Assembly: GCF_044647545.1 (NCBI RefSeq)
Contig: NZ_CP172818.1
DNA length: 64,000 bases
Reading direction: 5' to 3' (one strand)
From: Escherichia coli
Lineage (GTDB): Bacteria > Pseudomonadota > Gammaproteobacteria > Enterobacterales > Enterobacteriaceae
Shown here: piece after piece, positions 1-64,000 of the stretch
Numbering within the stretch: the first letter of the stretch is position 1
Layout of the letters: the number at the start of each line of letters is the position of its first letter
Made by a program: the position numbers and the translations under genes
Notes under the pieces: model-generated
Told to the model about the DNA's origin: nothing
The model's input: the letters and a program-made list of their open reading frames with translations, nothing else
Databases searched by the model: none

Positions 1-428
1 TCGACCGTTATGTTACCTACGCGGATTTCTGGATTCAGGATCAGGAGTATCGTGATCCGGATACCGGGCAGTTGTTTGACCGCGAGTCTCTTAACGCCGA
101 GCTGGAGAAAATCGAGAAACCGGCGGGGATCAGTAATCCAAAAGATTTCCGCAACGAGATTGTTAACTTCGTACTGCGCGCCAGAGCGAATAACAGCGGA
201 CGCAATCCGAACTGGACCAGCTATGAAAAACTGCGCACGGTTATTGAGAAGAAAATGTTCTCCAATACCGAGGAGCTGTTGCCGGTTATTTCGTTTAACG
301 CCAAAACGTCAACCGACGAGCAGAAGAAACATGACGACTTTGTCGACCGTATGATGGAAAAAGGCTACACCCGTAAACAGGTGCGTTTACTGTGCGAATG
401 GTATTTGCGCGTACGTAAATCGTCTTAA
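1..428 (+). CDS. yeaG: PrkA-family serine protein kinase YeaG, C-terminal fragment (5' end outside window)
   Basis: Frame is open from the window edge and ends ...EWYLRVRKSS at stop 426-428; ORF track 72..428 is its internal-Met tail; yeaH follows as in K-12. Confidence 0.85.
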   Translation, partial: DRYVTYADFWIQDQEYRDPDTGQLFDRESLNAELEKIEKPAGISNPKDFRNEIVNFVLRARANNSGRNPNWTSYEKLRTVIEKKMFSNTEELLPVISFNAKTSTDEQKKHDDFVDRMMEKGYTRKQVRLLCEWYLRVRKSS

Positions 429-528
429 CAACCCTGGCCCGGTACACTTGCTACCGGGCCTACAACGACAGCGAACCGTGGGCCAGAGAAGCGGCAACAC
501 AGGCGTAGCATACCGTTGGCAAATGTAG

Positions 529-1824
<1,296 letters not shown>

Positions 1825-1970
1825 AACTGTCAGCCGGGTCATTATCGCCTGGCTGATTTTTAGCTCACTGTAAATTATCTCATTTATTACATACATTAGC
1901 TTACAATCGCTTTAAATATGACAGCATAACCTTTACACAATTTAGTTCCAGAAAACAATCATTCGGAAAA

Positions 1971-3446
1971 ATGATTCGGTCAACACGTATTTCCCTGGGG
2001 TTATTCTTTAATTATTTTTTATCGTCAACGAAAATTGATCCTGGTCAAAACTATATATCTCTGCCATCAATAAAATCCAGCACTCACATTGCTCTCCTTT
2101 TTATGGCTTCTATGGGTACACAAAAATTAAAAGCTCAAGGCTTTTTTATTTTCAGCTTATTGCTGACGTTAATTTTATTTTGCATTACTACCTTATATAA
2201 CGAAAACACAAATGTAAAACTCATCCCACAGATGAATTACCTGATGGTTGTTGTGGCTTTGTTTTTCCTTAACGCCGTCATTTTTCTTTTCATGTTAATG
2301 AAGTATTTCACTAACAAACAAATTTTACCAACACTCATTTTAAGTCTTGCATTTTTAAGTGGCCTTATCTATTTAGTTGAAACCATTGTAATTATCCATA
2401 AACCAATCAACGGCAGTACACTGATCCAGACAAAGTCGAATGATGTTTCTATTTTCTATATTTTCCGCCAACTCAGTTTCATTTGTTTAACCTCGCTGGC
2501 GCTCTTTTGTTATGGGAAAGACAACATCCTTGACAACAATAAGAAAAAAACTGGCATTCTGTTGCTGGCGCTGATTCCTTTTTTAGTTTTTCCCCTTCTG
2601 GCACACAATCTGAGTAGTTATAACGCTGACTATTCTTTGTATGTCGTCGATTACTGTCCGGACAACCATACTGCGACCTGGGGAATCAACTATACAAAAA
2701 TATTGGTTTGTTTGTGGGCATTTTTACTGTTCTTTATTATCATGCGTACACGATTAGCCAGCGAACTATGGCCGTTAATAGCATTATTATGTCTGGCATC
2801 GCTATGCTGCAACTTACTTCTACTGACTCTGGATGAGTATAATTACACCGTCTGGTATATCAGTCGCGGGATTGAAGTTTCCAGTAAACTGTTTGTTGTG
2901 TCTTTTCTGATTTATAACATTTTTCAGGAACTGCAACTCTCCAGCAAACTGGCAGTTCATGATGTACTGACCAATATTTATAATCGGCGCTACTTTTTCA
3001 ACAGCGTAGAGTCATTATTGTCGCGACCTGTTGTTAAGGACTTTTGTGTCATGCTGGTTGATATTAATCAGTTCAAACGCATCAATGCCCAATGGGGACA
3101 TCGTGTGGGTGATAAAGTGCTGGTATCAATTGTCGATATTATCCAGCAAAGCATCCGCCCCGATGATATTTTAGCGCGACTGGAGGGTGAGGTGTTTGGC
3201 TTGCTATTTACCGAACTCAATAGTGCCCAGGCAAAAATCATTGCGGAACGTATGCGTAAAAATGTCGAACTCCTGACCGGCTTTAGTAACAGATATGATG
3301 TTCCTGAACAAATGACCATCAGTATTGGCACGGTTTTTTCAACGGGTGACACGCATAATATCTCGCTTGTCATGACGGAAGCAGATAAAGCCTTACGCGA
3401 AGCGAAAAGCGAGGGGGGCAACAAAGTGATTATTCATCATATTTAA
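1971..3446 (+). CDS. dgcI: Membrane GGDEF-domain protein with degenerate active site (EGEVF)
   Basis: 491-aa ORF with multi-TM N-terminus and C-terminal GGDEF fold; motif reads RLEGEVFGL instead of GGDEF; gene is strongly AT-rich. Confidence 0.85.
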   Translation: MIRSTRISLGLFFNYFLSSTKIDPGQNYISLPSIKSSTHIALLFMASMGTQKLKAQGFFIFSLLLTLILFCITTLYNENTNVKLIPQMNYLMVVVALFFLNAVIFLFMLMKYFTNKQILPTLILSLAFLSGLIYLVETIVIIHKPINGSTLIQTKSNDVSIFYIFRQLSFICLTSLALFCYGKDNILDNNKKKTGILLLALIPFLVFPLLAHNLSSYNADYSLYVVDYCPDNHTATWGINYTKILVCLWAFLLFFIIMRTRLASELWPLIALLCLASLCCNLLLLTLDEYNYTVWYISRGIEVSSKLFVVSFLIYNIFQELQLSSKLAVHDVLTNIYNRRYFFNSVESLLSRPVVKDFCVMLVDINQFKRINAQWGHRVGDKVLVSIVDIIQQSIRPDDILARLEGEVFGLLFTELNSAQAKIIAERMRKNVELLTGFSNRYDVPEQMTISIGTVFSTGDTHNISLVMTEADKALREAKSEGGNKVIIHHI

Positions 3447-3626
3447 GTGCAAAAATATTCAGAGCCATGCTTTTTGCGTGGCTTTTGCATACAATTTATT
3501 ACTATTACCCCTAAATTTCCCCTCCCCAGCGGCGCAGAGATGAGTATAATTAGCGCCCCTGTGCCAGGCCGCAATCGAACTTTATCTGGTTTTCTCGTTT
3601 CACTAACCGAAGGAGTGCCATTTATC

Positions 3627-5117
3627 ATGAAATTGCACCATAGAATGCTCCGGCATTTTATCGCCGCAAGTGTCATTGTGCTGACATCTTCCTTCCTTAT
3701 TTTTGAACTTGTCGCCAGTGACAGAGCAATGAGTGCCTATCTGCGCTATATCGTGCAGAGAGCAGACTCCTCCTTTCTTTATGATAAGTATCAGAATCAG
3801 AGTATTGCCGCGCATGTGATGCGCGCGCTCGCTGCTGAGCAGTCGGAAGTGTCGCCAGAACAGCGGCGCGCCATCTGCGAGGCTTTTGAGTCTGCCAATA
3901 ATACCCATGGCTTAAACCTGACTGCCCATAAATACCCTGGCTTACGCGGCACACTACAAACCGCATCCACTGACTGCGACACAATTGTGGAAGCTGCTGC
4001 ACTATTACCCGCTTTTGATCAGGCAGTGGAAGGCAACCGCCACCAGGATGATTACGGTTCAGGTCTTGGGATGGCCGAAGAGAAATTTCACTATTATCTC
4101 GATCTCAATGACCGCTATGTCTATTTTTATGAGCCGGTTAATGTTGAGTACTTTGCGATGAATAACTGGTCCTTCCTGCAGTCAGGAAGTATTGGCATCG
4201 ATCGCAAAGATATTGAAAAGGTATTTACCGGGCGTACCGTATTATCGAGCATTTACCAGGATCAGCGTACTAAACAGAACGTGATGAGTTTGCTGACGCC
4301 GGTATATGTCGCAGGGCAGCTAAAAGGGATTGTGCTGCTGGATATTAACAAAAACAATCTGCGGAATATCTTTTACACTCATGACCGCCCTCTCCTCTGG
4401 CGTTTTCTCAATGTCACGCTAACTGATACAGATTCGGGGCGCGACATTATCATCAACCAGAGCGAAGATAATCTGTTCCAGTATGTCAGTTACGTCCATG
4501 ACTTACCGGGCGGCATTCGTGTCTCGTTATCCATTGATATTCTTTACTTTATCACGTCTTCGTGGAAAAGCGTTCTGTTCTGGATTTTGACGGCGTTAAT
4601 TTTGCTGAATATGGTGCGGATGCACTTCCGTTTATACCAAAATGTGTCGCGAGAAAATATTAGTGATGCGATGACTGGACTCTATAATCGCAAAATTTTA
4701 ACCCCTGAACTGGAGCAGCGGTTGCAGAAGCTGGTGCAATCCGGTTCTTCGGTGATGTTTATTGCAATTGACATGGACAAGTTAAAGCAAATAAATGACA
4801 CCCTTGGTCATCAGGAGGGGGATTTAGCGATTACGTTATTAGCGCAGGCGATTAAACAGTCGATTCGTAAAAGTGATTATGCCATCCGACTCGGTGGCGA
4901 TGAATTCTGCATCATTCTTGTCGATTCGACACCGCAAATTGCAGCACAACTGCCTGAACGTATCGAAAAACGTCTGCAACATATCGCGCCGCAGAAAGAG
5001 ATCGGCTTCTCTTCCGGTATTTACGCGATGAAAGAAAACGATACGTTACATGATGCGTATAAAGCTTCCGATGAGCGTTTATATGTCAATAAGCAGAACA
5101 AAAACAGCCGTTCATGA
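3627..5117 (+). CDS. dgcJ: Membrane diguanylate cyclase (intact GGDEF)
   Basis: ATG at 3627 preceded by AGGAG gives 496 aa; motif RLGGDEFCI present; ORF track start 3447 is an upstream in-frame extension. Confidence 0.85.
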   Translation: MKLHHRMLRHFIAASVIVLTSSFLIFELVASDRAMSAYLRYIVQRADSSFLYDKYQNQSIAAHVMRALAAEQSEVSPEQRRAICEAFESANNTHGLNLTAHKYPGLRGTLQTASTDCDTIVEAAALLPAFDQAVEGNRHQDDYGSGLGMAEEKFHYYLDLNDRYVYFYEPVNVEYFAMNNWSFLQSGSIGIDRKDIEKVFTGRTVLSSIYQDQRTKQNVMSLLTPVYVAGQLKGIVLLDINKNNLRNIFYTHDRPLLWRFLNVTLTDTDSGRDIIINQSEDNLFQYVSYVHDLPGGIRVSLSIDILYFITSSWKSVLFWILTALILLNMVRMHFRLYQNVSRENISDAMTGLYNRKILTPELEQRLQKLVQSGSSVMFIAIDMDKLKQINDTLGHQEGDLAITLLAQAIKQSIRKSDYAIRLGGDEFCIILVDSTPQIAAQLPERIEKRLQHIAPQKEIGFSSGIYAMKENDTLHDAYKASDERLYVNKQNKNSRS

Positions 5118-5159
5118 TAACCTTCTGTAGTTGTTTGCTTGTAATCTCAGGAGCATGAA

Positions 5160-5663
5160 ATGACTGAAATGGCTAAAGGAAGCGTGACGCATCAGCGGTT
5201 AATCGCTTTATTATCGCAAGAAGGTGCTAACTTCCGCGTCGTTACCCATGAAGCGGTAGGTAAATGTGAAGCGGTGTCAGAAATTCGTGGCACCGCTTTA
5301 GGCCAGGGGGCTAAGGCACTGGTATGTAAAGTCAAAGGCAATGGCGTAAATCAACATGTTCTGGCGATCCTCGCGGCCGATCAACAGGCCGATCTGAGCC
5401 AACTTGCCAGCCATATAGGCGGATTACGCGCTTCGTTGGCCAGCCCGGCGGAAGTCGATGAACTCACAGGCTGTGTCTTCGGCGCGATCCCCCCTTTCAG
5501 CTTCCATCCAAAACTCAAACTGGTTGCCGACCCCCTACTCTTCGAACGATTTGATGAAATCGCCTTCAATGCAGGCATGCTGGATAAATCCGTTATTTTG
5601 AAAACCGCGGATTATTTGCGCATTGCGCAACCAGAACTGGTCAATTTCCGCCGCACTGCGTAA
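5160..5663 (+). CDS. yeaK: YbaK/ProX-family aminoacyl-tRNA deacylase YeaK
   Basis: 167-aa ORF with GGAG upstream; conserved position after dgcJ. Confidence 0.85.
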   Translation: MTEMAKGSVTHQRLIALLSQEGANFRVVTHEAVGKCEAVSEIRGTALGQGAKALVCKVKGNGVNQHVLAILAADQQADLSQLASHIGGLRASLASPAEVDELTGCVFGAIPPFSFHPKLKLVADPLLFERFDEIAFNAGMLDKSVILKTADYLRIAQPELVNFRRTA

Positions 5664-5768
5664 CTAGCCTGTCCGTTCGATAAGAAGAACGGACAAAACC
5701 AGCACAACAGCAATGGCAAAAAACGATGACGTGATAATCAGTGTCTCGACGAACATTTGATCGTTCAT
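5664..5768 (-). CDS. yoaI: Small membrane protein YoaI (34 aa)
   Basis: Minus-strand ORF read by hand: [34 protein letters not shown]; below the ORF-track size cut-off. Confidence 0.6.
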
Positions 5769-5937
5769 AGTATGCCCCCGGGAGATAGCTGTTTTCACGT
5801 TATTGTTAACGTGCACAAATGGCAGTTTGATGACAGTTCGCCTGATTTTTTATGCAAAAAACGTAAAGATTTTCTACTTCCTTCCTGCAGCAAGCGTAAA
5901 GTAAGCAGGCTTATTATTCTTTGGCAAGGAAACCACG

Positions 5938-6384
5938 ATGTTTGATGTCACTTTGCTGATCCTGCTCGGGTTAGCTGCGCTGGGCTTTATCAGTCATAAC
6001 ACCACTGTCGCCGTTTCAATTCTGGTGTTAATCATTGTCCGCGTCACACCGTTAAGCACCTTTTTCCCGTGGATTGAAAAACAGGGGCTAAGTATCGGGA
6101 TAATCATTCTGACGATTGGTGTTATGGCTCCCATCGCCAGCGGGACGCTACCGCCCTCAACCCTGATTCACTCGTTTCTGAACTGGAAATCGCTGGTGGC
6201 AATTGCAGTCGGCGTTATTGTCTCCTGGCTGGGAGGGCGCGGCGTGACGTTAATGGGCAGCCAGCCGCAACTGGTCGCCGGGTTGCTGGTGGGCACTGTT
6301 TTAGGCGTGGCGCTGTTTCGCGGCGTACCGGTTGGCCCGCTTATTGCCGCGGGTCTGGTTTCGCTGATTGTGGGGAAACAGTAG
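5938..6384 (+). CDS. yeaL: UPF0756 inner-membrane protein YeaL
   Basis: 148-aa hydrophobic ORF; 3' end overlaps the convergent nimR. Confidence 0.85.
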
Positions 6385-7162
6385 TTAATCCCGCAATATA
6401 TCGGCCTGGCGTTTGCCCCAGGCCTTTCTTAAACATAGTAATAAAGGCCGTTGTTGAATCATACCCCAGCGTATGAGCAACTTTCTGTACAGTATCGCCT
6501 TTCACTAATCCCTGAAGCGCCATAATCAGCTGTAACTGCTGACGCCACTGGCGAAAACTCAACCCCGTCTCTTTCACTATCAGCCGGGCAAGATTGCGTT
6601 CACTCATCGCAAAAAAGCGAGCCCATTGCCCCAATGACCCCCACTCGACGGGCTCTTTCGCCATCATCTCCACCATCGCGCGGATTTTAGGATGAGAAGA
6701 AACGGGTAGGTGCAGCTGTTGTTGTGGCTGCTGAGGGAGTTCATCAAACAGGACCTGAATTAATCTGCGGGTCATCGGCTCAGCACGCTGAGTCGTCGTC
6801 CTGTTTGCCAGGGTTAAAATTAATTCCCGGCATAAGGGCGATATTTTCAATGTGCAACAGGTTGTCGGCATTGTCACTGCGCTGGGTTCGATAAACAGAA
6901 AACAGAGTTCGGCGTTAGCTGTCACTTGATTGCTATGTTCCACCCCTCCCGGTATCCAAACCGCATATTGCGGCGGCACCATCCACAAAGCATTTTCCAC
7001 CGTACAGGTAATTGCACCATGTAGCGCCAGTATCAGCTGTCCTTTGCGGTGCTGATGTACAGGACTGGTTAACTCATCCGTTCCGGCGTGAATACAAAAT
7101 GCGACCGCGGCTTCATGGTGTCGGTCGGGTTCATAGCCATTGAGATTCAACCTGTGCATCAT
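6341..7162 (-). CDS. nimR: AraC-family transcriptional regulator NimR (YeaM)
   Basis: 273-aa ORF with cupin-like N-terminus and AraC-type HTH C-terminus; divergent from the MFS gene nimT. Confidence 0.85.
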
Positions 7163-7258
7163 TTTGTCCGAATTTAGCGATAATTTGTCATTTTAGCTTG
7201 ATTCAACATAACACTAAAAACGGTAAGGTACAGCCTCGTTTGTAACAATGAGAAGCAT

Positions 7259-8440
7259 ATGACCTGTTCAACTTCATTAAGCGGCAAAAACAGGATTGTC
7301 CTTATCGCTGGTATTCTGATGATTGCCACAACATTACGCGTCACCTTTACCGGCGCAGCACCGTTACTGGATACGATTCGTTCCGCTTACTCGCTGACGA
7401 CGGCGCAAACCGGCTTATTGACCACCCTGCCATTATTAGCCTTTGCGCTAATCTCACCGCTGGCCGCCCCGGTGGCGCGACGTTTTGGTATGGAACGTAG
7501 CCTGTTTGCCGCGTTACTTTTGATCTGTGCAGGTATCGCAATTCGCTCTCTCCCTTCGCCTTACTTATTATTTGGCGGTACAGCGGTCATTGGCGGTGGG
7601 ATTGCATTAGGCAATGTCTTACTGCCAGGATTAATTAAACGCGATTTCCCTCATTCCGTCGCCAGACTTACCGGCGCATATTCCCTGACAATGGGAGCTG
7701 CGGCGGCACTGGGATCGGCTATGGTAGTGCCGCTGGCTTTGAACGGTTTTGGCTGGCGAGGCGCGTTGCTCATGCTGATGTGTTTTCCTCTGCTGGCTCT
7801 TTTTTTATGGCTGCCACAGTGGCGAAGCCAACAACATGCAAATTTGAGTACTTCACGCGCCTTACATACTCGGGGTATCTGGCGTTCGCCGCTTGCCTGG
7901 CAGGTAACATTGTTTCTTGGGATCAACTCACTGGTCTATTACGTGATTATTGGCTGGCTTCCGGCGATCCTCATCAGTCACGGCTATAGCGAAGCACAGG
8001 CGGGTTCACTGCATGGTTTGCTGCAACTAGCCACAGCAGCTCCCGGTTTGCTGATCCCACTTTTCTTACACCATGTGAAAGATCAGCGTGGTATTGCAGC
8101 GTTCGTTGCCTTGATGTGCGCAGTGGGCGCGGTTGGGCTCTGCTTTATGCCAGCGCACGCGATCACCTGGACTCTGCTTTTCGGCTTTGGTTCCGGCGCA
8201 ACAATGATACTGGGGTTGACGTTCATTGGTCTGCGGGCAAGTTCTGCGCATCAGGCGGCGGCACTCTCGGGGATGGCACAATCCGTCGGGTATTTGCTGG
8301 CAGCCTGTGGGCCGCCGCTGATGGGTAAAATACACGATGCTAACGGTGACTGGTCCGTACCACTGATGGGTGTTGCAATACTTTCACTACTGATGGCGAT
8401 TTTCGGACTTTGCGCCGGGAGAGACAAAGAAATTCGCTAA
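7259..8440 (+). CDS. nimT: MFS transporter NimT (YeaN)
   Basis: 393-aa, roughly 12-TM hydrophobic ORF; divergent from nimR. Confidence 0.85.
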   Translation: MTCSTSLSGKNRIVLIAGILMIATTLRVTFTGAAPLLDTIRSAYSLTTAQTGLLTTLPLLAFALISPLAAPVARRFGMERSLFAALLLICAGIAIRSLPSPYLLFGGTAVIGGGIALGNVLLPGLIKRDFPHSVARLTGAYSLTMGAAAALGSAMVVPLALNGFGWRGALLMLMCFPLLALFLWLPQWRSQQHANLSTSRALHTRGIWRSPLAWQVTLFLGINSLVYYVIIGWLPAILISHGYSEAQAGSLHGLLQLATAAPGLLIPLFLHHVKDQRGIAAFVALMCAVGAVGLCFMPAHAITWTLLFGFGSGATMILGLTFIGLRASSAHQAAALSGMAQSVGYLLAACGPPLMGKIHDANGDWSVPLMGVAILSLLMAIFGLCAGRDKEIR

Positions 8441-8494
8441 TATCCGGTGCTATAGTGACGTGACAAATCATGCGTGAAAGGGAGAACAAACACG

Positions 8495-8842
8495 ATGAAT
8501 ATTCAGTGCAAACGCGTTTATGATCCGGCTGAACAGAGCGATGGTTATCGCGTACTGGTCGACCGCCTCTGGCCGCGCGGTATCAAAAAAACCGATTTAG
8601 CCCTTGATGAGTGGGATAAAGAAATCACGCCGTCAACGGAACTGCGCAAAGCCTTTCACGGCGAAGTCGTCGATTTTGCAACCTTTCGCGAGCAATATCT
8701 TGCAGAACTGGCGCAACACGAGCAAGAAGGAAAGCGGCTGGCGAACATCGCCAAAAAACAGCCGCTGACCCTGCTCTACTCAGCAAAAAACACCACGCAG
8801 AACCATGCGCTGGTGCTGGCAGACTGGCTACGTAGCTTGTGA
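8495..8842 (+). CDS. yeaO: DUF488 protein YeaO
   Basis: ATG at 8495 after GGGAGA SD gives 115 aa; ORF track start 8474 is an upstream extension. Confidence 0.8.
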   Translation: MNIQCKRVYDPAEQSDGYRVLVDRLWPRGIKKTDLALDEWDKEITPSTELRKAFHGEVVDFATFREQYLAELAQHEQEGKRLANIAKKQPLTLLYSAKNTTQNHALVLADWLRSL

Positions 8843-8863
8843 TTTTAGTACGCCATCCGGCGG

Positions 8864-9118
8864 TTATTTTTCACCAGCCGGATGGTCCCGTCGCCACAAT
8901 GCCCATTCATCAATCGTTTCACCGCCCGGTAATTTGCAATTGTTGCTGACCCCTTGCGCTGTCTGCACTGGAATGAGCGTCCCGCCCTTCTGCTGGCAAT
9001 AGACCGACGCCGGATTTGCCATACCAATCTGTGGCGGTTTAGGTGCTTCTGGCTGAGAAGGGGTTGAACAACCAGCCAGGACCAGCAAGCAAGGCAGAAC
9101 AAAACTGATAATTTTCAT
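8864..9118 (-). CDS. yoaF: DUF333 lipoprotein YoaF
   Basis: 84-aa ORF with lipoprotein signal (LVLAGCSTP lipobox). Confidence 0.8.
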   Translation of the reverse strand: MKIISFVLPCLLVLAGCSTPSQPEAPKPPQIGMANPASVYCQQKGGTLIPVQTAQGVSNNCKLPGGETIDEWALWRRDHPAGEK

Positions 9119-9300
9119 TTATTGATCTCACATATTTATCCAGACTTAGAGTATCGCGGTATCGTTTTGTTTTGCAGCACTATTTTTATTACATTCACTC
9201 AAAACATATTACGCCTTGTTTCATCTTTGTTGATGATGTTTTATCATGCCTGCAAAGATTAAATAATCAGCATTTACCCGCCGTATCCTGGAGTTGTTTC

Positions 9301-10326
9301 GTGTCAGATCAGATTATCGCCCGCGTCTCGCAATCCCTTGCCAAAGAACAGTCACTGGAAAGTCTGGTTCGACAGCTTCTGGAGATGCTGGAAATGGTCA
9401 CTGATATGGAATCAACCTACCTGACCAAAGTGGATGTCGAAGCGCGCCTGCAGCATATAATGTTTGCCCGTAACAGCCAGAAAATGCACATCCCGGAGAA
9501 TTTTACCGTCTCGTGGGATTACTCGTTATGCAAACGCGCCATTGATGAAAACTGCTTTTTCAGCGATGAAGTCCCCGACCGTTGGGGCGACTGTATTGCG
9601 GCACGCAATCTTGGCATCACCACATTTCTGAGCACGCCAATTCACTTACCGGATGGATCATTCTATGGCACGCTTTGCGCCGCCAGCAGTGAGAAGCGCC
9701 AGTGGAGTGAACGCGCGGAACAGGTTTTGCAGTTATTCGCCGGACTGATTGCACAATATATTCAAAAAGAGGCGCTGGTAGAACAGCTGCGCGAAGCCAA
9801 TGCCGCACTGATAGCGCAATCGTATACCGACTCGTTAACCGGGCTACCGAATCGGCGGGCGATTTTTGAAAATCTGACGACGCTGTTTTCTCTCGCCCGG
9901 CATCTTAACCATAAGATAATGATCGCGTTTATCGACCTGGATAACTTCAAATTAATCAACGATCGTTTTGGTCATAATAGTGGCGATCTGTTTCTCATTC
10001 AGGTTGGCGAGCGCCTTAATACGCTCCAGCAAAATGGCGAAGTTATTGGTCGTCTCGGCGGTGATGAGTTTTTGGTTGTTTCACTGAACAACGAGAATAC
10101 GGATATTTCGTCGCTGCGAGAACGTATTCAACAGCAAATACGTGGAGAATATCACTTAGGTGATGTTGATTTGTATTATCCCGGTGCCAGTCTTGGCATA
10201 GTAGAAGTCGATCCTGAAACGACCGATGCAGACAGTGCCCTGCATGCTGCCGATATCGCGATGTATCAGGAGAAAAAACACAAACAGAAAACACCTTTTG
10301 TCGCGCATCCAGCGCTACATTCCTGA
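9301..10326 (+). CDS. dgcP: GAF-GGDEF diguanylate cyclase
   Basis: GTG at 9301 after GGAG gives 341 aa; intact GRLGGDEFLVV motif. Confidence 0.85.
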   Translation: MSDQIIARVSQSLAKEQSLESLVRQLLEMLEMVTDMESTYLTKVDVEARLQHIMFARNSQKMHIPENFTVSWDYSLCKRAIDENCFFSDEVPDRWGDCIAARNLGITTFLSTPIHLPDGSFYGTLCAASSEKRQWSERAEQVLQLFAGLIAQYIQKEALVEQLREANAALIAQSYTDSLTGLPNRRAIFENLTTLFSLARHLNHKIMIAFIDLDNFKLINDRFGHNSGDLFLIQVGERLNTLQQNGEVIGRLGGDEFLVVSLNNENTDISSLRERIQQQIRGEYHLGDVDLYYPGASLGIVEVDPETTDADSALHAADIAMYQEKKHKQKTPFVAHPALHS

Positions 10327-10358
10327 GGCGTATTCACATCCTTTTGATTGGTGATAAC

Positions 10359-10457
10359 ATGCGAATCGGTATTATTTTTCCGGTTGTAATCTTTATTACA
10401 GCGGTCGTATTTTTAGCATGGTTTTTTATTGGCGGCTATGCTGCCCCGGGAGCATAA
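10359..10457 (+). CDS. yoaK: Small membrane protein YoaK (32 aa)
   Basis: Hand-translated: MRIGIIFPVVIFITAVVFLAWFFIGGYAAPGA; below ORF-track cut-off. Confidence 0.55.
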   Translation: MRIGIIFPVVIFITAVVFLAWFFIGGYAAPGA

Positions 10458-10459
10458 AG

Positions 10460-10534
10460 ATGAAAAAAACAACGATTATTATGATGGGTGTGGCGATTAT
10501 TGTCGTACTCGGCACTGAGCTGGGATGGTGGTAA
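10460..10534 (+). CDS. yoaJ: Small membrane protein YoaJ (24 aa)
   Basis: Hand-translated: MKKTTIIMMGVAIIVVLGTELGWW; starts 2 nt after the yoaK stop. Confidence 0.55.
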   Translation: MKKTTIIMMGVAIIVVLGTELGWW

Positions 10535-10592
10535 CGTCACATCTAGAAAATAGCAAAGGCTGCCTGTGTGCAGCCTTTGTGCAATTTACGCG

Positions 10593-10841
10593 TTAACTTT
10601 TAATCTTTCTGTAGATAAACAGCACGACAATCGCGCCAATAACGGCAACCACGAAGCTGCCAAAATTGAAGCCATCGACTTTACCAAAGCCAAACAGCGT
10701 GCTGATCCATCCGCCGACTACGGCACCGACTATCCCCAGCAGGATAGTCATAAAGAATCCACCACCATCTTTACCTGGCATGATCCACTTCGCCAGAATA
10801 CCGGCAATAAGCCCAAAAATAATCCATGACAGAATGCCCAT
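10593..10841 (-). CDS. yeaQ: GlsB/YeaQ/YmgE-family small membrane protein
   Basis: 82-aa Gly-rich hydrophobic ORF. Confidence 0.85.
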   Translation of the reverse strand: MGILSWIIFGLIAGILAKWIMPGKDGGGFFMTILLGIVGAVVGGWISTLFGFGKVDGFNFGSFVVAVIGAIVVLFIYRKIKS

Positions 10842-10988
10842 TGTTTCCTCACTTATCTGTTTTGCATTAGCGGGTTAGTCGCTGATAAAAAGCATAGCAC
10901 AACATCGGGAGGGCAAGATTTGTGACGAGCATCACGGAGGAATTTTTTGCGATGGCGCAGAAATTGCGCCATCAACGATCAGTGATAA

Positions 10989-11171
10989 TTACCAACCACA
11001 AACATCATGTTCGTTTTCCGTGTCATAAGAACGCACGGTATTCACCAGATCTTTTATCACTTCAGCCGCCACTTCTGGTACCAGCAAAGTCATCGGCGTC
11101 TCTGTTTCATAATCGACAGAAACGCCATTGCTGTTATTGGTGACGGTCACGGTATACGTTGCTTTGCCCAT
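10989..11171 (-). CDS. yoaG: DUF1869 protein YoaG
   Basis: 60-aa ORF immediately downstream of yeaR on the same strand. Confidence 0.8.
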   Translation of the reverse strand: MGKATYTVTVTNNSNGVSVDYETETPMTLLVPEVAAEVIKDLVNTVRSYDTENEHDVCGW

Positions 11172-11174
11172 GAT

Positions 11175-11534
11175 TCATTTCCCGTTATGAATGACTTTCC
11201 GTTGTTGCGCGCCTTCCATCAGGACTTCAGGAGCAACGAAGAAGTCAATGTTGAAATAAGTGTCGTCAGTCATGGCTTCAATGTTGTGCCACTTTTCTGG
11301 AGGGAACACCGCAAACTGCCCCGCTTCGATAAGGATCACTTGATCAGGCTCTGCACTGTGTTCATCAGCGTAGCCGAGATATTTGACCGCCCCATGCATA
11401 ACGGAAAGGCGTGGGTAAACCCCCGGGCGCGTTCCTTTATCAAGATGACGTTCGAATATTCCGGCAGGCGCAGTTTGTTTATTCCAGAAAGGCGTTGAGC
11501 GCGTATGAATATAATTCTGTGGGATTTGCAGCAT
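11175..11534 (-). CDS. yeaR: DUF1971 protein YeaR
   Basis: 119-aa ORF; first gene of the yeaR-yoaG pair. Confidence 0.8.
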   Translation of the reverse strand: MLQIPQNYIHTRSTPFWNKQTAPAGIFERHLDKGTRPGVYPRLSVMHGAVKYLGYADEHSAEPDQVILIEAGQFAVFPPEKWHNIEAMTDDTYFNIDFFVAPEVLMEGAQQRKVIHNGK

Positions 11535-11706
11535 CCTTTTCCCTCCTTCGGTGAATGCGCTGAAAACGGTTTATTCCAGCCGTTTCAGGGTACGCCTGAT
11601 AATTTGCATTTTAAATACCATTTATTGGTTACTTTTTAGCACCGTATCAGAGAAGAATCAGGGAGGATTACAGATGGGAAGCCCGCGACAACGCGGGCTG
11701 AAAGCA

Positions 11707-12414
<708 letters not shown>

Positions 12415-12471
12415 TTAGAAAGGAGAAAATCAGGTTTTAACCCGATATCAACGCGATAATTGAATCATTAA

Positions 12472-13395
12472 TCAGGCATGCTCCAGTGAAAAATTCGGGT
12501 AGTGCTCGGCAAAATACTGGCGTAAAAATTCTACCGTTATCCGCACTTTCGCTGACGTCGCCAGCCTTGAAACATAAACGGCCCAGACGTTCGCTGGCTG
12601 GTAATATTCCGGTAGCACTTGCACTAAATGACCACTGGCAATGTTTTCGCTAACATCCCACCAGGAGCGCAGAGCAATCCCCTGCCCATCGAGACACCAC
12701 TGATGGACAATTTCTCCATGATTAGACGACAGTGGGCCGGTAACTTTAATCGCATGGTGGCCTTCTTTATTGCGTAATTGCCAGACACCAAAAGGATGAT
12801 CGCGCTCTTTAATGACCAGGCACGGCAATGCAGAAAGATCGGTTAAATGTTTCGGCGCGCCATGTTGCGCAATAAATTCCGGTGACGCGCAGAGAATGCG
12901 ATAATTGGTCGCCAGTTTGCGGGCGATTAAATTAGGGGCGATATCATCGCCAATGCGAATATCGAGATCGACACCTTCATTGACCAAATCGACCAACCGG
13001 TCTTCCACATCAAAACGTAATTCCAGTTGCGGATACGCCTTCGCCAGCGCTGATAACGCCGGAGCCACCACCTGTCGTCCAAAACCAAAGCTGCTGATAA
13101 TACGCAGCATCCCCTGTGGCACCTGACGCACGTCAGAAAGTTCGTCCATCATCTGACCGACATCCTGCAAAATCCGCTGCGCCCATTCATAAATCCGCTC
13201 TCCTTCTTCGGTAATGGTGACGCGGCGGGTGGTGCGGTGTAACAACACCACGTTTAGCGTTTGCTCCAGCAAGGCGATGCGCTTGCTGACGAACGCCGGA
13301 GAAACGCCCAATTCTTCTGCCACGGCGGCAAAACCAGCCCGGCGAGCCACCAGCATAAAGACGCGCAAATCGTTCAGCAGCGGTAAATTATTCAT
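12472..13395 (-). CDS. dmlR: LysR-family transcriptional regulator DmlR
   Basis: 307 aa from internal Met (MNNLPLLNDLRVF...); N-terminal HTH; divergent from dmlA. Confidence 0.85.
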   Translation of the reverse strand: MNNLPLLNDLRVFMLVARRAGFAAVAEELGVSPAFVSKRIALLEQTLNVVLLHRTTRRVTITEEGERIYEWAQRILQDVGQMMDELSDVRQVPQGMLRIISSFGFGRQVVAPALSALAKAYPQLELRFDVEDRLVDLVNEGVDLDIRIGDDIAPNLIARKLATNYRILCASPEFIAQHGAPKHLTDLSALPCLVIKERDHPFGVWQLRNKEGHHAIKVTGPLSSNHGEIVHQWCLDGQGIALRSWWDVSENIASGHLVQVLPEYYQPANVWAVYVSRLATSAKVRITVEFLRQYFAEHYPNFSLEHA

Positions 13396-13497
13396 GATTC
13401 GTGTTTTATGTTTCACCAGTTACAGGGATTAATTCCTTTTCAGTCAATTATAGGATGGTGATGTTGTCAATTTTGATGGTCAGGAAGTGAGAACCCA

Positions 13498-14583
13498 ATG
13501 ATGAAAACGATCCGTATTGCTGCGATCCCGGGAGACGGGATTGGCAAAGAAGTCCTTCCTGAAGGGATTCGCGTGTTAAAGGCTGCCGCTGAGCGCTGGG
13601 GCTTCGCCTTGAGTTTTGAGCAAATGGAGTGGGCGAGCTGCGAGTATTACAGCCATCACGGTAAAATGATGCCGGACGACTGGCATGAGCAACTTAGCCG
13701 TTTCGACGCCATCTATTTTGGTGCCGTCGGCTGGCCGGATACCGTTCCGGACCATATTTCGTTGTGGGGTTCGCTGCTGAAATTTCGTCGTGAGTTCGAC
13801 CAGTACGTCAACCTGCGCCCGGTTCGTCTCTTTCCTGGCGTTCCCTGCCCGCTGGCGGGAAAACAGCCTGGCGACATCGATTTTTACGTGGTCAGGGAAA
13901 ACACCGAAGGCGAATATTCCTCGCTCGGCGGTAGAGTGAATGAAGGTACAGAGCATGAAGTCGTCATTCAGGAATCGGTATTTACGCGTCGTGGTGTCGA
14001 TCGCATTTTGCGTTATGCCTTTGAACTTGCACAAAGCCGCCCACGTAAGACGCTAACTTCTGCCACTAAATCGAACGGTTTAGCCATCAGCATGCCGTAC
14101 TGGGATGAGCGAGTGGAAGCAATGGCCGAGAATTACCCGGAGATCTGCTGGGACAAGCAGCATATTGATATTCTCTGCGCGCGTTTTGTGATGCAGCCGG
14201 AACGCTTCGATGTGGTGGTGGCGTCCAATTTGTTTGGCGATATCCTTTCCGATCTTGGCCCGGCCTGCACCGGTACCATTGGCATTGCCCCATCCGCCAA
14301 CCTGAATCCGGAACGCACTTTCCCGTCGCTCTTCGAGCCTGTCCACGGTTCCGCGCCGGATATCTACGGGAAAAATATTGCTAACCCTATCGCCACAATT
14401 TGGGCCGGTGCAATGATGCTCGATTTTCTCGGCAATGGCGATGAGCGTTTCCAACAAGCGCATAACGGTATTCTGGCCGCGATTGAAGAAGTGATTACTC
14501 ACGGGCCGAAAACACCTGATATGAAAGGCAATGCCACCACGCCACAGGTTGCCGACGCGATTTGCAAAATTATTTTGCGTTAA
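13498..14583 (+). CDS. dmlA: D-malate/3-isopropylmalate-type decarboxylating dehydrogenase
   Basis: 361-aa ORF with isocitrate/isopropylmalate dehydrogenase-family hallmarks. Confidence 0.9.
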   Translation: MMKTIRIAAIPGDGIGKEVLPEGIRVLKAAAERWGFALSFEQMEWASCEYYSHHGKMMPDDWHEQLSRFDAIYFGAVGWPDTVPDHISLWGSLLKFRREFDQYVNLRPVRLFPGVPCPLAGKQPGDIDFYVVRENTEGEYSSLGGRVNEGTEHEVVIQESVFTRRGVDRILRYAFELAQSRPRKTLTSATKSNGLAISMPYWDERVEAMAENYPEICWDKQHIDILCARFVMQPERFDVVVASNLFGDILSDLGPACTGTIGIAPSANLNPERTFPSLFEPVHGSAPDIYGKNIANPIATIWAGAMMLDFLGNGDERFQQAHNGILAAIEEVITHGPKTPDMKGNATTPQVADAICKIILR

Positions 14584-14601
14584 GGTCAAACCAGTTTATT
14601 T

Positions 14602-14630
14602 GAACCGCGTCACTGACGCGGTTTTTTTAT
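14602..14630 (+). terminator. Rho-independent terminator after dmlA
   Basis: Hairpin ACCGCGTCACTGACGCGGT followed by a T7 run. Confidence 0.6.
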
Positions 14631-14826
14631 TCGTTCTTTTCAGTAAATAACCTGCGTCATTTCACCTTTTATTGTTTCCGTTTCGTGTTTTATGGCTTTC
14701 CGTATTCTTAATTGTTTAATTTATGTAACATGCAAATAATCAATTTGTTAAACACAACATACAACTCATTACCCTGCAAATAATTACAACTGGCAAAAGC
14801 CAGAGACGGGTTTTTATGCCCAGGAG

Positions 14827-16386
14827 ATGACTCATATAGCAATGTTAAAAAAAAAGATGGCTAAAAATTTTTTTTTTAACTTTTCCCCAAAAAAACCCAA
14901 AAATTTTGTTACGCGTACGTTAGGTTCCGCCGTACAGGTATTGGTTTTGCTGGCAATGGGACTGGTGATTTATTTAGCCACCAGTAAATACGGCAATATT
15001 CGTCTTGGCGAAGGAAAACCGGAATACAGCACGCTCTCCTGGCTGTTTATGTTTATTTGTGCCGGTTTAGGTTCTTCTACGCTTTATTGGGGGGTTGCTG
15101 AATGGGCCTATTATTATCAAACCCCTGGATTAAATATCGCACCGCGTTCACAACAGGCACTCGAATTTAGCGTCCCTTACTCCTTCTTCCACTGGGGCAT
15201 CAGCGCCTGGGCAACTTATACGCTGGCCTCATTAATCATGGCTTATCACTTTCATGTGCGGAAAAATAAGGGGCTGAGCCTTTCCGGCATTATTGCTGCT
15301 ATTACCGGCGTTCGCCCGCAAGGCCCATGGGGAAAACTGGTCGATTTGATGTTCCTGATCGCCACTGTCGGCGCACTGACCATTTCCCTTGTTGTCACCG
15401 CAGCAACCTTTACCCGTGGGCTTTCCGCGCTGACCGGTTTACCCGATAATTTCACCGTGCAGGCATTTGTGATCCTGCTTTCCGGCGGCATTTTTTGCCT
15501 AAGCTCGTGGATTGGTATCAACAACGGTTTGCAACGTCTGAGCAAAATGGTTGGCTGGGGCGCGTTCCTGCTGCCATTACTGGTGCTCATTGTCGGCCCA
15601 ACCGAATTTATTACCAACAGCATCATCAATGCCATCGGCCTGACCACGCAAAACTTCCTGCAAATGAGCTTATTCACCGATCCGCTTGGCGATGGTTCAT
15701 TTACCCGCAACTGGACCGTTTTCTACTGGCTGTGGTGGATCTCATACACCCCTGGCGTAGCAATGTTTGTCACCCGCGTTTCCCGCGGTCGTAAGATTAA
15801 AGAAGTTATCTGGGGACTGATCCTCGGCAGCACCGTCGGTTGCTGGTTCTTCTTCGGCGTAATGGAAAGCTATGCCATTCACCAGTTTATCAATGGCGTA
15901 ATCAACGTCCCACAGGTGCTGGAAACACTGGGCGGCGAGACAGCTGTGCAGCAAGTTCTGATGTCGTTGCCAGCCGGTAAATTGTTCCTCGCCGCATACC
16001 TGGGCGTGATGATTATTTTCCTTGCCTCGCATATGGATGCAGTGGCCTACACCATGGCGGCAACCAGTACGCGTAATCTCCAGGAAGGTGACGATCCTGA
16101 CCGTGGGCTGCGTCTTTTCTGGTGCGTGGTAATTACCTTGATCCCGCTTTCAATTCTTTTCACTGGCGCGTCGCTGGAAACGATGAAAACCACCGTCGTA
16201 CTCACAGCCCTTCCGTTCCTCGTCATTTTACTGGTGAAAGTCGGCGGATTTATTCGCTGGCTGAAACAGGATTACGCCGACATTCCGGCTCATCAAGTTG
16301 AACATTATCTCCCGCAGACACCGGTTGAAGCCCTGGAAAAAACACCAGTGCTCCCTGCGGGAACCGTATTCAAAGGCGACAACTGA
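14827..16386 (+). CDS. yeaV: BCCT-family transporter YeaV (start uncertain; TTG at 14941 would give the 481 aa remembered for K-12)
   Basis: Long multi-TM ORF; first 38 codons cover homopolymer tracts and look like leader rather than coding sequence. Confidence 0.8.
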
Positions 16387-16417
16387 GCGCCATCATCCTA
16401 ACGATAAAGGTATCCCT

Positions 16418-17542
16418 ATGAGCAATCTGAGCCCTGACTTTATACTACCCGAAAATTTTTGCGCTAACCCGCAGGAGGCGTGGACCATTCCTGCCCGTTT
16501 TTATACCGATCAGAACGCCTTTGAACACGAAAAAGAGAACGTCTTCGCCAAAAGCTGGATTTGCGTCGCTCATAGCAGCGAACTGGCGAATGCCAATGAT
16601 TATGTGACGCGTGAGATCATTGGCGAAAGCATCGTGCTGGTACGCGGTCGTGATAAGGTTTTGCGCGCGTTCTATAACGTGTGTCCGCACCGTGGTCATC
16701 AGTTGTTGAGCGGTGAAGGAAAAGCGAAAAATGTGATTACCTGCCCGTATCACGCCTGGGCATTCAAACTCGATGGCAACCTGGCCCATGCACGTAACTG
16801 CGAAAACGTCGCCAATTTCGATAGCGACAAAGCGCAACTGGTTCCGGTGCGTCTGGAAGAATATGCCGGATTCGTCTTCATCAACATGGACCCTAACGCC
16901 ACCAGCGTAGAAGATCAGTTACCCGGTCTGGGCGCGAAAGTGCTGGAAGCCTGCCCGGAAGTCCACGATCTGAAACTGGCGGCCCGCTTTACCACCCGCA
17001 CGCCTGCCAACTGGAAGAACATTGTCGATAACTATCTCGAGTGCTATCACTGTGGTCCGGCGCATCCAGGTTTCTCCGACTCCGTACAGGTTGATCGTTA
17101 CTGGCACACCATGCACGGTAACTGGACGCTGCAGTACGGTTTCGCCAAACCGTCCGAACAGTCTTTCAAATTCGAAGAGGGCACGGATGCGGCATTCCAC
17201 GGTTTCTGGCTGTGGCCGTGCACGATGCTGAACGTTACCCCAATCAAAGGGATGATGACGGTCATTTATGAATTCCCGGTGGATTCTGAAACTACCCTGC
17301 AAAACTACGATATTTACTTCACCAATGAAGAGTTAACCGACGAGCAAAAATCGCTGATTGAGTGGTATCGCGATGTGTTCCGTCCGGAAGATTTACGTCT
17401 GGTTGAAAGCGTACAGAAAGGGCTGAAATCGCGTGGCTATCGTGGTCAGGGGCGCATCATGGCCGACAGTAGCGGTAGCGGAATTTCCGAACATGGTATC
17501 GCCCATTTCCATAATCTGCTGGCGCAGGTGTTTAAGGACTAA
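16418..17542 (+). CDS. yeaW: Rieske-type carnitine monooxygenase oxygenase subunit (CntA-like)
   Basis: ATG at 16418 gives 374 aa; Rieske motif CPHRGH...CPYHAW present. Confidence 0.9.
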   Translation: MSNLSPDFILPENFCANPQEAWTIPARFYTDQNAFEHEKENVFAKSWICVAHSSELANANDYVTREIIGESIVLVRGRDKVLRAFYNVCPHRGHQLLSGEGKAKNVITCPYHAWAFKLDGNLAHARNCENVANFDSDKAQLVPVRLEEYAGFVFINMDPNATSVEDQLPGLGAKVLEACPEVHDLKLAARFTTRTPANWKNIVDNYLECYHCGPAHPGFSDSVQVDRYWHTMHGNWTLQYGFAKPSEQSFKFEEGTDAAFHGFWLWPCTMLNVTPIKGMMTVIYEFPVDSETTLQNYDIYFTNEELTDEQKSLIEWYRDVFRPEDLRLVESVQKGLKSRGYRGQGRIMADSSGSGISEHGIAHFHNLLAQVFKD

Positions 17543-17597
17543 TGACATCAGCGGCGGTATTTTCCGCCGCTGGGCTGATTTTTGATGGAGTACAGCA

Positions 17598-18563
17598 ATG
17601 TCAGACTATCAAATGTTTGAAGTACATGTGAACCAAATTGAACCGCTTACCGAACAGGTGAAACGCTTCACGCTGGTGGCAACCGATGGCAAACCATTAC
17701 CTACGTTTACCGGAGGAAGTCACGTCATTGTGCAGATGAGCGATGGTGATAACGAGTACAGCAATGCGTATTCACTACTGAGTTCGCCGCATGACACCTC
17801 TTGTTATCAGATTGCCGTTCGGCTGGAAGAACACTCGCGCGGCGGTTCCCGCTTTTTACATCAGCAGGTAAAAGTGGGCGATCGGTTAACGATTTCAACG
17901 CCTAATAACCTGTTTGCGCTAATTCCCTCGGCCAGAAAGCATCTGTTTATCGCGGGCGGTATTGGTATCACCCCTTTCCTGTCGCACCTGGCAGAGTTGC
18001 AATACAGCGACGTCGACTGGCAGTTACATTACTGCTCACGAAATCCAGAAAGTTGCGCATTTCGTGATGAGCTAGTCCAGCATCCGCAGGCTGAGAAAGT
18101 TCATTTTCATCACTCATCAACCGGAACACGACTGGAATTAGCGCGATTATTGGCGGATATCGAACCTGGCACACATGTTTATACCTGTGGCCCCGAGGCG
18201 CTAAATGAGGAGGTAAGAAGTGAAGCTGCGCGTCTGGACATCGCCGCCGATACGATGCACTTTGAACAATTTGCGATTGAAGACAAAACCGGCGATGCAT
18301 TTACCCTGGTGCTTGCCCGTTCCGGAAAAGAGTTTGTGGTGCCGGAAGAGATGACTATTTTGCAGGTTATTGAAAATAATAAAGCAGCGAAAGTGGAATG
18401 TTTATGTCGTGAAGGGGTATGCGGAACCTGCGAGACGGCAATACTGGAAGGTGAAGCTGACCATCGGGATCAGTATTTTAGCGATGAAGAGCGTGCCAGC
18501 CAGCAAAGTATGTTGATCTGTTGTTCGCGCGCGAAGGGTAAACGCCTGGTGTTGGATTTGTAG
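17598..18563 (+). CDS. yeaX: Carnitine monooxygenase reductase subunit (CntB-like; FNR-like plus 2Fe-2S ferredoxin)
   Basis: 321-aa ORF with C-terminal plant-type ferredoxin Cys cluster (CRxGxCGTC). Confidence 0.9.
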   Translation: MSDYQMFEVHVNQIEPLTEQVKRFTLVATDGKPLPTFTGGSHVIVQMSDGDNEYSNAYSLLSSPHDTSCYQIAVRLEEHSRGGSRFLHQQVKVGDRLTISTPNNLFALIPSARKHLFIAGGIGITPFLSHLAELQYSDVDWQLHYCSRNPESCAFRDELVQHPQAEKVHFHHSSTGTRLELARLLADIEPGTHVYTCGPEALNEEVRSEAARLDIAADTMHFEQFAIEDKTGDAFTLVLARSGKEFVVPEEMTILQVIENNKAAKVECLCREGVCGTCETAILEGEADHRDQYFSDEERASQQSMLICCSRAKGKRLVLDL

Positions 18564-18566
18564 TTT

Positions 18567-18610
18567 GCCGAAGCCGGATGTGGCGCTGAGCGCACCCAGT
18601 CCGGCTTCGG
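18567..18610. terminator. Extended palindrome between convergent yeaX and rnd (bidirectional terminator or REP-like)
   Basis: 11-bp perfect inverted repeat CCGAAGCCGGA/TCCGGCTTCGG around a second near-palindrome GCGCTGAGCGC. Confidence 0.4.
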
Positions 18611-18616
18611 AAGATT

Positions 18617-19744
18617 TTACTGCGGATATTCCTGCAATAAATTGTGTAATGCTTCCGCCATCAGCTCACCACGCCAGCCGGAAATCAGCTCCGGCAAATT
18701 GTTCTGCGGTTTCAGTTTCCAGTGCCAGTTCAGCAGTTGGTTGATTTGCCGACGCGATGCCAGCAATTCGGCGCTGATCTTGTGCGTTTCGCTCACGTCA
18801 GTAATCAGCGACTTAATCGCTTTAAACGCTTTACGATAACCCGGCATGTCCATCAGGTTAAGCATCGGCTGCGGTAAGGCCTCTTCCGGCAATGTCTGCG
18901 CTTTTTCCACCAGCGCCAGCAGCGTTTTACCGTGAAAGCGGATTTCGCTACCGGATAAACCCAGGCTGTCCAGTTCGCCTAAACTTCCCGGCATATAACG
19001 CGCTACAGACCACAAATGCTCTTCACGCACGACAAAGTTCACTGCCAGATCGCGCTCCCGAGCCTTGCGCAGTCGCCAATCGGCTAACAGTTGCAGACAG
19101 GCCAGTTGGCGTGTGCGTAACTGCCAGGCATTGGTGATATCACGCCAGGCATCTTCCGGTGCAACGACTTCCTGACGACGCATTTGCATCAGGCGGCATT
19201 CATCCAGCGCCGCAGGTAGCCAGCCGGAGGCCTCCGTTTCTACCATAAGTTTTGCGGTGATCGGTAACAGATACCAGACATCCGCCGCTGCGTATTCACA
19301 CTGACGTTCGGTCAGCGGTCTGGCCAGCCAGTCGGTGCGCGATTCACTCTTGTCCAGCGTAACGCCGGAATACTCTTCCACCATGGAAGCGAAACCCCAT
19401 GACATCGGGCGTCCGCAGAAGGCAGCAAGGATTTGCGTGTCAATCAAGGGTTGTGGTAATTCGCCAAAGACATTGAGGAACACTTCCAGATCTTCACTGC
19501 CTGCATGGAGAAATTTTGTGATGGACGGATCGCGCAGGATCGCTTTCAGTGGTGACCAGTCGGAGATCCCGAGAGGATCAATTAGCGCCAGATGCTCACC
19601 ATCAAAAAGTTGAATTAGACCCAGTTGCGGGTAATAGGTGCGCGTACGAACAAATTCAGTATCCAGGGCTATCGCCGGAAAGGCACGGACGGCTTCACAC
19701 AAAGAAGCCAGCGCATCGTCCGTGGTAATCATTTGGTAATTCAA
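18617..19744 (-). CDS. rnd: Ribonuclease D
   Basis: 375-aa ORF with DEDDy 3'-5' exonuclease domain and HRDC region. Confidence 0.9.
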   Translation of the reverse strand: MNYQMITTDDALASLCEAVRAFPAIALDTEFVRTRTYYPQLGLIQLFDGEHLALIDPLGISDWSPLKAILRDPSITKFLHAGSEDLEVFLNVFGELPQPLIDTQILAAFCGRPMSWGFASMVEEYSGVTLDKSESRTDWLARPLTERQCEYAAADVWYLLPITAKLMVETEASGWLPAALDECRLMQMRRQEVVAPEDAWRDITNAWQLRTRQLACLQLLADWRLRKARERDLAVNFVVREEHLWSVARYMPGSLGELDSLGLSGSEIRFHGKTLLALVEKAQTLPEEALPQPMLNLMDMPGYRKAFKAIKSLITDVSETHKISAELLASRRQINQLLNWHWKLKPQNNLPELISGWRGELMAEALHNLLQEYPQ

Positions 19745-19766
19745 ATTGTATTCTCTTTAGTGGGCG

Positions 19767-19795
19767 TCAAAAAAAACGCCGGATTAACCGGCGTC
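19767..19795 (-). terminator. Rho-independent terminator after fadD
   Basis: Minus strand reads ACGCCGGTTAATCCGGCGT followed by T8. Confidence 0.6.
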
Positions 19796-19813
19796 TGACG
19801 ACTGACTTAACGC

Positions 19814-21499
19814 TCAGGCTTTATTGTCCACTTTGCCGCGCGCTTCGTCACGTAATTCTCGTCGCAAAATTTTTCCGACGTTAGATTTCGGTAACTCATC
19901 ACGAAACTCCACCAGCTTCGGTACTTTGTAGCCCGTGAGCTGACGGCGGCAAAAGGTCACCAGTGACTCTTCGGTAAGCGATGGATCTTTTTTCACTACG
20001 AAGATTTTCACCGCTTCACCACTGGAGCCGGAAGGTACGCCAACAGCCGCGACTTCCTGTACGCCAGGATGCTGCATGACGACATCTTCAATCTCGTTGG
20101 GATAGACGTTAAAACCGGAAACCAGAATCATGTCTTTTTTACGATCGACAATGCGCAGGAATCCTTCTTCATCCATCACCGCGATGTCGCCGGTGTGTAA
20201 CCAGCCATTTTTGATGATTTCATCGGTAGCATCCGGACGCTGCCAGTAACCCAGCATCACCTGCGGTCCTTTGACACAAAGCTCACCTGGTTGACCCGGT
20301 GGTACTTCGTTGTCGTCGTCATCCACCAGTTTGGCTTCCGTCGACGGCACCGGCAAACCGATGCTACCACTATGATAATCAATATCATACGGGTTAACGC
20401 TGACCAGCGGCGCACACTCGGTCAGGCCATAACCTTCCAGCAGATACTGTCCAGTCAGTTTCACCCAACGTTCTGCCACCACTTGCTGAACAGGCATCCC
20501 TCCGCCTGCGGAAAGATGCAGACTGGAGAAATCCAGCTGCTGGAACTCTTTATTGTTCAGCAACGCATTGAACAAGGTGTTAACGCCAGTGATAGCGGTA
20601 AACGGATATTTCGCTAACTCTTTTACCAACCCTGGAATATCGCGCGGGTTAGTGATAAGCAGGTTCTGCCCACCCAGTTCGATAAACAGCAGGCAGTTAA
20701 TGGTCAGGGCAAAAATGTGATACAGCGGCAGCGCCGTCACCACCAGCTCTTTGCCCGGATGCAACAGCGGACCATAGGTCGCGTTAACCTGTTCCAGGTT
20801 CGCCAGCATATTGCGGTGAGTCAGCATCGCGCCTTTCGCCACACCAGTGGTACCGCCGGTGTATTGCAGGAAAGCTAAATCTTCCGGCACCAGTTCGGGT
20901 TTGACGTACTGCATCCGGTAGCCGCTGTGCAGGGCGCTACGAAATGAAATGGCATCTGGCAGATGGTATTTCGGCACCAGACGCTTGATGTATTTAACAA
21001 CGAAATTGACTACCGTGCCTTTTGCCGTAGATAGCTGATCGCCCATACGGGTCAGAATTACGTGCTGAACGGCGGTTTTATCAACCACTTTTTCCAGAGT
21101 GTGGGCAAAGTTAGACACGATAACAATCGCCGATGCGCCGCTATCGTTAAGCTGATGCTCAAGTTCACGCGGGGTATACAACGGGTTAACGTTTACGACA
21201 ATCATCCCGGCACGCAAAATGCCAAACAGCGCCACCGGATATTGCAATAAATTAGGCATCATCAACGCAACGCGATCGCCTTTCTTCAGTCCCAACCCTT
21301 GTTGCAAATAAGCGGCAAACGCGCGACTGCGTTCTTCCAGTTTGCGGAAGGTCATCACCTCCCCCATATTCACAAACGCGGGTTGATCGGCGTAGCGCGC
21401 GACCGACTGCTCAAACATATCTACCAGAGATTGATAACGGTCAGGGTTGATCTCCGTCGGAACGTCCGCGGGATAACGGTTAAGCCAAACCTTCTTCAA
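19814..21499 (-). CDS. fadD: Long-chain fatty acyl-CoA synthetase
   Basis: AMP-binding signature ([15 protein letters not shown]); 561 aa from a non-ATG start (LKKVWLNRY...); ORF track Met at 21565 is upstream of it. Confidence 0.9.
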
Positions 21500-21571
21500 T
21501 TCTTCACCTCTAAAATGCGTGTTCGTCGTCATCGCAACCCCAAATGATATACATGTTGTTAACATAATATT

Positions 21572-21588
21572 AACTCATCATACCAGCT
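21572..21588 (-). promoter_or_regulatory. FadR operator in the fadD promoter
   Basis: Minus strand reads AGCTGGTATGATGAGTT, matching the FadR consensus AnCTGGTCnGAyCnGTT, about 75 bp upstream of the fadD start. Confidence 0.55.
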
Positions 21589-21703
21589 TGATAATTACCC
21601 AACGAAAAGGTTGCGAAGCGCGTCACTATTTATTTTTATCTTTACCGTAAGAATGCAGAAACAGCGGACCAGCCGCTGTTTCTTTTTCTTTAAAAACAAG
21701 CAA

Positions 21704-22285
21704 TTATTCAGTTACAACTGTTTGTACTCTCGCGGGGCCGGGATTATACCAGCCCCATCCGCCGTAGCCATAGGGCCAGCCACGACCGCCATAAAACCAT
21801 GGATCAATCGGCTGAGGCGGCATAATCACCTGCTGGGTTAAATGCCAACGTTTGTAACCTGTTGCCTGCATCACCATAAATTTATAGGGCGTGTTGCCGA
21901 TTTTTCCGTCAACCGTACCGGTGATTGGCCCGACAACTGTCACCAGCTGCCCACGGAAATCGACCGGATCAAGAAAACCATTCACATCGGCATAAATGCG
22001 GCCGCGAGAAGGTTCTCCCAGCGTCGGTCTGGCTCCGCTGTCCAGTGGTACGGTGGCAATTTCCAGGCGGGTTTTCCCTTGCTGGTTTTGTACCGCAACC
22101 ACTTTGCCGCCAAAGCGTGCCTCCTGACCAACGTACAGCTGCGGCGCACTCATCACCCGAACTAAATCTTGTTGCGGCGTGGGACTGCTGCCTTTAATGG
22201 CGTCCGGCACAGTAACACAACCGCTGAGCATTAGCGCAAACGTACCTGCCAGTATGCCTTTGATAACATTCTTTTGAACCGCCAT
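21704..22285 (-). CDS. yeaY: Slp-family outer-membrane lipoprotein YeaY
   Basis: 193-aa ORF with lipoprotein signal (LMLSGCVT). Confidence 0.85.
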
Positions 22286-22323
22286 GATGCGACTCCTTTT
22301 TTCTCAGGGCATACTCTTAAGAT

Positions 22324-23019
22324 TCATTCTTTGCCCGGAAGTTTCTTCCATGCGACGTTGTTACGTAAATAAACCGGTTCGGCATGTTCCACCGCCACCG
22401 TTTTACCCTCGGCAAACATCTGGCAGGCAATCGGCAGCATATCTTCTGCAGCGGGCAGTAACACTTCGCCATCGCACAGGGCCAAACCGCTCTCTTTACC
22501 GAGATCCGGCCAGGCTTGCCAGCCCGTCCCTACCGTCACCCATTCGCCGGAAAGCTGTTGCATCCGTTCATGAACGAGTTCAGGTTTGAGTACGGCTTCG
22601 GTTTCTTCACCGTGCCAGATACCGTTTTCATCACGCTGATATTCGGCCCAGTAAACTTCGCCCATTCGCGCGTCAATGGCTGCCAGCACGCGTGTTGCGC
22701 CGTTTTTGCGCCACGCCCCTTGCGCCATCGTCATTAGCGTGGAGACGCCAATCATCGGTAATTCCGCGCCAAGCGCCAGCCCTTGCGCGATGCCAATACC
22801 AATGCGCACGCCAGTAAAGCTACCGGGGCCGCGCCCGTAAGCCAGAGCATTTATGTCCGTCAGGGAAGTTCCACTGGTGGTCAGGATATCCTGCACCATC
22901 GGTAAGATTCGTTGAGTATGTTCACGAGGGCAAAGCTCAAAATGAGCGTTGACAGTACCGTCGTTCCACAGGGCGACAGAGCAGGCCTCTGTCGCGGTAT
23001 CGATAGCCAGAATTCGCAT
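22324..23019 (-). CDS. tsaB: tRNA t6A37 biosynthesis protein TsaB (YeaZ)
   Basis: 231-aa ORF beginning [17 protein letters not shown], typical of inactive Kae1/YgjD paralogues. Confidence 0.9.
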
Positions 23020-23076
23020 GGGTCTTCGTGCTTAGATCAATAAAAAGGCGCGCATCATACCATACTCCATCACAAA

Positions 23077-24987
23077 TTACCTGGAGGATGGTATCGCAAG
23101 GAAACGAACCGCACGGGCAATGTCACGGGTGCGCGGCGCTGGCGGCAGACTGGCGAGAAACGTCGCGCCGTAAGGGCGCATCACCAGCCGATTGTCGCAA
23201 ATCACTAACACGCCGCGATCGTCGGCGTCGCGAATCAATCGCCCTACCCCCTGCTTGAGAGTAATGACCGCATCCGGCAGTTGTACTTCATCGAACGGAT
23301 CACCACCGCGCAAACGGCAATCTTCCATGCGTGCTTTTAATAGTGGATCATCCGGCGAGGTAAACGGCAATTTGTCGATAATCACCAATGACAATGTATC
23401 GCCACGCACGTCCACCCCTTCCCAGAAACTGCTGGTTGCCACAAGAAGCGCGTTACCGGCGCTGACAAATTGCTGCAACAGTTGCCCTTTGCTGGTTTCC
23501 CCCTGCAACAAAACGGGAAGCGTCATGGTAGCGCGGAACTGCTCGGCCAGATCGCGCATCATGGCGTGCGAGGTACAAAGCATAAAACAACGACCGTTGT
23601 TAGCTTCGATGATCGGTCGCAGCATTGCCGCCAGTTGCCGTGCGGAACCCGGTTGATTGGTTTGCGGCAGGTTGCGCGGCACACAGAGTAACGCCTGGCG
23701 GCTGTAATCAAAGGGGCTGGGTAACAGCAACGACTCTGCCTGTTCAATGCCAAGCCGCGAGGTGAAATGATGCAGATCGTCGTTCACCGACAGCGTTGCT
23801 GAGGTAAAGATCCAGCTACCGGGTTTTTGCGCCATTAACTCTTTGAATTTATCCGCCACGCTGAGCGGCGTGAGTGCCAGAGTAAAATGGCGCGAAGTGC
23901 ATTCGTACCAGTAGCTGTAGCCCGGCTGATTGATCTCTTTTAGCCGTTTCAGCCGCGTACGATACAACGTGGCGCGCTCAAATGCCGCATCCAGCAAGGC
24001 GGAACGCCCCAGCGACAGTTTCGCCACGTCATAACAAAGTTCCAGGGTGTCATCGAGCAGTAAAAACGCCCGTTGAATTTGCGGATTAGCTAACAGTTCG
24101 CGCAGGTTGCCACGATAACCAGGCTCACCGAGTTGCAGGCGAAAATCCTGCGCGCTCTGGGCAAGGCGGTCGGCGCACTTTTGTAACTGCTGAGTATCTT
24201 TTAATTCGGTGCGATAGGCGATGGTGATGTCTTTTGCCAGGTCGAGCAGTTGTCGACTGGAGAGTGACTGACCAAAATACTGGCTGGCAATGTCGGGCAG
24301 TTGGTGGGCTTCGTCGAAGATCATGACGTCCGCTTCCGGGATCAGTTCGCCAAAACCGCTCTCTTTCACCACCATATCCGCCAGAAACAGATGATGATTC
24401 ACCACCACCACATCGGCGTCCATCGCTTTTTTGCGTGCTTTGACCACAAAGCAATCTTTATACATCGGGCAGTCGCTGCCAAGGCAGTTATCGTTGGTGC
24501 TGGTGACCAGCGGCCACGCCTGTGAATCTTCCGCCACGCTGACGCAGGTGCTGATATCACCATCGACTGTTTGATTAGACCAGGAGCGCAGCAGGATCAC
24601 ATCGCTTAAGATTTGTACCGGCAGATCGCCCCCCGCCAGCGCCTGCTGTTCGAGACGTTCGAGGCAGAGGTAGTTTGAGCGCCCTTTCAGCAACGCCACG
24701 TTGCCCGTGTATTTCAATGCCTTTGAGACCGTTGGCAAATCGCGGCTGTAGAGCTGATCCTGCAACGCTTTTGAACCGGTCGAGATAATGACTTTCTTTT
24801 TCGCCCGCAGCGCAGGAGCCAGGTAAGCGTAGGTTTTGCCCGTACCGGTTCCTGCTTCCACCACCAGCGGCTGGCCTTTTTCTATCGCCTGGGTGACGGC
24901 TACCGCCATCTGTCGCTGTGGTTCTCGCGGCTTAAAGCCTGGTATCGCTTTCGCCAGCTGACCATCTGGTGCAAAATCGTCCGTCAC
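23077..24987 (-). CDS. yoaA: DinG-family ATP-dependent helicase YoaA
   Basis: 636-aa ORF with Walker A (AGTGTGKT), DEAH box and Fe-S Cys cluster. Confidence 0.9.
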   Translation of the reverse strand: MTDDFAPDGQLAKAIPGFKPREPQRQMAVAVTQAIEKGQPLVVEAGTGTGKTYAYLAPALRAKKKVIISTGSKALQDQLYSRDLPTVSKALKYTGNVALLKGRSNYLCLERLEQQALAGGDLPVQILSDVILLRSWSNQTVDGDISTCVSVAEDSQAWPLVTSTNDNCLGSDCPMYKDCFVVKARKKAMDADVVVVNHHLFLADMVVKESGFGELIPEADVMIFDEAHQLPDIASQYFGQSLSSRQLLDLAKDITIAYRTELKDTQQLQKCADRLAQSAQDFRLQLGEPGYRGNLRELLANPQIQRAFLLLDDTLELCYDVAKLSLGRSALLDAAFERATLYRTRLKRLKEINQPGYSYWYECTSRHFTLALTPLSVADKFKELMAQKPGSWIFTSATLSVNDDLHHFTSRLGIEQAESLLLPSPFDYSRQALLCVPRNLPQTNQPGSARQLAAMLRPIIEANNGRCFMLCTSHAMMRDLAEQFRATMTLPVLLQGETSKGQLLQQFVSAGNALLVATSSFWEGVDVRGDTLSLVIIDKLPFTSPDDPLLKARMEDCRLRGGDPFDEVQLPDAVITLKQGVGRLIRDADDRGVLVICDNRLVMRPYGATFLASLPPAPRTRDIARAVRFLAIPSSR

Positions 24988-25118
24988 ACTACCCCCTGTT
25001 GATTTGAACAGGGATTATGTCAGGATGAGGGCGCTTTCGCCAGTTGAAGTGGTGACGGCGACCTCACATTGTGGCAGTCTTTGCAGCACGAAAATGGAAG
25101 TATAATGAGGACAAAATG

Positions 25119-25463
25119 ATGACTATCGTTCGTATCGATGCTGAAGCCCGCTGGTCTGATGTGGTGATCCACAACAACACGCTCTACTACACTGGTGTAC
25201 CGGAAAACCTCGACGCCGATGCTTTCGAGCAAACTGCCAACACGCTGGCGCAAATTGACGCCGTGCTGGAAAAACAGGGCAGCAATAAATCGAGCATTCT
25301 GGATGCCACCATTTTCCTGGCCGATAAAAACGACTTCGCGGCGATGAATAAAGCCTGGGATGCCTGGGTTGTCGCGGGTCATGCGCCGGTGCGCTGCACG
25401 GTACAAGCGGGTTTAATGAACCCGAAGTATAAAGTTGAAATTAAGATTGTGGCTGCAGTGTAA
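25119..25463 (+). CDS. yoaB: RidA/YjgF-family protein YoaB
   Basis: 114 aa from internal Met (MTIVRIDAEARW...); ORF track start 25071 is an upstream extension. Confidence 0.85.
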   Translation: MTIVRIDAEARWSDVVIHNNTLYYTGVPENLDADAFEQTANTLAQIDAVLEKQGSNKSSILDATIFLADKNDFAAMNKAWDAWVVAGHAPVRCTVQAGLMNPKYKVEIKIVAAV

Positions 25464-25824
25464 GCTTTATCGAAGCATAATAAGTCAGACGATAATTTAT
25501 CGATAATACTGGTCGGTTTTGCATAAATCGACCAGAGATTAAGTTATTACTGTTGATGCTCCTGCTAATTCATTATTTATTTTTATAATTTCAATTTCAT
25601 CTATAAAACTAGCTATATAAATAAACATAACCATGCCGTTGTGTTCGCCTTCTGATTAGCAACTCTGGTTTTCTTTCTTGGCTGAACAATCTGGTTATAG
25701 CGTGAGAACTGACCGTTAATTTTCTCCCTCTTACTGGATAACACACCATGAGCTGCTACCTTTAAAACACCTGAATGTCAACAGGTTAACTCGTGCCATA
25801 TCGTTATAATCCCTTTGATATTAG

Positions 25825-26184
25825 ATGCAAATTAAGGTCATATATAGCCTTATCGATAACATGGTTAATTTTAAGGATAAGAATATGCCTGCTGTAATAG
25901 ATAAAGCCCTGGATTTCATTGGTGCCATGGATGTATCAGCACCAACACCAAGTTCGATGAATGAAAGCACGGCGAAGGGAATCTTTAAATATTTGAAAGA
26001 ACTGGGAGTACCCGCGAGTGCCGCTGATATTACGGCGCGAGCTGACCAGGAAGGCTGGAACCCGGGGTTCACGGAAAAAATGGTTGGATGGGCAAAAAAA
26101 ATGGAGTCTGGTGAACGCATTGTGATTAAAAATCCTGAATACTTTTCAACATATATGCAGGAAGAACTAAAAGCACTGGTCTAA
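25825..26184 (+). CDS. yoaC: DUF1889 protein YoaC (true start may be the internal Met at 25885)
   Basis: 119-aa ORF after a roughly 360-bp AT-rich intergenic region. Confidence 0.75.
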   Translation: MQIKVIYSLIDNMVNFKDKNMPAVIDKALDFIGAMDVSAPTPSSMNESTAKGIFKYLKELGVPASAADITARADQEGWNPGFTEKMVGWAKKMESGERIVIKNPEYFSTYMQEELKALV

Positions 26185-26211
26185 GTTAAATTTACATCAG
26201 CATAAATGGGT

Positions 26212-26251
26212 CAGGACGCTTTTAATCACATATGAAAAGCGTCCTTTTTCT
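26212..26251. terminator. Hairpin terminator between convergent yoaC and yoaH
   Basis: AGGACGCTTT...AAAGCGTCCT stem followed by T5. Confidence 0.5.
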
Positions 26252-26303
26252 CACAATCAAATAACCATCGGCTTCTATAACGAAAGCGATACGGGTTAGT
26301 GTG

Positions 26304-26483
26304 TTACTCGTCTTCATCCTCAAAACGCGCCACGATTCGCTCGCCGGAATGGTTGGCACGCAGCTCTTCTGCCACCAACGCGATTGCCTGGCCGCTGCTC
26401 ATCCCTTGAGCCATCAGTTCCTGGATCCGCTCGACAGCTTTTTGCTGCTGTTCATGGGTGAGTGAAGGTAAACCTGCAAACAT
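26304..26483 (-). CDS. yoaH: UPF0181 protein YoaH (59 aa)
   Basis: Hand-translated minus-strand ORF: [59 protein letters not shown]. Confidence 0.7.
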
Positions 26484-26556
26484 TGTTAACTCCTGCTAAA
26501 TTGTTGGCGCTAATTATTTCATGCTACCCGGCACATAGCCAGTAGAGTCAGGACTG

Positions 26557-27918
26557 ATGAAGACGTTATCTCCCGCTGTGATTACTTTACCCTGGCGTCA
26601 GGACGCCGCTGAATTTTATTTCTCCCGCTTAAGCCACCTGCCGTGGGCGATGCTTTTACACTCCGGCTATGCCGATCATCCGTATAGCCGCTTTGATATT
26701 GTGGTCGCCGAGCCAATTTGCACTTTAACTACTTTCGGTAAAGAAACCGTTATTAGTGAAAGCGATAAACGTACAACGACCACTGATGACCCGCTACAGG
26801 TGCTCCAGCAGGTGCTGGATCGCGCAGACATTCGCCCAGCGCATAACGAAGATTTGCCATTTCAGGGCGGCGCGCTGGGGTTGTTTGGCTACGATCTGGG
26901 CCGCCGTTTTGAGTCACTGCCAGAAATTGCGCAGCAAGATATCGTTCTGCCGGATATGGCAGTGGGTATCTACGACTGGGCGCTGGTTGTCGACCACCAG
27001 CGTCAAACAGTTTCTTTGCTGAGTCATAATGATGTCAATGCCCGTCGGGCATGGCTGGAAAGCCAGCAATTCTCCCCACAGGAAGATTTCACGCTCACTT
27101 CCGACTGGCAATCCAATATGACCCGCGAGCAGTACGGCGAAAAATTTCGCCAGGTACAGGAATATCTGCACAGCGGTGATTGCTATCAGGTGAATCTCGC
27201 CCAGCGTTTTCATGCGACCTATTCTGGCGATGAATGGCAGGCATTCCTTCAGCTTAATCAGGCCAACCGCGCGCCATTTAGCGCTTTTTTACGTCTTGAA
27301 CAGGGCGCGATTTTAAGCCTTTCGCCAGAGCGGTTTATCCTTTGTGATAATAGTGAAATCCAGACCCGCCCGATTAAAGGCACGCTACCACGCCTGCCCG
27401 ATCCTCAGGAAGATAGCAAACAAGCAGAAAAACTGGCGAACTCAGCGAAAGATCGCGCTGAAAATCTGATGATTGTTGATTTAATGCGTAATGATATCGG
27501 TCGCGTTGCCGTAGCCGGTTCGGTAAAAGTACCAGAGCTGTTCGTGGTGGAACCCTTCCCTGCCGTGCATCATCTGGTCAGCACCATAACGGCGCGGCTA
27601 CCAGAACAGTTACACACCAGCGATCTGCTGCGCGCAGCTTTTCCTGGTGGCTCAATAACCGGGGCTCCGAAAGTACGGGCTATGGAAATTATCGACGAAC
27701 TGGAACCGCACCGACGAAATGCCTGGTGCGGCAGCATTGGCTATTTGAGCTTTTGCGGCAACATGGACACCAGCATTACTATCCGCACGCTGACTGCCAT
27801 TAACGGACAAATTTACTGCTCTGCGGGGGGTGGAATTGTCGCCGATAGCCAGGAAGAAGCGGAATATCAGGAAACTTTTGATAAAGTTAATAAGATATTA
27901 CGCCAACTGGAGAAGTAA
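26557..27918 (+). CDS. pabB: Aminodeoxychorismate synthase component I
   Basis: 453-aa ORF of the chorismate-binding enzyme family. Confidence 0.9.
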   Translation: MKTLSPAVITLPWRQDAAEFYFSRLSHLPWAMLLHSGYADHPYSRFDIVVAEPICTLTTFGKETVISESDKRTTTTDDPLQVLQQVLDRADIRPAHNEDLPFQGGALGLFGYDLGRRFESLPEIAQQDIVLPDMAVGIYDWALVVDHQRQTVSLLSHNDVNARRAWLESQQFSPQEDFTLTSDWQSNMTREQYGEKFRQVQEYLHSGDCYQVNLAQRFHATYSGDEWQAFLQLNQANRAPFSAFLRLEQGAILSLSPERFILCDNSEIQTRPIKGTLPRLPDPQEDSKQAEKLANSAKDRAENLMIVDLMRNDIGRVAVAGSVKVPELFVVEPFPAVHHLVSTITARLPEQLHTSDLLRAAFPGGSITGAPKVRAMEIIDELEPHRRNAWCGSIGYLSFCGNMDTSITIRTLTAINGQIYCSAGGGIVADSQEEAEYQETFDKVNKILRQLEK

Positions 27919-27921
27919 GAC

Positions 27922-28500
27922 GTGGAATACCGTAGCCTGACGCTTGATGATTTTTTATCGCGCTTTCAACTTTTGCGCCCGCAAATTAACCGGGAAACCC
28001 TAAATCATCGTCAGGCTGCCGTGTTAATCCCCATCGTCCGTCGACCGCAACCGGGGTTGTTGCTGACTCAGCGTTCGATTCATCTGCGTAAACACGCCGG
28101 ACAAGTGGCATTCCCTGGAGGTGCAGTCGATGACACGGACACATCCGTTATCGCCGCCGCGCTGCGCGAAGCTGAAGAAGAGGTCGCTATACCGCCTTCT
28201 GCCGTTGAAGTTATTGGCGTGCTGCCGCCCGTCGATAGCGTCACTGGCTATCAGGTAACCCCAGTGGTCGGCATTATCCCGCCCGATCTGCCGTATCGCG
28301 CCAGTGAAGATGAAGTCTCTGCCGTCTTTGAAATGCCGCTCGCCCAGGCATTACATCTGGGTCGTTATCATCCTTTAGATATCTACCGCCGTGGCGATTC
28401 ACATCGGGTATGGCTGTCCTGGTACGAACAGTATTTTGTATGGGGAATGACCGCAGGCATAATTCGTGAACTGGCGCTGCAAATTGGTGTGAAACCCTGA
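27922..28500 (+). CDS. nudL: Nudix hydrolase (CoA pyrophosphatase-type) NudL
   Basis: 192-aa ORF with Nudix box (GGAVDDTD...REAEEEVAI); starts 4 nt after pabB. Confidence 0.9.
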
Positions 28501-28683
28501 CTATACTTATCTTTACATCTACAAAACACTACTTGAGACAATCATCGCAATATTAGTTAAATCGCGGTTTTTGATTAGTTTAATTCATGTGAATAGTTAA
28601 GCCAGTCGCCGCGTTCCCTCTTACACTATGCGCTGTTATTAGTTCGTTACTGGAAGTCCAGTCACCTTGTCAGGAGTATTATC

Positions 28684-30048
28684 GTGATTAGTCTATTCGA
28701 CATGTTTAAGGTGGGGATTGGTCCCTCATCTTCCCATACCGTAGGGCCTATGAAGGCGGGTAAACAGTTCGTCGATGATCTGGTCGAAAAAGGCTTACTG
28801 GATAGCGTTACTCGCGTTGCCGTGGACGTTTATGGTTCACTGTCGCTGACGGGTAAAGGCCACCACACCGATATCGCCATTATTATGGGTCTTGCAGGTA
28901 ACGAACCTGCCACCGTGGATATCGACAGTATTCCCGGTTTTATTCGCGACGTAGAAGAGCGCGAACGTCTGCTGCTGGCACAGGGACGGCATGAAGTGGA
29001 TTTCCCGCGCGACAACGGGATGCGTTTTCATAACGGTAACCTGCCGCTGCATGAAAACGGTATGCAAATCCACGCCTATAATGGCGATGAAGTCGTCTAC
29101 AGCAAAACTTATTATTCCATCGGCGGCGGTTTTATCGTCGATGAAGAACACTTTGGTCAGGATGCCGCCAACGAAGTGAGCGTGCCGTATCCGTTCAAAT
29201 CTGCCACCGAACTGCTCGCGTACTGTAATGAAACCGGCTATTCGCTTTCTGGTCTCGCTATGCAGAACGAACTGGCGCTGCACAGCAAGAAAGAGATCGA
29301 CGAGTATTTCGCGCATGTCTGGCAAACCATGCAGGCATGTATCGATCGCGGGATGAATACCGAAGGCGTACTGCCAGGCCCGCTGCGCGTGCCGCGTCGT
29401 GCGTCTGCCCTGCGCCGGATGCTGGTTTCCAGCGATAAACTGTCTAACGATCCGATGAATGTCATTGACTGGGTAAACATGTTTGCGCTGGCAGTTAACG
29501 AAGAGAACGCCGCCGGTGGTCGTGTGGTAACTGCGCCAACCAACGGTGCTTGTGGCATTGTTCCGGCAGTGCTGGCTTATTATGACCACTTTATTGAATC
29601 GGTTAGCCCGGACATCTATACCCGTTACTTTATGGCAGCGGGCGCGATTGGTGCACTGTATAAAATGAACGCCTCTATTTCCGGTGCGGAAGTCGGTTGC
29701 CAGGGCGAAGTGGGTGTTGCCTGTTCAATGGCTGCTGCGGGCCTTGCCGAGCTGTTGGGCGGTAGCCCGGAACAGGTTTGTGTGGCAGCGGAAATTGGCA
29801 TGGAGCACAACCTCGGTCTGACCTGTGACCCTGTTGCAGGGCAAGTTCAGGTGCCGTGCATTGAACGTAACGCCATTGCGTCAGTCAAGGCGATTAACGC
29901 CGCGCGGATGGCCCTGCGTCGCACCAGTGCACCGCGCGTCTCGCTGGATAAGGTCATCGAAACGATGTACGAAACCGGTAAAGACATGAACGCCAAGTAC
30001 CGCGAAACGTCTCGTGGTGGTCTGGCAATTAAAGTCCAGTGTGACTAA
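28684..30048 (+). CDS. sdaA: L-serine dehydratase 1 (Fe-S)
   Basis: 454-aa ORF beginning [23 protein letters not shown]. Confidence 0.95.
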
Positions 30049-30161
30049 TACTTTATCCTCGCCCATCTGCAACCCCGCTTTCTCGTCTGCTGTAATATTC
30101 CCCACTACACTTCCACTGTTGCGTCAGGCGTTTGTCGCCATACGCTTACAGGGTGGCCCGC

Positions 30162-31760
30162 ATGCAAAAAGCACAACGGATCATTAAAACCTATCGCCGT
30201 AATCGAATGATTGTTTGTACGATTTGCGCACTCGTTACGCTCGCTTCGACCCTGAGCGTGCGATTTATTTCACAGCGTAACTTAAATCAACAACGGGTAG
30301 TACAATTCGCCAATCACGCTGTAGAGGAATTAGATAAAGTACTGCTTCCCCTACAGGCAGGTAGCGAAGTCTTGCTTCCGCTGATTGGTCTGCCCTGCTC
30401 TGTCGCCCATTTGCCATTACGTAAACAGGCGGCAAAACTCCAAACTGTGCGATCCATTGGCCTGGTGCAAGACGGCACACTTTATTGCTCCAGCATTTTT
30501 GGTTATCGCAATGTGCCCGTCGTGGACATTCTGGCTGAACTTCCTGCACCGCAACCACTTTTACGCCTGACGATCGACCGTGCCCTGATTAAAGGCAGTC
30601 CGGTTTTGATTCAGTGGACGCCAGCAGCGGGCAGTAGCAAAGCTGGGGTCATGGAGATGATTAACATCGACTTACTGGCGGCAATGCTGCTTGAGCCACA
30701 ACTGCCGCAAATCAGTAGCGCCAGCCTGACGGTGGACAATCGGCATTTGCTCTATGGTAATGGGCTGGTAGATTCCCTTCCGCAACCTGAAAACAATGAA
30801 AACTACCAGGTTTCTTCGCAACGCTTTCCTTTTACCATTAACGTTAATGGTCCGGGGGCTACGGCGCTGGCATGGCACTATCTTCCAACACAATTACCGC
30901 TGGCGGTGCTGCTAAGTTTACTGGTGGGCTACATCGCCTGGCTGGCGACCGCTTACCGGATGAGCTTTTCCCGCGAAATCAATCTGGGCCTGGCGCAACA
31001 TGAGTTCGAATTGTTCTGTCAGCCTTTGCTTAATGCGCGCAGCCAGCAATGTATTGGTGTAGAGATTTTGCTTCGCTGGAACAATCCGCGTCAGGGCTGG
31101 ATTTCACCGGATGTGTTTATTCCTATCGCGGAAGAACATCATTTAATTGTGCCACTGACCCGCTATGTGATGGCAGAAACCATCCGTCAGCGGCATGTTT
31201 TCCCAATGAGTAGTCAGTTTCATGTTGGCATTAACGTCGCACCCAGCCATTTTCGCCGTGGTGTGCTGATAAAAGATCTCAATCAGTACTGGTTTAGCGC
31301 TCACCCGATTCAGCAACTGATCCTCGAAATCACCGAACGCGATGCCTTACTGGATGTTGATTATCGGATTGCCCGCGAGCTGCATCGTAAAAACGTCAAA
31401 CTGGCGATTGATGACTTCGGCACCGGCAACAGTTCGTTTTCCTGGCTTGAAACATTACGTCCTGACGTGCTGAAAATTGATAAGTCATTTACCGCAGCTA
31501 TAGGTTCTGACGCGGTTAACTCGACGGTGACCGATATCATCATCGCTCTGGGGCAAAGACTGAATATTGAACTGGTGGCGGAGGGTGTGGAAACACAAGA
31601 ACAGGCGAAGTATTTGCGCCGTCATGGGGTGCATATTTTGCAAGGGTATTTGTACGCACAGCCGATGCCGCTACGTGATTTTCCCAAATGGCTGGCGGGC
31701 AGCCAACCGCCGCCCGCCCGGCATAATGGACATATCACGCCCGTTATGCCGTTACGTTAA
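30162..31760 (+). CDS. pdeD: CSS-motif EAL-domain c-di-GMP phosphodiesterase
   Basis: 532 aa from internal Met; periplasmic loop carries Cys and a CSS motif (TLYCSSIFGY); C-terminal EAL-type domain. Confidence 0.85.
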   Translation: MQKAQRIIKTYRRNRMIVCTICALVTLASTLSVRFISQRNLNQQRVVQFANHAVEELDKVLLPLQAGSEVLLPLIGLPCSVAHLPLRKQAAKLQTVRSIGLVQDGTLYCSSIFGYRNVPVVDILAELPAPQPLLRLTIDRALIKGSPVLIQWTPAAGSSKAGVMEMINIDLLAAMLLEPQLPQISSASLTVDNRHLLYGNGLVDSLPQPENNENYQVSSQRFPFTINVNGPGATALAWHYLPTQLPLAVLLSLLVGYIAWLATAYRMSFSREINLGLAQHEFELFCQPLLNARSQQCIGVEILLRWNNPRQGWISPDVFIPIAEEHHLIVPLTRYVMAETIRQRHVFPMSSQFHVGINVAPSHFRRGVLIKDLNQYWFSAHPIQQLILEITERDALLDVDYRIARELHRKNVKLAIDDFGTGNSSFSWLETLRPDVLKIDKSFTAAIGSDAVNSTVTDIIIALGQRLNIELVAEGVETQEQAKYLRRHGVHILQGYLYAQPMPLRDFPKWLAGSQPPPARHNGHITPVMPLR

Positions 31761-31763
31761 CAC

Positions 31764-33320
31764 TTACTCATCTTCATCGTGCGCCGGTTGCTCTTTAACA
31801 ATGCGAACCAGATCAACACGATAATCATTGGCTTCAATGATGGTGATATGCAGTGGCCCTACATCAATCACATCGCCCACACGGGGAATGTGACCATTTG
31901 CCGAGATCACGAGGCCCGCGACCGTCGCGATATCATCGTCATCGGCAAGGTGCTCAACATCAAGCGCCTGCTGCAAGGCATGCAAATCTGTACCGCCTTT
32001 TACCAGCCAGCCGTCACCGTCGGTAATGATTTCCGGCGTTTCGTCAGCGTCCGGGAATTCACCCGCAATGGCTTCCAGCACATCCAGCGGCGTGACCAAG
32101 CCTTGTACCACACCAAACTCGTTGGTCACGATAACAAAGCTCCCGCGAGCACGACGCAGCACGCCCAGCAGGTTGATCGGATCGAGGGTTTCCGGGACGA
32201 TAATCGCCGGAGACGCCGAAGCAATCGCCGCCACATCAACGCCCTCTTCCAGCGCCACCAGCAGTTCTTTAGCACGTACGATACCAATGATTTCATCCAG
32301 TTCACCGCGACATACCGGGAACAGACTGTGCGGTGAAGAGAGCAGTTGCTCGCGGATTTCATCGACCCCGAGATTAGCGTCAACCCAGCTTATTTCACCG
32401 CGCGGCGTCATGATCCCGCGCAGAGAACGCGACGCCAGCGTCAATACGCCGTTAATCATGTAACGTTCTTCTTCGGCAAATGCACCTTCCGGGATCGGCA
32501 TCGGCATCGGGTTATCGGCATCGTGCTGGACATTGGCCTGACGTTTCCCGCCCATCAAACGCAGGATGGCATCGGCAGTACGCGCTCGCAGCGGCAAAGT
32601 CGACTGGTGACGAATAAAGTTGCGACGCGCAATCTGGTTAAACACTTCGATGATGATCGAGAAGCCAATAGCGGCATACAGGTAACCTTTCGGAATGTGG
32701 AAACCGAAACCTTCTGCCACCAGACTCAGACCAATCATTAACAGGAAGCTCAGACAGAGCACCACCACCGTGGGGTGCTGGTTAACGAATCGCGTCAGCG
32801 GTTTCGATGCCAGCAGCATAACCGCCATCGCAATCACTACCGCCGCCATCATCACCGGCAGATGGTTAACCATCCCTACTGCAGTAATTACCGCATCCAA
32901 TGAGAAGACGGCGTCAAGGATGACAATCTGTGTGACGACCACCCAGAAACTGGCGTAGCCTTTACCGTGGCCGGAATCATGATCGCGGTTTTCCAGCCGT
33001 TCATGCAGTTCGGTTGTTGCTTTGAACAGCAAGAATATCCCCCCGAACAACATAATCAGGTCGCGTCCGGAGAAGGAGAAATCCATGACGGTAAATAGCG
33101 GTTTGGTCAGCGTGACCATCCATGAAATCAGCGACAGCAGCCCCAGACGCATAATCAGCGCCAATGATAATCCCAGCAAACGCGCTTTATCGCGTTGTTT
33201 TGGCGGCAGTTTGTCAGCAAGAATGGCGATGAAGACCAGGTTATCGATACCCAGCACAATTTCCAGAACAACAAGCGTGAGTAGCCCCGCCCAAATTGAG
33301 GGGTCCATTAAGAATTCCAT
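31764..33320 (-). CDS. yoaE: TerC-family membrane protein with CBS and CorC/HlyC domains, YoaE
   Basis: 518-aa ORF with TerC-like TM N-terminus and CBS pair. Confidence 0.85.
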
Positions 33321-33782
33321 GACAAGCTCCTGCTTAAGGAATAGCTATTCGACGCCAGAAATAATGCAGGCGTAACGACAAAATGCAAACGAAAGGTGCG
33401 GCATAGAGTGCCAGAAAGGCAGGCGTTAAAAGGCCTGATGCTGAAATGACGTCGGTGACGATCCATACTGCGGGCTACTGCCCTATACTCCATGGTTGTT
33501 AAACGGGAGTTAAACATATCAGAGACACATCTGATTTGGCAAAGATTTACCTTCCTTTGCAAACGAATGTGACAAGGATATTTTACCTTTCGAAATTTCT
33601 GCTAATCGAAAGTTAAATTACGGATCTTCATCACATAAAATAATTTTTTCGATATCTAAAATAAATCGCGAAACGCAGGGGTTTTTGGTTGTAGCCCTTA
33701 TCTGAATCGATTCGATTGTGGACGACGATTCAAAAATACATCTGGCACGTTGAGGTGTTAACGATAATAAAGGAGGTAGCAA

Positions 33783-34754
33783 GTGACCATTGCTATTGTT
33801 ATAGGCACACATGGTTGGGCTGCAGAGCAGTTGCTTAAAACGGCAGAAATGCTGTTAGGCGAGCAGGAAAACGTCGGCTGGATCGATTTCGTTCCAGGTG
33901 AAAATGCCGAAACGCTGATTGAAAAGTACAACGCTCAGTTGGCAAAACTCGACACCACTAAAGGCGTGCTGTTTCTCGTTGATACATGGGGAGGCAGCCC
34001 GTTCAATGCTGCCAGCCGCATTGTCGTCGACAAAGAGCATTATGAAGTCATTGCAGGCGTTAACATTCCAATGCTCGTGGAAACGTTAATGGCCCGTGAT
34101 GATGACCCAAGCTTTGATGAACTGGTTGCGCTGGCAGTAGAAACAGGCCGTGAAGGCGTGAAAGCGCTGAAAGCCAAACCGGTTGAAAAAGCCGCGCCAG
34201 CACCCGCTGCCGCAGCACCAAAAGCGGCTCCAACTCCGGCAAAACCAATGGGACCAAACGACTACATGGTTATTGGCCTTGCGCGTATCGACGACCGTCT
34301 GATTCACGGTCAGGTCGCCACCCGCTGGACCAAAGAAACCAATGTCTCCCGTATTATTGTTGTTAGTGATGAAGTGGCTGCGGATACCGTTCGTAAGACA
34401 CTGCTCACCCAGGTTGCACCTCCGGGCGTAACAGCACACGTAGTTGATGTTGCCAAAATGATTCGCGTCTACAACAACCCGAAATATGCTGGCGAACGCG
34501 TAATGCTGTTATTTACCAACCCAACAGATGTAGAGCGTCTCGTTGAAGGCGGCGTGAAAATCACCTCTGTTAACGTCGGTGGTATGGCATTCCGTCAGGG
34601 TAAAACCCAGGTGAATAACGCGGTTTCGGTTGATGAAAAAGATATCGAGGCGTTCAAGAAACTGAATGCGCGCGGTATTGAGCTGGAAGTCCGTAAGGTT
34701 TCCACCGATCCGAAACTGAAAATGATGGATCTGATCAGCAAAATCGATAAGTAA
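33783..34754 (+). CDS. manX: Mannose PTS EIIAB component
   Basis: 323-aa ORF with IIA and IIB domains joined by an Ala/Pro-rich linker. Confidence 0.95.
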   Translation: MTIAIVIGTHGWAAEQLLKTAEMLLGEQENVGWIDFVPGENAETLIEKYNAQLAKLDTTKGVLFLVDTWGGSPFNAASRIVVDKEHYEVIAGVNIPMLVETLMARDDDPSFDELVALAVETGREGVKALKAKPVEKAAPAPAAAAPKAAPTPAKPMGPNDYMVIGLARIDDRLIHGQVATRWTKETNVSRIIVVSDEVAADTVRKTLLTQVAPPGVTAHVVDVAKMIRVYNNPKYAGERVMLLFTNPTDVERLVEGGVKITSVNVGGMAFRQGKTQVNNAVSVDEKDIEAFKKLNARGIELEVRKVSTDPKLKMMDLISKIDK

Positions 34755-34816
34755 CGTATTGTGTTGATTATCACTCAGTTTTCACACTTAAGTCTTACGT
34801 AAACAGGAGAAGTACA

Positions 34817-35617
34817 ATGGAGATTACCACTCTTCAAATTGTGCTGGTATTTATCGTAGCCTGTATCGCAGGTATGGGATCAATCCTCGATGAATTTCAG
34901 TTTCACCGTCCGCTAATCGCGTGTACCCTGGTGGGTATCGTTCTTGGCGATATGAAAACCGGTATTATTATCGGTGGTACGCTGGAAATGATCGCGCTGG
35001 GCTGGATGAACATCGGTGCTGCAGTTGCGCCTGACGCCGCTCTGGCTTCCATCATTTCTACTATTCTGGTTATCGCAGGTCATCAGAGCATTGGTGCAGG
35101 TATCGCACTGGCAATCCCTCTGGCCGCTGCGGGCCAGGTACTGACCATCATCGTTCGTACTATCACCGTTGCTTTCCAGCACGCTGCGGATAAGGCTGCT
35201 GATAACGGCAACCTGACAGCGATTTCCTGGATCCACGTTTCTTCTCTGTTCCTGCAAGCAATGCGTGTGGCTATTCCGGCCGTCATCGTTGCGCTGTCTG
35301 TTGGTACCAGCGAAGTCCAGAACATGCTGAATGCGATTCCGGAAGTGGTGACCAATGGTCTGAATATCGCAGGTGGCATGATCGTAGTGGTTGGTTATGC
35401 GATGGTTATCAACATGATGCGTGCTGGCTACCTGATGCCGTTCTTCTACCTCGGCTTCGTAACCGCAGCATTCACCAACTTTAACCTGGTTGCTCTGGGT
35501 GTGATTGGTACTGTTATGGCAGTGCTCTACATCCAACTTAGCCCGAAATACAACCGCGTAGCCGGTGCGCCTGCTCAGGCAGCTGGTAACAACGATCTCG
35601 ATAACGAACTGGACTAA
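34817..35617 (+). CDS. manY: Mannose PTS EIIC component
   Basis: 266-aa hydrophobic ORF. Confidence 0.95.
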   Translation: MEITTLQIVLVFIVACIAGMGSILDEFQFHRPLIACTLVGIVLGDMKTGIIIGGTLEMIALGWMNIGAAVAPDAALASIISTILVIAGHQSIGAGIALAIPLAAAGQVLTIIVRTITVAFQHAADKAADNGNLTAISWIHVSSLFLQAMRVAIPAVIVALSVGTSEVQNMLNAIPEVVTNGLNIAGGMIVVVGYAMVINMMRAGYLMPFFYLGFVTAAFTNFNLVALGVIGTVMAVLYIQLSPKYNRVAGAPAQAAGNNDLDNELD

Positions 35618-35620
35618 CAG

Positions 35621-36481
35621 GTGAGCGAAATGGTTGATACAACTCAAACTACCACCGAGAAAAAACTCACTCAAAGTGATATTCGTGGCGTCTTCCTGCG
35701 TTCTAACCTCTTCCAGGGTTCATGGAACTTCGAACGTATGCAGGCACTGGGTTTCTGCTTCTCTATGGTACCGGCAATTCGTCGACTCTACCCTGAGAAC
35801 AACGAAGCTCGTAAACAAGCTATTCGCCGTCACCTGGAGTTCTTTAACACCCAGCCGTTCGTGGCTGCGCCGATTCTCGGCGTAACCCTGGCGCTGGAAG
35901 AACAGCGTGCTAATGGCGCAGAGATCGATGACGGTGCTATCAACGGTATCAAAGTCGGTTTGATGGGGCCGCTGGCTGGTGTAGGCGACCCGATCTTCTG
36001 GGGAACCGTACGTCCGGTATTTGCAGCGCTGGGTGCCGGTATCGCAATGAGCGGCAGCCTGTTAGGTCCGCTGCTGTTCTTCATCTTGTTTAACCTGGTG
36101 CGTCTGGCAACCCGTTACTACGGCGTAGCGTATGGTTACTCCAAAGGTATCGATATCGTTAAAGATATGGGTGGTGGTTTCCTGCAAAAACTGACGGAAG
36201 GGGCGTCTATCCTCGGCCTGTTTGTCATGGGGGCATTAGTTAACAAGTGGACGCATGTCAACATCCCGCTGGTTGTCTCTCGCATTACTGACCAGACGGG
36301 CAAAGAACACGTTACCACTGTCCAGACTATTCTGGACCAGTTAATGCCAGGCCTGGTACCACTGCTGCTGACCTTTGCTTGTATGTGGCTACTGCGCAAA
36401 AAAGTTAACCCGCTGTGGATCATCGTTGGCTTCTTCGTCATCGGTATCGCTGGTTACGCTTGCGGCCTGCTGGGACTGTAA
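35621..36481 (+). CDS. manZ: Mannose PTS EIID component
   Basis: 286-aa ORF (283 aa if the start is the Met at 35630). Confidence 0.9.
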   Translation: MSEMVDTTQTTTEKKLTQSDIRGVFLRSNLFQGSWNFERMQALGFCFSMVPAIRRLYPENNEARKQAIRRHLEFFNTQPFVAAPILGVTLALEEQRANGAEIDDGAINGIKVGLMGPLAGVGDPIFWGTVRPVFAALGAGIAMSGSLLGPLLFFILFNLVRLATRYYGVAYGYSKGIDIVKDMGGGFLQKLTEGASILGLFVMGALVNKWTHVNIPLVVSRITDQTGKEHVTTVQTILDQLMPGLVPLLLTFACMWLLRKKVNPLWIIVGFFVIGIAGYACGLLGL

Positions 36482-36496
36482 GACTGATGTACACTA

Positions 36497-36523
36497 CCGG
36501 GGCCTTTTGGCCCCGTTTTTTTA
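36497..36523 (+). terminator. Rho-independent terminator after manXYZ
   Basis: CGGGGCCTTTTGGCCCCG hairpin followed by T8. Confidence 0.6.
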
Positions 36524-36535
36524 TCTGGAGGATTA

Positions 36536-36994
36536 ATGACAATCACGGACCTGGTACTGATTCTTTTCATCGCCGCACTCCTGGCCTTCGCGATCTACGA
36601 TCAGTTCATCATGCCCCGCCGTAACGGCCCCACTCTGCTGGCAATTCCTTTGCTCCGGCGTGGTCGCATCGATAGCGTTATCTTCGTCGGATTGATTGTC
36701 ATTCTTATCTATAACAACGTCACGAATCATGGCGCGCTAATAACAACATGGTTATTAAGTGCACTGGCTCTGATGGGTTTTTATATATTCTGGATCCGCG
36801 TTCCGAAGATCATCTTTAAACAAAAAGGTTTTTTCTTCGCCAATGTCTGGATTGAATATAGCCGAATCAAAGCGATGAACTTGTCGGAAGATGGCGTGTT
36901 GGTGATGCAATTAGAACAGCGTCGGCTGTTAATCCGCGTTCGAAATATCGACGATCTGGAAAAAATTTATAAGCTTCTCGTTTCAACTCAATAG
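36536..36994 (+). CDS. yobD: UPF0266 membrane protein YobD
   Basis: 152-aa ORF with TM helices. Confidence 0.85.
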
Positions 36995-37194
36995 GTTATG
37001 AATTTAGCCAAAGCTATGTTTAGTGTATTTTTAATAATCAGACATAGCTTAGGCTATATTACCTCTTCCCTTATTTGTTATTTATTTTAACGTTTCATTG
37101 ATATATAAATCTAAATGAAAATCGTTATCAATAAAGCAATGAAATAATATATTCCAACAGTTGTTTTATATTCTCAAAATATGTTAAGGTTGCG

Positions 37195-37330
37195 CCCTCA
37201 TTTGGGGAGTAGCCGATTTCCAGATTCCGGAAATGTACGTGTCAACATACTCGTTGCAAAACGTGGCACGTACGGACTGAACACTTTCAGTCAGGCGAGA
37301 CCATATGCACATCAATCGCTATGCCTGCAT
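37195..37330 (+). promoter_or_regulatory. yybP-ykoY-type Mn(2+) riboswitch in the mntP leader (approximate bounds)
   Basis: Long structured leader with conserved-looking blocks TTGGGGAGTAGCCG (37201-37214) and CAGGCGAGACC (37291-37301) about 120-220 nt upstream of the mntP ATG. Confidence 0.5.
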
Positions 37331-37423
37331 GAACGCGAAAACCCATCGCGGCTTGTTGTTCATGTATGCATGTTTGCTGGGGGCGATGATGTGTTTTATG
37401 GATACCCCGGTCAGGACGTTGTC

Positions 37424-37990
37424 ATGAATATCACTGCTACTGTTCTTCTTGCGTTTGGTATGTCGATGGATGCATTTGCTGCATCAATCGGTAAAGGTGC
37501 CACCCTCCATAAACCGAAATTTTCTGAAGCGTTGCGAACCGGCCTTATTTTTGGTGCCGTCGAAACCCTGACGCCGCTGATCGGCTGGGGAATGGGCATG
37601 TTAGCCAGCCGGTTTGTCCTTGAATGGAACCACTGGATTGCGTTTGTGCTGCTGATATTTCTCGGCGGGCGAATGATTATTGAGGGTTTTCGTGGCGCAG
37701 ATGATGAAGATGAAGAACCGCGCCGTCGACACGGTTTTTGGTTACTGGTAACCACTGCGATTGCCACCAGCCTGGATGCCATGGCTGTGGGTGTTGGTCT
37801 TGCTTTCCTTCAGGTCAACATTATCGCGACCGCATTGGCCATTGGTTGTGCAACCTTGATTATGTCGACATTAGGGATGATGGTAGGTCGCTTTATCGGC
37901 TCAATTATTGGGAAAAAAGCGGAAATTCTCGGCGGGCTGGTGCTGATCGGCATCGGCGTCCAGATCCTCTGGACGCACTTCCACGGTTAA
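37424..37990 (+). CDS. mntP: Mn(2+) efflux pump MntP
   Basis: ATG at 37424 gives 188 aa ([18 protein letters not shown]...); ORF track start 37181 is an in-frame extension through the leader. Confidence 0.9.
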
Positions 37991-38796
37991 TAAGAACGCT
38001 GCCAGAGGTGAATATTAAAGTCCGTCTGGCAGTCGAACACTTCTTTTGCTGCCAGTGTTTGCCAGACTTCTGGCTTCGCACGCCAGGCAAACGGCGTCAT
38101 CTGCAATAATGCGACGGCTTCGTCACCGCGAAGACGCATCGGATAACACAACTCATCACTCTGCTGTAATGTAAAACCTTCCAGTTGTTCTGCATGTGGT
38201 GCATGAAGATGTACTTCATTGTAAATCAGCCCCTTCAGCTCCATCAAATGTCGCGGTCCCGGCGTGGCAGTAATGACCCAACCGCCAGGCTTCACTACGC
38301 GCGCTAATTCTTCTGCTTTACACGGCGCGTAAATACGTATTATGGCGTCCATACTGGTATCGGAAAACGGCAAACGGTGGCTGGAAGCAACACAAAAAGT
38401 GACCTGCGGATAGCGTTTCGCCGCCGCTTTTATCGCTACCTTCGAGACATCCAGACCAAACGTGGTGATTTCGGGCAGCGCATCGGCAAATGCGTGTGTG
38501 TAATACCCTTCACCACAGCCAATATCCAGCACCGCCGTGGCCTTTTCATCAAGCCGTTCCCGCAGTTGGGCGACAATTGCATCACGCAGCGGCTGATAAT
38601 GTCCGGCATCTAAGAATGCGCGGCGTGCTTGCATCATTTCCGCGCTGTCGCCCGGATCACGAGACCGTTTATGCTGAACGGGCAGCAGATTGACATACCC
38701 TTCTTTCGCCATATCAAACTGATGTCGCAGGGGACAGATATAGCTGTTTTTTTCACGCGAAAGAGGCTGATGGCAAAGTGGACAGGAAAACGACAT
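37987..38796 (-). CDS. rlmA: 23S rRNA m1G745 methyltransferase
   Basis: 269-aa ORF with N-terminal Zn-binding Cys cluster and SAM-methyltransferase motif ([11 protein letters not shown]). Confidence 0.9.
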
Positions 38797-38889
38797 GACA
38801 ACTCCGGCAGGATACTAAAGGCCGCAAGTGTAACGCGAATCACGCGGCGGGCAAATATCCGAACGCCTGGAGCGAAGATAAAGCAAAGT

Positions 38890-38916
38890 AAAAAGCCTCG
38901 CATTCGGCGAGGCTTT
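38890..38916 (-). terminator. Rho-independent terminator after cspC
   Basis: Minus strand reads GCCTCGCCGAATGCGAGGC followed by a T run. Confidence 0.6.
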
Positions 38917-38961
38917 ATAGCGAGATTGAAGCGTATTCACACTTCAGATCAGTGGATTCGA

Positions 38962-39171
38962 TCAGATAGCTGTTACGTTAACAGCTGCCGGACCTTTCTG
39001 GCCGTCCTGAATTTCGAACTCAACGTTCTGACCTTCAGCCAGAGTTTTGAAGCCATTACCCTGGATAGCGGAGAAGTGTACGAACACGTCTTTGCTGCCA
39101 TCAGCCGGAGTAATGAAGCCAAAACCTTTAGACTCGTTGAACCACTTAACCTGACCTTTAATCTTTGCCAT
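38962..39171 (-). CDS. cspC: Cold-shock-domain protein CspC
   Basis: 69-aa [23 protein letters not shown]... with RNP1/RNP2 motifs. Confidence 0.95.
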
Positions 39172-39183
39172 TTGAAAAATTCC

Positions 39184-39327
39184 TTAGATTGTTTTCTTCG
39201 CCCGCAGGCATAACATAGATAAAACTGACACATTACTGCATGAGGCACCAATATAAGGCTCGGCAGAGAAGCGGTATTCAACGTCAACGTGTTTACTCAG
39301 GACTTCTTTACTGAAAATGCCACACAT
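39184..39327 (-). CDS. yobF: Small protein YobF (47 aa), co-oriented just upstream of cspC
   Basis: Hand-translated: [47 protein letters not shown]. Confidence 0.65.
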
Positions 39328-39996
39328 AAACAGAACTGTACCTCGTTTAACCCGAAATCTGTTATCACATACAACGTTAATTATGGCAAGCCATTTTTAA
39401 ACATGTCTCGATCAGACGCACAAATCTCGATACGTCTTCCACTTTTTTTGCACACTTATGCAACGGAATACGCGCCGATATATCATTGTGCTTAACCTTG
39501 CCAGTTCAGGCAGATACTTAAACTGACGTATTTTCTAACATAGTTCAATAAGTTCAGTTGTTCCAGGCCAGTGGGAGAAGTTATTACATAGTGCGTGCAA
39601 TATCACATTTTCTGCTATGCAATGAATAAAAAGTTATATCACTTTTTCTCATAAAACAGTCAGTTAACGGCCACCAATTACCCCAAAGAGAAGTCAATCC
39701 CCAATGGTATTGTAAATTTAAAATAAGAAAAATTGATGAATGCGCAAAAAAATCAAGAGAGAAACGTTTCGCTAATAAATAATACCATGCTTAATCACAA
39801 ATCCGATGTAAACATCCTAATAAATTAATGGGCTAAATATCTTTTTCTGATATCCCGTTACGCAAATAAATAATATGATAATTATTTGAAGTCAGACCAG
39901 AGTTTTAATTTGAAGCAGTTGCACCATGACAGTGCGTATAATCAGGATGAATTGAGTAACCCTTCAACGACGGGGTTACTCAAGATTGAGGAAGGA

Positions 39997-40284
39997 TTAT
40001 CGTTCGGCGACCAGACGAATAATATCTTCGTCTTCAACCGATTTTTGACTCTCAACGGTCTTTTTATCTGCTTTCTCAGGTTCGTTTGCTTCGCACAAAC
40101 GACGTAACAGAGCATTTTGACGTTTTTGCTGATCCAGCAACGCCTCAAGCAGTTCAATCTGTTCGTTAGTCCGTGAACTGGCACGATTGATAAAAAACCA
40201 CAAGATAAGCCCGATAAAAAGAACCACCACCGATACAACCAAAGACGCAATGTTCATCACGCCTGAATTTACAACTTCGTTCAT
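39997..40284 (-). CDS. yebO: Small membrane protein YebO
   Basis: 95-aa ORF with N-terminal TM helix and charged coiled-coil-like tail. Confidence 0.8.
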   Translation of the reverse strand: MNEVVNSGVMNIASLVVSVVVLFIGLILWFFINRASSRTNEQIELLEALLDQQKRQNALLRRLCEANEPEKADKKTVESQKSVEDEDIIRLVAER

Positions 40285-40358
40285 TTCACCACCTCTGAGT
40301 AGAGGCGCTATTCTACCACTGCTGGAGAGGAAGAAAATCTAGTGCTGAAAAAATGATA

Positions 40359-40502
40359 TCACCACGGGATAAACTGGTTAATGGCACAAATTCCGCTGAA
40401 AAATTGTACATCCTGATCGCACATCATGTTGAATACCTGCGCCCAAAGCAGCAAGCAAGCCAACACCACGACAACCAGAACGACCCATCGAAACTTTTTC
40501 AC
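40359..40502 (-). CDS. mgrB: PhoQ-inhibiting small membrane protein MgrB (47 aa)
   Basis: Hand-translated from a GTG start with GGAG SD: [47 protein letters not shown]; below ORF-track cut-off. Confidence 0.8.
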
Positions 40503-40660
40503 TCCAATCTCCGTTTCACCTACCTTATGTCATTAAACTAGCATGCGTTAGTTAAACAGCGCCTAACTATGTCGATATTCGTGCTTTTTCAGAATGAGTC
40601 GCTTGCTTCAGCGCATATTGCCGCTACGATTAAGCGAACATAAAAAGAGAAGAGGTTGTA

Positions 40661-40900
40661 ATGCGATTCATCATTCGCACAGTTATGCTGATAGCACTGG
40701 TATGGATAGGATTATTACTCAGCGGATATGGCGTTTTGATTGGAAGCAAAGAGAATGCCGCGGGATTAGGTTTGCAATGTACCTATCTGACCGCCAGAGG
40801 CACCAGCACGGTACAATACCTGCACACTAAAAGTGGTTTTCTGGGGATAACAGATTGCCCGTTGTTACGTAAAAGCAATATTGTGGTCGATAATGGTTAA
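40661..40900 (+). CDS. yobH: Small membrane protein YobH
   Basis: 79-aa ORF with signal/TM segment. Confidence 0.8.
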   Translation: MRFIIRTVMLIALVWIGLLLSGYGVLIGSKENAAGLGLQCTYLTARGTSTVQYLHTKSGFLGITDCPLLRKSNIVVDNG

Positions 40901-41043
40901 GGGTAATAAATAACCAGATTCTCACTCATGAGTAAAATATTCTTATCGCAAGTGCGTTTAATATAACGCCACCTTCAACTTTATTTTTCTCATGCTAAAT
41001 AAAGAACCTGTCTGTTTGATATTCAGACAGGTTCTTACTCTCA

Positions 41044-41835
41044 TCAGAACGGATAGTCGTGATAACCCATTTGGGCAGAAATTTTGCGCGCCGCGGTATG
41101 CAACATTGCAACATATTCCTGTAAACGCTCTTCAGAGAAACGTAACGTCGGGAAGGAGATGCTCAAACCGGCAATGACCACGCCAAAGCGATCAAATACC
41201 GGAACCGCAATGCATCGCAGCCCTTCTTCCTGCTCTTCATTATCTTCGCCATACCCCTGCTCGCGCACCTGGTCCAGAACGGGTAATAACGCTTCTGTAC
41301 TGGTGATGGTCCGCTCGGTACTGCGTTTATACTCCACGCCCTCAAGAATTTGCTTCACCTCATCGCGATCGCGCCATGCCAGCAGTACCTTACCAATCGC
41401 GGTGCTGTACAGCGGATTACGACGCCCAATCCGTGAATACATGCGCAAATTGTACATTGAGTCAATTTTGTGGATGTAAACAATACTGTCTTCGTCCAGT
41501 GCGCCGAGGTGGATAGTTTCTTTGGTCAGGCGGGAGATCTCACGCATCTGGATATCTGCGCTACGAATTAAATCGACGTTTTGCAACGCGCGAGCGCCCA
41601 GTTCAAACAATTTCAGGGTCAGCGAATATTTCTCCGACTCCCCTTCCTGCGCCACATAACCTAAGGTTTTCATGGTCTGTAAAAAGCGATAAACGGTGCT
41701 TTTTGACATCATGACGCGCTGCGACAACTCGGTTATCCCTATTTCGCGCTCTTCACCCAGCGCCTGCAAAATGCCAAAAACTTTTAGCACGGAAGATACA
41801 GAATCAGGCTGTTTATCCAGATCTGCGTTAGCCAT
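41044..41835 (-). CDS. kdgR: IclR-family repressor KdgR
   Basis: 263-aa ORF with N-terminal HTH and IclR effector domain. Confidence 0.9.
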   Translation of the reverse strand: MANADLDKQPDSVSSVLKVFGILQALGEEREIGITELSQRVMMSKSTVYRFLQTMKTLGYVAQEGESEKYSLTLKLFELGARALQNVDLIRSADIQMREISRLTKETIHLGALDEDSIVYIHKIDSMYNLRMYSRIGRRNPLYSTAIGKVLLAWRDRDEVKQILEGVEYKRSTERTITSTEALLPVLDQVREQGYGEDNEEQEEGLRCIAVPVFDRFGVVIAGLSISFPTLRFSEERLQEYVAMLHTAARKISAQMGYHDYPF

Positions 41836-42011
41836 TTATCACCTCATTGCGAGTGTTTTATAAAAATCAGAACTGTTTTTTATTATAATTTCGCACCTGG
41901 GTGGTCGCAATCCATCTTTTGCCGGTTAGTTACAATTCTGCGACATCCACCGTGAATATCAGTGCTAGAATCATACCCCTGTTGATTATTCACCAAAGAT
42001 ATAAAATTCCT

Positions 42012-43385
42012 ATGCCAAAAGTTCAGGCCGACGGCCTGCCATTGCCCCAGCGATACGGTGCGATATTAACCATTGTGATTGGTATTTCGATGGCTGTCCT
42101 TGACGGCGCAATCGCCAACGTCGCCCTGCCAACAATCGCCACGGACCTTCATGCCACGCCAGCCAGTTCCATCTGGGTAGTGAACGCCTATCAAATCGCC
42201 ATTGTCATCTCCCTGCTCTCGTTTTCGTTTCTGGGCGATATGTTTGGCTATCGACGTATTTATAAATGCGGTCTGGTCGTTTTTCTGTTGTCTTCACTGT
42301 TCTGCGCCCTTTCTGATTCGCTGCAAATGCTCACCCTTGCGCGTGTCATACAAGGTTTCGGCGGTGCAGCGTTGATGAGCGTTAATACCGCACTTATCCG
42401 CCTGATCTATCCACAACGTTTTCTGGGTAGAGGGATGGGCATAAACTCGTTTATTGTTGCCGTCTCTTCTGCTGCCGGGCCGACAATTGCTGCAGCAATC
42501 CTCTCCATCGCATCCTGGAAATGGTTATTTTTAATCAACGTACCGTTGGGTATTATCGCCCTGCTTCTGGCGATGCGTTTTCTACCACCCAATGGTTCTC
42601 GCGCCAGTAAACCCCGTTTCGACCTGCCCAGCGCCGTGATGAACGCGTTAACCTTCGGCCTGCTTATTACTGCATTGAGTGGTTTCGCTCAGGGGCAATC
42701 GCTGACATTGATTGGTGCGGAACTGGTGGTAATGGTTGTCGTTGGTATTTTCTTTATTCGCCGCCAGCTTTCTCTTCCCGTACCGCTGCTACCGGTGGAT
42801 TTACTGCGTATCCCGCTGTTTTCACTTTCTATTTGCACATCTGTTTGCTCTTTCTGCGCACAAATGCTGGCAATGGTTTCCCTTCCCTTTTACCTGCAAA
42901 CCGTGCTCGGGCGTAGTGAAGTCGAAACAGGTTTACTTCTGACACCGTGGCCGTTAGCAACAATGGTGATGGCTCCGCTGGCAGGCTATTTGATTGAACG
43001 CGTACATGCAGGATTGCTGGGTGCTTTAGGGTTATTCATCATGGCTGCGGGGCTTTTTTCCCTGGTTCTGCTGCCAGCGTCACCTGCGGATATCAATATT
43101 ATCTGGCCGATGATCTTATGTGGCGCTGGATTTGGCTTATTCCAGTCACCCAATAACCACACCATTATAACCTCCGCTCCGCGCGAACGTAGCGGTGGGG
43201 CCAGTGGCATGTTAGGGACGGCTCGTCTATTGGGTCAGAGTAGCGGCGCGGCACTGGTGGCGCTAATGCTAAATCAGTTTGGTGATAATGGTACGCACGT
43301 CTCGCTGATGGCTGCGGCTATTCTGGCAGTGATTGCTGCCTGTGTCAGTGGTTTACGTATCACTCAGCCACGATCCATGGCATAA
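42012..43385 (+). CDS. yebQ: MFS (DHA2-type) transporter YebQ
   Basis: 457 aa from the Met at 42012 (MPKVQADGL...); 14-TM-like hydrophobic profile. Confidence 0.85.
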   Translation: MPKVQADGLPLPQRYGAILTIVIGISMAVLDGAIANVALPTIATDLHATPASSIWVVNAYQIAIVISLLSFSFLGDMFGYRRIYKCGLVVFLLSSLFCALSDSLQMLTLARVIQGFGGAALMSVNTALIRLIYPQRFLGRGMGINSFIVAVSSAAGPTIAAAILSIASWKWLFLINVPLGIIALLLAMRFLPPNGSRASKPRFDLPSAVMNALTFGLLITALSGFAQGQSLTLIGAELVVMVVVGIFFIRRQLSLPVPLLPVDLLRIPLFSLSICTSVCSFCAQMLAMVSLPFYLQTVLGRSEVETGLLLTPWPLATMVMAPLAGYLIERVHAGLLGALGLFIMAAGLFSLVLLPASPADINIIWPMILCGAGFGLFQSPNNHTIITSAPRERSGGASGMLGTARLLGQSSGAALVALMLNQFGDNGTHVSLMAAAILAVIAACVSGLRITQPRSMA

Positions 43386-43415
43386 AAAAAGCGCGTCGAT
43401 CAGGACGCGCTTTTT
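43384..43415. terminator. Bidirectional Rho-independent terminator between convergent yebQ and htpX
   Basis: A7-GCGCGTC...GACGCGC-T5 hairpin. Confidence 0.6.
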
Positions 43416-43430
43416 AGTATTTACTTCATA

Positions 43431-44312
43431 TTACTTCAGGTATTCACCCGTACGCAGAGCTTCAATACGTTTATCCAGCGGCGGGTGAGTCATGAACAAC
43501 TCACTGAGCGATTTCGACTTACCGTTAATACAGAAAGCCATCATGCTGGTTGCTTCTTGCGGTTCATAGCTGGTTTTCAGGCGCTGCAGCGCGGCAATCA
43601 TTTTCTCGCGACCAACCAGTTTTGCCGAACCGGCATCAGCATGGAATTCACGATGACGCGAGAACCACATGGTGATAATGCTCGCCAGAATACCAAACAC
43701 CAGTTCCAGAACCGTTGCAACCGCAAAGTAGATCAGCGGGTTGCCGTTGCTCTCTTCACCTTCATCACGATTTCCGCCCATAAAACCCGCGGCAAGCTGC
43801 GCCAGAATACGGGAAATAAAGATAACGAAGGTGTTCACCACGCCCTGAATCAGCGTCATGGTGACCATATCACCATTGGCGATGTGGCTGATTTCGTGAG
43901 CAATTACCGCCTCGGCTTCATCCGGACTCATGTTCTGCAGCAAACCGGTGCTGACAGCAACCAGAGAGGCATCACGGCGCGCACCGGTTGCAAAAGCGTT
44001 GATGTCCGGCGCATGGTAGATAGCCACTTGCGGCATAGCGATCCCCGCCTGACGAGCCTGGGTTGCTACTGTATTGACCAGCCAACGTTCCCTTTCGTTA
44101 CGCGGTTGCTCGATCACTTCCCCGCCAACAGATCGTAATGCCATCCATTTGGACATCAGAAGCGAAACGAAGGAACCACCAAAACCGAACAGCAAGGCCA
44201 TGATCATCAGCCCCTGAACGCTGCTCGACTGTATCCCTGTCAGGCTCAGTACCAGCCCGAAAACGACCATTACGGCCAGGTTCGTTAGCAGGAAGAGCGC
44301 GATTCGCATCAT
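43431..44312 (-). CDS. htpX: Membrane zinc metalloprotease HtpX
   Basis: 293-aa ORF with HEISH zinc motif ([14 protein letters not shown]). Confidence 0.95.
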
Positions 44313-44464
44313 AATTTTCTTTTTACCTCAGTTTAACAAAACGCAATATGCGATACCCACATCGTATGGGTTACGCGACTATTTTCAAGTCTGGATAGTG
44401 CGTAAGTCACCAGAAAGACACAACTTTACATTTTGTAGCATCTGATTTACGGCATCTTGCCGCT

Positions 44465-44500
44465 GTTAAAAAATCAGGCACAATTTCTTGTGCCTGATTG
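44465..44500 (-). terminator. Rho-independent terminator after prc
   Basis: Minus strand reads ATCAGGCACAAGAAATTGTGCCTGAT followed by T6. Confidence 0.55.
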
Positions 44501-44503
44501 ATA

Positions 44504-46552
44504 TTACTTGACGGGAGCGGGTTGTTCCGCGGGTCTGGCTTTTTCAAGCTTCGCCAGATTGAGTGCGATATTCACCGTCTCATCCAGATAAGGATCTGGC
44601 TCCTGGTAATCTTTCGGTAGATCATCCAGTTTCTTCAACTCCGGTTTACCTTCGCGTTTAAAGCGTTCGTTCAAACGCGCCAGACGCGTCGCATCATCTT
44701 CATTATTCTCTTTCTCACGCACAGCGTAATTCAGAGAAACGATATTGCGCTTGTCCTTCATAGCGTTGAAGCGTGCGATATCCTTCATGATGTTCTGGAA
44801 CTCAGGATCTTTCGCGATACGCGCATTATGTTCCTTCAGCAGCTCCGGTTCAAAGGCCGTTAAATCTCCTGATTTCACATAAGTCGCGGCATCAATGCTA
44901 TCCCACGGCAGCGCGTTATCTTCGAATTTCTCACCCGTTTCCGTTTCTTCATTACCCGTCGGCATGATGATGTCTGGCGTTACGCCTTTACGTTGCGTAC
45001 TGCCGCCGTTAACGCGATAGAATTTCTGGATCGTGTACTGCACAGATCCCAGCGCTGGCCATTCAGGACGTAACATCTGATCGTAGATACGGTTCAATGA
45101 ACGGTATTGCTGAACGGTGCCTTTACCAAACGTCGGTTCACCCACAACCAGCGCACGACCGTAATCCTGCATTGCCGCGGCAAAGATTTCTGAAGCCGAA
45201 GCACTGAAACGGTCAACCAGTACCACCAGCGGGCCTTTATAGAAGACCTGTCCGTCGGTATCGCTGTCTTCACGAACTTTACCGTTGTTATCACGGACCT
45301 GAACAATCGGGCCGGATGGAATAAACAGACCGGAGAGCGATACCGCTTCGGTCAGCGCCCCACCACCATTGCTACGCAGGTCGATGATGACGCTGCTGAC
45401 ATTCTGTTTTTCCAGTTTCTGCAGTTGTACTTTGACATCATCTGTCAAACCCACATAGAAGCCAGGAATATCCAGCACGCCGACTTTCTCTTTACCAACG
45501 GTCTTCACCGACATTTTAACCGCGCGGTCTTCGAGACGAATACGTTCACGGGTCAACGTTACAGTACGGGTCTTGGTCCCTTTACCAGCAGGTAAAATTT
45601 CCAGACGAACTTTACTGCCCTTCGGCCCTTTAATTAAGGCAACCACATCATCAAGACGCCAGCCAATCACGTCAACCATCGGCTTGCCTGTTTGACCCAC
45701 ACCGACAATTTTGTCACCAACGCTGATAGCTTTGCTCTTCGCTGCCGGACCTCCTGCCACCATCGAATTGATAACGGTGTAGTCATCATCCATTTGCAGC
45801 ACTGCGCCAATACCTTCCAGCGACAAACTCATTTCAGTGTTGAACTGTTCGGTATTACGCGGGGAAAGATAGTTGGTATGCGGGTCGATTTCACGTGCAA
45901 ACGCCGTCATTGCCAGCGAGAAAACATCTTCGCTGTTGGTTTGCGCCAGACGACGAATGGCAAATTTGTAGCGGCGAGTCAGGGTTTCACGAATTTCTTT
46001 ATCCGTTTTTCCTGCCAGCTTCAAGCTTAACTCGTCGAATTTGACTTTACTGTCCCACAGCGCGTTCAACTCAGCCTCGTTTTTCGGCCAGGGCGCTTTG
46101 CTGCGGTCAAGGTTATAAGTGTCGTTGCCGGTGAAATCCATCGGCTTTTCCAGTACCGACAAAGCGTACTGGTAACGTTCAAAACGACGCTTTTGCGCCA
46201 GATTGTAGAGATCGTAGAAAACGTCGAGTTTGCCTGAACGCAGTTCATCGCCTAACTCGGTTTTCTTTTTCGCGAACTGTTCAACATCGCTTGCCAACAG
46301 CACGTTGTGGCTGTAATCGAGCAGATTCAGGTAGCGGTCAAAGATTTTGGCCGAAAATGCCTGATCGAGGTCGAACTGGCGATAATGAGAACGGGTGAAG
46401 CGCGACGTTACGCGCTCACTTACCGTCGCATGCTGCGTCTCTTCCTTTAATACCGGAATTTGATCAGCACGCGTGATATCTTCTACAGCGAAGGTCTGGC
46501 CTGCTATTGCAAGCAGGCTAGCTAACGCGGTAAGCCTAAAAAACATGTTCAT
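44504..46552 (-). CDS. prc: Tail-specific periplasmic protease Prc
   Basis: 682 aa from the Met at 46552 (MNMFFRLTALASLLAIA...); signal peptide, PDZ and S41 peptidase domains. Confidence 0.9.
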   Translation of the reverse strand: MNMFFRLTALASLLAIAGQTFAVEDITRADQIPVLKEETQHATVSERVTSRFTRSHYRQFDLDQAFSAKIFDRYLNLLDYSHNVLLASDVEQFAKKKTELGDELRSGKLDVFYDLYNLAQKRRFERYQYALSVLEKPMDFTGNDTYNLDRSKAPWPKNEAELNALWDSKVKFDELSLKLAGKTDKEIRETLTRRYKFAIRRLAQTNSEDVFSLAMTAFAREIDPHTNYLSPRNTEQFNTEMSLSLEGIGAVLQMDDDYTVINSMVAGGPAAKSKAISVGDKIVGVGQTGKPMVDVIGWRLDDVVALIKGPKGSKVRLEILPAGKGTKTRTVTLTRERIRLEDRAVKMSVKTVGKEKVGVLDIPGFYVGLTDDVKVQLQKLEKQNVSSVIIDLRSNGGGALTEAVSLSGLFIPSGPIVQVRDNNGKVREDSDTDGQVFYKGPLVVLVDRFSASASEIFAAAMQDYGRALVVGEPTFGKGTVQQYRSLNRIYDQMLRPEWPALGSVQYTIQKFYRVNGGSTQRKGVTPDIIMPTGNEETETGEKFEDNALPWDSIDAATYVKSGDLTAFEPELLKEHNARIAKDPEFQNIMKDIARFNAMKDKRNIVSLNYAVREKENNEDDATRLARLNERFKREGKPELKKLDDLPKDYQEPDPYLDETVNIALNLAKLEKARPAEQPAPVK

Positions 46553-46571
46553 GCCTGGCCCGGCCTCCGTT

Positions 46572-47270
46572 TCAGAACACCAGGTGTTCTGCGCGCACAA
46601 TCAAAGACATACCCGAATTCAGCTGGACGCGGACGCCGTCTTTGGTGATTTCTAATACGGTGGCATCCATCGCGTTTTGACCCGCTTTCACCTTTAGGGC
46701 TTGTCCGACAGTCAGAGCTGAAATGTCAGAAACCGGGGTGTGCTGTTCTTCGCGAGGTGCTTTTACTGTTTTTGGCGCTTTCTCTACCGGCTTTTGCGAA
46801 CGAGGTTTACGTTCAGCGCCTTCTTTGCGGCGTGGCGAGGTCGGACGTGGCTTGCGTTCGCGGCGCGGTGCGTCTTCTTTCTCACCAGCAGCTGCGGCAG
46901 CTTCGCGTTTTTTCGCTTGCTGTTCAGCACGCTGTGCCTGAACACGCGCTTTCGCTTCTTCAAGCTGCTTGCGAGCATGCTCGACATGTTGCTCGTCCAG
47001 CTCACCGCATGGGTTGCCGTCAAGATCGACACGCGTTGCGCCGGGTTTAACACCGTAAAGGTAACGCCAGCTCGAAGTGTAGAGACGTAAAGCGGATCGC
47101 AATTGCGTTTTGCTCAGGTTCATTTCCCCGGCAACACGATCGACCAAATCCTGAAAAATACCGATTTTCAGCGGACGCGCTTCACCTTCCGCACTGAAAC
47201 AGTGGGGAAAACGTTCGGCCAGAAACGCGATTACTTCTTTACTGCTATTCAACTTAGGTTGATTTTCCAT
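46572..47270 (-). CDS. proQ: RNA chaperone ProQ
   Basis: 232-aa ORF with FinO-like N-terminus and Ala/Lys/Arg-rich linker; 19 bp upstream of prc. Confidence 0.9.
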
Positions 47271-47366
47271 GAAATTTCCTGATTACAACGGACGTAGCCA
47301 ACAAGCGCAGGCATGAACAGGCGTCATTATAATGACGCTATCAGTAAATGCTACGTTATCCGTTGA

Positions 47367-47864
47367 TTATCCTGCGACGCTCGCAAAGAATTTTTTGTAA
47401 TCCGTCGTTGCAAGCACCTTTTCAAGCTGTGCCACAAGCTGACGTAAGCCTTGCTCGTCCTCGTCTGTAAAGCGACCGAAGACGGTACTGTCGATGTCGA
47501 GAACACCAATAATCTGATTTTTCACCACCAGTGGCAGAACAATTTCAGAATTACTCGCCGCATCACAGGCAATATGCCCGTCAAACGCGTGAACATCCTC
47601 GATACGCTGCACTTGATTGCGGGCAACCGCAGTGCCGCATACGCCGCGCCCAACGGGTATCCGGACACAGGCAATTTTGCCCTGAAATGGTCCGAGCACC
47701 AGTGTATCGTCGTCAAGCAAATAAAAACCTGCCCAGTTTACGTCAGTGAGACGCTCATATAACAACGCACTGGTGTTCGCAAGCGTTGCCAGAAAACTGG
47801 TTTCTCCCGCCATCAGCGCGTTAAAGTCGCGATTTAAATCCGCGTAAAATTCTGCTTTGTTCAT
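47367..47864 (-). CDS. msrC: GAF-domain free methionine-(R)-sulfoxide reductase MsrC (YebR)
   Basis: 165 aa from the Met at 47864 (MNKAEFYADL...). Confidence 0.85.
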   Translation of the reverse strand: MNKAEFYADLNRDFNALMAGETSFLATLANTSALLYERLTDVNWAGFYLLDDDTLVLGPFQGKIACVRIPVGRGVCGTAVARNQVQRIEDVHAFDGHIACDAASNSEIVLPLVVKNQIIGVLDIDSTVFGRFTDEDEQGLRQLVAQLEKVLATTDYKKFFASVAG

Positions 47865-47993
47865 TATATAATCACTTGGTTGTCTTACCTGGAACTGCCA
47901 GCCTATTAAAATAAGCATTAAATGCGTTAATGCTCAAGATCATTCCCATCATGGGTTAAGATTAATGTTAATTCTTATTACATTTGGCACGTC

Positions 47994-49277
47994 ATGGCTC
48001 TTAACACACCACAAATTACGCCGACAAAAAAGATAACAGTGAGGGCTATCGGTGAGGAACTGCCGCATGGTGATTACCAACGTTGCCCGCAATGTGACAT
48101 GCTGTTTAGCCTGCCCGAGATAAATTCTCATCAAAGTGCCTATTGTCCGCGCTGTCAGGCAAAAATTCGTGACGGGCGCGACTGGTCGCTAACGCGCCTG
48201 GCGGCAATGGCGTTCGCTATGCTGTTGTTGATGCCGTTTGCCTGGGGCGAACCGCTGTTGCATATCTGGCTGTTAGGCATTCGTATTGACGCCAACGTTA
48301 TGCAAGGCATCTGGCAAATGACCAAACAGGGCGATGCGATAACGGGGTCGATGGTCTTTTTTTGCGTTATTGGTGCCCCCCTCATTCTGGTGACCTCCAT
48401 AGCTTATTTATGGTTTGGTAACCGACTGGGAATGAATTTACGTCCGGTACTACTGATGCTTGAACGACTTAAAGAGTGGGTAATGCTGGATATCTACCTG
48501 GTCGGCATTGGCGTTGCTTCTATAAAGGTACAGGATTATGCCCATATCCAGGCGGGTGTCGGCTTGTTCTCTTTTGTGGCGTTGGTGATTTTAACGACGG
48601 TGACGTTGTCACATCTTAATGTCGAAGAACTGTGGGAGCGATTTTATCCGCAGCGCCCCGCTACGCGAAGGGACGAGAAACTCCGTGTCTGTCTTGGGTG
48701 TCATTTTACCGGCTATCCTGATCAGCGTGGTCGCTGCCCGCGTTGCCATATCCCGCTACGCCTGCGTCGCCGTCATAGTCTGCAAAAATGCTGGGCGGCG
48801 CTGTTAGCGTCAATCGTTTTGTTGTTACCTGCCAACCTGTTGCCTATCTCTATCATTTATCTGAATGGTGGTCGGCAGGAAGATACGATTCTTTCCGGAA
48901 TTATGTCGCTGGCAAGTAGCAACATTGCGGTTGCGGGAATCGTGTTTATCGCCAGTATTCTGGTACCGTTTACTAAAGTGATCGTCATGTTCACTTTACT
49001 GTTGAGTATTCATTTTAAATGCCAGCAAGGTTTACGCACACGCATTCTGTTACTGCGGATGGTGACCTGGATTGGTCGCTGGTCGATGCTCGACCTGTTT
49101 GTCATATCTTTAACCATGTCGCTGATTAATCGCGATCAGATCCTCGCTTTTACTATGGGACCGGCTGCGTTTTATTTCGGCGCAGCGGTAATTTTGACTA
49201 TTCTTGCTGTGGAATGGCTGGACAGCCGCTTACTTTGGGATGCACATGAGTCAGGAAACGCCCGCTTCGACGACTGA
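47994..49277 (+). CDS. letA: PqiA-family inner-membrane protein LetA (YebS)
   Basis: 427-aa ORF with two zinc-ribbon-like CxxC pairs and TM segments. Confidence 0.85.
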
Positions 49278-51879
49278 AGCGCAGATTAAAAATAAACGCC
49301 GTATCTCACCTTTCTGGCTGCTGCCGTTCATCGCGCTAATGATTGCCGGTTGGCTGATTTGGGACAGTTATCAGGACCGGGGTAATACCGTCACCATCGA
49401 CTTTATGTCGGCGGATGGTATTGTCCCGGGCCGCACCCCTGTTCGTTATCAGGGCGTTGAAGTCGGAACTGTGCAGGATATCAGCCTCAGCGACGATCTT
49501 CGTAAGATTGAAGTCAAGGTCAGCATCAAGTCTGATATGAAAGATGCGCTGCGCGAAGAGACACAGTTCTGGCTGGTGACGCCAAAGGCCTCGCTGGCAG
49601 GTGTCTCCGGGCTGGACGCCCTCGTCGGTGGTAATTATATCGGCATGATGCCGGGTAAAGGTAAAGAGCAGGATCACTTTGTCGCACTCGACACCCAACC
49701 GAAATATCGGCTGGACAATGGCGATCTGATGATCCACCTGCAAGCCCCCGATCTCGGTTCACTGAGCAGTGGTTCATTGGTCTATTTCCGCAAGATCCCG
49801 GTGGGTAAAGTCTACGACTATGCCATCAATCCCAACAAGCAAGGCGTGGTGATTGATGTCCTGATCGAGCGGCGTTTTACCGATCTGGTGAAAAAAGGTA
49901 GCCGTTTCTGGAACGTTTCCGGCGTTGATGCCAACGTCAGTATCAGTGGCGCGAAGGTGAAACTGGAAAGTCTGGCGGCACTGGTTAACGGTGCGATTGC
50001 CTTCGATTCACCTGAAGAGTCGAAACCTGCCGAGGCGGAAGATACCTTTGGTCTGTATGAAGACCTGGCCCATAGCCAACGTGGCGTAATAATAAAACTG
50101 GAACTGCCAGGCGGTGCCGGATTAACCGCCGACTCGACGCCGTTAATGTATCAGGGGCTGGAAGTCGGACAGCTAACTAAACTGGATTTAAATCCTGGTG
50201 GTAAAGTCACTGGGGAAATGACCGTTGATCCCAGCGTCGTTACCCTGCTTCGTGAAAATACCCGCATCGAATTACGCAACCCGAAATTATCCCTTAGCGA
50301 TGCCAATCTCAGCGCCCTGCTGACTGGCAAAACCTTCGAGTTGGTGCCCGGCGATGGCGAGCCACGCAAAGAGTTCGTTGTTGTGCCAGGCGAAAAAGCA
50401 CTGCTGCATGAACCTGATGTTCTGACACTGACCCTGACAGCACCGGAAAGTTACGGTATTGATGCTGGTCAGCCGCTCATTCTTCACGGCGTGCAGGTAG
50501 GCCAGGTTATTGATCGTAAACTCACCAGCAAAGGCGTCACCTTTACCGTCGCCATCGAGCCTCAGCATCGAGAACTGGTAAAAGGCGATAGCAAATTTGT
50601 CGTCAACAGCCGTGTCGACGTGAAGGTGGGGCTGGATGGCGTTGAGTTTCTCGGAGCCAGCGCCTCAGAATGGATTAATGGCGGGATACGTATTCTGCCG
50701 GGCGATAAAGGCGAGATGAAAGCCAGCTATCCACTGTATGCCAATCTGGAAAAAGCGCTGGAGAACAGCCTTAGCGATTTACCCACCACAACCGTGAGTT
50801 TGAGTGCAGAGACGCTGCCGGATGTGCAGGCAGGATCGGTAGTGCTGTACCGTAAATTTGAAGTTGGTGAAGTTATTACCGTGCGTCCGCGAGCTAACGC
50901 GTTTGATATCGATCTGCATATTAAGCCGGAGTATCGCAACCTTCTGACCAGCAATAGCGTGTTCTGGGCAGAAGGCGGGGCGAAAGTTCAGCTGAATGGT
51001 AGTGGCCTGACCGTACAGGCATCCCCGCTCTCCAGAGCATTAAAGGGAGCCATTAGCTTCGATAACCTCAGCGGTGCCAGCGCCAGTCAGCGTAAAGGCG
51101 ACAAACGTATTCTGTATGCTTCCGAAACAGCGGCCCGTGCGGTTGGCGGGCAGATTACGCTTCACGCTTTCGATGCCGGAAAACTGGCGGTCGGGATGCC
51201 AATTCGCTATCTCGGTATTGATATCGGGCAAATCCAGACGCTGGATCTGATTACCGCGCGCAATGAAGTGCAGGCAAAAGCGGTGCTCTATCCGGAGTAT
51301 GTCCAGACCTTCGCCCGCGGCGGTACGCGCTTCTCGGTGGTCACACCGCAAATTTCAGCCGCGGGCGTTGAGCATCTTGATACCATCCTCCAGCCGTATA
51401 TCAACGTCGAACCAGGTCGGGGTAATCCTCACCGCGACTTTGAGTTGCAAGAAGCCACCATTACTGATTCGCGTTACCTGGATGGCTTAAGCATTATTGT
51501 TGAAGCGCCTGAAGCCGGTTCGTTAGGTATTGGTACGCCTGTGCTGTTCCGTGGTCTGGAAGTCGGTACGGTTACCGGAATGACGCTGGGGACATTGTCT
51601 GATCGCGTGATGATTGCGATGCGCATCAGTAAACGCTATCAACACCTGGTGCGCAACAATTCCGTCTTCTGGTTGGCATCAGGTTACAGTCTGGACTTTG
51701 GTCTGACGGGCGGCGTAGTGAAAACCGGCACCTTTAACCAATTTATCCGTGGCGGCATCGCCTTCGCCACGCCTCCGGGTACGCCACTGGCACCGAAAGC
51801 CCAGGAAGGCAAGCACTTCCTGTTGCAGGAAAGTGAACCGAAAGAGTGGCGTGAATGGGGAACAGCGCTTCCCAAATAA
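49246..51879 (+). CDS. letB: Multi-MCE-domain periplasm-spanning lipid transport protein LetB (YebT)
   Basis: 877 aa from the Met at 49246; N-terminal TM helix followed by repeated MCE-like modules; overlaps letA by 32 bp. Confidence 0.85.
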
Positions 51880-51952
51880 TGCCCACTGCTCCGGCGTGCC
51901 TGCGCCGGAGCGTTTATGCTAAACTGCGCGCCTGTTTTTTTGCCAGTGGTAC

Positions 51953-53398
51953 ATGCTCGTGGCCCAACACACCGTTTATTTCCCGGACGCCTTTCTGACA
52001 CAAATGCGCGAAGCAATGCCTTCGACGCTCTCATTTGATGATTTTCTTGCCGCCTGTCAGCGCCCGTTGCGCCGCAGTATTCGCGTTAATACGCTGAAAA
52101 TCTCCGTTGCTGATTTCCTGCAATTAACCGCCCCTTATGGCTGGACGCTTACGCCAATTCCGTGGTGTGAAGAAGGTTTCTGGATTGAACGCGACAATGA
52201 AGATGCATTGCCGTTGGGTAGTACCGCCGAGCATTTAAGTGGCCTGTTTTATATTCAGGAAGCCAGTTCAATGTTGCCCGTCGCCGCCTTGTTTGCTGAC
52301 GGTAATGCACCACAGCGGGTGATGGATGTCGCTGCCGCGCCCGGCTCCAAAACGACGCAAATTGCCGCGCGGATGAATAACGAAGGGGCGATCCTTGCCA
52401 ATGAGTTTTCCGCCAGTCGGGTAAAAGTGTTACATGCCAATATCAGCCGCTGTGGCATCAGTAATGTTGCGCTCACACATTTTGATGGCCGCGTGTTTGG
52501 TGCGGCATTGCCAGAAATGTTCGATGCCATTTTGCTGGACGCTCCCTGCTCCGGCGAAGGCGTGGTGCGTAAAGATCCCGATGCGCTAAAAAACTGGTCA
52601 CCAGAAAGCAATCAGGAAATCGCAGCGACCCAACGGGAACTGATCGACAGCGCCTTTCATGCATTACGCCCTGGCGGTACGCTGGTTTACTCGACCTGTA
52701 CCTTAAACAGGGAAGAAAACGAAGCCGTTTGCCTGTGGCTGAAAGAGACTTACCCCGACGCAGTAGAGTTTTTACCGCTTGGCGATCTCTTCCCTGGTGC
52801 AAATAAGGCGCTGACCGAAGAAGGCTTTTTGCATGTTTTCCCACAAATTTACGACTGCGAAGGCTTCTTCGTTGCTCGTCTGCGTAAAACTCAGGCGATC
52901 CCCGTCTTACCCGCCCCAAAATACAAAGTGGGCAATTTCCCGTTTAGCCCGGTGAAAGATCGCGAAGCCAGTCAAATTCGTCAGGCGGCTGCAAGTGTTG
53001 GCTTAAACTGGGATGGAAACCTGCGACTCTGGCAACGCGACAAAGAACTGTGGTTGTTCCCGGTAGGCATTGAAGCCCTGATCGGTAAAGTCCGATTTTC
53101 TCGGTTGGGGATTAAACTTGCCGAAACGCATAACAAAGGTTATCGCTGGCAGCATGAAGCGGTTATTGCCCTTGCCTCCCCCGACAATGTGAACGCTTTT
53201 GAACTGACACCGCAGGAAGCGGAAGAGTGGTATCGCGGGCGCGATGTTTACCCGCAAGCCGCGCCAGTAGCGGATGATGTATTGGTTACTTTCCAGCATC
53301 AGCCGATTGGTTTAGCCAAACGAATTGGTTCGCGACTGAAAAACAGCTACCCGCGTGAACTGGTGCGAGACGGGAAACTTTTTACCGGTAACGCCTGA
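51953..53398 (+). CDS. rsmF: 16S rRNA m5C1407 methyltransferase RsmF
   Basis: About 480-aa ORF with NOL1/NOP2/Sun-type SAM motifs ([16 protein letters not shown]). Confidence 0.9.
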
Positions 53399-53515
53399 CA
53401 GCGCACAAAAAAAGCGCACTTTTTGACTGGCACATTCGGCTGCCTCAACTAGGCTGAAAAATGGTGCGATCGGACTGGTCGTACCACAATCGGCAGCTAA
53501 ATGGAGAGCACGAAG

Positions 53516-53752
53516 ATGAAAACCAGTGTGCGCATAGGCGCTTTTGAAATCGACGACGGCGAATTACACGGCGAATCGCCGGGTGATCGAACGTTAACCA
53601 TTCCTTGTAAATCAGACCCCGATTTATGTATGCAACTGGATGCCTGGGATGCTGAAACCAGTATCCCTGCCCTGCTAAATGGCGAACACTCTGTCCTTTA
53701 CCGTACCCGTTACGATCAACAATCTGATGCCTGGATTATGCGTCTTGCCTGA
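53516..53752 (+). CDS. yebV: Small protein YebV
   Basis: 78 aa from the Met at 53516 (MKTSVRIGAF...). Confidence 0.75.
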   Translation: MKTSVRIGAFEIDDGELHGESPGDRTLTIPCKSDPDLCMQLDAWDAETSIPALLNGEHSVLYRTRYDQQSDAWIMRLA

Positions 53753-53856
53753 TCCAAAAAGAACCCGTCGGCATGGCGGGTTATTTGTCCTGGTTATTCC
53801 CCCGTTGTAAAATCTCACCTAAACTTAACGGTACGGCACCACACTTCGGGGATGAA

Positions 53857-54048
53857 ATGTTCGCGCTGGTACTTTTTGTTTGCTACCTGGATGGCGGTTG
53901 TGAAGATATTGTTGTGGATGTCTACAACACGGAACAGCAGTGTCTTTATTCTATGAGCGATCAACGGATCCGCCATGGCGGTTGTTTTCCGATTGAGGAT
54001 TTTATAGATGGTTTCTGGCGACCTGCACAGGAATACGGTGATTTTTAA
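53857..54048 (+). CDS. yebW: Small protein YebW
   Basis: 63 aa from the internal Met (MFALVLFVCYLDGG...). Confidence 0.7.
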   Translation: MFALVLFVCYLDGGCEDIVVDVYNTEQQCLYSMSDQRIRHGGCFPIEDFIDGFWRPAQEYGDF

Positions 54049-54705
54049 TTATTGCAATTGCACAACAGTCAGTTCGCCCCCAAAGACAGCACCGGTATCA
54101 ATATAATGCAGGTTGCCAATATCCACGCGATGGCGCAACGGTGTATGACCAAACCAGAAATGATCAGCACCTGTAATTCCCTGCCCTTTTTGGCGTTCAC
54201 CTAATCGCGAGCGGCTCCACAAGACCTGATGCAAATCAACGTCCTTTTGCCATTCATAAACATCATCCGGATAATCGGCATGGGCAATAACATGTTTGCC
54301 GGTGCGACTGTGTACTTCAAGAATAAAGGGCAAATACTGACATTTTTCCAGCGCCGTTTTCGCTTGTTTCTGTTGATAATCTGCCAGCGCAATAAACCAG
54401 TCGCCGCCATTCATCAACCATAAAGACATCTGCCGGGATGCCAGCGCATCCATCGCCATCTGTTCATGATTGCCTCTTACCGCACGAACCCAATGTTGTT
54501 CCAGTAACTGCAGGCAACGTAAACTTTGCGGCCCACGATCGATAACGTCTCCCACTGAGATAAGTAAATCTCGCCACGGATCAAAACGACAATGCCATAA
54601 TTTGCGGCGCAACTGCTCAAGACAACCGTGTATATCGCCTGAAAGCCAGATATGTCGCCATTGATGACCCGCAATTCTCTGATAAACGGGCGCAGGCTGT
54701 TTCAT
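54049..54705 (-). CDS. pphA: Ser/Thr protein phosphatase 1 (PPP family) PphA/PrpA
   Basis: About 218-aa ORF with metallophosphatase motifs (GDIHG, GDVIDRG, GNHE). Confidence 0.85.
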   Translation of the reverse strand: MKQPAPVYQRIAGHQWRHIWLSGDIHGCLEQLRRKLWHCRFDPWRDLLISVGDVIDRGPQSLRCLQLLEQHWVRAVRGNHEQMAMDALASRQMSLWLMNGGDWFIALADYQQKQAKTALEKCQYLPFILEVHSRTGKHVIAHADYPDDVYEWQKDVDLHQVLWSRSRLGERQKGQGITGADHFWFGHTPLRHRVDIGNLHYIDTGAVFGGELTVVQLQ

Positions 54706-54799
54706 CAATATTTTCCTCCCGCGCTAAAGATCACATAATCTTAACAAGAATGTTAAAAAACGCTGGACTCAGACAGTAGAGTGTGTGTTATGGTTGACT

Positions 54800-55072
54800 A
54801 TAAAGTCAGCGAAGGGAATGCTTCTGGCTTTTAACAGATAAAAAGAGACCGAACACGATTCCTGTATTCGGTCCAGGGAAATGGCTCTTGGGAGAGAGCC
54901 GTGCGCTAAAAGTTGGCATTAATGCAGGCTTAGTTGCCTTGCCCTTTAAGAATAGATGACGACGCCAGGTTTTCCAGTTTGCGTGCAAAATGGTCAATAA
55001 AAAGCGCGGTGGTCATCAGCTTAAATGTTAAAAACCGCCCGTTCTGGTGAAAGAACTGAGGCGGTTTTTTTA
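54800..55072 (+). ncRNA. ryeA: sRNA RyeA (SraC), antisense to SdsR (5' end not determined)
   Basis: Plus-strand terminator at about 55032-55072 (CCGCC...GGCGG then T7) downstream of the SdsR locus, consistent with the known cis-antisense arrangement. Confidence 0.35.
54840..54942 (-). ncRNA. sdsR: sRNA SdsR (RyeB)
   Basis: Minus strand reads GCAAGGCAACTAAGCCTGCATTAATGCCAACTTTTAGCGCACGGCTCTCTCCCAAGAGCCATTTCCCTGGACCGAATACAGGAATCGTGTTCGGTCTCTTTTT, matching the remembered SdsR sequence including terminator hairpin and U-tail; boundaries within a few nt. Confidence 0.65.
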
Positions 55073-55100
55073 TTGGAAATCAAAAGGCTATTTTAGGTAA

Positions 55101-55442
55101 TTAACAGAGTTTTTCAGCTCGTTCTATAAACGGTGCCAGACTCATTTTTTCGCCGGGATTGTTAGGATCATCAATCTGAATCACCGAAATGGGTTGGGCT
55201 TTAGTCTTCCCACTGGCAACTTCCTTTTGTGCGATATCGTTTAAAGGATACTGCACGAGGGTACTTGGGTTAATGACATACAAAGCATTACCTGGTCGGC
55301 AAGTCAGCATCACCTCTTCGCGATTAAACGCCCATTTGTCTTTACCCACTTCAAAACGGCTGACGGTAATCACCTGCGGTGCAGCCAGCGCCGCTGCAGA
55401 ACTGGTGAGTAACAGAAACGCCAGAATACTTTTTTTCATCAT
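55101..55442 (-). CDS. yebY: DUF2511 periplasmic protein YebY
   Basis: 113-aa ORF with signal peptide; last gene of yobA-yebZ-yebY. Confidence 0.85.
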
Positions 55443-55454
55443 TTTCGTAATCCA

Positions 55455-56327
55455 TCAAAAAGGTTCGAGAGTCGCAAGCAGGCTGATGATCACCAGCACT
55501 ACCGCACCTATCGCCCATTCGAGTTTAGTCATCCACACAAACCAGGGTGCCGCACGATCTTCATCCTGCCTCATGCGCGGTACAAGAACATAACGATTAG
55601 CCAGCGCGATGACCACCATAATCATCACCAGGATGGCTTTGAGCAATAAGAGTTGGCCCCAGTAAGTCGTAAGCGTGGGGGGAAATCCGGTAATCAACAA
55701 TGCATTAAGCACGCCGCTTGCCAGTACGCCGATCACCGCAAAATGCCCGCACCAGGAAAAACGCATCAGCGCCTGAATAGCCTGGTATCGCCAACGGCCT
55801 TTGATGAGTTGCATACACCAGAGCACCGGCAGTAATCCCCCAAACCACGCCGCCGCACAAATCAGGTGAATCGCGTGATTAGTCTGATGGATTTTCGCCG
55901 TTACCCCTTCATTCAGCGTCGCATGCCCGACTCCCGCCAGCAGAAAAAATTGCGCGGTAGTGAGCATAAACAGCAAAAGTGGCATATTCCGCGGTTGCAT
56001 AAGGGCGACGATCAACGTTACGAGGGCGAGAACAATTTGCCATAACCAGACGCCACCAAACTGCGTTTGCAAAACAGCCTGCCAAATGTTTGGCGAAAAT
56101 ACATCTGACCATCCCGTTCCCATCAACCCGCCCTGAACGGCGAGCATTGCAGTGGCACTGATCAAACTCCAGACGGCAGCGTGCTGTTGTAAACGCAGAA
56201 AACGCTTCGTCAGCAAGCGACGAATCGTTAAGGGGGCCAGCCAGGCACCGTACATTGCGAAGCCAAAAACCAGCATCAGCGAGGTGAAATGGATAAATCG
56301 CAGCGCGATCCAGGTAAACGCCAGCAT
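55455..56327 (-). CDS. yebZ: CopD-family inner-membrane protein YebZ
   Basis: 290-aa, roughly 8-TM ORF. Confidence 0.85.
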   Translation of the reverse strand: MLAFTWIALRFIHFTSLMLVFGFAMYGAWLAPLTIRRLLTKRFLRLQQHAAVWSLISATAMLAVQGGLMGTGWSDVFSPNIWQAVLQTQFGGVWLWQIVLALVTLIVALMQPRNMPLLLFMLTTAQFFLLAGVGHATLNEGVTAKIHQTNHAIHLICAAAWFGGLLPVLWCMQLIKGRWRYQAIQALMRFSWCGHFAVIGVLASGVLNALLITGFPPTLTTYWGQLLLLKAILVMIMVVIALANRYVLVPRMRQDEDRAAPWFVWMTKLEWAIGAVVLVIISLLATLEPF

Positions 56328-56330
56328 GAT

Positions 56331-56705
56331 TTATTTCACGCTAAAGGTGTAGTGTCCTTTCGTTTTATGCCCGTCCACCGAAACAACATGCCAGTTAACG
56401 GTGTAGGTTCCGGGTTTCAGCGAATCGGCCAGTGGAACAATCAGTTGCTTTTGGTCCTGCTCATTCCGCTTCGCCGGTAATGTTTTAATATTTTCGTTTT
56501 TTGGCCCCGTGATTTTTGCACCACTGAATCCTGTTTCAACGCCTTCCGAGAAGTTTAAAGTGATTGCCTGCGGAGCTGCTGTCACTTGTGCATTTGCTGC
56601 AGGATACTGATGCATTAAATGCGCATGTGCCCAGACGGAAGGTGTCACCAACGAAGTGGTCAGGATTGCCAGCGCGTAGCGAAGGGAGCGTGCAGTTGAA
56701 GCCAT
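56331..56705 (-). CDS. yobA: CopC-family periplasmic copper-binding protein YobA
   Basis: 124-aa ORF; signal peptide ending ...VWA followed by HAHL (N-terminal His of mature protein) and a DGHK motif. Confidence 0.85.
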   Translation of the reverse strand: MASTARSLRYALAILTTSLVTPSVWAHAHLMHQYPAANAQVTAAPQAITLNFSEGVETGFSGAKITGPKNENIKTLPAKRNEQDQKQLIVPLADSLKPGTYTVNWHVVSVDGHKTKGHYTFSVK

Positions 56706-56843
56706 ATTATCTATTCCTTTTTGTAATAACTTTTTTACAGAGCATAACCTTGTCTAATGTCTGAGTCGAGGATCATCAATTCCGGCTTGCCATCCAGGCT
56801 CACTCTTAGTAACTTTTGCCCGCGAATGATGAGGAGATTAAGA

Positions 56844-57074
56844 ATGCTGAAGAATCTGGCTAAACTGGATCAAACAGAAATGGATAAAGTGAATGTCGAT
56901 TTGGCGGCGGCAGGGGTTGCATTTAAAGAACGCTACAATATGCCGGTGATCGCTGAAGCGGTTGAACGTGAACAGCCTGAACATTTGCGCAGCTGGTTTC
57001 GCGAGCGGCTTATCGCCCACCGTTTGGCTTCAGTCAATCTGTCACGTTTACCTTACGAGCCCAAACTTAAATAA
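56844..57074 (+). CDS. holE: DNA polymerase III theta subunit
   Basis: 76 aa from the Met at 56844 ([24 protein letters not shown]...) after GAGGAG SD. Confidence 0.9.
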
Positions 57075-57175
57075 AACTTATACATAGTTACACTTTCTTA
57101 CATAACGCCTGCTAAATTATGAGTATTTTCTAAACCGCACCCATAATTTGCAGTCATTTTGAAAAGGAAGTCATT

Positions 57176-57832
57176 ATGTCGTTCTGGAAAGTTGCAGCAG
57201 CGCAATATGAGCCTCGTAAAACCTCACTCACCGAACAGGTAGCTCATCATCTGGAGTTTGTGAGGGCCGCCGCCAGGCAACAATGTCAGCTGTTAGTTTT
57301 TCCATCGCTTTCTTTACTGGGGTGTGATTATTCGCGACGTGCCCTTCCTGCCCCACCCGATCTCTCGCTATTAGACCCGCTGTGTTAAGCTGCAACGACC
57401 TGGCGAATGACTATCATTGCCGGTCTTCCCGTTGAATATAACGATCGCTTTATTCGTGGAATTGCGGTGTTCGCACCGTGGCGAAAAACGCCAGGGATCT
57501 ACCATCAGAGTCATGGTGCATGTCTGGGCCGTCGTTCCAGAACCATCACGGTGGTCGATGAACAACCGGAAGGTATGGATATGGACCCGACCTGTTCACT
57601 GTTTACGACAGGGCAATGTCTGGGAGAACCCGACCTGCTGGCTTCGGCCCGTCGCTTACAATTTTTTTCACATCAGTACTCGATTGCTGTGCTGATGGCA
57701 AATGCCCGTGGTAACAGTGCACTATGGGATGAACATGGTCGTCTCATCGTTCGCGCCGATCGTGGTTCATTATTGTTAGTCGGTCAGCGTTCATCACAGG
57801 GTTGGCAAGGCGATATCATTCCATTACGCTAG
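57176..57832 (+). pseudogene. yobB: C-N hydrolase-family gene yobB interrupted by an in-frame TAA at 57386-57388
   Basis: ORFs 57176..57388 and 57407..57832 share one frame; the span is exactly 219 codons, matching the 218-aa length remembered for K-12 YobB; a single stop (..LLDPLC*AATTWRMTIIAG..) breaks it. Confidence 0.55.
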
Positions 57833-57855
57833 GCTTTTTCGGCCTGGAGCATGCC

Positions 57856-60602
<2,747 letters not shown>

Positions 60603-60783
60603 TTATAAGGGTGGCAAAACTCACCGGGGATGCAAGCGAAACAGGGTAGTCATTGCTTAGATGATGACAGGTAATGGCGCGGATATCGACTGTTATGCAG
60701 ACAGAGAAAATCAGCCTGTTCAAATGGCTGTGCGGTTCTGGATAACCCGAAATAGTCAACTTCAGGCTATCCAGAGAGCGGAA

Positions 60784-61443
60784 TTACTCCGCCAAAGTAC
60801 GTTTTTGCTGTTCGAGATCGCGTTCAATGCCTTCACGAACGTCCTGGGGGATTTTCAGCGCATCACCCAGTGCATTCAGGTAACTGCGTTCCATAAAATG
60901 GTCAATATCAATAGCCGCGCAGCTCAGGAAATAGATTTCCAGCGCCTCTTCTTCATTGCGAACCCCGGTAGCCAGACGTTGTGGATCCAGCGGTTGTTCG
61001 ATTGCCTGCTCAATGAGTACACGCCCCTGCTCTTCCACGCCGGCTTCACGCAATTGCTGGTCGATTGCCGCACGTTCTCTGGCATCAATATGACCATCAC
61101 TTTTAGCGGCAAAGACCAGCGCAAGGATCAAACGTTCCGTACGCTCATCCAGCGGCGTACTTTGCGCGCCAAACTGCGGTTCGTCCTGATGCGCCGCGCG
61201 AATTTTATCTTTGTATTTATTCCACAGCACCGTACCCGCTACCGCTCCGCCGCCAACCAGTAACGCGTTGGTGCCATATTTCGTAAGAAGTTTACGTGCT
61301 GATTTATTTGCGACCAGCAGCCCAGCCAGTCCGCCTAATGCGCCTGGCACTAAAAGTTTGCCCAATCCCTGATCCGCAGACGAGGAGACAGAAGAACTGC
61401 TTTGCCCAAGCAGGGATTGCAGTTGATTTAACCAGTTAGCCAT
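60784..61443 (-). CDS. yebE: DUF533 inner-membrane protein YebE
   Basis: 219-aa ORF. Confidence 0.85.
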
Positions 61444-61657
61444 ATTTGCTCCTCAATAGCCATTTTTAGTGCCTGTAGCATAGCGGATGAGGATGTCAGA
61501 AAATGTATATCGAGACAAAAGATGCGCAAATAAGCGAGTCGGTAGGCCGTTATTCAAAGAAATTCGCGCCAGGTAAGGTGTTTACTGTATATCAGGTGAT
61601 AAGGGTATTTTAGGTGAAAGTAGTTTGACGTTTTGAGTGGCACTGTTTGATGCTGAT

Positions 61658-61746
61658 TGCCCGATGCGACGCTGTTGCGTCTTCTCAGGCCTACGATTGT
61701 GGTGTGTTGTGGGCGGACAAGGCACTCGCGCCGCATCCGCCGACGG
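61658..61746. repeat. Pair of inverted REP elements (BIME-like) in the yebE-yebF intergenic region
   Basis: 61658-61694 reads TGCCCGATGCGACGCTGTTGCGTCTTCTCAGGCCTAC (REP-like); 61711-61746 is a second REP-like copy in inverse orientation. Confidence 0.5.
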
Positions 61747-61768
61747 TCAATCGAATTATCAGAAGCCA

Positions 61769-62173
<405 letters not shown>

Positions 62174-62191
62174 TCAGGAGCGCAAGTTGCT

Positions 62192-62482
62192 TCAGGCCGC
62201 GTGTGAGGCATCTTCCTCTTCGGATTCAGCACCGACGACCTGTGGGGACGGTAATTTGCCGGTTTTCAGAATGGTGCTCAGCACATCTTTTTGTTCTGCC
62301 AGCCATAGCGAAAGGGCTTCACGTTGCTCGTCTTCCATTTGCACTGGAGAATTTGTCAGCCAGGTGTCAAGCAGATCCGCCGTATCAAGCATTTTGTCAT
62401 AAGCATCGGCTTCCTTTTTGCTGGTAAACGACATTTTCTCTTCGCCCTCACGAATGACTACGTATTTAACTTCAACCGCCAT
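62192..62482 (-). CDS. yebG: DNA damage-inducible protein YebG
   Basis: 96-aa ORF with a LexA box directly upstream. Confidence 0.85.
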   Translation of the reverse strand: MAVEVKYVVIREGEEKMSFTSKKEADAYDKMLDTADLLDTWLTNSPVQMEDEQREALSLWLAEQKDVLSTILKTGKLPSPQVVGAESEEEDASHAA

Positions 62483-62500
62483 TTGCAGCCTCTCATAATA

Positions 62501-62519
62501 ACTGTGATTTTATACAGTA
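62501..62519 (-). promoter_or_regulatory. LexA (SOS) box upstream of yebG
   Basis: ACTGTGATTTTATACAGTA fits CTGT-N8-ACAG, 20-40 bp upstream of the yebG start. Confidence 0.6.
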
Positions 62520-62615
62520 TATTTCTTCTAGGTTGGGAAATCAACATCAACAATAAAGACACGCGCAAACGTTTTCGTTTATACTGCGCGCGGAATTAAT
62601 CAGGGGATATTCGTT

Positions 62616-63794
62616 ATGACGTTATTAGGCACTGCGCTGCGTCCGGCAGCAACTCGCGTGATGTTATTAGGCTCCGGTGAACTGGGTAAAGAAGTGGCAA
62701 TCGAGTGTCAGCGTCTCGGCGTAGAGGTGATTGCCGTCGATCGCTATGCCGACGCGCCAGCTATGCATGTCGCGCATCGCTCCCATGTCATTAATATGCT
62801 TGATGGTGATGCATTACGCCGTGTGGTTGAACTGGAAAAACCACATTATATCGTGCCGGAGATCGAAGCTATTGCCACCGATATGCTGATCCAACTTGAA
62901 GAGGAAGGACTGAATGTTGTCCCCTGCGCGCGCGCAACGAAATTAACGATGAATCGCGAGGGTATCCGTCGCCTGGCGGCAGAAGATCTGCAGCTGCCCA
63001 CTTCCACTTATCGTTTTGCCGATAACGAAAACCTTTTCCGCGAGGCGGTTGCTGACATCGGCTATCCCTGCATTGTTAAACCGGTGATGAGTTCCTCCGG
63101 CAAGGGGCAGACGTTTATTCGTTCTGCAGAGCAACTTGCTCATGCATGGGAGTACGCTCAGCAAGGCGGTCGCGCCGGAGCGGGCCGCGTAATTGTTGAA
63201 GGCGTCGTTAAGTTTGATTTCGAAATTACCCTGCTAACCGTCAGCGCGGTGGATGGCGTCCATTTCTGTGCACCGGTAGGTCATCGCCAGGAAGATGGCG
63301 ACTATCGTGAATCCTGGCAACCACAACAAATGAGCCCGCTTGCCCTTGAACGTGCGCAGGAGATTGCCCGTAAAGTGGTGCTGGCACTGGGCGGTTATGG
63401 TCTGTTTGGTGTCGAGCTGTTTGTCTGTGGTGATGAGGTGATTTTCAGTGAGGTCTCCCCTCGCCCACATGATACCGGGATGGTGACGTTAATTTCTCAG
63501 GATCTCTCGGAGTTTGCCCTGCATGTGCGAGCCTTTCTCGGACTTCCGGTTGGCGGGATCCGTCAGTATGGTCCTGCAGCTTCTGCCGTTATTCTGCCAC
63601 AACTGACCAGTCAGAATGTCACGTTTGATAATGTGCAGAATGCCGTAGGCGCAGATTTACAGATTCGTTTATTTGGTAAGCCGGAAATTGATGGCAGCCG
63701 TCGTCTGGGGGTAGCACTGGCTACTGCAGAGAGTGTTGTTGACGCCATTGAACGCGCGAAGCACGCCGCCGGACAGGTAAAAGTACAGGGTTAA
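62616..63794 (+). CDS. purT: Formate-dependent GAR transformylase (ATP-grasp)
   Basis: 392-aa ORF beginning [27 protein letters not shown]. Confidence 0.95.
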
Positions 63795-63815
63795 ACCCGG
63801 CAAAAAAACGCTACA

Positions 63816-63846
63816 AAAATGCCCGATCCTCGATCGGGCATTTTGA
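63816..63846. terminator. Bidirectional terminator between convergent purT and eda
   Basis: GCCCGATCCTCGATCGGGC hairpin flanked by an A run upstream and TTTT downstream. Confidence 0.55.
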
Positions 63847-63850
63847 CTTT

Positions 63851-64000
63851 TACAGCTTAGCGCCTTCTACAGCTTCACGCGCCAGCTTAGTAATGCGGTC
63901 GTAATCGCCCGCTTCCAGCGCATCTGCCGGAACCAGCCAGGAACCACCGATGCACAGCACGCTTTTCAGCGCCAGGTAGTCACGGTAGTTAGCCGGAGAA
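63851..64000 (-). CDS. eda: KHG/KDPG aldolase Eda, C-terminal fragment (5' end outside window)
   Basis: Minus-strand frame open to the window edge, ending ...[18 protein letters not shown] before stop at 63851-63853. Confidence 0.8.

Follow-up and report, generated by a model that had tools for sequence, protein, structure and literature searches.

The 669-bp spacer between yobF and yebO in Escherichia coli very probably serves the yobF-cspC operon as an extended control region, is joined to the 3' end of the mgrB-yebO transcript, and encodes no protein. It is a composite regulatory spacer and not a single element. Read in the direction of transcription, the arrangement that we propose begins with a hairpin at which mgrB-yebO transcripts would mostly end (39948/9), with some reading through the spacer into yobF-cspC. 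Next would come about 150 bp of AT-rich filler, with conservation confined to Escherichia, in a spacer that binds H-NS and RNA polymerase in vitro, and then short conserved motifs that are candidates for protein binding, including a ribose-repressor-type operator and a CRP-like site. Transcripts from a distal promoter would start at 39529 and carry a 202-nt leader that crosses the proximal promoters; many of them would end at 39452 in minimal medium. Two overlapping extended -10 promoters in a 100-bp block conserved family-wide would provide the main start at 39351-54, and the resulting 26-nt leader would be the target of OxyS and CyaR. The coordinates of all features are collected in Table 1.

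Table 1. Features of the yobF-yebO spacer and its surroundings, in window coordinates
Feature	Position	Strand	Description
yobF-yebO spacer	39328-39996		669 bp; flanked by minus-strand genes
Plus-strand ORF	39289..39495	+	68 aa, GTG start
Plus-strand ORF	39886..40107	+	73 aa, TTG start
mgrB-yebO terminator hairpin	39952..39983	-	11-bp stem, TTGAGTAACCC/GGGTTACTCAA
AT-rich stretch	39802..39947		~30% GC; conservation limited to Escherichia
Island A	39700..39800	-	family consensus ..TTTTATTTTTA(T/G)CGAAACGTTTT..TTGCCT..AGGCA..GTCAT..TTTCATTATTTT
Extended -10-like element	39779..39787	-	TGgTATTAT, 5 nt upstream of operator; hypothetical promoter element
Candidate LacI-family operator	39758..39773		16-bp palindrome AGCGAAACGTTTCTCT, central CG
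CRP-like site	39592..39607		TGTGATATTGCACGCA on minus strand; low confidence
Distal yobF promoter	39537..39565	-	TGGAAC (39565-39560), 17 nt, TATGTT (39542-39537)
Distal TSS	39529..39529	-	202-nt yobF leader; 8 nt past -10 hexamer
Putative 5' leader fragment	39452..39529	-	78 nt; from distal TSS to orphan 3' end (..GCAUAAGUGU)
Conserved leader motifs	39450..39484		palindrome GATATATC (39477-39484) and GCATAAGTGTGC (39450-39461)
Proximal conserved block	39328..39425	-	two overlapping promoters and short leader
Proximal promoter 2	39409..39380	-	GAGACA (39409-04), 18 nt, TGcCATAAT (39388-80); start near 39375
Proximal promoter 1	39389..39361	-	TTGCCA (39389-84), 17 nt, TGtGATAAC (39369-61); TSS 39351-54
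Short yobF 5' UTR	39328..39354	-	26-nt leader; Shine-Dalgarno GAGG (39344-39341)
yobF-cspC mRNA	38887..39347	-	full-length cspA mRNA homologue, Rfam RF01766

Composition and coding content of the spacer

Positions are those of the window, the whole 64-kb stretch of E. coli DNA that was analyzed; K-12 coordinates were converted by subtracting 1,868,264 (NC_000913.3) or 1,866,288 (version 2). The spacer is bounded by two minus-strand features, the ATG of yobF at 39327 and the stop codon of yebO at 39997-39999, and by Pfam the flanking products belong to DUF2527/2627 (YobF) and PF13974 (YebO). The sequence-only reading had described an AT-rich gap of 670 bp between yobF-cspC and yebO. Such a gap is present, with a measured length of 669 bp and a GC content of 35.6% versus 49.6% for the whole window, falling to a minimum of about 28-30% at 39700-39900. 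The phased A/T tracts of that reading did not hold up: the spacer has 12 runs of at least four A or T, and its AA/TT power at periods of 10-11.5 bp was reached or exceeded in 350 of 1,000 first-order Markov shuffles. Compared with K-12, the spacer shows 11 SNPs and no indels. It is single-copy in 5,423 of 5,426 complete E. coli genomes and carries no annotation in K-12 RefSeq, in the identical strain FDAARGOS_497, or across more than 5,400 E. coli genomes. Separately, an in vitro sigma-S run-off signal designated IG1905616_1906284-f may represent a plus-strand transcript, depending on the strand convention of the array, and is left out of the evidence used here.

The integrity of two large and five smaller ORFs was followed in three sister Escherichia species. 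In two of the three (loci L003 and L005), frameshifts or stop codons break all seven, which lie within or overlap the spacer, and neither of the large plus-strand ORFs (68 aa and 73 aa) matched a Pfam family. The protein-coding reading was rejected, and because the ORFs are broken and lack Pfam matches, the earlier statement that the spacer contains no credible ORF stands.

The 3' end of mgrB-yebO and the AT-rich stretch

The hairpin next to yebO has a predicted folding energy of -15.5 kcal/mol (RNAfold), and other Escherichia have a hairpin at the same position. Term-seq places 3' ends of the class "primary, yebO" at K-12 1908212/3, that is, 39948/39949; they occur in all three Term-seq conditions and lie 3 to 4 nt past the stem. 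The tail of the terminator (UUCAUCCUGAUU) has a weak U tract, which is why a consensus terminator scan did not call the hairpin. A read-through yebO-yobF-cspC transcript is listed in the SMRT-Cappable-seq data.

The AT-rich stretch (39802-39947) has an identity of only 0.15-0.40 to Salmonella, Citrobacter, and Klebsiella and contains several promoter-like hexamers, none with a mapped start. Genomic SELEX in vitro located an H-NS site somewhere in the spacer (Shimada et al. 2014), and the same study reported several RpoD-holoenzyme peaks "within 670 bp spacer," naming the yobF spacer as a multi-peak example beside the 847-bp cydA spacer (mngB-cydA). With respect to H-NS, the region has a GC content of 30-36%, the spacer holds the in vitro SELEX site, and the helical phasing of the A tracts is not significant; we came across no in vivo report of occupancy or silencing.

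Across the Enterobacteriaceae, the islands upstream of yobF are conserved, and from about -218 down to the yobF ATG their spacing is almost constant; in the same loci, a non-regulatory spacer varies in length from 35 to 331 nt. In 30 of 80 loci, a 331-aa metallo-beta-lactamase-fold (MBL-fold) gene is situated between yebO and the yobF upstream region; the genera concerned include Lelliottia, Enterobacter, Kosakonia, Buttiauxella, Cedecea, Leclercia, Phytobacter, and Huaxiibacter. The presence of this gene at the same position raises the idea that the E. coli spacer is what is left of a gene that decayed here, and two Enterobacter loci with short spacers (L050 and L074) do show a weak similarity to its C terminus (E = 2.3 and 0.35, neither significant). 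However, tblastn searches with two MBL-fold orthologues gave no match in the E. coli window up to an E value of 10, and in the gene-bearing genomes the gene is still followed by about 520 bp of non-coding DNA that carries the same islands. A scar could account for no more than about 150 bp of the spacer in E. coli (39802-39947). We regard descent of the spacer from a lost gene as highly improbable.

The proximal promoters and the cspA-type mRNA

The block adjoining yobF is 88-95% identical across the family, downstream genes counted in, and conservation ends sharply at about 39425 in 75 or more loci. Its main start, at 39353, appears in the data of Kim et al. 2012, as a sigma-S ChIP-seq peak, and in tagRNA-seq (1907615-18), and the yobF-cspC transcript of SMRT-Cappable-seq extends from 1907617 to 1907153. 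The promoter call of Shimada et al. 2014 was TTGCCA-17-GATAAC. As regards the second, overlapping promoter, a Salmonella yobF::sfgfp fusion begins at the base equivalent to 39375. An RpoN/NtrC SELEX peak at 1,905,652 would fall at about 39364 if it follows version-2 numbering. The short leader is the reported pairing region of two small RNAs: OxyS represses yobF near the Shine-Dalgarno sequence (PMC10965054), and CyaR targets yobF as well as mgrB-yebO (PMC5861431). Downstream from the spacer, Term-seq 3' ends are found at 39215 and 38889.

The match of the yobF-cspC mRNA to the cspA model of Rfam (RF01766) scores 137.6 bits, the gathering score being 78, and spans model positions 1-428, with only its first 20 nt inside the interval; the downstream mRNA is thus a member of the family, and the interval is not. 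A full-length match of the transcript that begins at the proximal promoter implies that cspC has a cspA-type leader of about 180 nt. This thermoregulator-type leader corresponds to 39172-39353, a stretch taken up by the yobF ORF, and the rest of the interval is dissimilar to it. The idea of a long leader of the cold-shock type is therefore right for the yobF-cspC mRNA but not for the interval, almost wholly outside of which the match (39347..38887) lies. Searching Rfam, likewise, identified RF01766 for the mRNA and only noise inside the interval beyond those 20 nt: at the gathering threshold, the whole window yielded nothing in the spacer upstream of the cspA-model match, and the spacer matches in a permissive search of 38500-41000 were at noise level (psRNA2, 15.6 bits; a plant snoRNA, 22 bits).

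The distal promoter and its leader

The -35 hexamer of the distal promoter agrees with the consensus at three of six positions and the -10 hexamer at four of six, including the key A2 and T6. A C directly precedes the -10 hexamer; a C at this place is a feature that favors sigma-S. Of 16 aligned species, 15 retain the -10 hexamer, which stands 216-218 nt from the yobF ATG in 40 of 55 loci. It was picked by conservation before the published start was found: Kim et al. 2012 (supplementary file 2) list a distal TSS at 1905817 (version 2) with 107 reads versus 249 for the proximal one, and the 50 nt that they print upstream from it match the predicted promoter exactly. The distal TSS of Salmonella is bounded to 181-390 nt upstream of yobF, and TSS 1893683 of Salmonella 4/74, together with Tn5 positions, fits -203. 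The proximal start is the only yobF TSS in SMRT-Cappable-seq and the only one mentioned for tagRNA-seq, which suggests that the distal promoter is weaker or condition-dependent; the supplements of ROSE, tagRNA-seq, and Cappable-seq have no entries for the spacer region.

Upstream from the distal promoter, the low-confidence CRP-like site is centered at -70.5 relative to the distal TSS and has two mismatches to TGTGA-N6-TCACA. Matches of this quality are no commoner in the window than chance predicts (19 found versus 26.8 expected), and the half-site AAA(A/T)GTGATAT is kept in Escherichia, Salmonella, and some Citrobacter. A sigma-54 promoter at island C was considered and rejected by eye, as CTGGAA..TTATTG does not fit the -24/-12 spacing.

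Term-seq by Adams et al. 2021 detected a 3' end at K-12 1907716 on the minus strand, corresponding to 39452, in M63 glucose only. It lies 125 nt upstream of yobF and is represented by 264,852 reads, about six-fold the 46,490 reads of the yebO terminator in the same M63 glucose sample. We infer that this end and the distal TSS belong to one RNA of 78 nt. Adams et al. 2021 listed the end among those situated at most 200 nt upstream of an ORF; it has no intrinsic terminator. Neither the terminator scan nor folding revealed a hairpin-plus-U tract at 39452. Our preferred reading, drawn from distances only, is that polymerase coming from the distal promoter would stop against a complex bound at the proximal promoters.

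The same RNA might be regarded as the product of an independent gene for a trans-acting sRNA of about 78 nt, from 39529 to 39452. It would have its own mapped TSS and a strong 3' end specific to M63 glucose, with about six-fold the signal at the yebO terminator, and the 5'-most 50 nt of the distal leader show a weak trend toward better folding than shuffles (mean z of -0.69 in 56 species). Such a gene is nevertheless unlikely. The 39452 end lacks a hairpin and U tract; the 91-nt fold of E. coli (z of -1.17) is no better than its shuffles; the sequence that runs from the distal promoter to the GCATAA motif is scrambled among genera, with no covarying pairs; and no Rfam family matches. Moreover, the same TSS gives rise to a 202-nt mRNA leader in both E. 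coli and Salmonella, so that the 78-nt fragment is more simply explained as a by-product of the leader. A yebO-yobF intergenic RNA was not named in the literature that we searched.

Could the 202-nt leader instead be a structured sensing RNA (a riboswitch, thermometer, or attenuator) that gates read-through into yobF-cspC, with the 39452 end as its "off" product? The leader has a nearly fixed length across genera, its internal 3' end is condition-dependent, and cspA-family mRNAs are temperature-sensing RNAs (Rfam RF01766). Yet RNAalifold, run on 52 sequences covering -500..-1, predicted neither a structure upstream of -110 nor compensatory pairs, and on 44 sequences covering -210..-100 it gave four pairs, none of them compensatory. 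The GCAU/GUGC stem never varies and hence offers no evidence for RNA pairing. The leader also lacks an intrinsic terminator at 39452 and an Rfam match. What is conserved is a set of short blocks: in 49 of 58 loci, the distance from GCATAAnKGTGC to the ATG is 134 nt, and of the 27 loci with a match to the pattern of GATATATC, 22 have it 155-157 nt from the ATG. Short blocks of this kind, DNA palindromes such as GATATATC among them, set in scrambled sequence are the pattern of protein-binding DNA, and the leader's downstream half owes its conservation to being the proximal promoter. We consider a sensing leader very unlikely and favor the stopping of distal-promoter polymerase described above.

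Island A and a candidate ribose-repressor operator

Island A is marked by GAAACGTTT, which was found in 69 of 76 Enterobacteriaceae spacers at a median distance of 453 nt from the yobF ATG (interquartile range, 430-460); one of the 69 matches (locus L022, at -583) falls inside the MBL-fold gene and outside the module. Where the MBL-fold gene is present, island A follows its stop codon by about 60 nt. Within the island, the palindrome AGCGAAACGTTTCTCT is identical at 15 of 16 bases to the rbsO core AGCGAAACGTTTCGCT, for which bioRxiv 2025.04.02.646877 and the K-12 rbsD promoter served as the reference. This match is the sole one in the 64-kb window, and by our own calculation so close a match is expected by chance about 0.1 times per E. 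coli genome. The operator is intact in K-12, and the 46-nt stretch around it is present in 5,113 E. coli genomes. Its core CGAAACGTTTC is invariant in all Escherichia, Salmonella, and Citrobacter spacers, in which the flanks diverge. Compared by hand with consensus sequences, the operator matched Cra at 10 and PurR at 11 of 16 positions; PurR, Cra, MalI, KdgR, GalR, and CytR, judged in this way, all fit island A less well than RbsR.

Going by this resemblance, 39758-39773 might be a working site for RbsR or another LacI-family protein, which could serve a third, ribose-responsive promoter toward yobF or could counter silencing by H-NS; we hold this as a tentative and rather doubtful possibility. 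It is compatible with the control-region explanation, to which it adds one input. In its favor are the closeness and rarity of the match and the invariance of its core amid diverging flanks. The likeness to the rbsDACBK promoter extends from the 15 shared positions of a 16-bp palindrome to an AT-rich -10-like hexamer just upstream in E. coli, with TGgTATTAT 5 nt upstream of the spacer site and TAAACT 7 nt before rbsO in the rbsD promoter. Fast growth on succinate, furthermore, is common to the rbsR and cspC mutants of Salmonella. Several observations point the other way. Kim et al. 2012 list no TSS beside the operator or the -10-like element, the nearest mapped start being about 230 bp away, and the -10-like hexamer is kept in just 3 of 16 aligned species. 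In contrast to rbsD, which has a class I CRP site at -61.5, the spacer operator has no such site, no mapped start, and no gene for sugar metabolism downstream. The right half-site degenerates beyond Escherichia, Salmonella, and Citrobacter; in most other genera it reads GTTTTTAT or GTTTTGCT, which reduces the rbsO match to 12 of 16, so the element conserved family-wide may be something other than an RbsR site. The Salmonella study attributes the rbsR effect to RpoS, citing an rbsD-mRNA mechanism; it found RpoS lowered in the rbsR mutant and unaltered in the cspC mutant. Our search of the literature found no report of RbsR binding at the yobF locus and no list of RbsR SELEX targets. Were the site functional, the RNA chaperone CspC would come under a sugar repressor, tying ribose sensing to CspC levels, and the fast growth on succinate shared by the Salmonella rbsR and cspC mutants would have a direct explanation.

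Discussion

Published maps show the opposite of an interval served by one proximal promoter and free of other transcript ends: starts lie at 39353 and 39529, and 3' ends lie at 39948/9 and 39452. The two starts, which give yobF leaders of 26 nt and 202 nt (Kim et al. 2012), the distal TSS of Salmonella, and the 3' ends at 39452 and at yebO together establish multiple promoters and a long leader. The interpretation offered by the sequence-only reading, that the interval may hold a long 5' UTR, multiple promoters, or an unannotated sRNA, is thereby supported in its first two parts; of a separate sRNA, a 78-nt leader fragment is all that the mapped ends suggest. In the proposed check across the Enterobacteriaceae, both the proximal block and the upstream islands proved to be conserved.

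The main features of the region are ordinary and largely documented in public data sets. Our additions are the conserved upstream islands, the rbsO-like match, the finding of no covarying RNA structure, and the MBL-fold gene at this position in other genera. The value added lies in one coordinate map that unites scattered published data and in a short list of specific sites; the understanding of such regions is unchanged by these results.

An apparently empty stretch of 669 bp is thus a layered control region: it has two mapped starts, one of its leaders ends prematurely in minimal medium, and it carries motifs conserved in many genera. CspC is a global RNA chaperone whose loss is repeatedly selected in aging E. 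coli colonies and in Salmonella on succinate, and for this reason the control of the yobF-cspC operon is of practical interest.

Results and Discussion

The gene-free interval between yebO and yobF is a composite noncoding regulatory spacer, and the core facts about it are already present in published data sets. Over the 901 bases compared (39200-40100), the window matches strain FDAARGOS_497 at 100% identity, and its cspC-mgrB stretch is colinear with K-12 except for SNPs. Neither K-12 RefSeq nor the identical strain FDAARGOS_497 has an annotated feature in the gap, and none lay under a 46-nt probe from it across 5,113 genomes. Its GC content is 35.6% versus 49.6% for the window. The sequence-only reading had found no credible ORF here, and its observation stands overall: of three sister Escherichia species examined, two have disruptions in the ORFs, including the two large ones it listed, and neither large ORF matched a Pfam family. 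The phased A/T tracts it described did not hold up, their power being reached by 350 of 1,000 shuffles. In comparison locus L002 (NZ_CP033850.1), PGAP labels positions 2763-2972 (window 38962-39171) cspE ("transcription antiterminator/RNA stability regulator CspE"); by tblastn its product shares 100% identity with K-12 CspC. The locus is that of cspC, and the label is a paralogue naming slip.

Features of the yebO-yobF spacer and its surroundings (window coordinates unless a locus is named)
Feature	Position	Strand	Details	Source
mgrB	40359-40502	minus		
yebO	39997-40284	minus		
Gap	39328-39996		669 bp, between yebO and yobF	
yobF	39184-39327	minus		
cspC	38962-39171	minus	rlmA next	
yebO terminator 3' end	39948/9			Term-seq
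Island A	39700-39800		core CGAAACGTTT	
Candidate operator	39758-39773		AGCGAAACGTTTCTCT	
Island B	about 39590-39640			
Island C	39537-39566		CTGGAA..GAACTTATTGAaCTATGkT	
Distal yobF start	39529		202-nt leader, 107 reads	Kim 2012
Motif	39477-39484		GATATATC	
Orphan 3' end	39452		M63 glucose only	Term-seq
Motif	39450-39461		GCATAAnTGTGC	
Proximal yobF start	39353		26-nt leader, 249 reads	Kim 2012
3' end within yobF	39215			Term-seq
cspC terminator 3' end	38889			Term-seq
Metallo-beta-lactamase-fold gene	L010 4308-5303		also L012, L016-L019, L022, L023, L025, L027, others	

Because no indels separate K-12 from the window in the gap, published K-12 coordinates transfer directly. The starts and ends that they place within the gap support the earlier proposal of a long 5' UTR, multiple promoters, or an unannotated sRNA. 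The proximal start was also seen by tagRNA-seq, in a sigma-S ChIP-seq study, and by SMRT-Cappable-seq as a full-length transcript (1907617 to 1907153); the SMRT-Cappable-seq table also has a read-through yebO-yobF-cspC transcript. The distal promoter consists of TATGTT (39542-39537) with TGGAAC 17 nt upstream. TATGTT, the sole conserved -10-like hexamer of the distal gap, was chosen independently of the Kim 2012 start, and the 50 nt printed by Kim et al. upstream of that start is island C; prediction and data therefore agree. For Salmonella 4/74, the stated operon start (1893683) and three Tn5 positions constrain initiation to 181-390 nt upstream of yobF, which -203 fits. The reporter fusion used in the Salmonella study has its first base at the position corresponding to 39375, which fits a second proximal promoter, GAGACA-18-TGcCATAAT. 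Shimada et al. describe several RpoD-holoenzyme peaks in the 670-bp spacer, assign it an H-NS site, and give the yobF promoter as TTGCCA-17-GATAAC; an RpoN/NtrC SELEX peak with repressive effect in Shimada et al. 2021, at 1,905,652, would fall close to the proximal promoter under version-2 numbering. The sRNAs OxyS and CyaR are reported to act on the short yobF leader. yebO has its own start at 40303 (Kim 2012 and SMRT-Cappable-seq) besides the mgrB-yebO transcript, and Term-seq places yebO-internal 3' ends at K-12 1908368 and 1908477 and, separately, a Rho termination region at 1908371.

In the Term-seq sample where it appears, the orphan 3' end at 39452 is about sixfold stronger than the yebO terminator and so cannot derive solely from yebO read-through. 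Together with the distal start it implies a 78-nt fragment, if both ends belong to one RNA; the 202-nt leader would then often end early in minimal medium. The region of this fragment in E. coli folds no better than shuffles, and a 5' hairpin tested species by species gave only a weak trend. RNAalifold found neither compensatory pairs nor conserved structure beyond the invariant proximal block in 44 distal-leader sequences or in 52 sequences covering the whole 500 nt upstream. In Rfam, the search suggested with the earlier proposal, the sole match was the cspA model, running from 39347 down the entire yobF-cspC mRNA (38887-39347, minus). This match explains the long, cold-shock-type leader of cspC, and the 47-codon yobF ORF thus occupies the counterpart of the cspA 5' UTR. 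The Term-seq end inside yobF precedes cspC by 44 nt; Kim 2012 also maps a cspC start inside yobF near 39300.

Conservation across the Enterobacteriaceae was assessed in 80 loci collected via YebO. Virtually every locus shares the block from cspC to about 39425 at 88-95% identity, and conservation ends abruptly at that edge; the remainder of the gap aligns over its whole length only within Escherichia (80-83% identity), and short islands, seen in an alignment of 17 species and in motif counts across the family, are embedded in diverged sequence. Spacing from island C to the yobF ATG is nearly fixed: its -10-like hexamer lies 216-218 nt away in 40 of 55 loci and the GCATAA motif 134 nt away in 49 of 58, compared with 35 to 331 nt for a nonregulatory 3'-3' spacer of the same loci. 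Short conserved blocks, DNA palindromes among them, with scrambled sequence in between whose length is nearly constant downstream of island C, have the look of protein-binding DNA.

One palindrome in island A matches the ribose operator (TCAGCGAAACGTTTCGCTGA, published and read directly in K-12) at 15 of 16 positions. No other such site occurs in the window. The core does not vary among Escherichia, Salmonella, and Citrobacter, and by our own calculation a genome would be expected to contain about 0.1 matches this close. The E. coli site is preceded by TGgTATTAT at a distance of 5 nt, an arrangement resembling that at rbsD, where TAAACT precedes rbsO by 7 nt. A succinate phenotype common to rbsR and cspC mutants of Salmonella is no more than suggestive; in the paper describing it, the effect of rbsR is ascribed to RpoS. 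However, Kim 2012 maps no start beside the site, about 230 bp separate it from the closest mapped promoter, and the right half-site is weaker in most other genera (12/16). The palindrome is a candidate RbsR site, and a rather unlikely one. The K-12 rbsD promoter has a second partial operator-core copy, AAAACGTTTCGA, upstream of rbsO (L083 446-460), overlapping an apparent CRP site (..GATCACATTT).

Thirty of the 80 loci have, in the space between yebO and island A, a gene for a 331- to 335-aa metallo-beta-lactamase-fold protein (Pfam Lactamase_B_2, E 8e-42), beginning about 17-20 nt past the yebO stop. It is absent from this position in Escherichia, Salmonella, Citrobacter, and Klebsiella, and E. 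coli has no trace of it. Faint C-terminal traces in two short-spacer Enterobacter loci (L050 4369-4431, E 2.3; L074 4335-4430, E 0.35; not significant) hint at loss by deletion; any scar in E. coli would be confined to the 150-bp stretch specific to Escherichia. Across loci L003-L082, cspC and rlmA are 140-170 nt apart in E. coli and its close relatives but about 2,000 nt apart in most of the remaining genera; the latter genomes therefore have extra DNA there, probably a gene.

Elsewhere in the window, an Mn2+ (yybP-ykoY) riboswitch lies upstream of mntP (37196-37292, plus; 41.9 bits, E 8e-10), a little short of the Rfam gathering score of 45, so a gathering-threshold search misses it. FDAARGOS_497 has a 40-aa "hypothetical protein" CDS just downstream, adjoining mntP (about 37305-37427). 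Positions about 36990-37072 (GC about 27%) give low-scoring matches to several microRNA hairpin models on both strands, pointing to a long inverted repeat located between yobD and the mntP leader.

In E. coli, the yebO-yobF spacer thus combines a single terminator, an AT-rich filler stretch of about 150 bp, several conserved putative binding motifs, and the distal and main proximal promoters.

Follow-up and report, generated by a model that had tools for sequence, protein, structure and literature searches.

A probable PhoP box of 11-bp register and a -10 element that share GTTTAA upstream of mgrB in Escherichia coli

Two copies of GTTTAA lie upstream of mgrB in E. coli, and they are explained by two distinct functional elements, a PhoP half-site and a -10 element, which share this spelling in E. 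coli only. Our analysis of a 64,000-nt stretch of DNA (the window) indicates with high confidence that positions 40503-40660 hold a PhoP-activated mgrB promoter, made up of the box TAGTTA-N5-TGTTTA at 40569-40553 and the -10 hexamer TAGTTT, and probably working by class II activation. The product of mgrB, a small membrane peptide, turns PhoQ off in a negative feedback. Loss of mgrB expression, including that due to IS insertions in the promoter, underlies colistin resistance in Klebsiella and trimethoprim tolerance in E. coli.

Two GTTTAA copies and the PhoP box

Positions 40300-40950 of the window are E. coli chromosome, with 100% identity to several RefSeq genomes. A match to this segment, annotated as yobH and mgrB, was present in 5,423 of 5,426 complete genomes. 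The features of the region are collected in Table 1.

Table 1. Features of the yobH-mgrB region (window coordinates)
Feature	Position	Strand	Remarks
mgrB CDS	40359-40502	-	47 aa, GTG start; from the ORF list and RefSeq 'PhoP/PhoQ regulator MgrB' at 100% identity
yobH	40661-40900	+	
yobH-mgrB divergent intergenic region	40503-40660		158 bp, common to both genes
Shine-Dalgarno GGAG of mgrB	40509-40512	-	93-100% conserved; 6 nt ahead of the GTG start
PhoP box, promoter-distal half-site TAGTTA	40564-40569	-	canonical spacing; CAGTTA in most genera
PhoP box, spacer GGCGC (5 nt)	40559-40563	-	length invariant (no gaps, 81 aligned sequences), sequence variable
PhoP box, promoter-proximal half-site TGTTTA	40553-40558	-	first hexamer of the first-pass annotation; sits in the -35 region
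12-nt linker ACTAACGCATGC	40541-40552	-	between box and -10
Extended -10 TGn motif, TG	40543-40542	-	inside the linker
-10 hexamer TAGTTT	40535-40540	-	contains the annotation's second hexamer, AGTTTA/GTTTAA 40539-40533
Predicted transcription start	A 40530 or conserved A 40528	-	A 40530 from the Salmonella S1 map, transferred by alignment
Putative sigma-70 promoter of yobH	TTGCTT 40603-40608, 16 nt, TACGAT 40625-40630	+	

On the mgrB strand, the promoter region contains the string CTGTTTAACTAACGCATGCTAGTTTAATGAC at about 40559-40529 (a longer reading is ATAGTTAGGCGCTGTTTAACTAACGCATGCTAGTTTAATGACATAAGG), with GTTTAA at 40557-40552 and again at 40538-40533. The first-pass annotation had noted these two hexamers as a possible PhoP site and counted 19 bp between them; the positions and the spacing, measured start to start, were both borne out. 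GTTTAA occurs 40 times in the window, counting both strands. Same-strand pairs 6-30 bp apart occur twice, versus 0.31 expected from Markov-1 simulations, and at least one such pair appeared in 26% of simulated windows. For any single 158-bp stretch, read on one strand, the expectation is only ~4e-4 pairs. The pair is thus unusual for this spot, and locally non-random.

A search for KGTTTA-N5-KGTTTA with up to two mismatches gave a single match in the intergenic region, TAGTTAGGCGCTGTTTA at 40553-40569 on the minus strand. This box (TAGTTA-GGCGC-TGTTTA, reading from 40569 to 40553) is a direct repeat with 11-bp periodicity, in the same orientation as mgrB. Both mismatches to the consensus fall within the upstream hexamer, an imperfect half-site. 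The true partner of the first hexamer is therefore TAGTTA at 40569-40564, 11 bp upstream. The earlier proposal of a PhoP site built from direct repeats thus stands for TGTTTA (40558-40553), which is a half-site, and falls for the second hexamer, which is the -10 and was the wrong partner.

We scored these registers with a position weight matrix (PWM) built from 36 DNase-footprinted Salmonella PhoP boxes (Zwir 2012 Table 1, PMC3335776), leaving out the two yobG boxes. The 19-mer of the canonical box scored 9.9 bits, more than the yobG box footprinted in Salmonella itself (7.4 bits). At 9.9 bits, the intergenic region should hold 0.07 chance matches. The register with the first hexamer as upstream half scored -1.5 bits, and those with the second hexamer as downstream or upstream half scored -2.3 and -7.2 bits, respectively. 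The canonical box ranks 34 among 127,964 window positions, showing that the matrix is weakly discriminating, as 33 other positions score as high. Because the PWM alone discriminates poorly, the box assignment rests on position and conservation.

Several of the other PhoP-like matches in the window are described here for completeness. Its top PWM match, ATGTTTAGTGTATTTTTAA (15.9 bits), is at 37016-37034 on the plus strand, between yobD and mntP, where a further match of 12.2 bits is found at 37084-37102; this region is AT-rich, and the matches may be compositional. Between yoaE and manX, positions 33500-33527 of the minus strand hold three PhoP-like hexamers in phase (TGTCTC-N5-TGTTTA-N5-CGTTTA). 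Their downstream 19-mer, at 13.6 bits, ranks fifth in the window and is found ~180 nt before the yoaE start at 33320. Nearer to mgrB, the minus-strand sequence CTTTTTATGTTCGCTTAAT at 40629-40647 scored higher than the box (10.7 bits) and was rejected for its lack of conservation and its overlap with the leader and ribosome-binding region of yobH.

Downstream of the box, the second hexamer coincides with the -10 hexamer offset by one base; put differently, two A's next to the -10 hexamer complete the second GTTTAA. At the -35 position the letters are GCTGTT, with no usable -35 element. A scan for canonical sigma-70 promoters found none in 40503-40660, as expected, because the promoter is activator-dependent with weak hexamers. 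The layout of a class II promoter of architecture I or II is present, with a direct-orientation box placed 12 nt before the -10 and overlapping a poor -35. Transferred from the Salmonella map, the start would fall at A 40530, 5 nt past the -10; A 40528 is 86% conserved.

These elements suggest the following mechanism. A head-to-tail dimer of PhoP~P would bind the direct repeat, in the same orientation as mgrB and centered ~31 bp before the predicted start, and would stand in for the absent -35 hexamer. The dimer would recruit RNA polymerase to a weak extended -10 (TG-C-TAGTTT, 40543-40535) lying 12 nt past the box. The extended -10 would supply the remaining polymerase contacts, with class II activation the most likely mode. 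Transcription would begin near 40530-40528 and yield a leader of ~27 nt with the GGAG ribosome-binding site, and the MgrB produced would exert negative feedback on PhoQ.

Conservation among Enterobacterales and variation within E. coli

To compare the region among relatives, we collected 80 mgrB loci from about 20 enterobacterial genera (among them Enterobacter, Klebsiella, Kluyvera, Kosakonia, Raoultella, Buttiauxella, Cedecea and Lelliottia). The orthologue search used a two-sequence probe alignment of MgrB, and these 80 loci come from genera other than Escherichia, Salmonella and Citrobacter. Salmonella was added by exact-protein match, and the set of 84 promoters used for regular-expression searches takes in E. 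coli and three Salmonella. The box region aligned without indels across the orthologues, and likewise in Salmonella. Measured against the window in the 80 orthologues, the core G/T/T/A of half-site 1 (40567-40564) was conserved at 100/98/93/100%, and G/T/T/T/A of half-site 2 (40557-40553) at 100/100/98/100/98%. The TG at 40543-40542 was 97-98% conserved in the same set.

The -10 region gave a different picture. Its T, A and final T (40540, 40539 and 40535) were conserved at 87, 98 and 100%, while the inner G, T and T of TAGTTT and the next A were conserved at only 12, 5, 12 and 6%, most genera having TAACCT-G. In other genera the hexamer aligns with TAACCT, TATCCT or TAATTT. The E. coli -10 region reads TAGTTTAA, versus TAACCTGG in most other genera, and GTTTA over the -10 was found in 1 of the 84 promoters, that of E. 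coli. Because the conserved letters match those of a -10, and because GTTTA at this place is present in E. coli only, the second GTTTAA is an E. coli-specific spelling of a TAnnnT -10 rather than a conserved PhoP half-site.

The whole arrangement was then expressed as one pattern, NNGT[TG]A-N5-NGTTT[AG]-N9-TG-N-TANNNT, which was matched exactly by 73 of the 84 promoters. In these full-geometry orthologues, the proximal half-site was (G/T)GTTTA in 71 of 73, and the commonest -10 spelling was TAACCT (42 of 73). Departures were seen in nine Buttiauxella, which keep the box, spacing and TG and have a -10 of the CA/AAnnCT type; in locus L078, which keeps the box and TAACCT and lacks the TG; and in locus L049, which has diverged.

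Within E. coli, a 93-bp promoter query matched 5,422 genomes at 95-100% identity. SNPs in the sampled variants, K-12 included, fall at 40591, 40600 and 40514. None of these lies in the box, the linker or the -10, and over these three elements K-12 is identical to the window. Because the sampled variants leave them unchanged, the literature on the K-12 promoter applies to the window. One clinical strain from human urine, FXCREC035, has an IS5 (locus L087, 1566-2809) in the linker that joins the PhoP box to the -10, and the duplicated target is CTAA, 40551-40548. Such an insertion would be expected to free mgrB from PhoP control. In resistant lab-evolved strains, IS elements are known to have inserted between the PhoP site and mgrB, and a base-level map of box, linker and -10 aids the reading of promoter mutations in clinical genomes, such as this IS5.

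Alternative readings of the second hexamer and of the upstream block

Could both TGTTTA-like hexamers, 19 bp apart, form an atypically spaced operator? Each matches (T/G)GTTTA well, and chance alone would rarely give such a pair in a stretch of 158 bp. Yet 19 bp does not correspond to one helical turn or to two, and an 11-bp register holds for all 38 footprinted boxes in Table 1 of Zwir 2012 (PMC3335776), in agreement with the annotation's own doubt that this spacing suits PhoP-box periodicity. Moreover, a canonical and conserved partner for the first hexamer exists 11 bp upstream, and the GTTTA of the second is confined to 1 of 84 orthologues. We regard this operator as extremely improbable. 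The annotation had itself named a better box within 40503-40660 as evidence against the pair, and such a box is what we found.

A related idea keeps the second GTTTAA as an extra, low-affinity PhoP site over the -10, specific to E. coli, that might limit mgrB at high PhoP~P. By analogy, Salmonella ugtL has a second box over its -10, and PhoP-activated promoters of such layout have been described (Zwir 2012, PMC3335776); AGTTTAA is also good as a single half-site. However, this half-site lacks a partner 11 bp on either side, as the negative scores of both its 19-mer registers indicate, and the letters conserved outside E. coli are exactly those of a -10. Such a site therefore seems very unlikely. 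The same low probability attaches to its evolutionary version, in which the change from TAACCT/TAATTT to TAGTTTAA would have put a lone PhoP half-site into the -10, where it would compete with RNA polymerase at very high PhoP~P. If true, the lone half-site would set a lineage-specific ceiling on the MgrB negative-feedback loop. The reading that fits best is still the single box at 40569-40553 followed by an extended -10.

A further alternative adds to this box rather than replacing it. In Salmonella, yobG (=mgrB) has a weaker reverse PhoP box, 62 from +1 (PMC3335776), and E. coli mgrB may likewise be of architecture II, with a second reverse box at 40584-40602 (plus strand), about 62 bp before +1, adding activation. 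The footprinted Salmonella box GTTTTTAGGAATGATTCAC aligns with CTTTTTCAGAATGAGTCGC of E. coli, with 14 of 19 positions identical by manual count, and within the block ATTC and AAA reach 95-98% conservation. The matrix argues otherwise. The E. coli 19-mer at this position scored -7.8 bits, and the best match over the 60 nt preceding the main box scored -3.6 bits. Across orthologues, the median best score in the same 60 nt was 2.9 bits, no better than the 2.5 bits of shuffles. In addition, the conserved letters fall largely in the spacer of the supposed box, and some of the adjoining conservation fits a divergent yobH promoter. We consider a second activating box in E. coli unlikely, and the single-box promoter remains our preferred reading.

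The conserved block itself spans 40584-40596, with minus-strand ATTC at 40595-40592 and AAA at 40589-40587, both 95-98% conserved in 80 species. With the back-to-back promoters of mgrB and yobH on either side, it could be a UP-like element or the site of another factor. At position 40591, within this block, the window has T versus C in K-12 and other sampled E. coli (CATTCTGAAA versus CATTCCGAAA), and C is present in 62% of other genera. For the putative yobH promoter, the pattern TTGNNN-N16-TANNNT, with a fixed 16-nt spacer, was found in 64 of 84 orthologous regions, and its TTG is 96-98% conserved. We also considered whether yobH might use the Salmonella reverse box, 23 nt from the putative yobH -10, as a PhoP site of its own, of the architecture III type. 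This was unsupported: the E. coli score of -7.8 bits speaks against it, as does the report that yobH is apparently not regulated by PhoP/PhoQ (Banda et al. 2019).

Comparison with Salmonella yobG and other PhoP-activated promoters

The promoter described here is an ordinary one and already known; descriptions of its operator go back more than two decades, and no new regulation follows from our analysis. Kato, Tanabe and Utsumi reportedly described a Mg2+-responsive mgrB promoter in E. coli K-12 in 1999, and Minagawa et al. are said to have defined the PhoP box in E. coli in 2003. Later papers credit Kato 1999 and Minagawa 2003 for mgrB as a PhoP target and for the definition (T/G)GTTTA-N5-(T/G)GTTTA. 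An E. coli PmgrB fragment also serves in the literature as a gel-shift positive control or probe for PhoP~P. It is from the literature, too, that PhoP binding and the dependence on Mg2+ and PhoP are taken, whereas the geometry, the conservation and the homology to the footprinted Salmonella site were observed directly in the sequences.

The closest known system is Salmonella yobG, whose promoter was mapped by S1 nuclease and DNase I footprinting (Zwir 2012, Mol Microbiol 84:463, PMC3335776). Its transcription is phoP- and low-Mg-dependent (PMC3335776). The activating box, A-CAGTTA-CTCCT-GGTTTA-A, is directly oriented, with 12 nt between it and the -10 TAATTT, and is placed 31 from +1 (PMC3335776); the distance from -10 to +1 is 5 nt (Zwir 2012 Tables 1 and 2, PMC3335776). 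We found the reported yobG sequences and distances in a Salmonella locus (L081) with kdgR-yobH-mgrB-yebO synteny. The E. coli promoter resembles that of yobG in the orthologous gene and region, the orientation, (C/T)AGTTA-N5-(G/T)GTTTA, the 12 nt, the TGn and a weak -10 of the form TA...T. It differs in the letters, with TAGTTA/TGTTTA and -10 TAGTTT versus CAGTTA/GGTTTA and -10 TAATTT. The leaders are of similar length, 26 nt in yobG (Zwir 2012 Tables 1 and 2, PMC3335776) and about 27 nt predicted for E. coli. The second, reverse box reported for yobG could not be recognized by PWM in E. coli. Both the footprint and the start site are carried over to E. coli from Salmonella, so A 40530 would be the start by analogy, with the conserved A 40528 as the other candidate, and the class II contact is likewise a prediction.

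Comparable promoters are found beyond yobG. Those of architecture I (mgtA, phoP, slyB, yrbL and pmrD) have a single direct box located 11-12 nt before the -10 and over the -35 (PMC3335776). Class II activation is predicted for this group and has been demonstrated for mgtA (Zwir 2012, PMC3335776). The mgrB promoter is similar, its direct-orientation box being 12 nt before the -10 and overlapping the -35 position. Yet both half-sites are near-perfect in mgtA and phoP (submotif S1), whereas mgrB has a degenerate upstream half-site (S2-like) and appears to rely on its extended -10.

Follow-up and report, generated by a model that had tools for sequence, protein, structure and literature searches.

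The genes letA (yebS) and letB (yebT) of Escherichia coli belong to one operon, and their coding sequences have 32 nt in common. The overlap, which the first-pass annotation had pointed out from the DNA letters, is real, yet it is already annotated and published, having been stated outright by Santarossa et al. (Nature 2026; PMC13017536); the finding is thus correct and ordinary, letA/letB being one more long overlap of 3n+2 nt which opens no new question. The sole mildly new item of this study is a zone of about 50 nt, just before the letB start, where letA is constrained at synonymous sites, and which, as the alignments suggest, is probably the ribosome-binding region of letB embedded within letA.

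The letA/letB junction and its conservation

The window, that is, the whole stretch of 64,000 nucleotides of E. coli chromosome that was analysed (contig NZ_CP172818.1), carries letA directly upstream of letB on the same strand, and hence the letAB operon arrangement, with the following features.

47994..49277, plus strand: letA (yebS) coding sequence, 427 aa, PqiA-family polytopic inner-membrane protein (open reading frame, profiles, RefSeq)
49246..51879, plus strand: letB (yebT) coding sequence, 877 aa, seven MCE domains and an N-terminal transmembrane (TM) helix (translation, profile, RefSeq)
49275..49277, plus strand: letA stop codon TGA (sequence; TGA in 77 of 81 sequences)
49246..49248, plus strand: letB start codon ATG, invariant in the 81 sequences
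49246..49277, plus strand: shared segment of 32 nt, coding LetA residues 418-427 and LetB residues 1-11
49287..49289, plus strand: back-up TAA in the letA frame, used in four species without the TGA

Read directly, the 3' end of letA in its own frame is ...TGG GAT GCA CAT GAG TCA GGA AAC GCC CGC TTC GAC GAC TGA. The letB frame is +1 relative to it and reads ATG CAC ATG AGT CAG GAA... there, with ATG codons at 49240 and 49246. Both ends proposed by the first-pass annotation, the letA stop at 49277 and the letB start at 49246, are therefore found in the sequence, the latter as an in-frame ATG which RefSeq also uses (FDAARGOS_497 and K-12) and which the comparative data favour over 49204. Strain FDAARGOS_497, with 100% identity to the window, has these ends too (yebS 3195-4478 and yebT 4447-7080 in locus coordinates), and in the annotation of K-12 MG1655 letA ends at 1917541 and letB starts at 1917510, which again gives 32 nt. 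At the K-12 pair (b1833-b1834), the start and stop context and the neighbours (prc-proQ-msrC / letA-letB-rsmF) are as in the window's strain, the differences from the window being at strain level only. A junction query of 901 nt found matches in 5424 of 5426 complete E. coli genomes, 95-99% identical in most of them and 100% in several, including FDAARGOS_497 and an ST648 strain. In one E. coli genome a second copy of the junction lies on a plasmid record (5424 chromosomal places and 1 plasmid).

The identities given earlier to the two products, a PqiA-like membrane protein and a multi-MCE tunnel protein, agree with the profiles. LetA matches PF04403 (PqiA; E = 1e-81) in 2 stretches corresponding to two PqiA modules, and scores 703.7 bits with TIGR00155 against a cut-off of 260, while LetB matches PF02470 (MlaD) in 7 stretches, its seven MCE domains. 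Over residues 1-85, LetB differs by one substitution from chain B of PDB 9n8w (877 aa, beginning MSQETPAS); residue 35, in the TM helix (window 49348-49350), is Gly here and Ser in the K-12/PDB sequence.

Conservation of the overlap in homologous loci had been suggested as a check. We took the locus from 80 species of Enterobacteriaceae with LetA identities of 77-97%, which together with the window give 81 sequences whose junction aligned without gaps. The scan of genome contigs covered Enterobacteriaceae at this range of identity, and wider diversity was sampled by seven single exact-protein look-ups with LetA identities of 37-51%, one of which (L088) is uninformative, having no co-directional MCE gene. 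The overlap is kept in 81 of the 81 sequences and in 5 of the 6 distant pairs, and ATG 49246 is invariant among the 81; on this comparative evidence the overlap is not a product of chance or an annotation artefact. Its length is 32 nt in 77 sequences and 44 nt in 4, namely three Citrobacter and one Superficieibacter (L014, L027, L031 and L063), in which the TGA has become GGA, so that letA ends only at the TAA 12 nt further on and LetA has 431 aa, a length also seen among YebS proteins. The called overlaps in the distant pairs (n = 6) are 56, 38, 8, 11 and 53 nt, the remaining pair having a gap of 25 nt, and every overlap among the relatives (8-56 nt) is of the form 3n+2. In these distant relatives, down to 37% identity, prc-proQ is found in L082 and L084, rsmF in L085, and both in L087.

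The shared bases code only the disordered C-terminal tail of LetA and N-terminal tail of LetB, and double coding is tolerated for this reason; in cryo-EM, LetA residues 419-427 and LetB residues 1-13 are unresolved or disordered in density. Both tails diverge completely in distant relatives and are nearly frozen in both frames within Enterobacteriaceae. The latter is expected from mutual locking, the wobble positions of letA being the second positions of letB.

Two irregularities were met among the loci. In four species the letB open reading frame from the conserved ATG is only 88, 539, 726 or 873 codons long, for which frameshifts, indels or assembly errors could be the cause; in two of these loci, L062 and L069, the alignment with E. 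coli goes out of register past about 49430 and about 49550, respectively. A contig titled 'Chryseobacterium sp. 18061' (L065, CACSKA010000003.1) holds an enterobacterial letAB locus with 79% LetA identity and a typical junction, and the assembly is probably contaminated or mislabelled.

Synonymous constraint in letA upstream of letB

Per-codon synonymous diversity in letA was computed over 77 sequences, leaving out two loci that are too short upstream and two with indels in letB. It is 0.51 over 47994-49193, drops about fourfold to 0.127 over 49194-49244, the roughly 50 nt upstream of the letB ATG, and is 0.046 over the overlap codons 49245-49274 (Mann-Whitney tests: upstream zone, p = 4e-9; overlap, p = 1e-7). 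The 15 lowest windows of 12 codons in letA all fall in 49194-49274; those in the upstream zone score 0.125-0.171, against a minimum of 0.31 for the 386 windows that lie wholly upstream of 49185. The constraint stops about 4 nt past the letA stop, and the only freely varying wobble sites in the upstream zone are 49208, 49211, 49223 and 49241. Within E. coli, the 101-nt junction is at least 99% identical in 5423 of 5424 genomes, while only 75 of the 5424 reach at least 99% over 901 nt. Two features of this zone bear on initiation.

49194..49245, plus strand: zone of suppressed synonymous diversity, presumed initiation region of letB, including the U-rich CUUACUUUGGGA tract
49236..49241, plus strand: codons TGG GAT of LetA Trp415-Asp416, holding the only Shine-Dalgarno-like (SD-like) element, GGGA at 49237-49240, which is found in 81 of 81 sequences

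Double coding from 49246 accounts for the last 32 nt and does not account for the preceding 50 nt or so. The account that we favour, and in whose outline we have moderate confidence, is that the start of letB is anchored to a motif of LetA and that initiation there is mostly fresh. The ribosome-binding region of letB would then lie wholly inside letA, with the U-rich tract in front and the weak SD sequence GGGA coming from the conserved Trp-Asp codons that close the last TM helix of LetA, of which the Trp codon is unchangeable; such an embedded region would freeze the synonymous sites of letA from about -50 nt on. With the start anchored to the Trp-Asp motif, the tail of LetA past the motif would set the length of the overlap, which comes to 11, 32, 38, 44 or 56 nt in relatives, always in a 3n+2 phase, from which single mutations cannot lead to a shortened ATGA or TGATG junction. 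The overlap itself would be an evolutionary by-product of an anchored start and a variable LetA tail. As each LetA requires six LetB, ribosomes that initiate independently at this embedded site probably make most of the LetB, while those translating letA would keep the site unfolded and may add a minor share by backward reinitiation.

The distant relatives are consistent with the anchoring: the letB ATG of L082, L084 and L087 follows the UGGGA or UGGAA of the conserved Trp-Asp(Lys) codons of LetA at a distance of five bases, just like that of the window. The rare Leu codons TTA and CTT of the U-rich CUUACUUUGG tract also persist in relatives of 44-51% identity, even in L084. The constraint extends to -50, beyond a typical 30S footprint, which the reading as an embedded ribosome-binding site does not explain in detail.

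For the engineering of letAB, it follows that mutating the last 10 codons of letA also alters LetB residues 1-11, and that mutations in the roughly 50 nt before the overlap may change the expression of LetB. Hence the two open reading frames had been refactored so as not to overlap in the published deep mutational scan.

Coupled or independent initiation of letB

The overlap had been taken by the first-pass annotation to imply translational coupling, whereas coupling over 32 nt is plausible and not implied. In native E. coli gene pairs, measured termination-reinitiation drops off steeply with distance and is efficient only between about -8 and +6 nt, and long overlaps, which are rarer, are said to be uncoupled as a rule (PMC10666635); a length under 30 bp is given for more than 80% of overlaps (PMC12548453). 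The spacing of -32 nt between the letA stop and the letB start falls outside this range. Our literature search found no data on the dependence of letB translation on letA translation.

The short-overlap pairs coupled by termination-reinitiation (ATGA, TGATG or -8) are, like letAB, co-directional and encode subunits of one complex from one operon, and the 3n+2 phase of letAB is that of the -8 class (PMC10666635). Unlike in them, the letAB overlap of 32 nt lies outside -8 to +6 nt and the subunit ratio is 1:6, not 1:1. In the coat-lysis pairs of the RNA phages fr and MS2 (-38 nt) the downstream start precedes the upstream stop by tens of nucleotides, as in letAB, and backward scanning by ribosomes has its known precedent in these pairs (PMC12548453). 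The phage lysis start, however, is silent without coat termination and lies in a defined structure, whereas no such structure is evident at the letB junction. The E. coli paralogue pqiA-pqiB-pqiC likewise has a PqiA-family gene with a co-directional multi-MCE gene directly after it, and pqiA shares with letA the C-terminal '..RLxWD' motif just before the junction. In contrast to letA/letB, pqiA and pqiB do not overlap and have a gap of +4 nt with a strong GAGGAG SD in the tail of pqiA, while pqiB-pqiC shows the classic overlap of 4 nt.

RNA structure at the junction was examined through an RNAalifold consensus, which yields two candidate hairpins.

49198..49217, plus strand: candidate hairpin CUAUUC/GAAUGG with a variable loop, stems invariant
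49264..49280, plus strand: candidate hairpin GCUUCG-N5-UGAAGC, whose 3' arm holds the letA stop

The second hairpin shows one-sided changes only (GU to AU in 11 sequences and UA to UG in 3), and its loop is the sole variable part of the overlap. No covariation was found in the consensus of the junction (covariation term -0.35, stems invariant), and the folding energy there is not more stable than that of shuffled sequences (z-scores -0.03 and +0.35). The region of the letB start has an unpaired probability of 0.59 against a local mean of 0.46. A long-range helix in the 201-nt minimum free energy fold, pairing 49206-49230 with letB codons at about 49310-49335, was rejected, those codons having a normal synonymous diversity of 0.35-0.72. 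No sigma-70-like promoter site, such as an internal letB promoter would have, was found near the junction, and terminator-like hairpins number 5 against a shuffled expectation of 2.4 +/- 1.6, about 1.6 sd above it. Rfam gave no match in 49100-49400. All four Rfam matches of the window lie elsewhere: the antisense sRNA pair SraC/RyeA (plus strand, 175 bits) and SdsR/RyeB (minus strand, 114 bits) at 54836-54980, a cspA-type thermoregulator 5' UTR at 38887-39347 (minus strand, 137.6 bits), and the sRNA sroD at 19770-19855 (minus strand, 115 bits).

Strict coupling would mean that LetB comes mainly from ribosomes that end at the TGA 49275-77 and move 32 nt back, or that letB is translated only when translation of letA melts an inhibitory structure. 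We regard this as unlikely while still giving it some weight. In its favour, the products of the overlapping genes are parts of one complex, the coat/lysis pair of phage fr is on record as reinitiating backwards over -38 nt (PMC12548453), the small candidate hairpin spans the letA stop, and the SD of letB is weak, which leaves room for coupling; for the same reason (-4.0 kcal/mol) a high rate of independent initiation is not obviously expected. Stoichiometry speaks the other way. The LetAB complex consists of six LetB and one LetA (PMC13017536), and if the two proteins are synthesized in proportion, which we assume, reinitiation alone cannot supply LetB, as it gives at most one LetB per LetA. 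Strict coupling is also at odds with the collapse of reinitiation outside about -8 to +6 nt and the typically uncoupled state of long overlaps (PMC10666635), with the relatively unpaired start region lacking any significant or covarying structure over it (z about 0), and with the +4 gap and strong GAGGAG SD of the paralogous pair. Moreover, a refactored operon with non-overlapping letA and letB served as the wild-type backbone and reference in functional selections (PMC13017536).

Another reading of the constraint is that the frozen segment of about 85 nt, 49194-49281, is a dedicated cis-regulatory RNA element inside letA, beyond an ordinary ribosome-binding site, which sets the LetB:LetA ratio, for instance as a standby-site hairpin with the U-rich tract, as a target of an sRNA or RNA chaperone, or as a programmed pause. 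If true, it would set a 6:1 output of LetB to LetA from one mRNA despite the weak SD. Synonymous diversity four- to tenfold under the gene mean over more than the length of a ribosome-binding site would suit such an element, as would the rare Leu codons TTA and CTT kept at 44-51% identity and the fall of the still-variable sites in predicted loops of the alifold model, although that model is partly circular, since variable columns favour unpaired status. Thermodynamic signal and covariation are both absent, however, no Rfam family matches, and the GGCUGGACAGCC hairpin is missing in L084 and L087, so that we hold a dedicated element to be quite improbable and prefer the embedded ribosome-binding region with mostly fresh initiation.

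Position of the letB start

Upstream of 49246 the letB frame holds a TTG at 49204, which the first-pass annotation had offered as an alternative start, and an ATG at 49240, two codons before 49246 (ATGCACATG), which it did not mention. The TTG is indeed in frame and would add 14 residues to LetB as had been said, but the codon had been called an ATG, and both the sequence and the list of open reading frames give TTG.

49195..49197, plus strand: TGA closing the letB frame upstream (sequence; a stop in 81 of 81)
49204..49206, plus strand: TTG, putative alternative start, judged not used (lost in 3 of 81, SD spacing, distant relatives)
49240..49242, plus strand: second in-frame ATG, judged not used (lost in 19 of 81, GGGA abuts it without a spacer)

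While ATG 49246 is present in all 81 sequences, ATG 49240 is present in 62, with ACG in 17 (by the letA-synonymous change GAT to GAC) and ATA in 2, and TTG 49204 in 78, with TTT in 3 Citrobacter. All 81 have a TGA or TAA that closes the letB frame upstream. Only 49246 has an SD-like element at a workable spacing: the GGGA/anti-SD duplex is weak (-4.0 kcal/mol) and 4-5 nt separate it from this ATG, whereas the best anti-SD duplexes for 49204 and 49240 are 13-16 nt away and GGGA directly abuts 49240. Of the 200 ATG, GTG and TTG triplets that lie from the start of letA to the stop of letB, 28.5% have an upstream duplex that equals or exceeds that of letB in strength. The TTG is judged a weak start, being a weak start codon without an SD at usable spacing. 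In two distant relatives the homologous ATG is the sole canonical start in the open frame; the letB frame opens only 12 nt before it in L082 (51% LetA identity) and 42 nt before it in L084 (44%). From these comparisons ATG 49246 is the start of LetB, placed within the 11 final codons of letA (stop included), and TTG 49204 and ATG 49240 were rejected on conservation, SD spacing and distant relatives. In the published record, the TRAINSPOTTER N-terminomics supplements yielded no entry for yebT, letB or P76272, and our literature search found no paper joining yebS/yebT with ribosome profiling.

If LetB or an isoform of it nevertheless started at TTG 49204 (+14 aa) or ATG 49240 (+2 aa), the overlap would measure 74 or 38 nt, and the constraint upstream would be a result of double coding. 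The opening of the letB frame at 49198, near the onset of the constraint, and the retention of the TTG in 78 and of ATG 49240 in 62 of the 81 sequences fit this possibility, which we consider very improbable all the same. Three species lack the TTG and 19 lack ATG 49240, with the adjoining conservation unaffected, neither codon has an SD at usable spacing, and upstream of the homologous ATG of L082 and L084 the frame is either closed or devoid of a start. Of the four free wobble sites of letA, three lie between the TTG and ATG 49240 and one within the latter codon; in the extension, variation at these sites would mean L>Q, W>L/S, T>I and M>T. Coding from the TTG is unlikely as the cause of the constraint because of these changes and because the TTG is missing in three species that keep the conservation.

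That the overlap is an annotation artefact and LetB begins downstream of the letA stop, which had been named as a refuting case, is next to impossible: no supporting evidence was found for such a start, ATG 49246 is invariant, and the first canonical in-frame start past 49277 is ATG 49339 (Met32), inside the TM helix of LetB (residues 14-45), so that starting there would remove the membrane anchor and would also drop the cytoplasmic anchor KNKRR.

Start ambiguities like that of letB are seen in two neighbouring genes: the open reading frame of rsmF opens with ATG 51953 where RefSeq starts at 51959, and that of msrC on the minus strand reaches ATG 47918 where RefSeq starts at 47864.

Follow-up and report, generated by a model that had tools for sequence, protein, structure and literature searches.

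The sdsR/ryeA small RNA locus between pphA and yebY in an Escherichia coli genome: signals, conservation and competing readings

What lies between pphA and yebY in the E. coli DNA analysed here, where an ORF track offers only two short reading frames? An earlier note, made from the sequence itself, had proposed a convergent, overlapping pair of small RNAs, with SdsR (RyeB) on the minus strand and its cis-antisense partner RyeA (SraC) on the plus strand. We followed up this proposal in the window, which is the whole 64-kb stretch of DNA analysed and in whose positions all coordinates are given unless another sequence is named. Positions 54700-55110 are almost certainly the E. coli sdsR/ryeA locus, with two predicted small non-coding RNAs on opposite strands between pphA and yebY. 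The two RNAs have been studied in E. coli and Salmonella since 2001 and are curated in K-12; the pair is already known, and there is nothing new about the locus itself. Our observations concerned its sequence identity, both promoters, both terminators, the RNA structure with its covariation, and the conservation of the gene neighbourhood.

Identity of the locus and its relation to K-12

The curated features of MG1655 (ryeA, 1923066-1923337, plus strand; sdsR, 1923104-1923207, minus strand) were moved to the window by a constant offset, placing RyeA at 54802-55073 (+) and SdsR at 54840-54943 (-). When the 411 bases from 54700 to 55110 were compared with MG1655, three mismatches were found (54816, 55007 and 55022), all of them in RyeA-only segments, and SdsR, both promoters and both terminators were identical. 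Counted along RyeA, these SNPs fall at +15, +206 and +221, the first of them in a predicted hairpin loop. Among 5426 complete E. coli genomes, just one lacked the 411 bases, and in 237 of the other 5425 the locus was not covered at 80% or more in one piece. The sole genome examined of those 237, E. coli CFSAN018748 (L122), carried a 711-bp IS200C directly after the T-run of the RyeA/yebY terminator and before the yebY stop codon, at the equivalent of window positions 55069-55075.

An Rfam scan of the whole window at the gathering threshold returned four matches, two of them at sdsR/ryeA. The SdsR_RyeB model (RF00111) matched 54939-54840 (-) over model positions 1-100 of 100, scoring 114.4 bits where the gathering score is 38 (E 1.8e-21 for the 64-kb window), and the SraC_RyeA model (RF00101) matched 54836-54980 (+), scoring 175.1 bits (E 2.9e-40), above its gathering score. 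Near-identity to K-12 and two family matches far above the gathering scores supported the naming of the pair as SdsR and RyeA.

Two further matches were recorded elsewhere in the window. The first was to the Rfam "cspA thermoregulator" (RF01766) at 38887-39347 (-), with 137.6 bits and a gathering score of 78; by the K-12 offset, which was verified only near sdsR/ryeA, it would cover yobF-cspC (K-12 1907226-1907591), and it is probably the cspC paralogue with its leader and not cspA itself. The second was a full-length match to sroD at 19770-19855 (-), with 115 bits and E 1.4e-22; the offset puts it, in K-12, at the fadD 3' end and in the gap between fadD and rnd, where the RefSeq record shows no RNA feature.

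The features of the locus are collected in Table 1. Among twelve other E. coli genomes listed, RefSeq/PGAP gave no feature under SdsR or the 3' part of RyeA, and the earlier remark that the element is invisible to ORF-based annotation was a fair one. The practical value of the present results lies in annotation, as sdsR/ryeA was missed both by ORF-based tracks and by RefSeq in those twelve genomes.

Table 1. [quoted passage not shown]
Feature	Position	Strand	Basis
pphA (protein phosphatase 1), downstream of sdsR	54049-54705	-	ORF, K-12 annotation
ryeA promoter core, extended -10 TGtTATGGT	54786-54794	+	read from sequence; identical to K-12
RyeA (SraC), ~272-nt cis-antisense sRNA, fully contains the SdsR complement	54802-55073	+	K-12 transfer, Rfam RF00101, published ends
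Short ORF, 63 aa	54806-54997	-	ORF list
SdsR Rho-independent terminator, 11-bp stem 54874-54846, then CUUUUU	54840-54874	-	terminator scan
SdsR (RyeB), ~102-nt sRNA, predicted to associate with Hfq and to act on other mRNAs	54841-54942	-	Rfam RF00111, K-12 annotation, PMC6610125 ends, K-12 identity
Short ORF, 38 aa	54934-55050	+	ORF list
sdsR sigma-S type promoter	54949-54977	-	read from sequence
Two-way intrinsic terminator, ends RyeA on + (T7 55065-55071), probably yobA-yebZ-yebY on - (U5 after stem)	55030-55071	both	folding
yebY, conserved upstream neighbour of sdsR	55101-55442	-	ORF, K-12 annotation

Structure and signals of the two RNAs

The ends of SdsR were taken from published mapping, in which primer extension and RACE placed the start 1 nt downstream of the older annotation, corresponding to window position 54942, and the 3' ends at +100 to +102, corresponding to 54843-54841 (PMC6610125, Choi et al. 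2019). Together with the Rfam match and the K-12 transfer, these ends showed that the minus-strand interval first proposed for SdsR, 54840-54942, had been right within 1-2 nt. For the whole RNA, the fold had three hairpins and an energy of -34.8 kcal/mol (z = -4.4); none of 200 dinucleotide shuffles folded as well. A 3' hairpin and U-tail had also been claimed, and the consensus terminator scan located both, with the stem followed by CUUUUUAU and the fold being significant. Compensatory double changes were found at 6 of the 11 pairs of this stem in 106 sequences (among the matches listed); one pair, as an example, was GC in 94, AU in 4, CG in 4 and UA in 4. The 5' segment formed a hairpin in all 82 distinct variants among the matches listed, with 100% at -4 kcal/mol or lower vs 30% of shuffles. 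RNAalifold run on the MAFFT alignment missed this 5' hairpin because indels misalign that variable segment; its absence was rejected as an artefact, as separate folding with shuffled controls recovered the hairpin in every variant.

Upstream of SdsR, the minus strand carried a -35-like CTGGAA (54977-54972), a 17-bp spacer, a C at -13 (54955) and the -10 hexamer TATTCT (54954-54949), with C-TATTCT standing 7 nt upstream of the SdsR start. The C and a TAnnnT -10 were kept in 111 of 112 related loci; 106 loci had a -35-like hexamer, and in 105 of them its spacing was the same (both among the matches listed). The sigma-S dependence of sdsR, with mutagenesis of the -13C (PMC3333887), and the sigma-S selectivity of its promoter in vitro (PMC6610125) have been reported. 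A T-rich tract at ~54995-55005, reading GCGCTTTTTATTGACC on the minus strand, lies ~20-30 nt upstream of the -35-like hexamer. The tract was common to most Enterobacteriaceae genera aligned, and the sequence flanking it was not conserved; the tract may serve the sdsR promoter much as an UP element does.

On the plus strand, the extended -10 of ryeA consists of a TG at 54786-54787 and the hexamer TATGGT at 54789-54794, 6-8 nt upstream of the starts at 54800-54802. The K-12 promoter depends on sigma-70 and has three adjacent start sites, and the transcripts are trimmed to the most downstream of them, window position 54802 (PMC6610125). Downstream, the plus strand holds the mirrored SdsR terminator hairpin followed by CAGGGAAAU, which contains no U-run, and read-through by RyeA is therefore expected at this point. 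The terminator of RyeA itself was predicted in the earlier note at about 55032-55072, and folding placed it there as a bulged hairpin (55030-55069) with a T7 behind it and a G/C core pairing 55035-55039 with 55060-55064 (dG -19.6, z = -3.8). The 3' RACE ends of RyeA at +261 to +270 correspond to 55062-55071 (PMC6610125), and the K-12 ryeA feature ends at 55073.

The same terminator segment has an A-run at one end and a T-run at the opposite end, and its minus-strand fold had a dG of -19.8 (z = -6.3). A simple consensus scan did not report the RyeA terminator because the stem has a bulge and an internal mismatch; direct folding gave the hairpin on both strands. For the yobA-yebZ-yebY transcript, too, the segment is probably the terminator, 31 nt past the stop codon of yebY.

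The locus thus arranged has an opposite-strand promoter beyond the SdsR terminator and an intrinsic terminator beyond the sdsR promoter, which would yield an RNA of ~250-270 nt spanning all of SdsR. The promoters face each other and the entire sdsR unit is contained in ryeA, and the description "convergent, overlapping" was accurate. We accepted RyeA here as a predicted transcript because K-12, in which the RNA has been mapped by experiment, has exactly the same sequence at the promoter, the start region and the terminator.

Conservation of the locus and competing readings

At least 120 Enterobacterales loci were collected by a genome-collection scan with an exact 19-base pattern inside SdsR; the invariance of this 19-base core in the collected loci is by construction, and the other observations concern sequence outside the pattern. 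Of 120 related loci among the matches listed, 111 had yebY directly upstream of sdsR and in the same orientation. The conserved sdsR promoter, hairpins and yebY neighbourhood agree with Fröhlich et al. 2012 (PMC3333887). On the other side of sdsR, pphA was the direct downstream neighbour in 4 of 120 loci among the matches listed (E. coli, Citrobacter werkmanii, Pseudenterobacter and Silvania). Transcription of pphA by read-through from the sdsR promoter has been described (PMC6610125), and with pphA downstream in so few loci, the reported sdsR-pphA co-transcription is therefore lineage-restricted.

With a strict pattern, 4 of 112 loci had, downstream of sdsR, a second partial copy of the 3' arm of the SdsR terminator with its T-run (GTATTCGGTCTTTT) (among the matches listed). 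In E. albertii (L005) and Salmonella enterica subsp. arizonae (L091), this copy lay ~56 nt downstream of the SdsR 3' end, looser versions occurred in Citrobacter and Trabulsiella, and none was found in the window. The copy might be what is left of a duplication, or it might act as a back-up terminator.

The signals of RyeA followed another distribution. Across Enterobacteriaceae genera, the RyeA-strand terminator lay 112-127 nt beyond the SdsR 5' end, its position and structure kept while its stem sequences differed (among the matches listed), and it was not found at that position in the Yersinia, Serratia, Pectobacterium, Erwinia and Pantoea loci among the matches listed. An antisense extended -10 (TGnTATGGT or TGnTATAA) occurred in 51 of 112 loci, vs 2 on the other strand and ~3 in shuffles (among the matches listed). 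The distance from this motif to the SdsR 3' end was 70-89 nt in most motif-bearing loci, whereas in E. coli it was ~45 nt (among the matches listed); the longer distance agrees with a report that SraC is ~35 nt longer in Salmonella and Shigella (PMC3333887). Outside Escherichia, the RyeA-only 3' segment was conserved only at the sdsR promoter, the T-rich tract upstream of that promoter, and the terminator. Within E. coli, this segment was at least 99% identical in 2663 of 5425 genomes (49%), vs 5208 of 5425 (96%) for SdsR. RyeA is narrower in distribution than SdsR.

These distributions bear on a reading in which sdsR-ryeA is mainly a "type VIII" toxin-antitoxin, with SdsR as an RNA toxin that kills through repression of yhcB and RyeA as its RNA antitoxin, the two forming an addiction or persistence module and not a stress regulator. 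Reviews name the pair as the first type VIII example (PMC8610362), ectopic SdsR caused cell death that was relieved by RyeA overexpression (PMC8610362, PMC6610125), and SdsR in the window lies entirely inside a fully complementary RyeA, as in that type. However, SdsR toxicity has been reported only on ectopic overexpression, and the locus is core chromosomal, being present in all but one of the complete E. coli genomes. No matches were obtained in the phage records searched, and matches were found in only 11 of 72,556 plasmid records, nine of them 0.26-5.4 Mb and two ~3.7 kb in size, all called non-mobilizable; these plasmid-labelled matches look like mislabelled chromosomal sequence. Moreover, SdsR and its promoter were kept in families where the RyeA terminator was not found, and the RyeA promoter motif was absent in about half of the loci (among the matches listed); the "toxin" is therefore often kept without the "antitoxin". 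We consider it unlikely that the pair is mainly a module of this kind, and the locus is read below as a core chromosomal regulator.

The narrower distribution of RyeA also touches the question of whether only SdsR is real in this strain, in which case the plus-strand "RyeA" would be the reverse complement of SdsR and its promoter joined to the yebY terminator read backwards, and there would be no RyeA transcript. The Rfam RyeA model could not decide this, as RF00101 covers 145 nt that are essentially antisense SdsR and the sdsR promoter. The model scored 169 bits in Yersinia aldovae (L002, positions 3690-3835) and 147 bits in Serratia marcescens (L082, positions 2019-2166), two loci in which the RyeA-strand terminator was not found at the usual position and which are both outside the set with the antisense promoter motif. 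Since loci with SdsR signals only give it nearly as high a score, RF00101 alone is no proof of a RyeA gene; the match therefore adds nothing beyond the SdsR match and was rejected as independent evidence for RyeA, and "RyeA" annotations based on this model alone may be wrong. The covariance-model check that the earlier note had suggested thus succeeded in part: both families matched, but the match to the RyeA model was not independent of that to SdsR. These scores, the restriction of conservation outside Escherichia to the sdsR promoter and the terminator, and the greater polymorphism of the RyeA-only 3' part within E. coli are all compatible with SdsR standing by itself. Against this, no base differs from K-12 in the ryeA promoter, the start region or the terminator, and K-12 RyeA was mapped experimentally (PMC6610125), which makes the loss of RyeA from the picture highly improbable.

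That the region encodes a small protein is scarcely conceivable, and the two short ORFs, which had already been called spurious and which do exist mechanically, were rejected as coding: neither matched Pfam at E <= 1, the SdsR homologues carry 1-, 2- and 3-nt indels in their hairpin loops and any reading frame across SdsR would therefore break, stem substitutions were compensatory for RNA pairing, and the sequence under the 38-aa ORF is conserved no further than Escherichia.

Proposed regulation and comparison with known systems

For the regulatory pair sdsR/ryeA, expression, sigma-factor selectivity, Hfq binding, targets, RNase III decay and transcriptional interference would carry over from published experiments in K-12 and Salmonella. 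Because SdsR is identical to that of K-12, experimental results on its targets (tolC, mutS and yhcB were considered) should be transferable to this strain.

In stationary phase or under stress, polymerase carrying sigma-S would start at 54942 on the minus strand and stop at the hairpin and U-tail near 54841, producing SdsR of ~102 nt. The RNA would bind Hfq, and its conserved unpaired centre would base-pair with other mRNAs, leading to their repression. SdsR has been described as transcribed by sigma-S, abundant in stationary phase and bound to Hfq, in work that also dealt with ompD (PMC3333887). Some transcripts would be expected to pass the SdsR terminator and to continue into pphA.

During growth, sigma-70 polymerase would start at 54800-54802 on the plus strand from the extended -10 promoter, pass the mirrored SdsR hairpin, which has no U-run, and stop at 55030-55071, leaving a RyeA of ~272 nt. 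RyeA transcription by sigma-70 was mapped in K-12 by primer extension, RACE, in vitro transcription and Northern blots (PMC6610125), and its expression in exponential phase and the mutual, RNase III-dependent decay of RyeA and SdsR have been reported (PMC6610125, PMC3333887). RyeA could then counter SdsR through duplex decay, and head-on polymerases could interfere with the transcription of sdsR and pphA; acting together, decay and interference would confine SdsR to stationary phase. The K-12 work described this mutual degradation, an interference of convergent ryeA transcription with the sdsR promoter, and the formation of pphA mRNA by read-through of the SdsR terminator (PMC6610125).

A wider role for RyeA may also be imagined. 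The RyeA terminator is predicted to work in two directions, and the 3' end of RyeA should therefore be complementary to the 3' end of the yebY-operon mRNA over ~40 nt. We take the yobA-yebZ-yebY operon to be copper-related. Compared with most Enterobacteriaceae, E. coli has its ryeA promoter nearer to sdsR by ~35 nt, beside the E. coli-restricted downstream pphA (among the matches listed). Beyond counteracting SdsR, RyeA might link three things in a single circuit specific to the E. coli lineage, namely how stable the yebY-operon mRNA is, SdsR, and the expression of pphA, although we regard this speculation as quite improbable.

Compared with known systems, SdsR in the window agreed with K-12 sdsR (b4433) in its sequence over the whole RNA, in its three hairpins, in its sigma-S type promoter with the -13C and in its place downstream of yebY; no difference was detectable, and the two are one gene in two E. 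coli strains. RyeA shared with K-12 ryeA (b4432; also SraC, IS091 and Tpke79) the promoter, the start region, the SdsR-complementary segment and the terminator, and differed by the three SNPs relative to MG1655. The type VIII toxin-antitoxin class was defined on sdsR-ryeA itself (PMC8610362); set against that label, the pair has the distribution of a core chromosomal regulator, is not found on genuine plasmids or phages, and often has SdsR without RyeA signals. The same logic is set out in the title and abstract of an eLife 2021 article on another pair, from an unrelated locus (PMC8687705): the sRNA acts in trans, its antagonist is encoded in cis, and RNase III is involved.

Follow-up and report, generated by a model that had tools for sequence, protein, structure and literature searches.

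Results

Gene content and conservation of the locus

The window (the whole stretch of Escherichia coli DNA that was analysed, 64,000 nucleotides) contains on its minus strand the three genes yobA, yebZ and yebY, whose open reading frames follow one another and exactly fill positions 55101-56705 in an ORF listing made over 53500-58500 (Table 1). Only 3 nt (TAA-ATC-ATG) separate yobA from yebZ, and 12 nt lie between yebZ and yebY. The order is that of an AZY-type operon (copC-copD-DUF2511), with all genes on the minus strand and a single probable terminator after yebY, and yobA-yebZY has been handled as one operon in transcriptomics (PMC3688515). The names and families given to the three genes in a preliminary description of this DNA were correct, in that Pfam, NCBIfam and the RefSeq and K-12 annotations all agree on them, and the locus is confirmed as the E. 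coli AZY (yobA-yebZ-yebY) operon.

By megablast, the 2.4 kb from 54700 to 57100 were present at an identity of at least 95% in 5425 of 5426 complete E. coli genomes, and the locus is therefore far beyond chance. Several strains, e.g. FDAARGOS_497, were 100% identical over this region, and in these strains RefSeq annotates yebY, copD and yobA with pphA and holE at the flanks. The annotation of K-12 MG1655 has the same layout, running through pphA, ryeA/sdsR, yebY, yebZ, yobA, holE, yobB and exoX.

Table 1. Features of the AZY locus and of other parts of the window (nucleotide positions are those of the window; residue numbers are given for YebZ).
Feature	Position	Strand	Description	Basis
yobA	56331-56705	-	124 aa, CopC family	ORF listing, Pfam, NCBIfam
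yebZ	55455-56327	-	290 aa, CopD family	ORF listing, Pfam, NCBIfam
yebY	55101-55442	-	113 aa, DUF2511	ORF listing, Pfam
YebZ hydrophobic segments	residues ~7-35, 51-69, 88-110, 115-133, 153-171, 196-214, 225-243, 269-287		eight segments	Kyte-Doolittle, 19-residue scan
FnrS-complementary site	56702-56745	-	yobA 5′ leader, Shine-Dalgarno AAGGAA and start codon; predicted	RNAduplex
Inverted repeat TGTAAA-N6-ATTACA	56722-56739	-	-34 to -17 from the yobA ATG	read from sequence
yobA (-)/holE (+) divergent intergenic region	56706-56843		138 bp; 1 nt differs from K-12	
GC-rich hairpin between A-run and T-run	55030-55069	both	probable terminator	RNA fold
SraC/RyeA	54836-54980	+	antisense sRNA pair with SdsR/RyeB, 175 bits	
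SdsR/RyeB	54840-54939	-	antisense sRNA pair with SraC/RyeA, 114 bits	
pphA	54049-54708	-	219 aa, TTG start	ORF listing
yobB	57176-57832	+	carbon-nitrogen hydrolase family	
cspA thermoregulator match	38887-39347	-	137.6 bits, full model	Rfam
sroD sRNA match	19770-19855	-	115.2 bits, full length	Rfam

Some observations concern genes outside the operon. The pphA reading frame is one codon longer than the 657-nt gene of K-12 and RefSeq, which is simply the ORF-listing rule and carries no biological meaning. In yobB there is an in-frame TAA at 57386-57388 that replaces Tyr71 with a stop (TAT to TAA) and is absent from K-12 and FDAARGOS_497; the 60-mer around it was found exactly in one of 5426 complete E. 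coli genomes, that of strain EC11, isolated from the human gut in Spain, whose yobB RefSeq lists as a pseudogene and flags with "internal stop". Elsewhere in the window, the match to the cspA thermoregulator presumably represents a gene of the cold-shock family, for example cspC, with its leader and coding region, and there is a further match to the sRNA sroD.

Sequence features of the three proteins

YobA scored 96.9 bits against Pfam CopC (PF04234; cutoff 23.3, E=1.5e-27, residues 27-123), 261.6 bits against the NCBIfam YobA equivalog (cutoff 129) and 140.9 bits against the NCBIfam equivalog named "copper homeostasis periplasmic binding protein CopC" (cutoff 95). Its N-terminus reads MASTARSLRYALAILTTSLVTPSVWA|HAHL, with a predicted signal peptide at residues 1-26 (...LVTPSVWA) whose removal would make His27 the first residue of mature YobA, and the C-terminal Asp-x-His pair is present as Asp111-Gly-His113 within VDGHK. 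A search of solved structures aligned YobA with CopC of Pseudomonas fluorescens (6NFQ, 6TPB), PcoC (1IX2) and CopC of P. syringae (1M42), and also with the CopC domain of YcnJ (9C14) and CopC of M. trichosporium (5ICU). The mature CopC chains of 6TPB and 9C14 start at the column of YobA His27, VDGHK is matched by VDTHK in the P. fluorescens protein, and the site mutants deposited for that protein fall in the same three columns (6NFS, His1 to Phe, at His27; 6NFR, His to Phe, at His113; 7BK7, Asp to Asn, at Asp111). In this alignment His27, Asp111 and His113 coincide with the residues that bind Cu(II) in crystallised CopC. The preliminary description had called YobA CopC-like on account of a signal peptide, an N-terminal HAHL and a DGHK motif and had proposed alignment with characterised CopC as a check; the three residues were found, and their positions are conserved relative to the crystallised P. 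fluorescens protein.

The Met-rich Cu(I) site of the two-site CopC/PcoC subclass was not found in mature YobA, which, with one Met (M31, a Thr in K-12) and no Cys, cannot carry a site of the PcoC type. T31M and D104N are the only differences from K-12 YobA. Published measurements are available for the protein: isothermal titration calorimetry (ITC) gave a Kd of ~3 nM for the single Cu2+ taken up by YobA, and Cu+ was not bound (Hadley et al. 2021, PMC8689200), its affinity for Zn, Ni, Co and Hg is 100-1000-fold weaker than for Cu2+, and mature YobA of ~11 kDa has been purified from the periplasm (PMC8689200).

YebZ matched Pfam CopD (PF05425) over residues 185-284 with 93.3 bits (cutoff 32.1, E=1.5e-26) and the NCBIfam CopD equivalog (NF033808) over residues 4-290 with 296.1 bits (cutoff 195). 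Eight separate hydrophobic segments were detected by hydropathy, a crude method, and these segments together with profile matches above the cutoffs uphold the earlier view of YebZ as a CopD-like protein with eight transmembrane (TM) segments. Two conserved histidines occur in 99% of 8-TM CopDs and have been defined and mutated (PMC11923076); YebZ retains His135 (GVGHATL) and His154 (HAIHLIC). A PDB sequence search with YebZ gave zero matches, i.e. no solved structure of the CopD family.

Nucleotide differences from K-12 were also tallied by gene. In yebZ six of ten are nonsynonymous (A40T, T74S, I93V, R117L, I128F, H181Y), as compared with two of nine in yobA and one of seven in yebY. These numbers are small, and the nonsynonymous share in yebZ hints that some parts of YebZ are less constrained, with His135 and His154 unaffected.

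YebY scored 152.3 bits against Pfam DUF2511 (PF10709; cutoff 21, E=4.8e-45), has a signal peptide at residues 1-20 and contains Cys48 and Cys113. Residues 21-113 are identical to residues 1-93 of the PDB chain 7N0J at 92 of 93 positions, the single difference being N81K, which is also the change relative to K-12 YebY. The 7N0J entry is the crystal structure of YebY at 1.8 Å, which is MlbQ-like and stabilised by a Cys48-Cys113 disulfide (PMC8689200). The protein is periplasmic and monomeric and binds metals weakly, copper in particular at 50-100 µM and only in the reduced state (PMC8689200). The first description of YebY as a small periplasmic partner of unknown function therefore stands in its first part but not in its second, given the published structure and a published proposal that YebY is a negative modulator. 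Taken together, the three proteins have every sequence-testable defining feature of a Cu(II)-only CopC, an 8-TM, two-His CopD and a DUF2511 protein.

Predicted regulatory sites and the end of the operon

The promoter of the operon presumably lies in the divergent intergenic region that separates yobA from holE. A sigma-70 consensus scan of 54700-57100 gave no convincing promoter upstream of yobA or in this intergenic region; two matches of the scan were intragenic or downstream and no commoner than in shuffled sequence, and were rejected.

Between -40 and +4, a stretch that takes in AAGGAA and the AUG, the yobA leader is strongly complementary to nt 37-74 of FnrS. With RNAduplex, FnrS 36-75 paired with yobA -40 to +10 at -25.3 kcal/mol, compared with -10.9 ± 2.8 kcal/mol in 1000 dinucleotide shuffles, none of which was as low (0/1000). 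Positions -18 to -8 of yobA read CAAAAAGGAAU, and their predicted partner is FnrS nt ~52-62. A calculation with full-length FnrS against 90 nt returned a duplex of 90 nt at -51.6 kcal/mol, which is implausibly long and was discarded because RNAduplex ignores intramolecular structure. Previous work placed yobA-yebZY among the FnrS-category, FNR-repressed operons (PMC3688515), and regulation of the operon by FnrS is also stated in PMC8689200. The complementary site is thus a predicted site of anaerobic translational repression by FnrS, with a pairing geometry suggested by the duplex calculation. From -60 to +30, the FnrS region included, the yobA leader is identical to that of K-12.

Overlapping the FnrS-pairing region is the inverted repeat TGTAAA-N6-ATTACA. 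Its two halves are the published putative "copper box"-like sites, their positions at -34 and -22 matching those given in PMC8689200.

For the GC-rich hairpin downstream of yebY, the minus-strand RNA folds at -19.8 kcal/mol into a stem CCGCC...GGCGG, after which comes UUUUU; the plus strand reads ...ggcggttttttt. The annotated end of ryeA in K-12 lies 28 nt before the yebY stop. From its sequence and fold, the hairpin is probably a bidirectional intrinsic terminator common to the AZY transcript on the minus strand and the convergent ryeA on the plus strand. It escaped a pattern-based terminator scan because its loop and stem geometry fall outside the scan pattern; the scan returned four matches, three of them weak intragenic matches in yebZ, at chance level, which were rejected. 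The overlapping antisense sRNA pair RyeA/SdsR lies a short way past the end of the operon, with pphA on one side and yebY on the other, and K-12 annotates the same pair.

Discussion

The features described above are best explained, with a probability that we put at roughly 0.88, by an AZY copper-acquisition operon in which YobA captures copper, YebZ imports it, YebY acts as a brake and FnrS represses expression. Much of the support comes from published experiments. Overexpression of YebZ raises cellular copper in a copper-specific and glucose-dependent manner (Palmer et al. 2025, PMC11923076), and the H154A mutation abolishes and H135A reduces this uptake (PMC11923076), evidence that consists of overexpression and whole-cell metal content as opposed to a purified, reconstituted transporter. 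Co-expression of YobA increases YebZ-dependent uptake (PMC11923076). In the ΔAZY strain, induction of a CueR-dependent copA reporter is 3-4-fold lower, 80-90% of mar operator activity is lost, and susceptibility to norfloxacin, ciprofloxacin and ampicillin is greater in a copper-dependent way (PMC11923076). The initial suggestion that the three genes form a copper uptake or handling module is thus in agreement with published Cu2+ binding by YobA, uptake by YebZ and the drop in the copA reporter in ΔAZY (PMC8689200, PMC11923076).

A mechanism consistent with these data may be outlined. YobA would be exported to the periplasm, where cleavage of the signal peptide would expose His27 and allow the protein to hold one Cu(II) in a histidine-brace-type site made up of the N-terminal amine, the His27 side chain, Asp111 and His113. 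YobA might then pass copper directly to YebZ, a step for which the published support is an AlphaFold-Multimer model (PMC11923076). YebZ, an inner-membrane protein of eight helices in which the periplasm-facing His135 and His154 are required, would use energy to import the copper; the mode of energy coupling and the oxidation state transported are conjectural elements of this step. Imported copper would feed CueR signalling and the copper-dependent derepression of the mar operon. YebY, locked by its disulfide in an MlbQ-like fold, would dampen YebZ-dependent uptake, and YobA and YebY may in parallel, and independently of YebZ, feed copper to membrane enzymes (NDH-2). The three genes would form one transcript ending at the terminator common to ryeA, and FnrS pairing over the yobA ribosome-binding site would repress the operon anaerobically.

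An alternative explanation could be that the system is mainly a periplasmic copper chaperone loading cuproenzymes such as NDH-2, and that YebZ takes copper into the cytoplasm only as a by-product of being overexpressed. Deletion of yobA or of yebY, but not of yebZ, lowers NDH-2-dependent NADH oxidation by membranes (PMC8689200), the B. subtilis CopC-CopD protein YcnJ supports heme-copper oxidases, and Hadley et al. (2021) themselves concluded that the system serves delivery and is not for import (PMC8689200), a conclusion revised by the same groups in Palmer et al. (2025, PMC11923076). However, the fall in the cytoplasmic CueR-dependent reporter was seen in ΔAZY at native expression levels, the uptake by YebZ is not only specific for copper but dependent on glucose and on the histidines, and activation of mar needs cytoplasmic copper and is lost and chelator-insensitive in ΔAZY (PMC11923076). 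A mainly chaperoning function is very unlikely on this evidence, and the chaperone and import roles are not mutually exclusive.

The role of YebY within the acquisition operon deserves separate consideration. It could be unrelated to copper and, in the manner of MlbQ, bind a peptide or a ligand from the envelope, merely sharing the yobA-yebZ transcript. This would fit with the location of about half of DUF2511 genes outside copC/copD contexts, with the function of the only other studied member, MlbQ, as a lantibiotic self-resistance protein, and with a copper affinity that is low and needs reduction of the structural disulfide (PMC8689200). It fits poorly with the fixed order in which ~52% of representative yebY genes adjoin copD and copC in AZY-type contexts and with the existence of YebZ-YebY fusions (PMC8689200), with the cut in YebZ-dependent copper accumulation when YebY is co-expressed (PMC11923076), with the reduced NDH-2 activity of ΔyebY (PMC8689200), and with the spacing of only 12 nt between yebZ and yebY, and we regard it as unlikely. 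Somewhat more speculatively, and with a low probability of being correct, YebY could be a ligand- or redox-responsive periplasmic regulator that gates copper import from YobA to YebZ. By analogy with MlbQ it might bind a peptide, an antibiotic or an envelope-derived molecule, or alternatively it might sense the thiol/disulfide state of the periplasm through Cys48-Cys113. If true, such gating would link cytoplasmic copper and mar-dependent antibiotic resistance to signals from the envelope or to redox signals.

The AZY system is important as one of few defined bacterial routes for copper into the cytoplasm and as a tie between copper and mar-mediated multidrug resistance in enterobacteria (PMC11923076). 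Its components, the YebY structure, metal binding, the transport role and the link to mar have already been published for this exact locus, and the contribution of the window is only a strain variant with conservative substitutions.

Comparison with known systems

The closest known system is the AZY operon of K-12 itself (yobA b1841, yebZ b1840, yebY b1839), with which locus, gene order, neighbours and gene lengths are all shared. Two amino acids differ in YobA, six in YebZ and one in YebY, the functional residues are untouched, and the differences are strain-level polymorphism only.

Pseudomonas CopC/CopD and the plasmid-borne PcoC/PcoD belong to the same two families and likewise place a periplasmic CopC beta-barrel binder beside a CopD membrane protein. 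It could be proposed from this that the present locus is also a copper-resistance or sequestration module like pcoCD or Pseudomonas copCD, in which YobA buffers periplasmic copper and YebZ aids detoxification, and the score of YobA on the NCBIfam CopC model, the presence of PcoC and P. syringae CopC among its relatives in the PDB and the Pfam name of CopD, "Copper resistance protein D", are in keeping with this. By contrast with copABCD and pcoABCDRSE, however, the AZY locus has no CopA/PcoA multicopper oxidase, outer-membrane CopB/PcoB or two-component regulator (CopRS/PcoRS) nearby, and none of the neighbours of a Cop/Pco determinant was found at its flanks, which are formed by pphA, sdsR/ryeA, holE, yobB and exoX. 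YobA further differs in being a Cu(II)-only protein without a Met-rich Cu(I) site, the operon has an extra DUF2511 partner, and no tolerance phenotype is associated with it (PMC8689200). In published assays ΔAZY grew as wild type from 0 to 2 mM CuSO4, showed no copper-tolerance or oxidant phenotype, and overexpression did not rescue a copA mutant (PMC8689200). Because partner genes are not adjacent, the Cu(I) site is absent and the tolerance assays were negative, the locus is not one of the Cop/Pco resistance determinants, and resistance as its function, largely refuted by those assays, is rejected as extremely improbable. The preliminary description took the lack of any copper-related phenotype as refuting; in deletions that phenotype is not one of tolerance, but published effects do exist on the uptake of copper, on the activity of NDH-2 and on resistance to antibiotics through mar.

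For YebY the relevant comparison is with MlbQ, which functions in self-resistance to the lantibiotic NAI-107 in Microbispora (PDB 2MVO) and has the same DUF2511 fold and disulfide position (PMC8689200). MlbQ is a lipoprotein that has a long linker and whose gene accompanies ABC-transporter genes for lantibiotic immunity, whereas YebY is soluble and periplasmic and is encoded with copC and copD, and the two proteins are 26.9% identical.

In function, the acquisition operon described here resembles the ycnKJI operon of B. subtilis, encoding YcnJ, a CopC-CopD-YtkA fusion, together with YcnI. In both systems a Cu(II) histidine-brace CopC feeds a CopD with a required histidine, and a 2026 study in B. 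subtilis found H295 of YcnJ, the homologous CopD histidine, to be required. Both act in copper acquisition under limitation. CopC and CopD are separate proteins in E. coli but fused in YcnJ, the accessory protein is an inhibitory DUF2511 protein (YebY) in one and a copper chaperone of the DUF1775 family (YcnI) in the other, and the E. coli operon is regulated by FnrS, possibly with copper boxes as well, as opposed to YcnK and CsoR in B. subtilis.

Follow-up and report, generated by a model that had tools for sequence, protein, structure and literature searches.

A rare nonsense allele of yobB in Escherichia coli, and the missing catalytic residues of the predicted nitrilase-fold protein that it interrupts

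The question raised by this locus is whether the in-frame stop codon that interrupts yobB is a real mutation of an otherwise intact gene and, if it is, what kind of protein has been lost. In the window (the whole stretch of E. coli DNA that was analysed, 64,000 nucleotides) the yobB frame opens with an ATG at 57176, with AAGGAAG just upstream, and closes after 219 codons with TAG at 57830-57832. Its sole interruption is a TAA at 57386-57388 (codon 71), separated by six sense codons (AATTWR) from an in-frame ATG at 57407. The initial annotation had described a single TAA splitting the gene into open reading frames of 70 and 141 codons next to exoX, and the stop and both frames are present at the positions given there, with exoX adjoining. 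The features of the interrupted gene are as follows.

57176..57832, + strand: yobB pseudogene, 219 codons, broken at codon 71; corresponds to AC2R0D_RS10700 of strain EC11.
57176..57388, + strand: N-terminal fragment of yobB, 70 codons plus TAA (from the list of open reading frames).
57382..57382, + strand: linked synonymous change in yobB, T>G, Leu69 CTT>CTG, 6 nt upstream of the stop change.
57386..57388, + strand: ochre stop TAA in place of TAT (Tyr71); the causal change is T>A at 57388.
57407..57832, + strand: downstream open reading frame of yobB, 141 codons from Met78 (from the same list).

The 70-codon fragment is expected to be the sole product from the native start and the 141-codon downstream frame, which on its own gave no NCBIfam match, is probably untranslated or poorly translated. 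A chance pattern was considered for the stop and rejected, as one specific base sets this copy apart from thousands of intact homologues.

Comparison with K-12 establishes which state is the derived one. K-12 yobB (b1843), annotated as a putative carbon-nitrogen hydrolase family protein, shares with the window its locus, promoter, length of 657 nt and the gene order holE-yobB-exoX. The earlier supposition that the 219-codon span equals the length of K-12 YobB was correct (b1843 encodes 218 aa and is collinear without gaps), and when the alignment that had been proposed as a check was run, codon 71 of the reference proved to be the sense codon TAT (Tyr71) within a protein covering both fragments, so that the suspected nonsense allele or pseudogene is borne out and the alternative that K-12 carries the same TAA falls away. 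The two genes are 98% identical at the nucleotide level, the 13 differences consisting of 10 synonymous changes, two missense changes (E132Q and H187Y) and the one nonsense change (TAT>TAA at codon 71). When 57100-57900 was compared by megablast with 5,426 complete E. coli genomes it matched 5,425 of them, always at yobB/exoX. The nearest intact relative is FDAARGOS_497, from which the window differs over 5.8 kb by two bases, 57382 T>G and 57388 T>A. As TAT is found at codon 71 in both FDAARGOS_497 and K-12, the window carries a derived nonsense allele, an in-frame stop within a collinear full-length homologue, which we refer to as Y71*.

Just two further differences separate the window from FDAARGOS_497 over the whole 64 kb, a 17-bp intergenic indel and an odd segment of yeaV. 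The indel lies between sdaA and pdeD (window position 30072), where the 17 bp CGGATGGGCGAATTTAT of FDAARGOS_497 are missing from both the window and EC11. The yeaV segment lies at the 5' end of that gene (14811-14903, + strand), where about 100 bp of normal coding sequence are replaced by a 44-bp stretch, GCTAAAAATTTTTTTTTTAACTTTTCCCCAAAAAAACCCAAAAA, that is almost free of G and rich in homopolymers, with two substitutions and two 1-bp deletions nearby. The gene stays in frame (a 519-aa open reading frame). Neither EC11 nor FDAARGOS_497 nor any of the 5,426 complete genomes contains the 44-bp stretch, which has the look of a garbled consensus or of an edit and is unrelated to yobB. EC11 differs from the window here in having a normal yeaV 5' end in its RefSeq record, with which the window is therefore not literally identical.

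Outside this segment, EC11 (NZ_CM169490.1; isolated from human gut, Spain) is 100% identical to the window over 14904-64000 and exact over 59-14810. Its yobB (AC2R0D_RS10700) is identical to that of the window including both substitutions and is annotated by PGAP/RefSeq as pseudo with an 'internal stop', the sole pseudogene among 73 EC11 features in the corresponding 64 kb. The allele is therefore already recorded in public annotation and is an ordinary event.

To determine how often it occurs, a 44-mer carrying both changes was used as a probe, with every 28-nt seed forced to cover both derived bases. It was found in one of the 5,426 complete E. coli genomes, namely EC11. No complete genome among the same 5,426 contained 30-mers with the derived A alone (in two backgrounds) or with the derived G alone (on a background with T at 57391), and the control 30-mer with the ancestral pair of T residues was present in 763. 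The G of Leu69 at 57382 accompanies the stop in every Y71* carrier examined. Outside the complete genomes, the exact 70-aa and 141-aa products are both present in a collection of 15 billion proteins, and the G...TAA pair was seen, among the matches listed, in the Logan assemblies SRR11650015 and SRR22582532, whose contigs match the window without a single difference over 6.2 kb and 8.4 kb, respectively, and so may come from the same clone or even from the same isolate's reads. Two contigs assembled from human-gut metagenomes carry it as well, ERZ917530/SRR341694 with 23 SNPs over 6.2 kb and ERZ28626288 with 16 SNPs over 3.2 kb, although such contigs may be chimeric and their distinct backgrounds are unproven. 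The variant thus recurs in further data, with the independence of the identical assemblies likewise unproven. None of the carriers shows further decay of the gene, the sole extra difference being one synonymous change in the ERZ917530/SRR341694 contig. An exact look-up of the 70-aa product returned 111 contigs, a misleading figure as many are TAT-type contigs (e.g. L011-L015) that end inside codon 71, and for this reason no carrier frequency is given.

These occurrences bear directly on the two artificial origins that the initial annotation had left open and that can now be set aside. The first is a sequencing or assembly error, the true codon being TAT and both clustered substitutions artefacts. 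Two private substitutions 6 nt apart within otherwise identical sequence would fit such an error, and the garbled homopolymer-rich stretch at 14811-14903, common to no complete genome, indicates that the source assembly is not error-free. However, the identical G...TAA pair is present in the RefSeq record of EC11, which is without the garbled stretch, and in two Logan and two metagenome assemblies, the latter with different flanking SNPs; moreover, yobB is the only disrupted gene of the 64 kb. The presence of the pair in other assemblies and in a record with normal yeaV argues against an artefact: the other carriers rule out a one-off consensus error, and consensus error of any kind is highly improbable. 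The second is an engineered knock-out, for example by oligo recombineering that added a stop and a nearby silent mismatch, since a stop and a silent change 6 nt apart do resemble the design of a recombineering oligo. Against it, EC11, the matching strain, is a human gut isolate, the same haplotype has been assembled from human-gut metagenomes, and the yobB locus contains no scars, cassettes or further edits. A laboratory edit is very unlikely and we assign it next to no weight.

The explanation that we prefer, with a probability of about 0.9, is that Y71* is a spontaneous, naturally segregating loss-of-function allele of yobB. In this scheme an ancestor in an ST648-like E. coli lineage would have gained both T>A at 57388 and T>G at 57382. 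Translation beginning at the native ATG would then stop after 70 residues, giving a fragment that would end before the third quarter of the N-terminal half of the alpha-beta-beta-alpha fold and would be unable to form the domain, and the remaining 444 nt of yobB would be left essentially untranslated. Loss of YobB function through Y71* is what we infer from this, and yobB is dispensable enough for null alleles to arise repeatedly, each staying rare. As neither of the changes at 57382 and 57388 is ever seen without the other, their simplest origin would be a single multi-nucleotide mutation. A search of both strands of the window for a templating donor or quasi-palindrome, using 9- to 12-mers over both derived bases, gave only a chance 9-mer at 48000 (- strand).

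A different possibility is that the gene still functions in two pieces, with re-initiation at the ATG at 57407 giving a 141-aa protein that keeps the function of YobB, alone or together with the 70-aa peptide. This ATG is in frame and only 18 nt past the stop, close enough for a terminating ribosome to reach it, and the best-conserved YobB motifs (SALWDE...LIVRAD...GWQGDIIPLR) do lie in the C-terminal part. On the other hand, pairing with the anti-Shine-Dalgarno sequence is very weak at this ATG (-1.9 kcal/mol, compared with -5.7 kcal/mol at the native yobB start), and judging from the structural model the fragment would lack the strands and helices of residues 1-77, the N-terminal third of a single-domain sandwich fold. 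A functional restart product from Met78 is unlikely because of this weak signal and the absence of residues 1-77. Furthermore, only 1 of 5,426 genomes has this arrangement, which is thus not conserved, and other yobB null alleles break the gene differently. We allow a functional split gene only a small chance. An even more remote alternative is programmed read-through or recoding of the TAA to give full-length YobB. Low-level read-through of ochre codons is general, but nothing specific speaks for it here. The context is TAA-G, UAA is not recoded in E. coli, and the stop is conserved in no relative, so that the combination of conserved stop and recoding signal expected of programmed recoding is not found; TAA is neither the selenocysteine nor the pyrrolysine codon. 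The probability of read-through is practically negligible.

Y71* is not the only lesion of its kind, which is of interest for the preferred reading of a natural null allele. A second nonsense allele, L66* (TTA>TGA), is present in contig L016 (3770-4426) and in the complete genome of MS 21-1 (1 of 5,426), and a +1 T frameshift at codon 62 is found in the NCTC assembly GCA_900448625.1 (contig L017, 3769-4426). Like Y71*, both truncate the protein early and leave the same 141-aa downstream frame, and each is rare; they differ from Y71* in the lesion and in the haplotype that carries it, and are therefore independent events. Several further frameshifted or shortened YobB products occur in E. coli and Shigella. 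In one E. coli protein (P0058, 218 aa) a deletion fuses residues 1-108 of YobB in frame to the C-terminal part of ExoX, and this fusion is named 'exodeoxyribonuclease X' by one source. Among intact alleles dN/dS is about 0.06-0.1, indicating purifying selection; yobB is thus normally maintained and its loss may carry some cost. The gene is under constraint yet conditionally dispensable, and its null alleles are rare and recent.

As yobB lies immediately ahead of exoX, effects of the stop on the downstream gene were also considered. Two further features are needed here.

57079..57106, + strand: sigma-70 promoter reported for the yobB-exoX operon, TATACA-16-CATAAC; hexamers and spacer are found verbatim in the window.
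57856..58518, + strand: exoX, intact, the downstream gene of the same reported operon, beginning 23 nt past the yobB stop.

The promoter is listed as a constitutive sigma-70 promoter of the operon (PMC3946193), and a generic consensus promoter scan did not pick it up. yobB has in addition been placed in the CpxR iModulon (PMC7657598). No terminator-like site was seen between yobB and exoX, and a generic scan for an internal promoter or terminator between the TAA and exoX gave nothing convincing. With the stop in place, 467 nt ahead of exoX go untranslated, so that a degree of Rho-dependent polarity is conceivable. Past the stop there is no strong excess of C over G, the C/G ratio of 78-nt windows being mostly 1 or less, with a modest stretch of C>G at 57597-57675. 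Mild polarity of Y71* on exoX is possible.

What kind of protein has been lost was addressed with the repaired (stop-free) YobB protein. It matches the Pfam CN_hydrolase family (PF00795) in two segments, covering model positions 1-112 and 149-249 (E-values of 2.2e-19 and 2e-06). An AlphaFold model (pLDDT 68.9, pTM 0.73, weak at residues 129-178) was compared with the PDB by Foldseek, and the top matches (6le2, 5h8j, 5g3o, 2w1v and 6ypa; E-values down to 6e-10, TM-scores up to 0.70) all belong to the nitrilase superfamily, being D-carbamoylase, N-carbamoylputrescine amidohydrolase, AmiF, Nit2 and the PH0642 amidase. Both the superfamily profile and, in the predicted structure, the alpha-beta-beta-alpha fold are therefore present, and sequence and predicted fold are common to YobB and the superfamily of amidases, carbamoylases, Nit1/2 and the glutaminase domain of NAD+ synthetase. 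No YobB-specific NCBIfam model was matched, the only hit being a sub-threshold one to the NAD+ synthase N-terminus.

It is in the active site that YobB departs from this superfamily. The initial annotation had pointed to LVFPSLSLLG, with Ser in place of the catalytic Glu, and this motif is present as described:

57305..57307, + strand: TCG codon of Ser44, where nitrilase-superfamily enzymes have the catalytic Glu of their FPE motif; aligned with the Glu of FPELS and with the invariant E44 of canonical relatives.

The FPSLS of YobB aligns with FPELS of PDB entries 5kha, 8uxu and 3ilv, so that Ser44 stands where these have Glu and the catalytic Glu of the FPE motif is missing from the YobB of the window. 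Among 27 YobB orthologues the first Glu is kept in those of Enterobacter, Kluyvera, Leclercia and Scandinavium and is replaced by Ser (once by Ala) in Escherichia, Citrobacter and Salmonella. Against PDB entries HMMER covers no more than residues 1-100 of YobB; to place the Lys and Cys, distant relatives of full length (about 250 aa), retrieved with the family profile, were used together with hhalign. In these canonical relatives E44, K111, E118 and C143 are invariant, within the motifs FPELSLTGYE, Y-x-K-x-x-LH-x-x-E and LAICAD. The profile-profile alignment of YobB with them had an hhalign probability of 100% and an E-value of 8.6e-46. In both the MAFFT and the hhalign alignments K111 and E118 fall in a 12-residue segment that is missing from YobB, which consequently has neither the catalytic Lys of Y-x-K-x-x-L-H nor the second Glu, and C143 lies opposite a Val flanked by gaps, the AICAD block with its nucleophilic Cys being gone. 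None of the Lys residues is invariant across the 27 orthologues, and the one Cys that is invariant in the clade, C37, lies upstream of the FPE motif. YobB thus differs from the superfamily in being without the Glu-Lys-Glu-Cys tetrad and in being shorter by about 30-40 residues because of the deletions at the Lys and Cys segments. The suggestion that intact YobB might itself be catalytically degenerate was, if anything, understated, as the entire clade is also without the Lys, second Glu and Cys.

By these alignments YobB has the predicted fold but none of the catalytic residues, and hydrolase activity should not be assumed. The name 'carbon-nitrogen hydrolase' is probably misleading for this protein, because the catalytic tetrad has been lost from the clade. 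In the literature searched, no paper connects yobB with nitrilase chemistry or describes the Y71* allele. That the active site is degenerate across the YobB clade, and that yobB is constantly paired with exoX, may be regarded as modestly new. This pairing extends well beyond Escherichia: in Enterobacter and at the locus of an orthologue only 36% identical, holE, yobB and exoX (+ strand) follow copC/copD/yebY (- strand) and precede ptrB (- strand), and in both the spacer between yobB and exoX is kept at about 24 nt. It is the conserved order and spacer that prompt a speculative link between YobB and ExoX, namely that intact YobB could be no amidase but a catalytically dead nitrilase-fold pseudoenzyme, held under purifying selection, that may partner or regulate exonuclease X or the replisome without being catalytic itself. 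This proposal is tentative, and we would put it at rather less than an even chance, in the range of the possible but doubtful.

Taken by itself Y71* matters little, being one rare, recent loss in a non-essential gene of unknown function that a standard pipeline had already flagged. The repeated natural knock-outs, each of them rare, together with the constraint on intact alleles point to a real but conditionally dispensable role for YobB. Prediction of that role should look to binding or regulation, with exoX as the obvious candidate partner. If the pseudoenzyme reading is true, null alleles such as Y71* would be ready material with which to probe both the link to ExoX and polarity within the operon.

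Follow-up and report, generated by a model that had tools for sequence, protein, structure and literature searches.

The spacer between yebE and yebF in Escherichia coli carries a single BIME-2-type unit, in which a z2-type REP and a y-type REP lie in inverse orientation and are joined by a short linker. The identity and family of this REP pair, its copy number, its age, and its lineage-specific decay were established in the analyzed stretch of 64,000 nucleotides of E. coli DNA (hereafter the window) and in related genomes. Quite probably, this unit, derived from an insertion of ~230 nt and slowly decaying, caps the 3' end of yebF ahead of Rho termination. By analogy with known transcript ends, the pair would likely work as a barrier to 3'-exonucleases before Rho termination, and it may plausibly stabilize yebF mRNA.

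Gene annotation was taken from RefSeq for strain FDAARGOS_497, which is 100% identical to the window; the yebE-yebF spacer, 325 nt long in the window, is 100% identical to that of FDAARGOS_497 and 96.6% identical to that of K-12. Since both genes are located on the minus strand, the spacer is 3' of yebF and 5' of yebE. The features of the locus and the evidence for each are as follows:

60784-61443, minus strand: yebE (RefSeq annotation of FDAARGOS_497)
61444-61533, minus strand: ancestral yebE upstream region with promoter and 5' leader (conserved across genera; outside the repeat)
61534-61768: Escherichia-specific insertion of ~230 nt, approximate extent (spacer lengths and spacer reading across genera)
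61571-61652, minus strand: C-rich, G-poor single-copy tract, candidate Rho-utilization region (base composition, copy number)
61658-61694, minus strand: z2-type REP, 37 nt (z2 model, structural rule, Rfam naRNA4 half, fold)
61695-61708: linker GATTGTGGTGTGTT joining the GTAG-proximal ends of both REPs (sequence; strain variation)
61709-61742, plus strand: degenerate y-type REP (y model R1, Rfam naRNA4 y half)
61743-61768, minus strand: spacer that separates the foot of the y hairpin from the yebF stop codon at 61771-61769 (sequence and fold)
61769-62125, minus strand: yebF (RefSeq annotation of FDAARGOS_497)

Both REPs lie on the yebF transcript, and the distance from the stop codon to the y hairpin is 27 nt for the core stem or 23 nt for the extended pairing. 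The mechanically called yebF open reading frame starts at 62137 (122 aa, MEKNMKKRG...), compared with the RefSeq start at 62125 (118 aa). A sigma-70 promoter scan of the yebE-yebF spacer returned no match at the threshold used. Elsewhere in the window, Rfam matches were found to SraC/RyeA with the antisense SdsR/RyeB, to sroD, and to a cspA-type thermoregulator leader, and a manganese riboswitch match reached 41.9 bits, slightly under the gathering score of 45; the positions of the Rfam matches are 54836-54980, 19770-19855, 38887-39347, and 37196-37292.

The z2 and y types of E. coli REPs, or palindromic units, were reportedly described by Stern in 1984 and by Gilson and Bachellier. The REP types, the BIME classes, and the TnpA(REP) requirements used here follow Ton-Hoang 2012 (PMC3333891) and PMC8266576, and the structural rule for REPs (GTAG, a 7-bp stem, an AA/GC bulge, and a closing stem) was taken from the same sources. 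When applied to three other K-12 regions (150 kb in total), this rule yielded a canonical collection of 39 elements. Covariance models for the y type (R1) and the z2 type (R2) were built from 9 and 11 distinct K-12 REPs, respectively, all 20 of these canonical REPs coming from loci distinct from the yebE-yebF locus, and the entire 64-kb window was scanned with filters off.

Both REP-like palindromes reported for this spacer in the preliminary description are present, and the first of the two strings quoted there, TGCCCGATGCGACGCTGTTGCGTCTTCTCAGGCCTAC, corresponds exactly to 61658-61694. On the minus strand, this segment is the top z2 match in the 64 kb (47.8 bits, E 2.6e-15), is aligned over positions 1-37 of the 37 positions of model R2, and is the only one in the window that passes the structural rule (GTAG, 7-bp stem, and AA/GC bulge), with one outer-stem mismatch; it is a clear z2-type REP. 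The segment 61709-61742 on the plus strand is the best-fitting y-type match in the 64 kb (R1, 20.4 bits, E 0.0015) and scores just 13.9 bits on the z2 model, i.e., below its y-model score. It is a degraded y-type REP; having no intact GTAG, it represents a decayed rather than an intact y REP. The second quoted string was correctly placed (61712-61741, in the window GGCGGACAAGGCACTCGCGCCGCATCCGCC) and misread at one base: the reverse complement of GGCGGACAAGGCACTCGCGCCGCATCCGCC begins GGCGGATG, not GCCGGATG as quoted (GGCGG, not GCCGG), the misread base shifting the sequence toward the canonical consensus. A systematic search with REP consensus models, as that description had proposed, returned a match of each type.

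Neither covariance model found a further REP match inside the yebE-yebF spacer, and no other score in the window came near those of the pair, the next-best match being located at 436-463 (15.4 bits). This match, in an intergenic gap and on the minus strand, corresponds to a short GTAG-tagged palindrome, GTAGGCCCGGTAGCAAGTGTACCGGGCC, which aligned to the z2 model except for the model's middle part (E 0.004) and is probably a small or truncated REP-like element. The REP head motif, with one mismatch allowed, occurs three times in the window compared with 0.30 expected from shuffles, while a relaxed structural rule without GTAG gave ~125 matches in 64 kb and was too permissive to be informative. 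At 18556-18612 the window contains a long hairpin, GCCGAAGCCGGATGTGGCGCTGAGCGCACCCAGTCCGGCTTCGG, with GTAG before it and a T-rich stretch after it; in appearance it is terminator-like, and its core is similar to a REP head (GCCGGATGTGGCGC). A third REP remnant considered at ~61540-61560 (ACGGCCTAC) was supported by neither model and is not conserved in other Escherichia species.

Searched by blastn, a 101-nt segment of the locus matched 144,098 places in all, the median per E. coli genome being 28, whereas the adjoining 128 nt had a median of one place per genome; the segment therefore belongs to a dispersed repeat family and is surrounded by unique sequence. Plasmids account for 64 of the 144,098 REP-like matches; on the 50.9-kb E. 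coli plasmid NZ_CP195334.1, a 43-nt match (26214-26256) is 88% identical to the z2 half of the query. High copy number, dispersal, and an extragenic position, here between yebF and yebE, are the marks of the REP family, and the pair is an ordinary element of a known kind, REPs and BIMEs being among the best-catalogued E. coli repeats. A MITE or an ERIC element was rejected because the non-REP part of the insertion is single-copy; no ERIC-like sequence was seen. The copy of the NC_000913.3 annotation consulted contains no REP repeat_region features, including in the yaaX-yaaA stretch used as a control, where a REP is presumably annotated in the GenBank record. A literature search found no paper in which yebF is mentioned together with REPs.

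On the minus strand, the z2 arm reads GTAG-GCCTGAG-AA-GACGC-AACA-GCGTC-GC-ATCGGGC-A. It shows all features of the E. coli z2 type: a length of 37 nt, GTAG at the 5' end, an outer stem of 7 bp, the AA/GC bulge, an inner stem of 5 bp (GACGC/GCGTC), and a loop of 4 nt; GTAG (61694-61691) and the bulge are both intact, and the outer stem includes one G-U pair and one G.A mismatch. The y arm, which reads GT-G-GGCGGAC-AA-GGC(A)-CTCG-(C)GCC-GC-ATCCGCC-G on the plus strand, retains the outer stem, the AA/GC bulge, and the inner stem of the E. coli y type, an imperfect palindrome of ~35 nt, and like z2 it is extragenic and high-copy. It differs from an intact y REP in a C.A mismatch atop the outer stem (G-U on the mRNA) and in a divergent loop with several changes, and it scores 20 bits compared with 42-54 bits for intact y REPs. 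Its tag is GT-G in the window, with the A deleted, and CTGG in K-12. Position 2 of its stem is G-C instead of C-G, with pairing retained; this position is variable between REPs yet complementary (PMC3333891). The GTAG ends of the two arms face each other across the 14-nt linker. Each arm folds as its own hairpin (z2, -19.6 kcal/mol, z -5.25; y on the mRNA strand, z -2.37), while the full 129-nt 3' region folds little better than shuffled sequence (z -1.54).

The E. coli TnpA(REP) needs GTAG, with no change tolerated, and also requires a stem mismatch for binding; a full substrate additionally has CT cleavage sites in the iREP or the linker (PMC8266576, PMC3333891). Given this strictness, the z2 arm alone is a plausible RAYT binding site in this strain, as the y arm lacks the A of GTAG. 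The proposal that the pair is a target of RAYT transposases is therefore plausible for the z2 arm, with its intact GTAG, and fails for the y arm; as far as can be read from the sequence, the z2 arm plausibly still carries what TnpA(REP) binding needs, and the y arm of the window does not. The accompanying proposal that the REPs attract insertion sequences was not borne out, as both IS1 insertions found in the spacer lie 40-70 nt outside the REPs. They occur in strains Eco_70239 and 50EVAW (equivalent to window positions ~61617 and ~61588, respectively), and they are independent copies in opposite orientations, located in the unique C-rich tract before the yebE promoter.

BIME-2 elements are composed of y and z2 REPs in inverse orientation with short variable linkers and form tandem arrays (PMC3333891). 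The yebE-yebF unit resembles them in its composition (a minus-strand z2 and a plus-strand y, their GTAG ends separated by a 14-nt linker), in the short variable linker, and in its intergenic location. Binding and cleavage by DNA gyrase are a further property ascribed to BIME-2. The yebE-yebF unit differs in comprising one unit with a degraded y arm; tandem copies with s/l/r flanking motifs were not found in the spacer, since a single unit without a tandem array leaves these motifs unrepeated. BIME-1 requires a z1 REP as well as an IHF site within a long L linker (PMC3333891), and a BIME-1/RIP assignment was rejected because the partner REP is of the z2 type (37 nt, 47.8 bits) and the linker has 14 nt. 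With naRNA4 (REP325, RF02564) the unit has in common two REP types, each arm aligning to the corresponding half of the model (28.3 bits for the z2 half and 24.5 bits for the y half). However, these are half-model matches compared with a gathering score of 59.5 bits, and membership was rejected; in naRNA4 the REPs are arranged head-to-head with a 13-nt linker and in six repeats, whereas at the yebF locus the GTAG ends face each other in one unit. Both the covariance models and Rfam support the earlier reading of an inverse-orientation REP pair forming a BIME-like unit between yebE and yebF.

For the cross-genus comparison, species-representative genomes were scanned with YebE, and loci with yebF beside yebE were kept. 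The yebF-yebE spacer has 279-327 nt in five Escherichia loci, compared with usually 93-101 nt in 51 non-Escherichia enterobacterial loci (85-128 nt in 49 of the 51, the other two having 261 and 412 nt). A REP-model match was absent from this spacer in all 51 non-Escherichia loci, while the REP pair occupies the equivalent position in four other Escherichia lineages. In the non-Escherichia spacers that were read (Citrobacter, Salmonella, Pseudescherichia, Kosakonia, and Enterobacter), the conserved block ATTTGCGCATCTTTTG, located upstream of yebE, starts at most ~10 nt after the yebF stop codon. The contrast in spacer length, together with the REP-free outgroup spacers, indicates that ~230 nt were inserted in an Escherichia ancestor, and the presence of the pair in Escherichia and its absence in Salmonella, Citrobacter, and other genera date the event. 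Besides the REP pair, the insertion comprises a spacer of 26 nt and ~120 nt of unique sequence. Judging from the spacers compared, it is old, Escherichia-specific, and flanked by the yebF stop codon and the yebE promoter block.

Two Salmonella and four Citrobacter loci have strong REP pairs (up to 52 bits) on the purT-eda side of yebE, ~2.1 kb upstream of it (locus positions ~250-380). After purT, the window has a plain hairpin with a T-run, GCCCGATCCTCGATCGGGC (63822-63840, within 63795-63850). The REPs on the purT-eda side in Salmonella and Citrobacter, compared with the plain hairpin in E. coli, indicate that the REP occupancy of neighboring spacers is genus-dependent.

In a comparison of the locus across strains, also proposed in the preliminary description, 5425 of the 5426 complete E. 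coli genomes contained the spacer; neither in these 5425 genomes nor in the four other Escherichia lineages was the REP pair completely deleted. Between the window and K-12, the REP bodies do not differ. The linker is the most variable part across strains, showing substitutions, a 1-nt indel, and a 10-nt deletion, the last in strain 23CRST013 (equivalent to ~61699-61708), in which both hairpins are intact. The score of the y arm is 42-43 bits in three of the other Escherichia lineages, E. whittamii included, and 23.8 bits in Escherichia sp. MOD1-EC7003; within E. coli it scores 32-34 bits where GTAG is intact, 24.6 bits in K-12, and 20.4 bits in the window. It still carries the full GTAG in MOD1-EC7003 and in the ZJ3920, SCU204, and PBP5 lineages. 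The z2 arm, with 47.8 bits in the window, scores 23.6 bits in ZJ3920 and 16.8 bits in SCU204. In ~1,100 genomes the REP segment is 80-95% identical to that of the window, and in the two of these that were sampled the z2 arm scores 17-24 bits. These scores show that the two arms have decayed independently, with different halves affected in different lineages and the hairpin potential kept. The weak y arm and the eroded z2 arms suggest relaxed constraint rather than a needed function.

Among 11 sequences compared, standard pairs occupy 94.8% of the pair cells, compared with 32-44% when the partners are slid. In these sequences, every cell of the y helix (100%) is paired on the mRNA strand, several of the changes being G-U wobbles or compensatory, and double changes occur at two pairs. 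With 11 related sequences and two compensatory pairs, the covariation is suggestive only.

Neither hairpin is followed by a T-run, and a terminator scan of the minus strand of the spacer found no intrinsic terminator. The tract 61571-61652 has a (C-G)/length value of 0.25 over 80 nt, i.e., the 99.9th percentile of 80-nt windows on both strands, and the equivalent tract in other Escherichia species is likewise C-rich and G-poor, with a different sequence. Transcripts terminated by Rho have their 3' ends at stable stem-loops lacking a U-tract, some of them REPs; the rut sites are located a short distance downstream, and the RNA is trimmed by PNPase and RNase II (PMC6061677). The yebF locus has in common with these 3' ends a stable hairpin after the stop codon without a U-tract and a tract with C exceeding G directly downstream (PMC6061677), and this match of architecture favors the REP pair as a 3'-end cap or boundary. 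Under such a mechanism, RNA polymerase would read through both REP hairpins into the C-rich, G-poor tract, within which Rho would terminate transcription. Trimming by PNPase and RNase II would follow, as far back as the REP hairpins, and these would protect the 3' end of yebF (or yebGF) and keep transcription out of the yebE promoter. The yebF 3' end is not among the entries listed in the 3'-end mapping supplement of Adams 2021, the files of which may be truncated.

A rather unlikely alternative is that the pair is a neutral relic, i.e., a selfish REP/BIME copy inserted once, fixed by drift, and devoid of any role, whose hairpins have not yet been eroded. In keeping with it are the missing GTAG of the y arm in the lineages of the window and K-12, the erosion of the z2 arm in ZJ3920 (23.6 bits) and SCU204 (16.8 bits), and a linker that tolerates indels, the 10-nt deletion included. 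However, a relic of this kind accords poorly with the lack of a single complete deletion among 5425 genomes and four other Escherichia lineages, with the y helix, all cells of which pair on the mRNA strand and several changes in which are G-U wobbles or compensatory, and with a position after the stop codon that, together with the C-rich tract, fits the known 3'-end architecture. Improbable is a role at the DNA level, in local supercoiling or nucleoid organization, with the unit serving as a site at which gyrase would bind and cleave independently of transcription, or as a site for further REP-binding factors, e.g., Pol I or HU with naRNA. In composition, z2 and y joined by a short linker correspond to BIME-2, and a subset of BIME-2 elements is enriched in gyrase cleavage sites, with a preference for y REPs (PMC6379681). 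Nevertheless, the locus has a single unit, whereas BIME-2 elements form tandem arrays (PMC3333891), the y arm preferred by gyrase is precisely the degraded one here, and the cleavage sites occur in just a subset of BIME-2 elements (PMC6379681).

Two further explanations concern the yebF mRNA itself. A translation-coupled REP of the type of Liang, Rudd and Deutscher, in which a hairpin near the stop codon would stall the terminating ribosome and lower YebF, is highly improbable: on the mRNA strand, a REP does directly follow the yebF stop codon, but the foot of the hairpin is 23-27 nt from this codon, outside the stop-codon distance given for translation-regulating REPs by Liang 2015, as quoted in PMC12306157. 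It is scarcely credible that the pair is an intrinsic (Rho-independent) yebF terminator or an IHF-binding BIME-1/RIP element. The hairpins are G+C-rich and follow the stop codon, as those of a terminator would, but an intrinsic terminator is rejected because the T-run is missing, in line with the empty scan of the spacer minus strand; for BIME-1/RIP, a z1 REP and a long IHF linker are required, whereas the REP is z2 and the linker has 14 nt. The preferred reading is that of a REP pair capping the 3' end of yebF ahead of Rho termination.

Taken alone, the finding carries little weight, given that K-12 MG1655 has identical REP bodies and that all but one of the 5426 complete genomes contain the spacer. 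Its modest added value is evolutionary and consists in the genus-level dating of the insertion and in the reciprocal decay of the arms: the locus offers an immobile REP pair whose arms decay separately in each lineage while the hairpin potential persists. It may also be used as a test case for whether a REP together with a C-rich tract is enough for a transcript boundary. The gene yebG is DNA damage-inducible. Tentatively, and with considerable doubt, we propose that the ~230-nt insertion may have brought a ready-made transcription boundary, i.e., a REP-capped, Rho-terminated end that would uncouple the yebE promoter from yebF/yebG read-through. If true, the locus would represent a datable BIME insertion that rewired an operon boundary, with reciprocal decay of the REP arms later across E. 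coli lineages.
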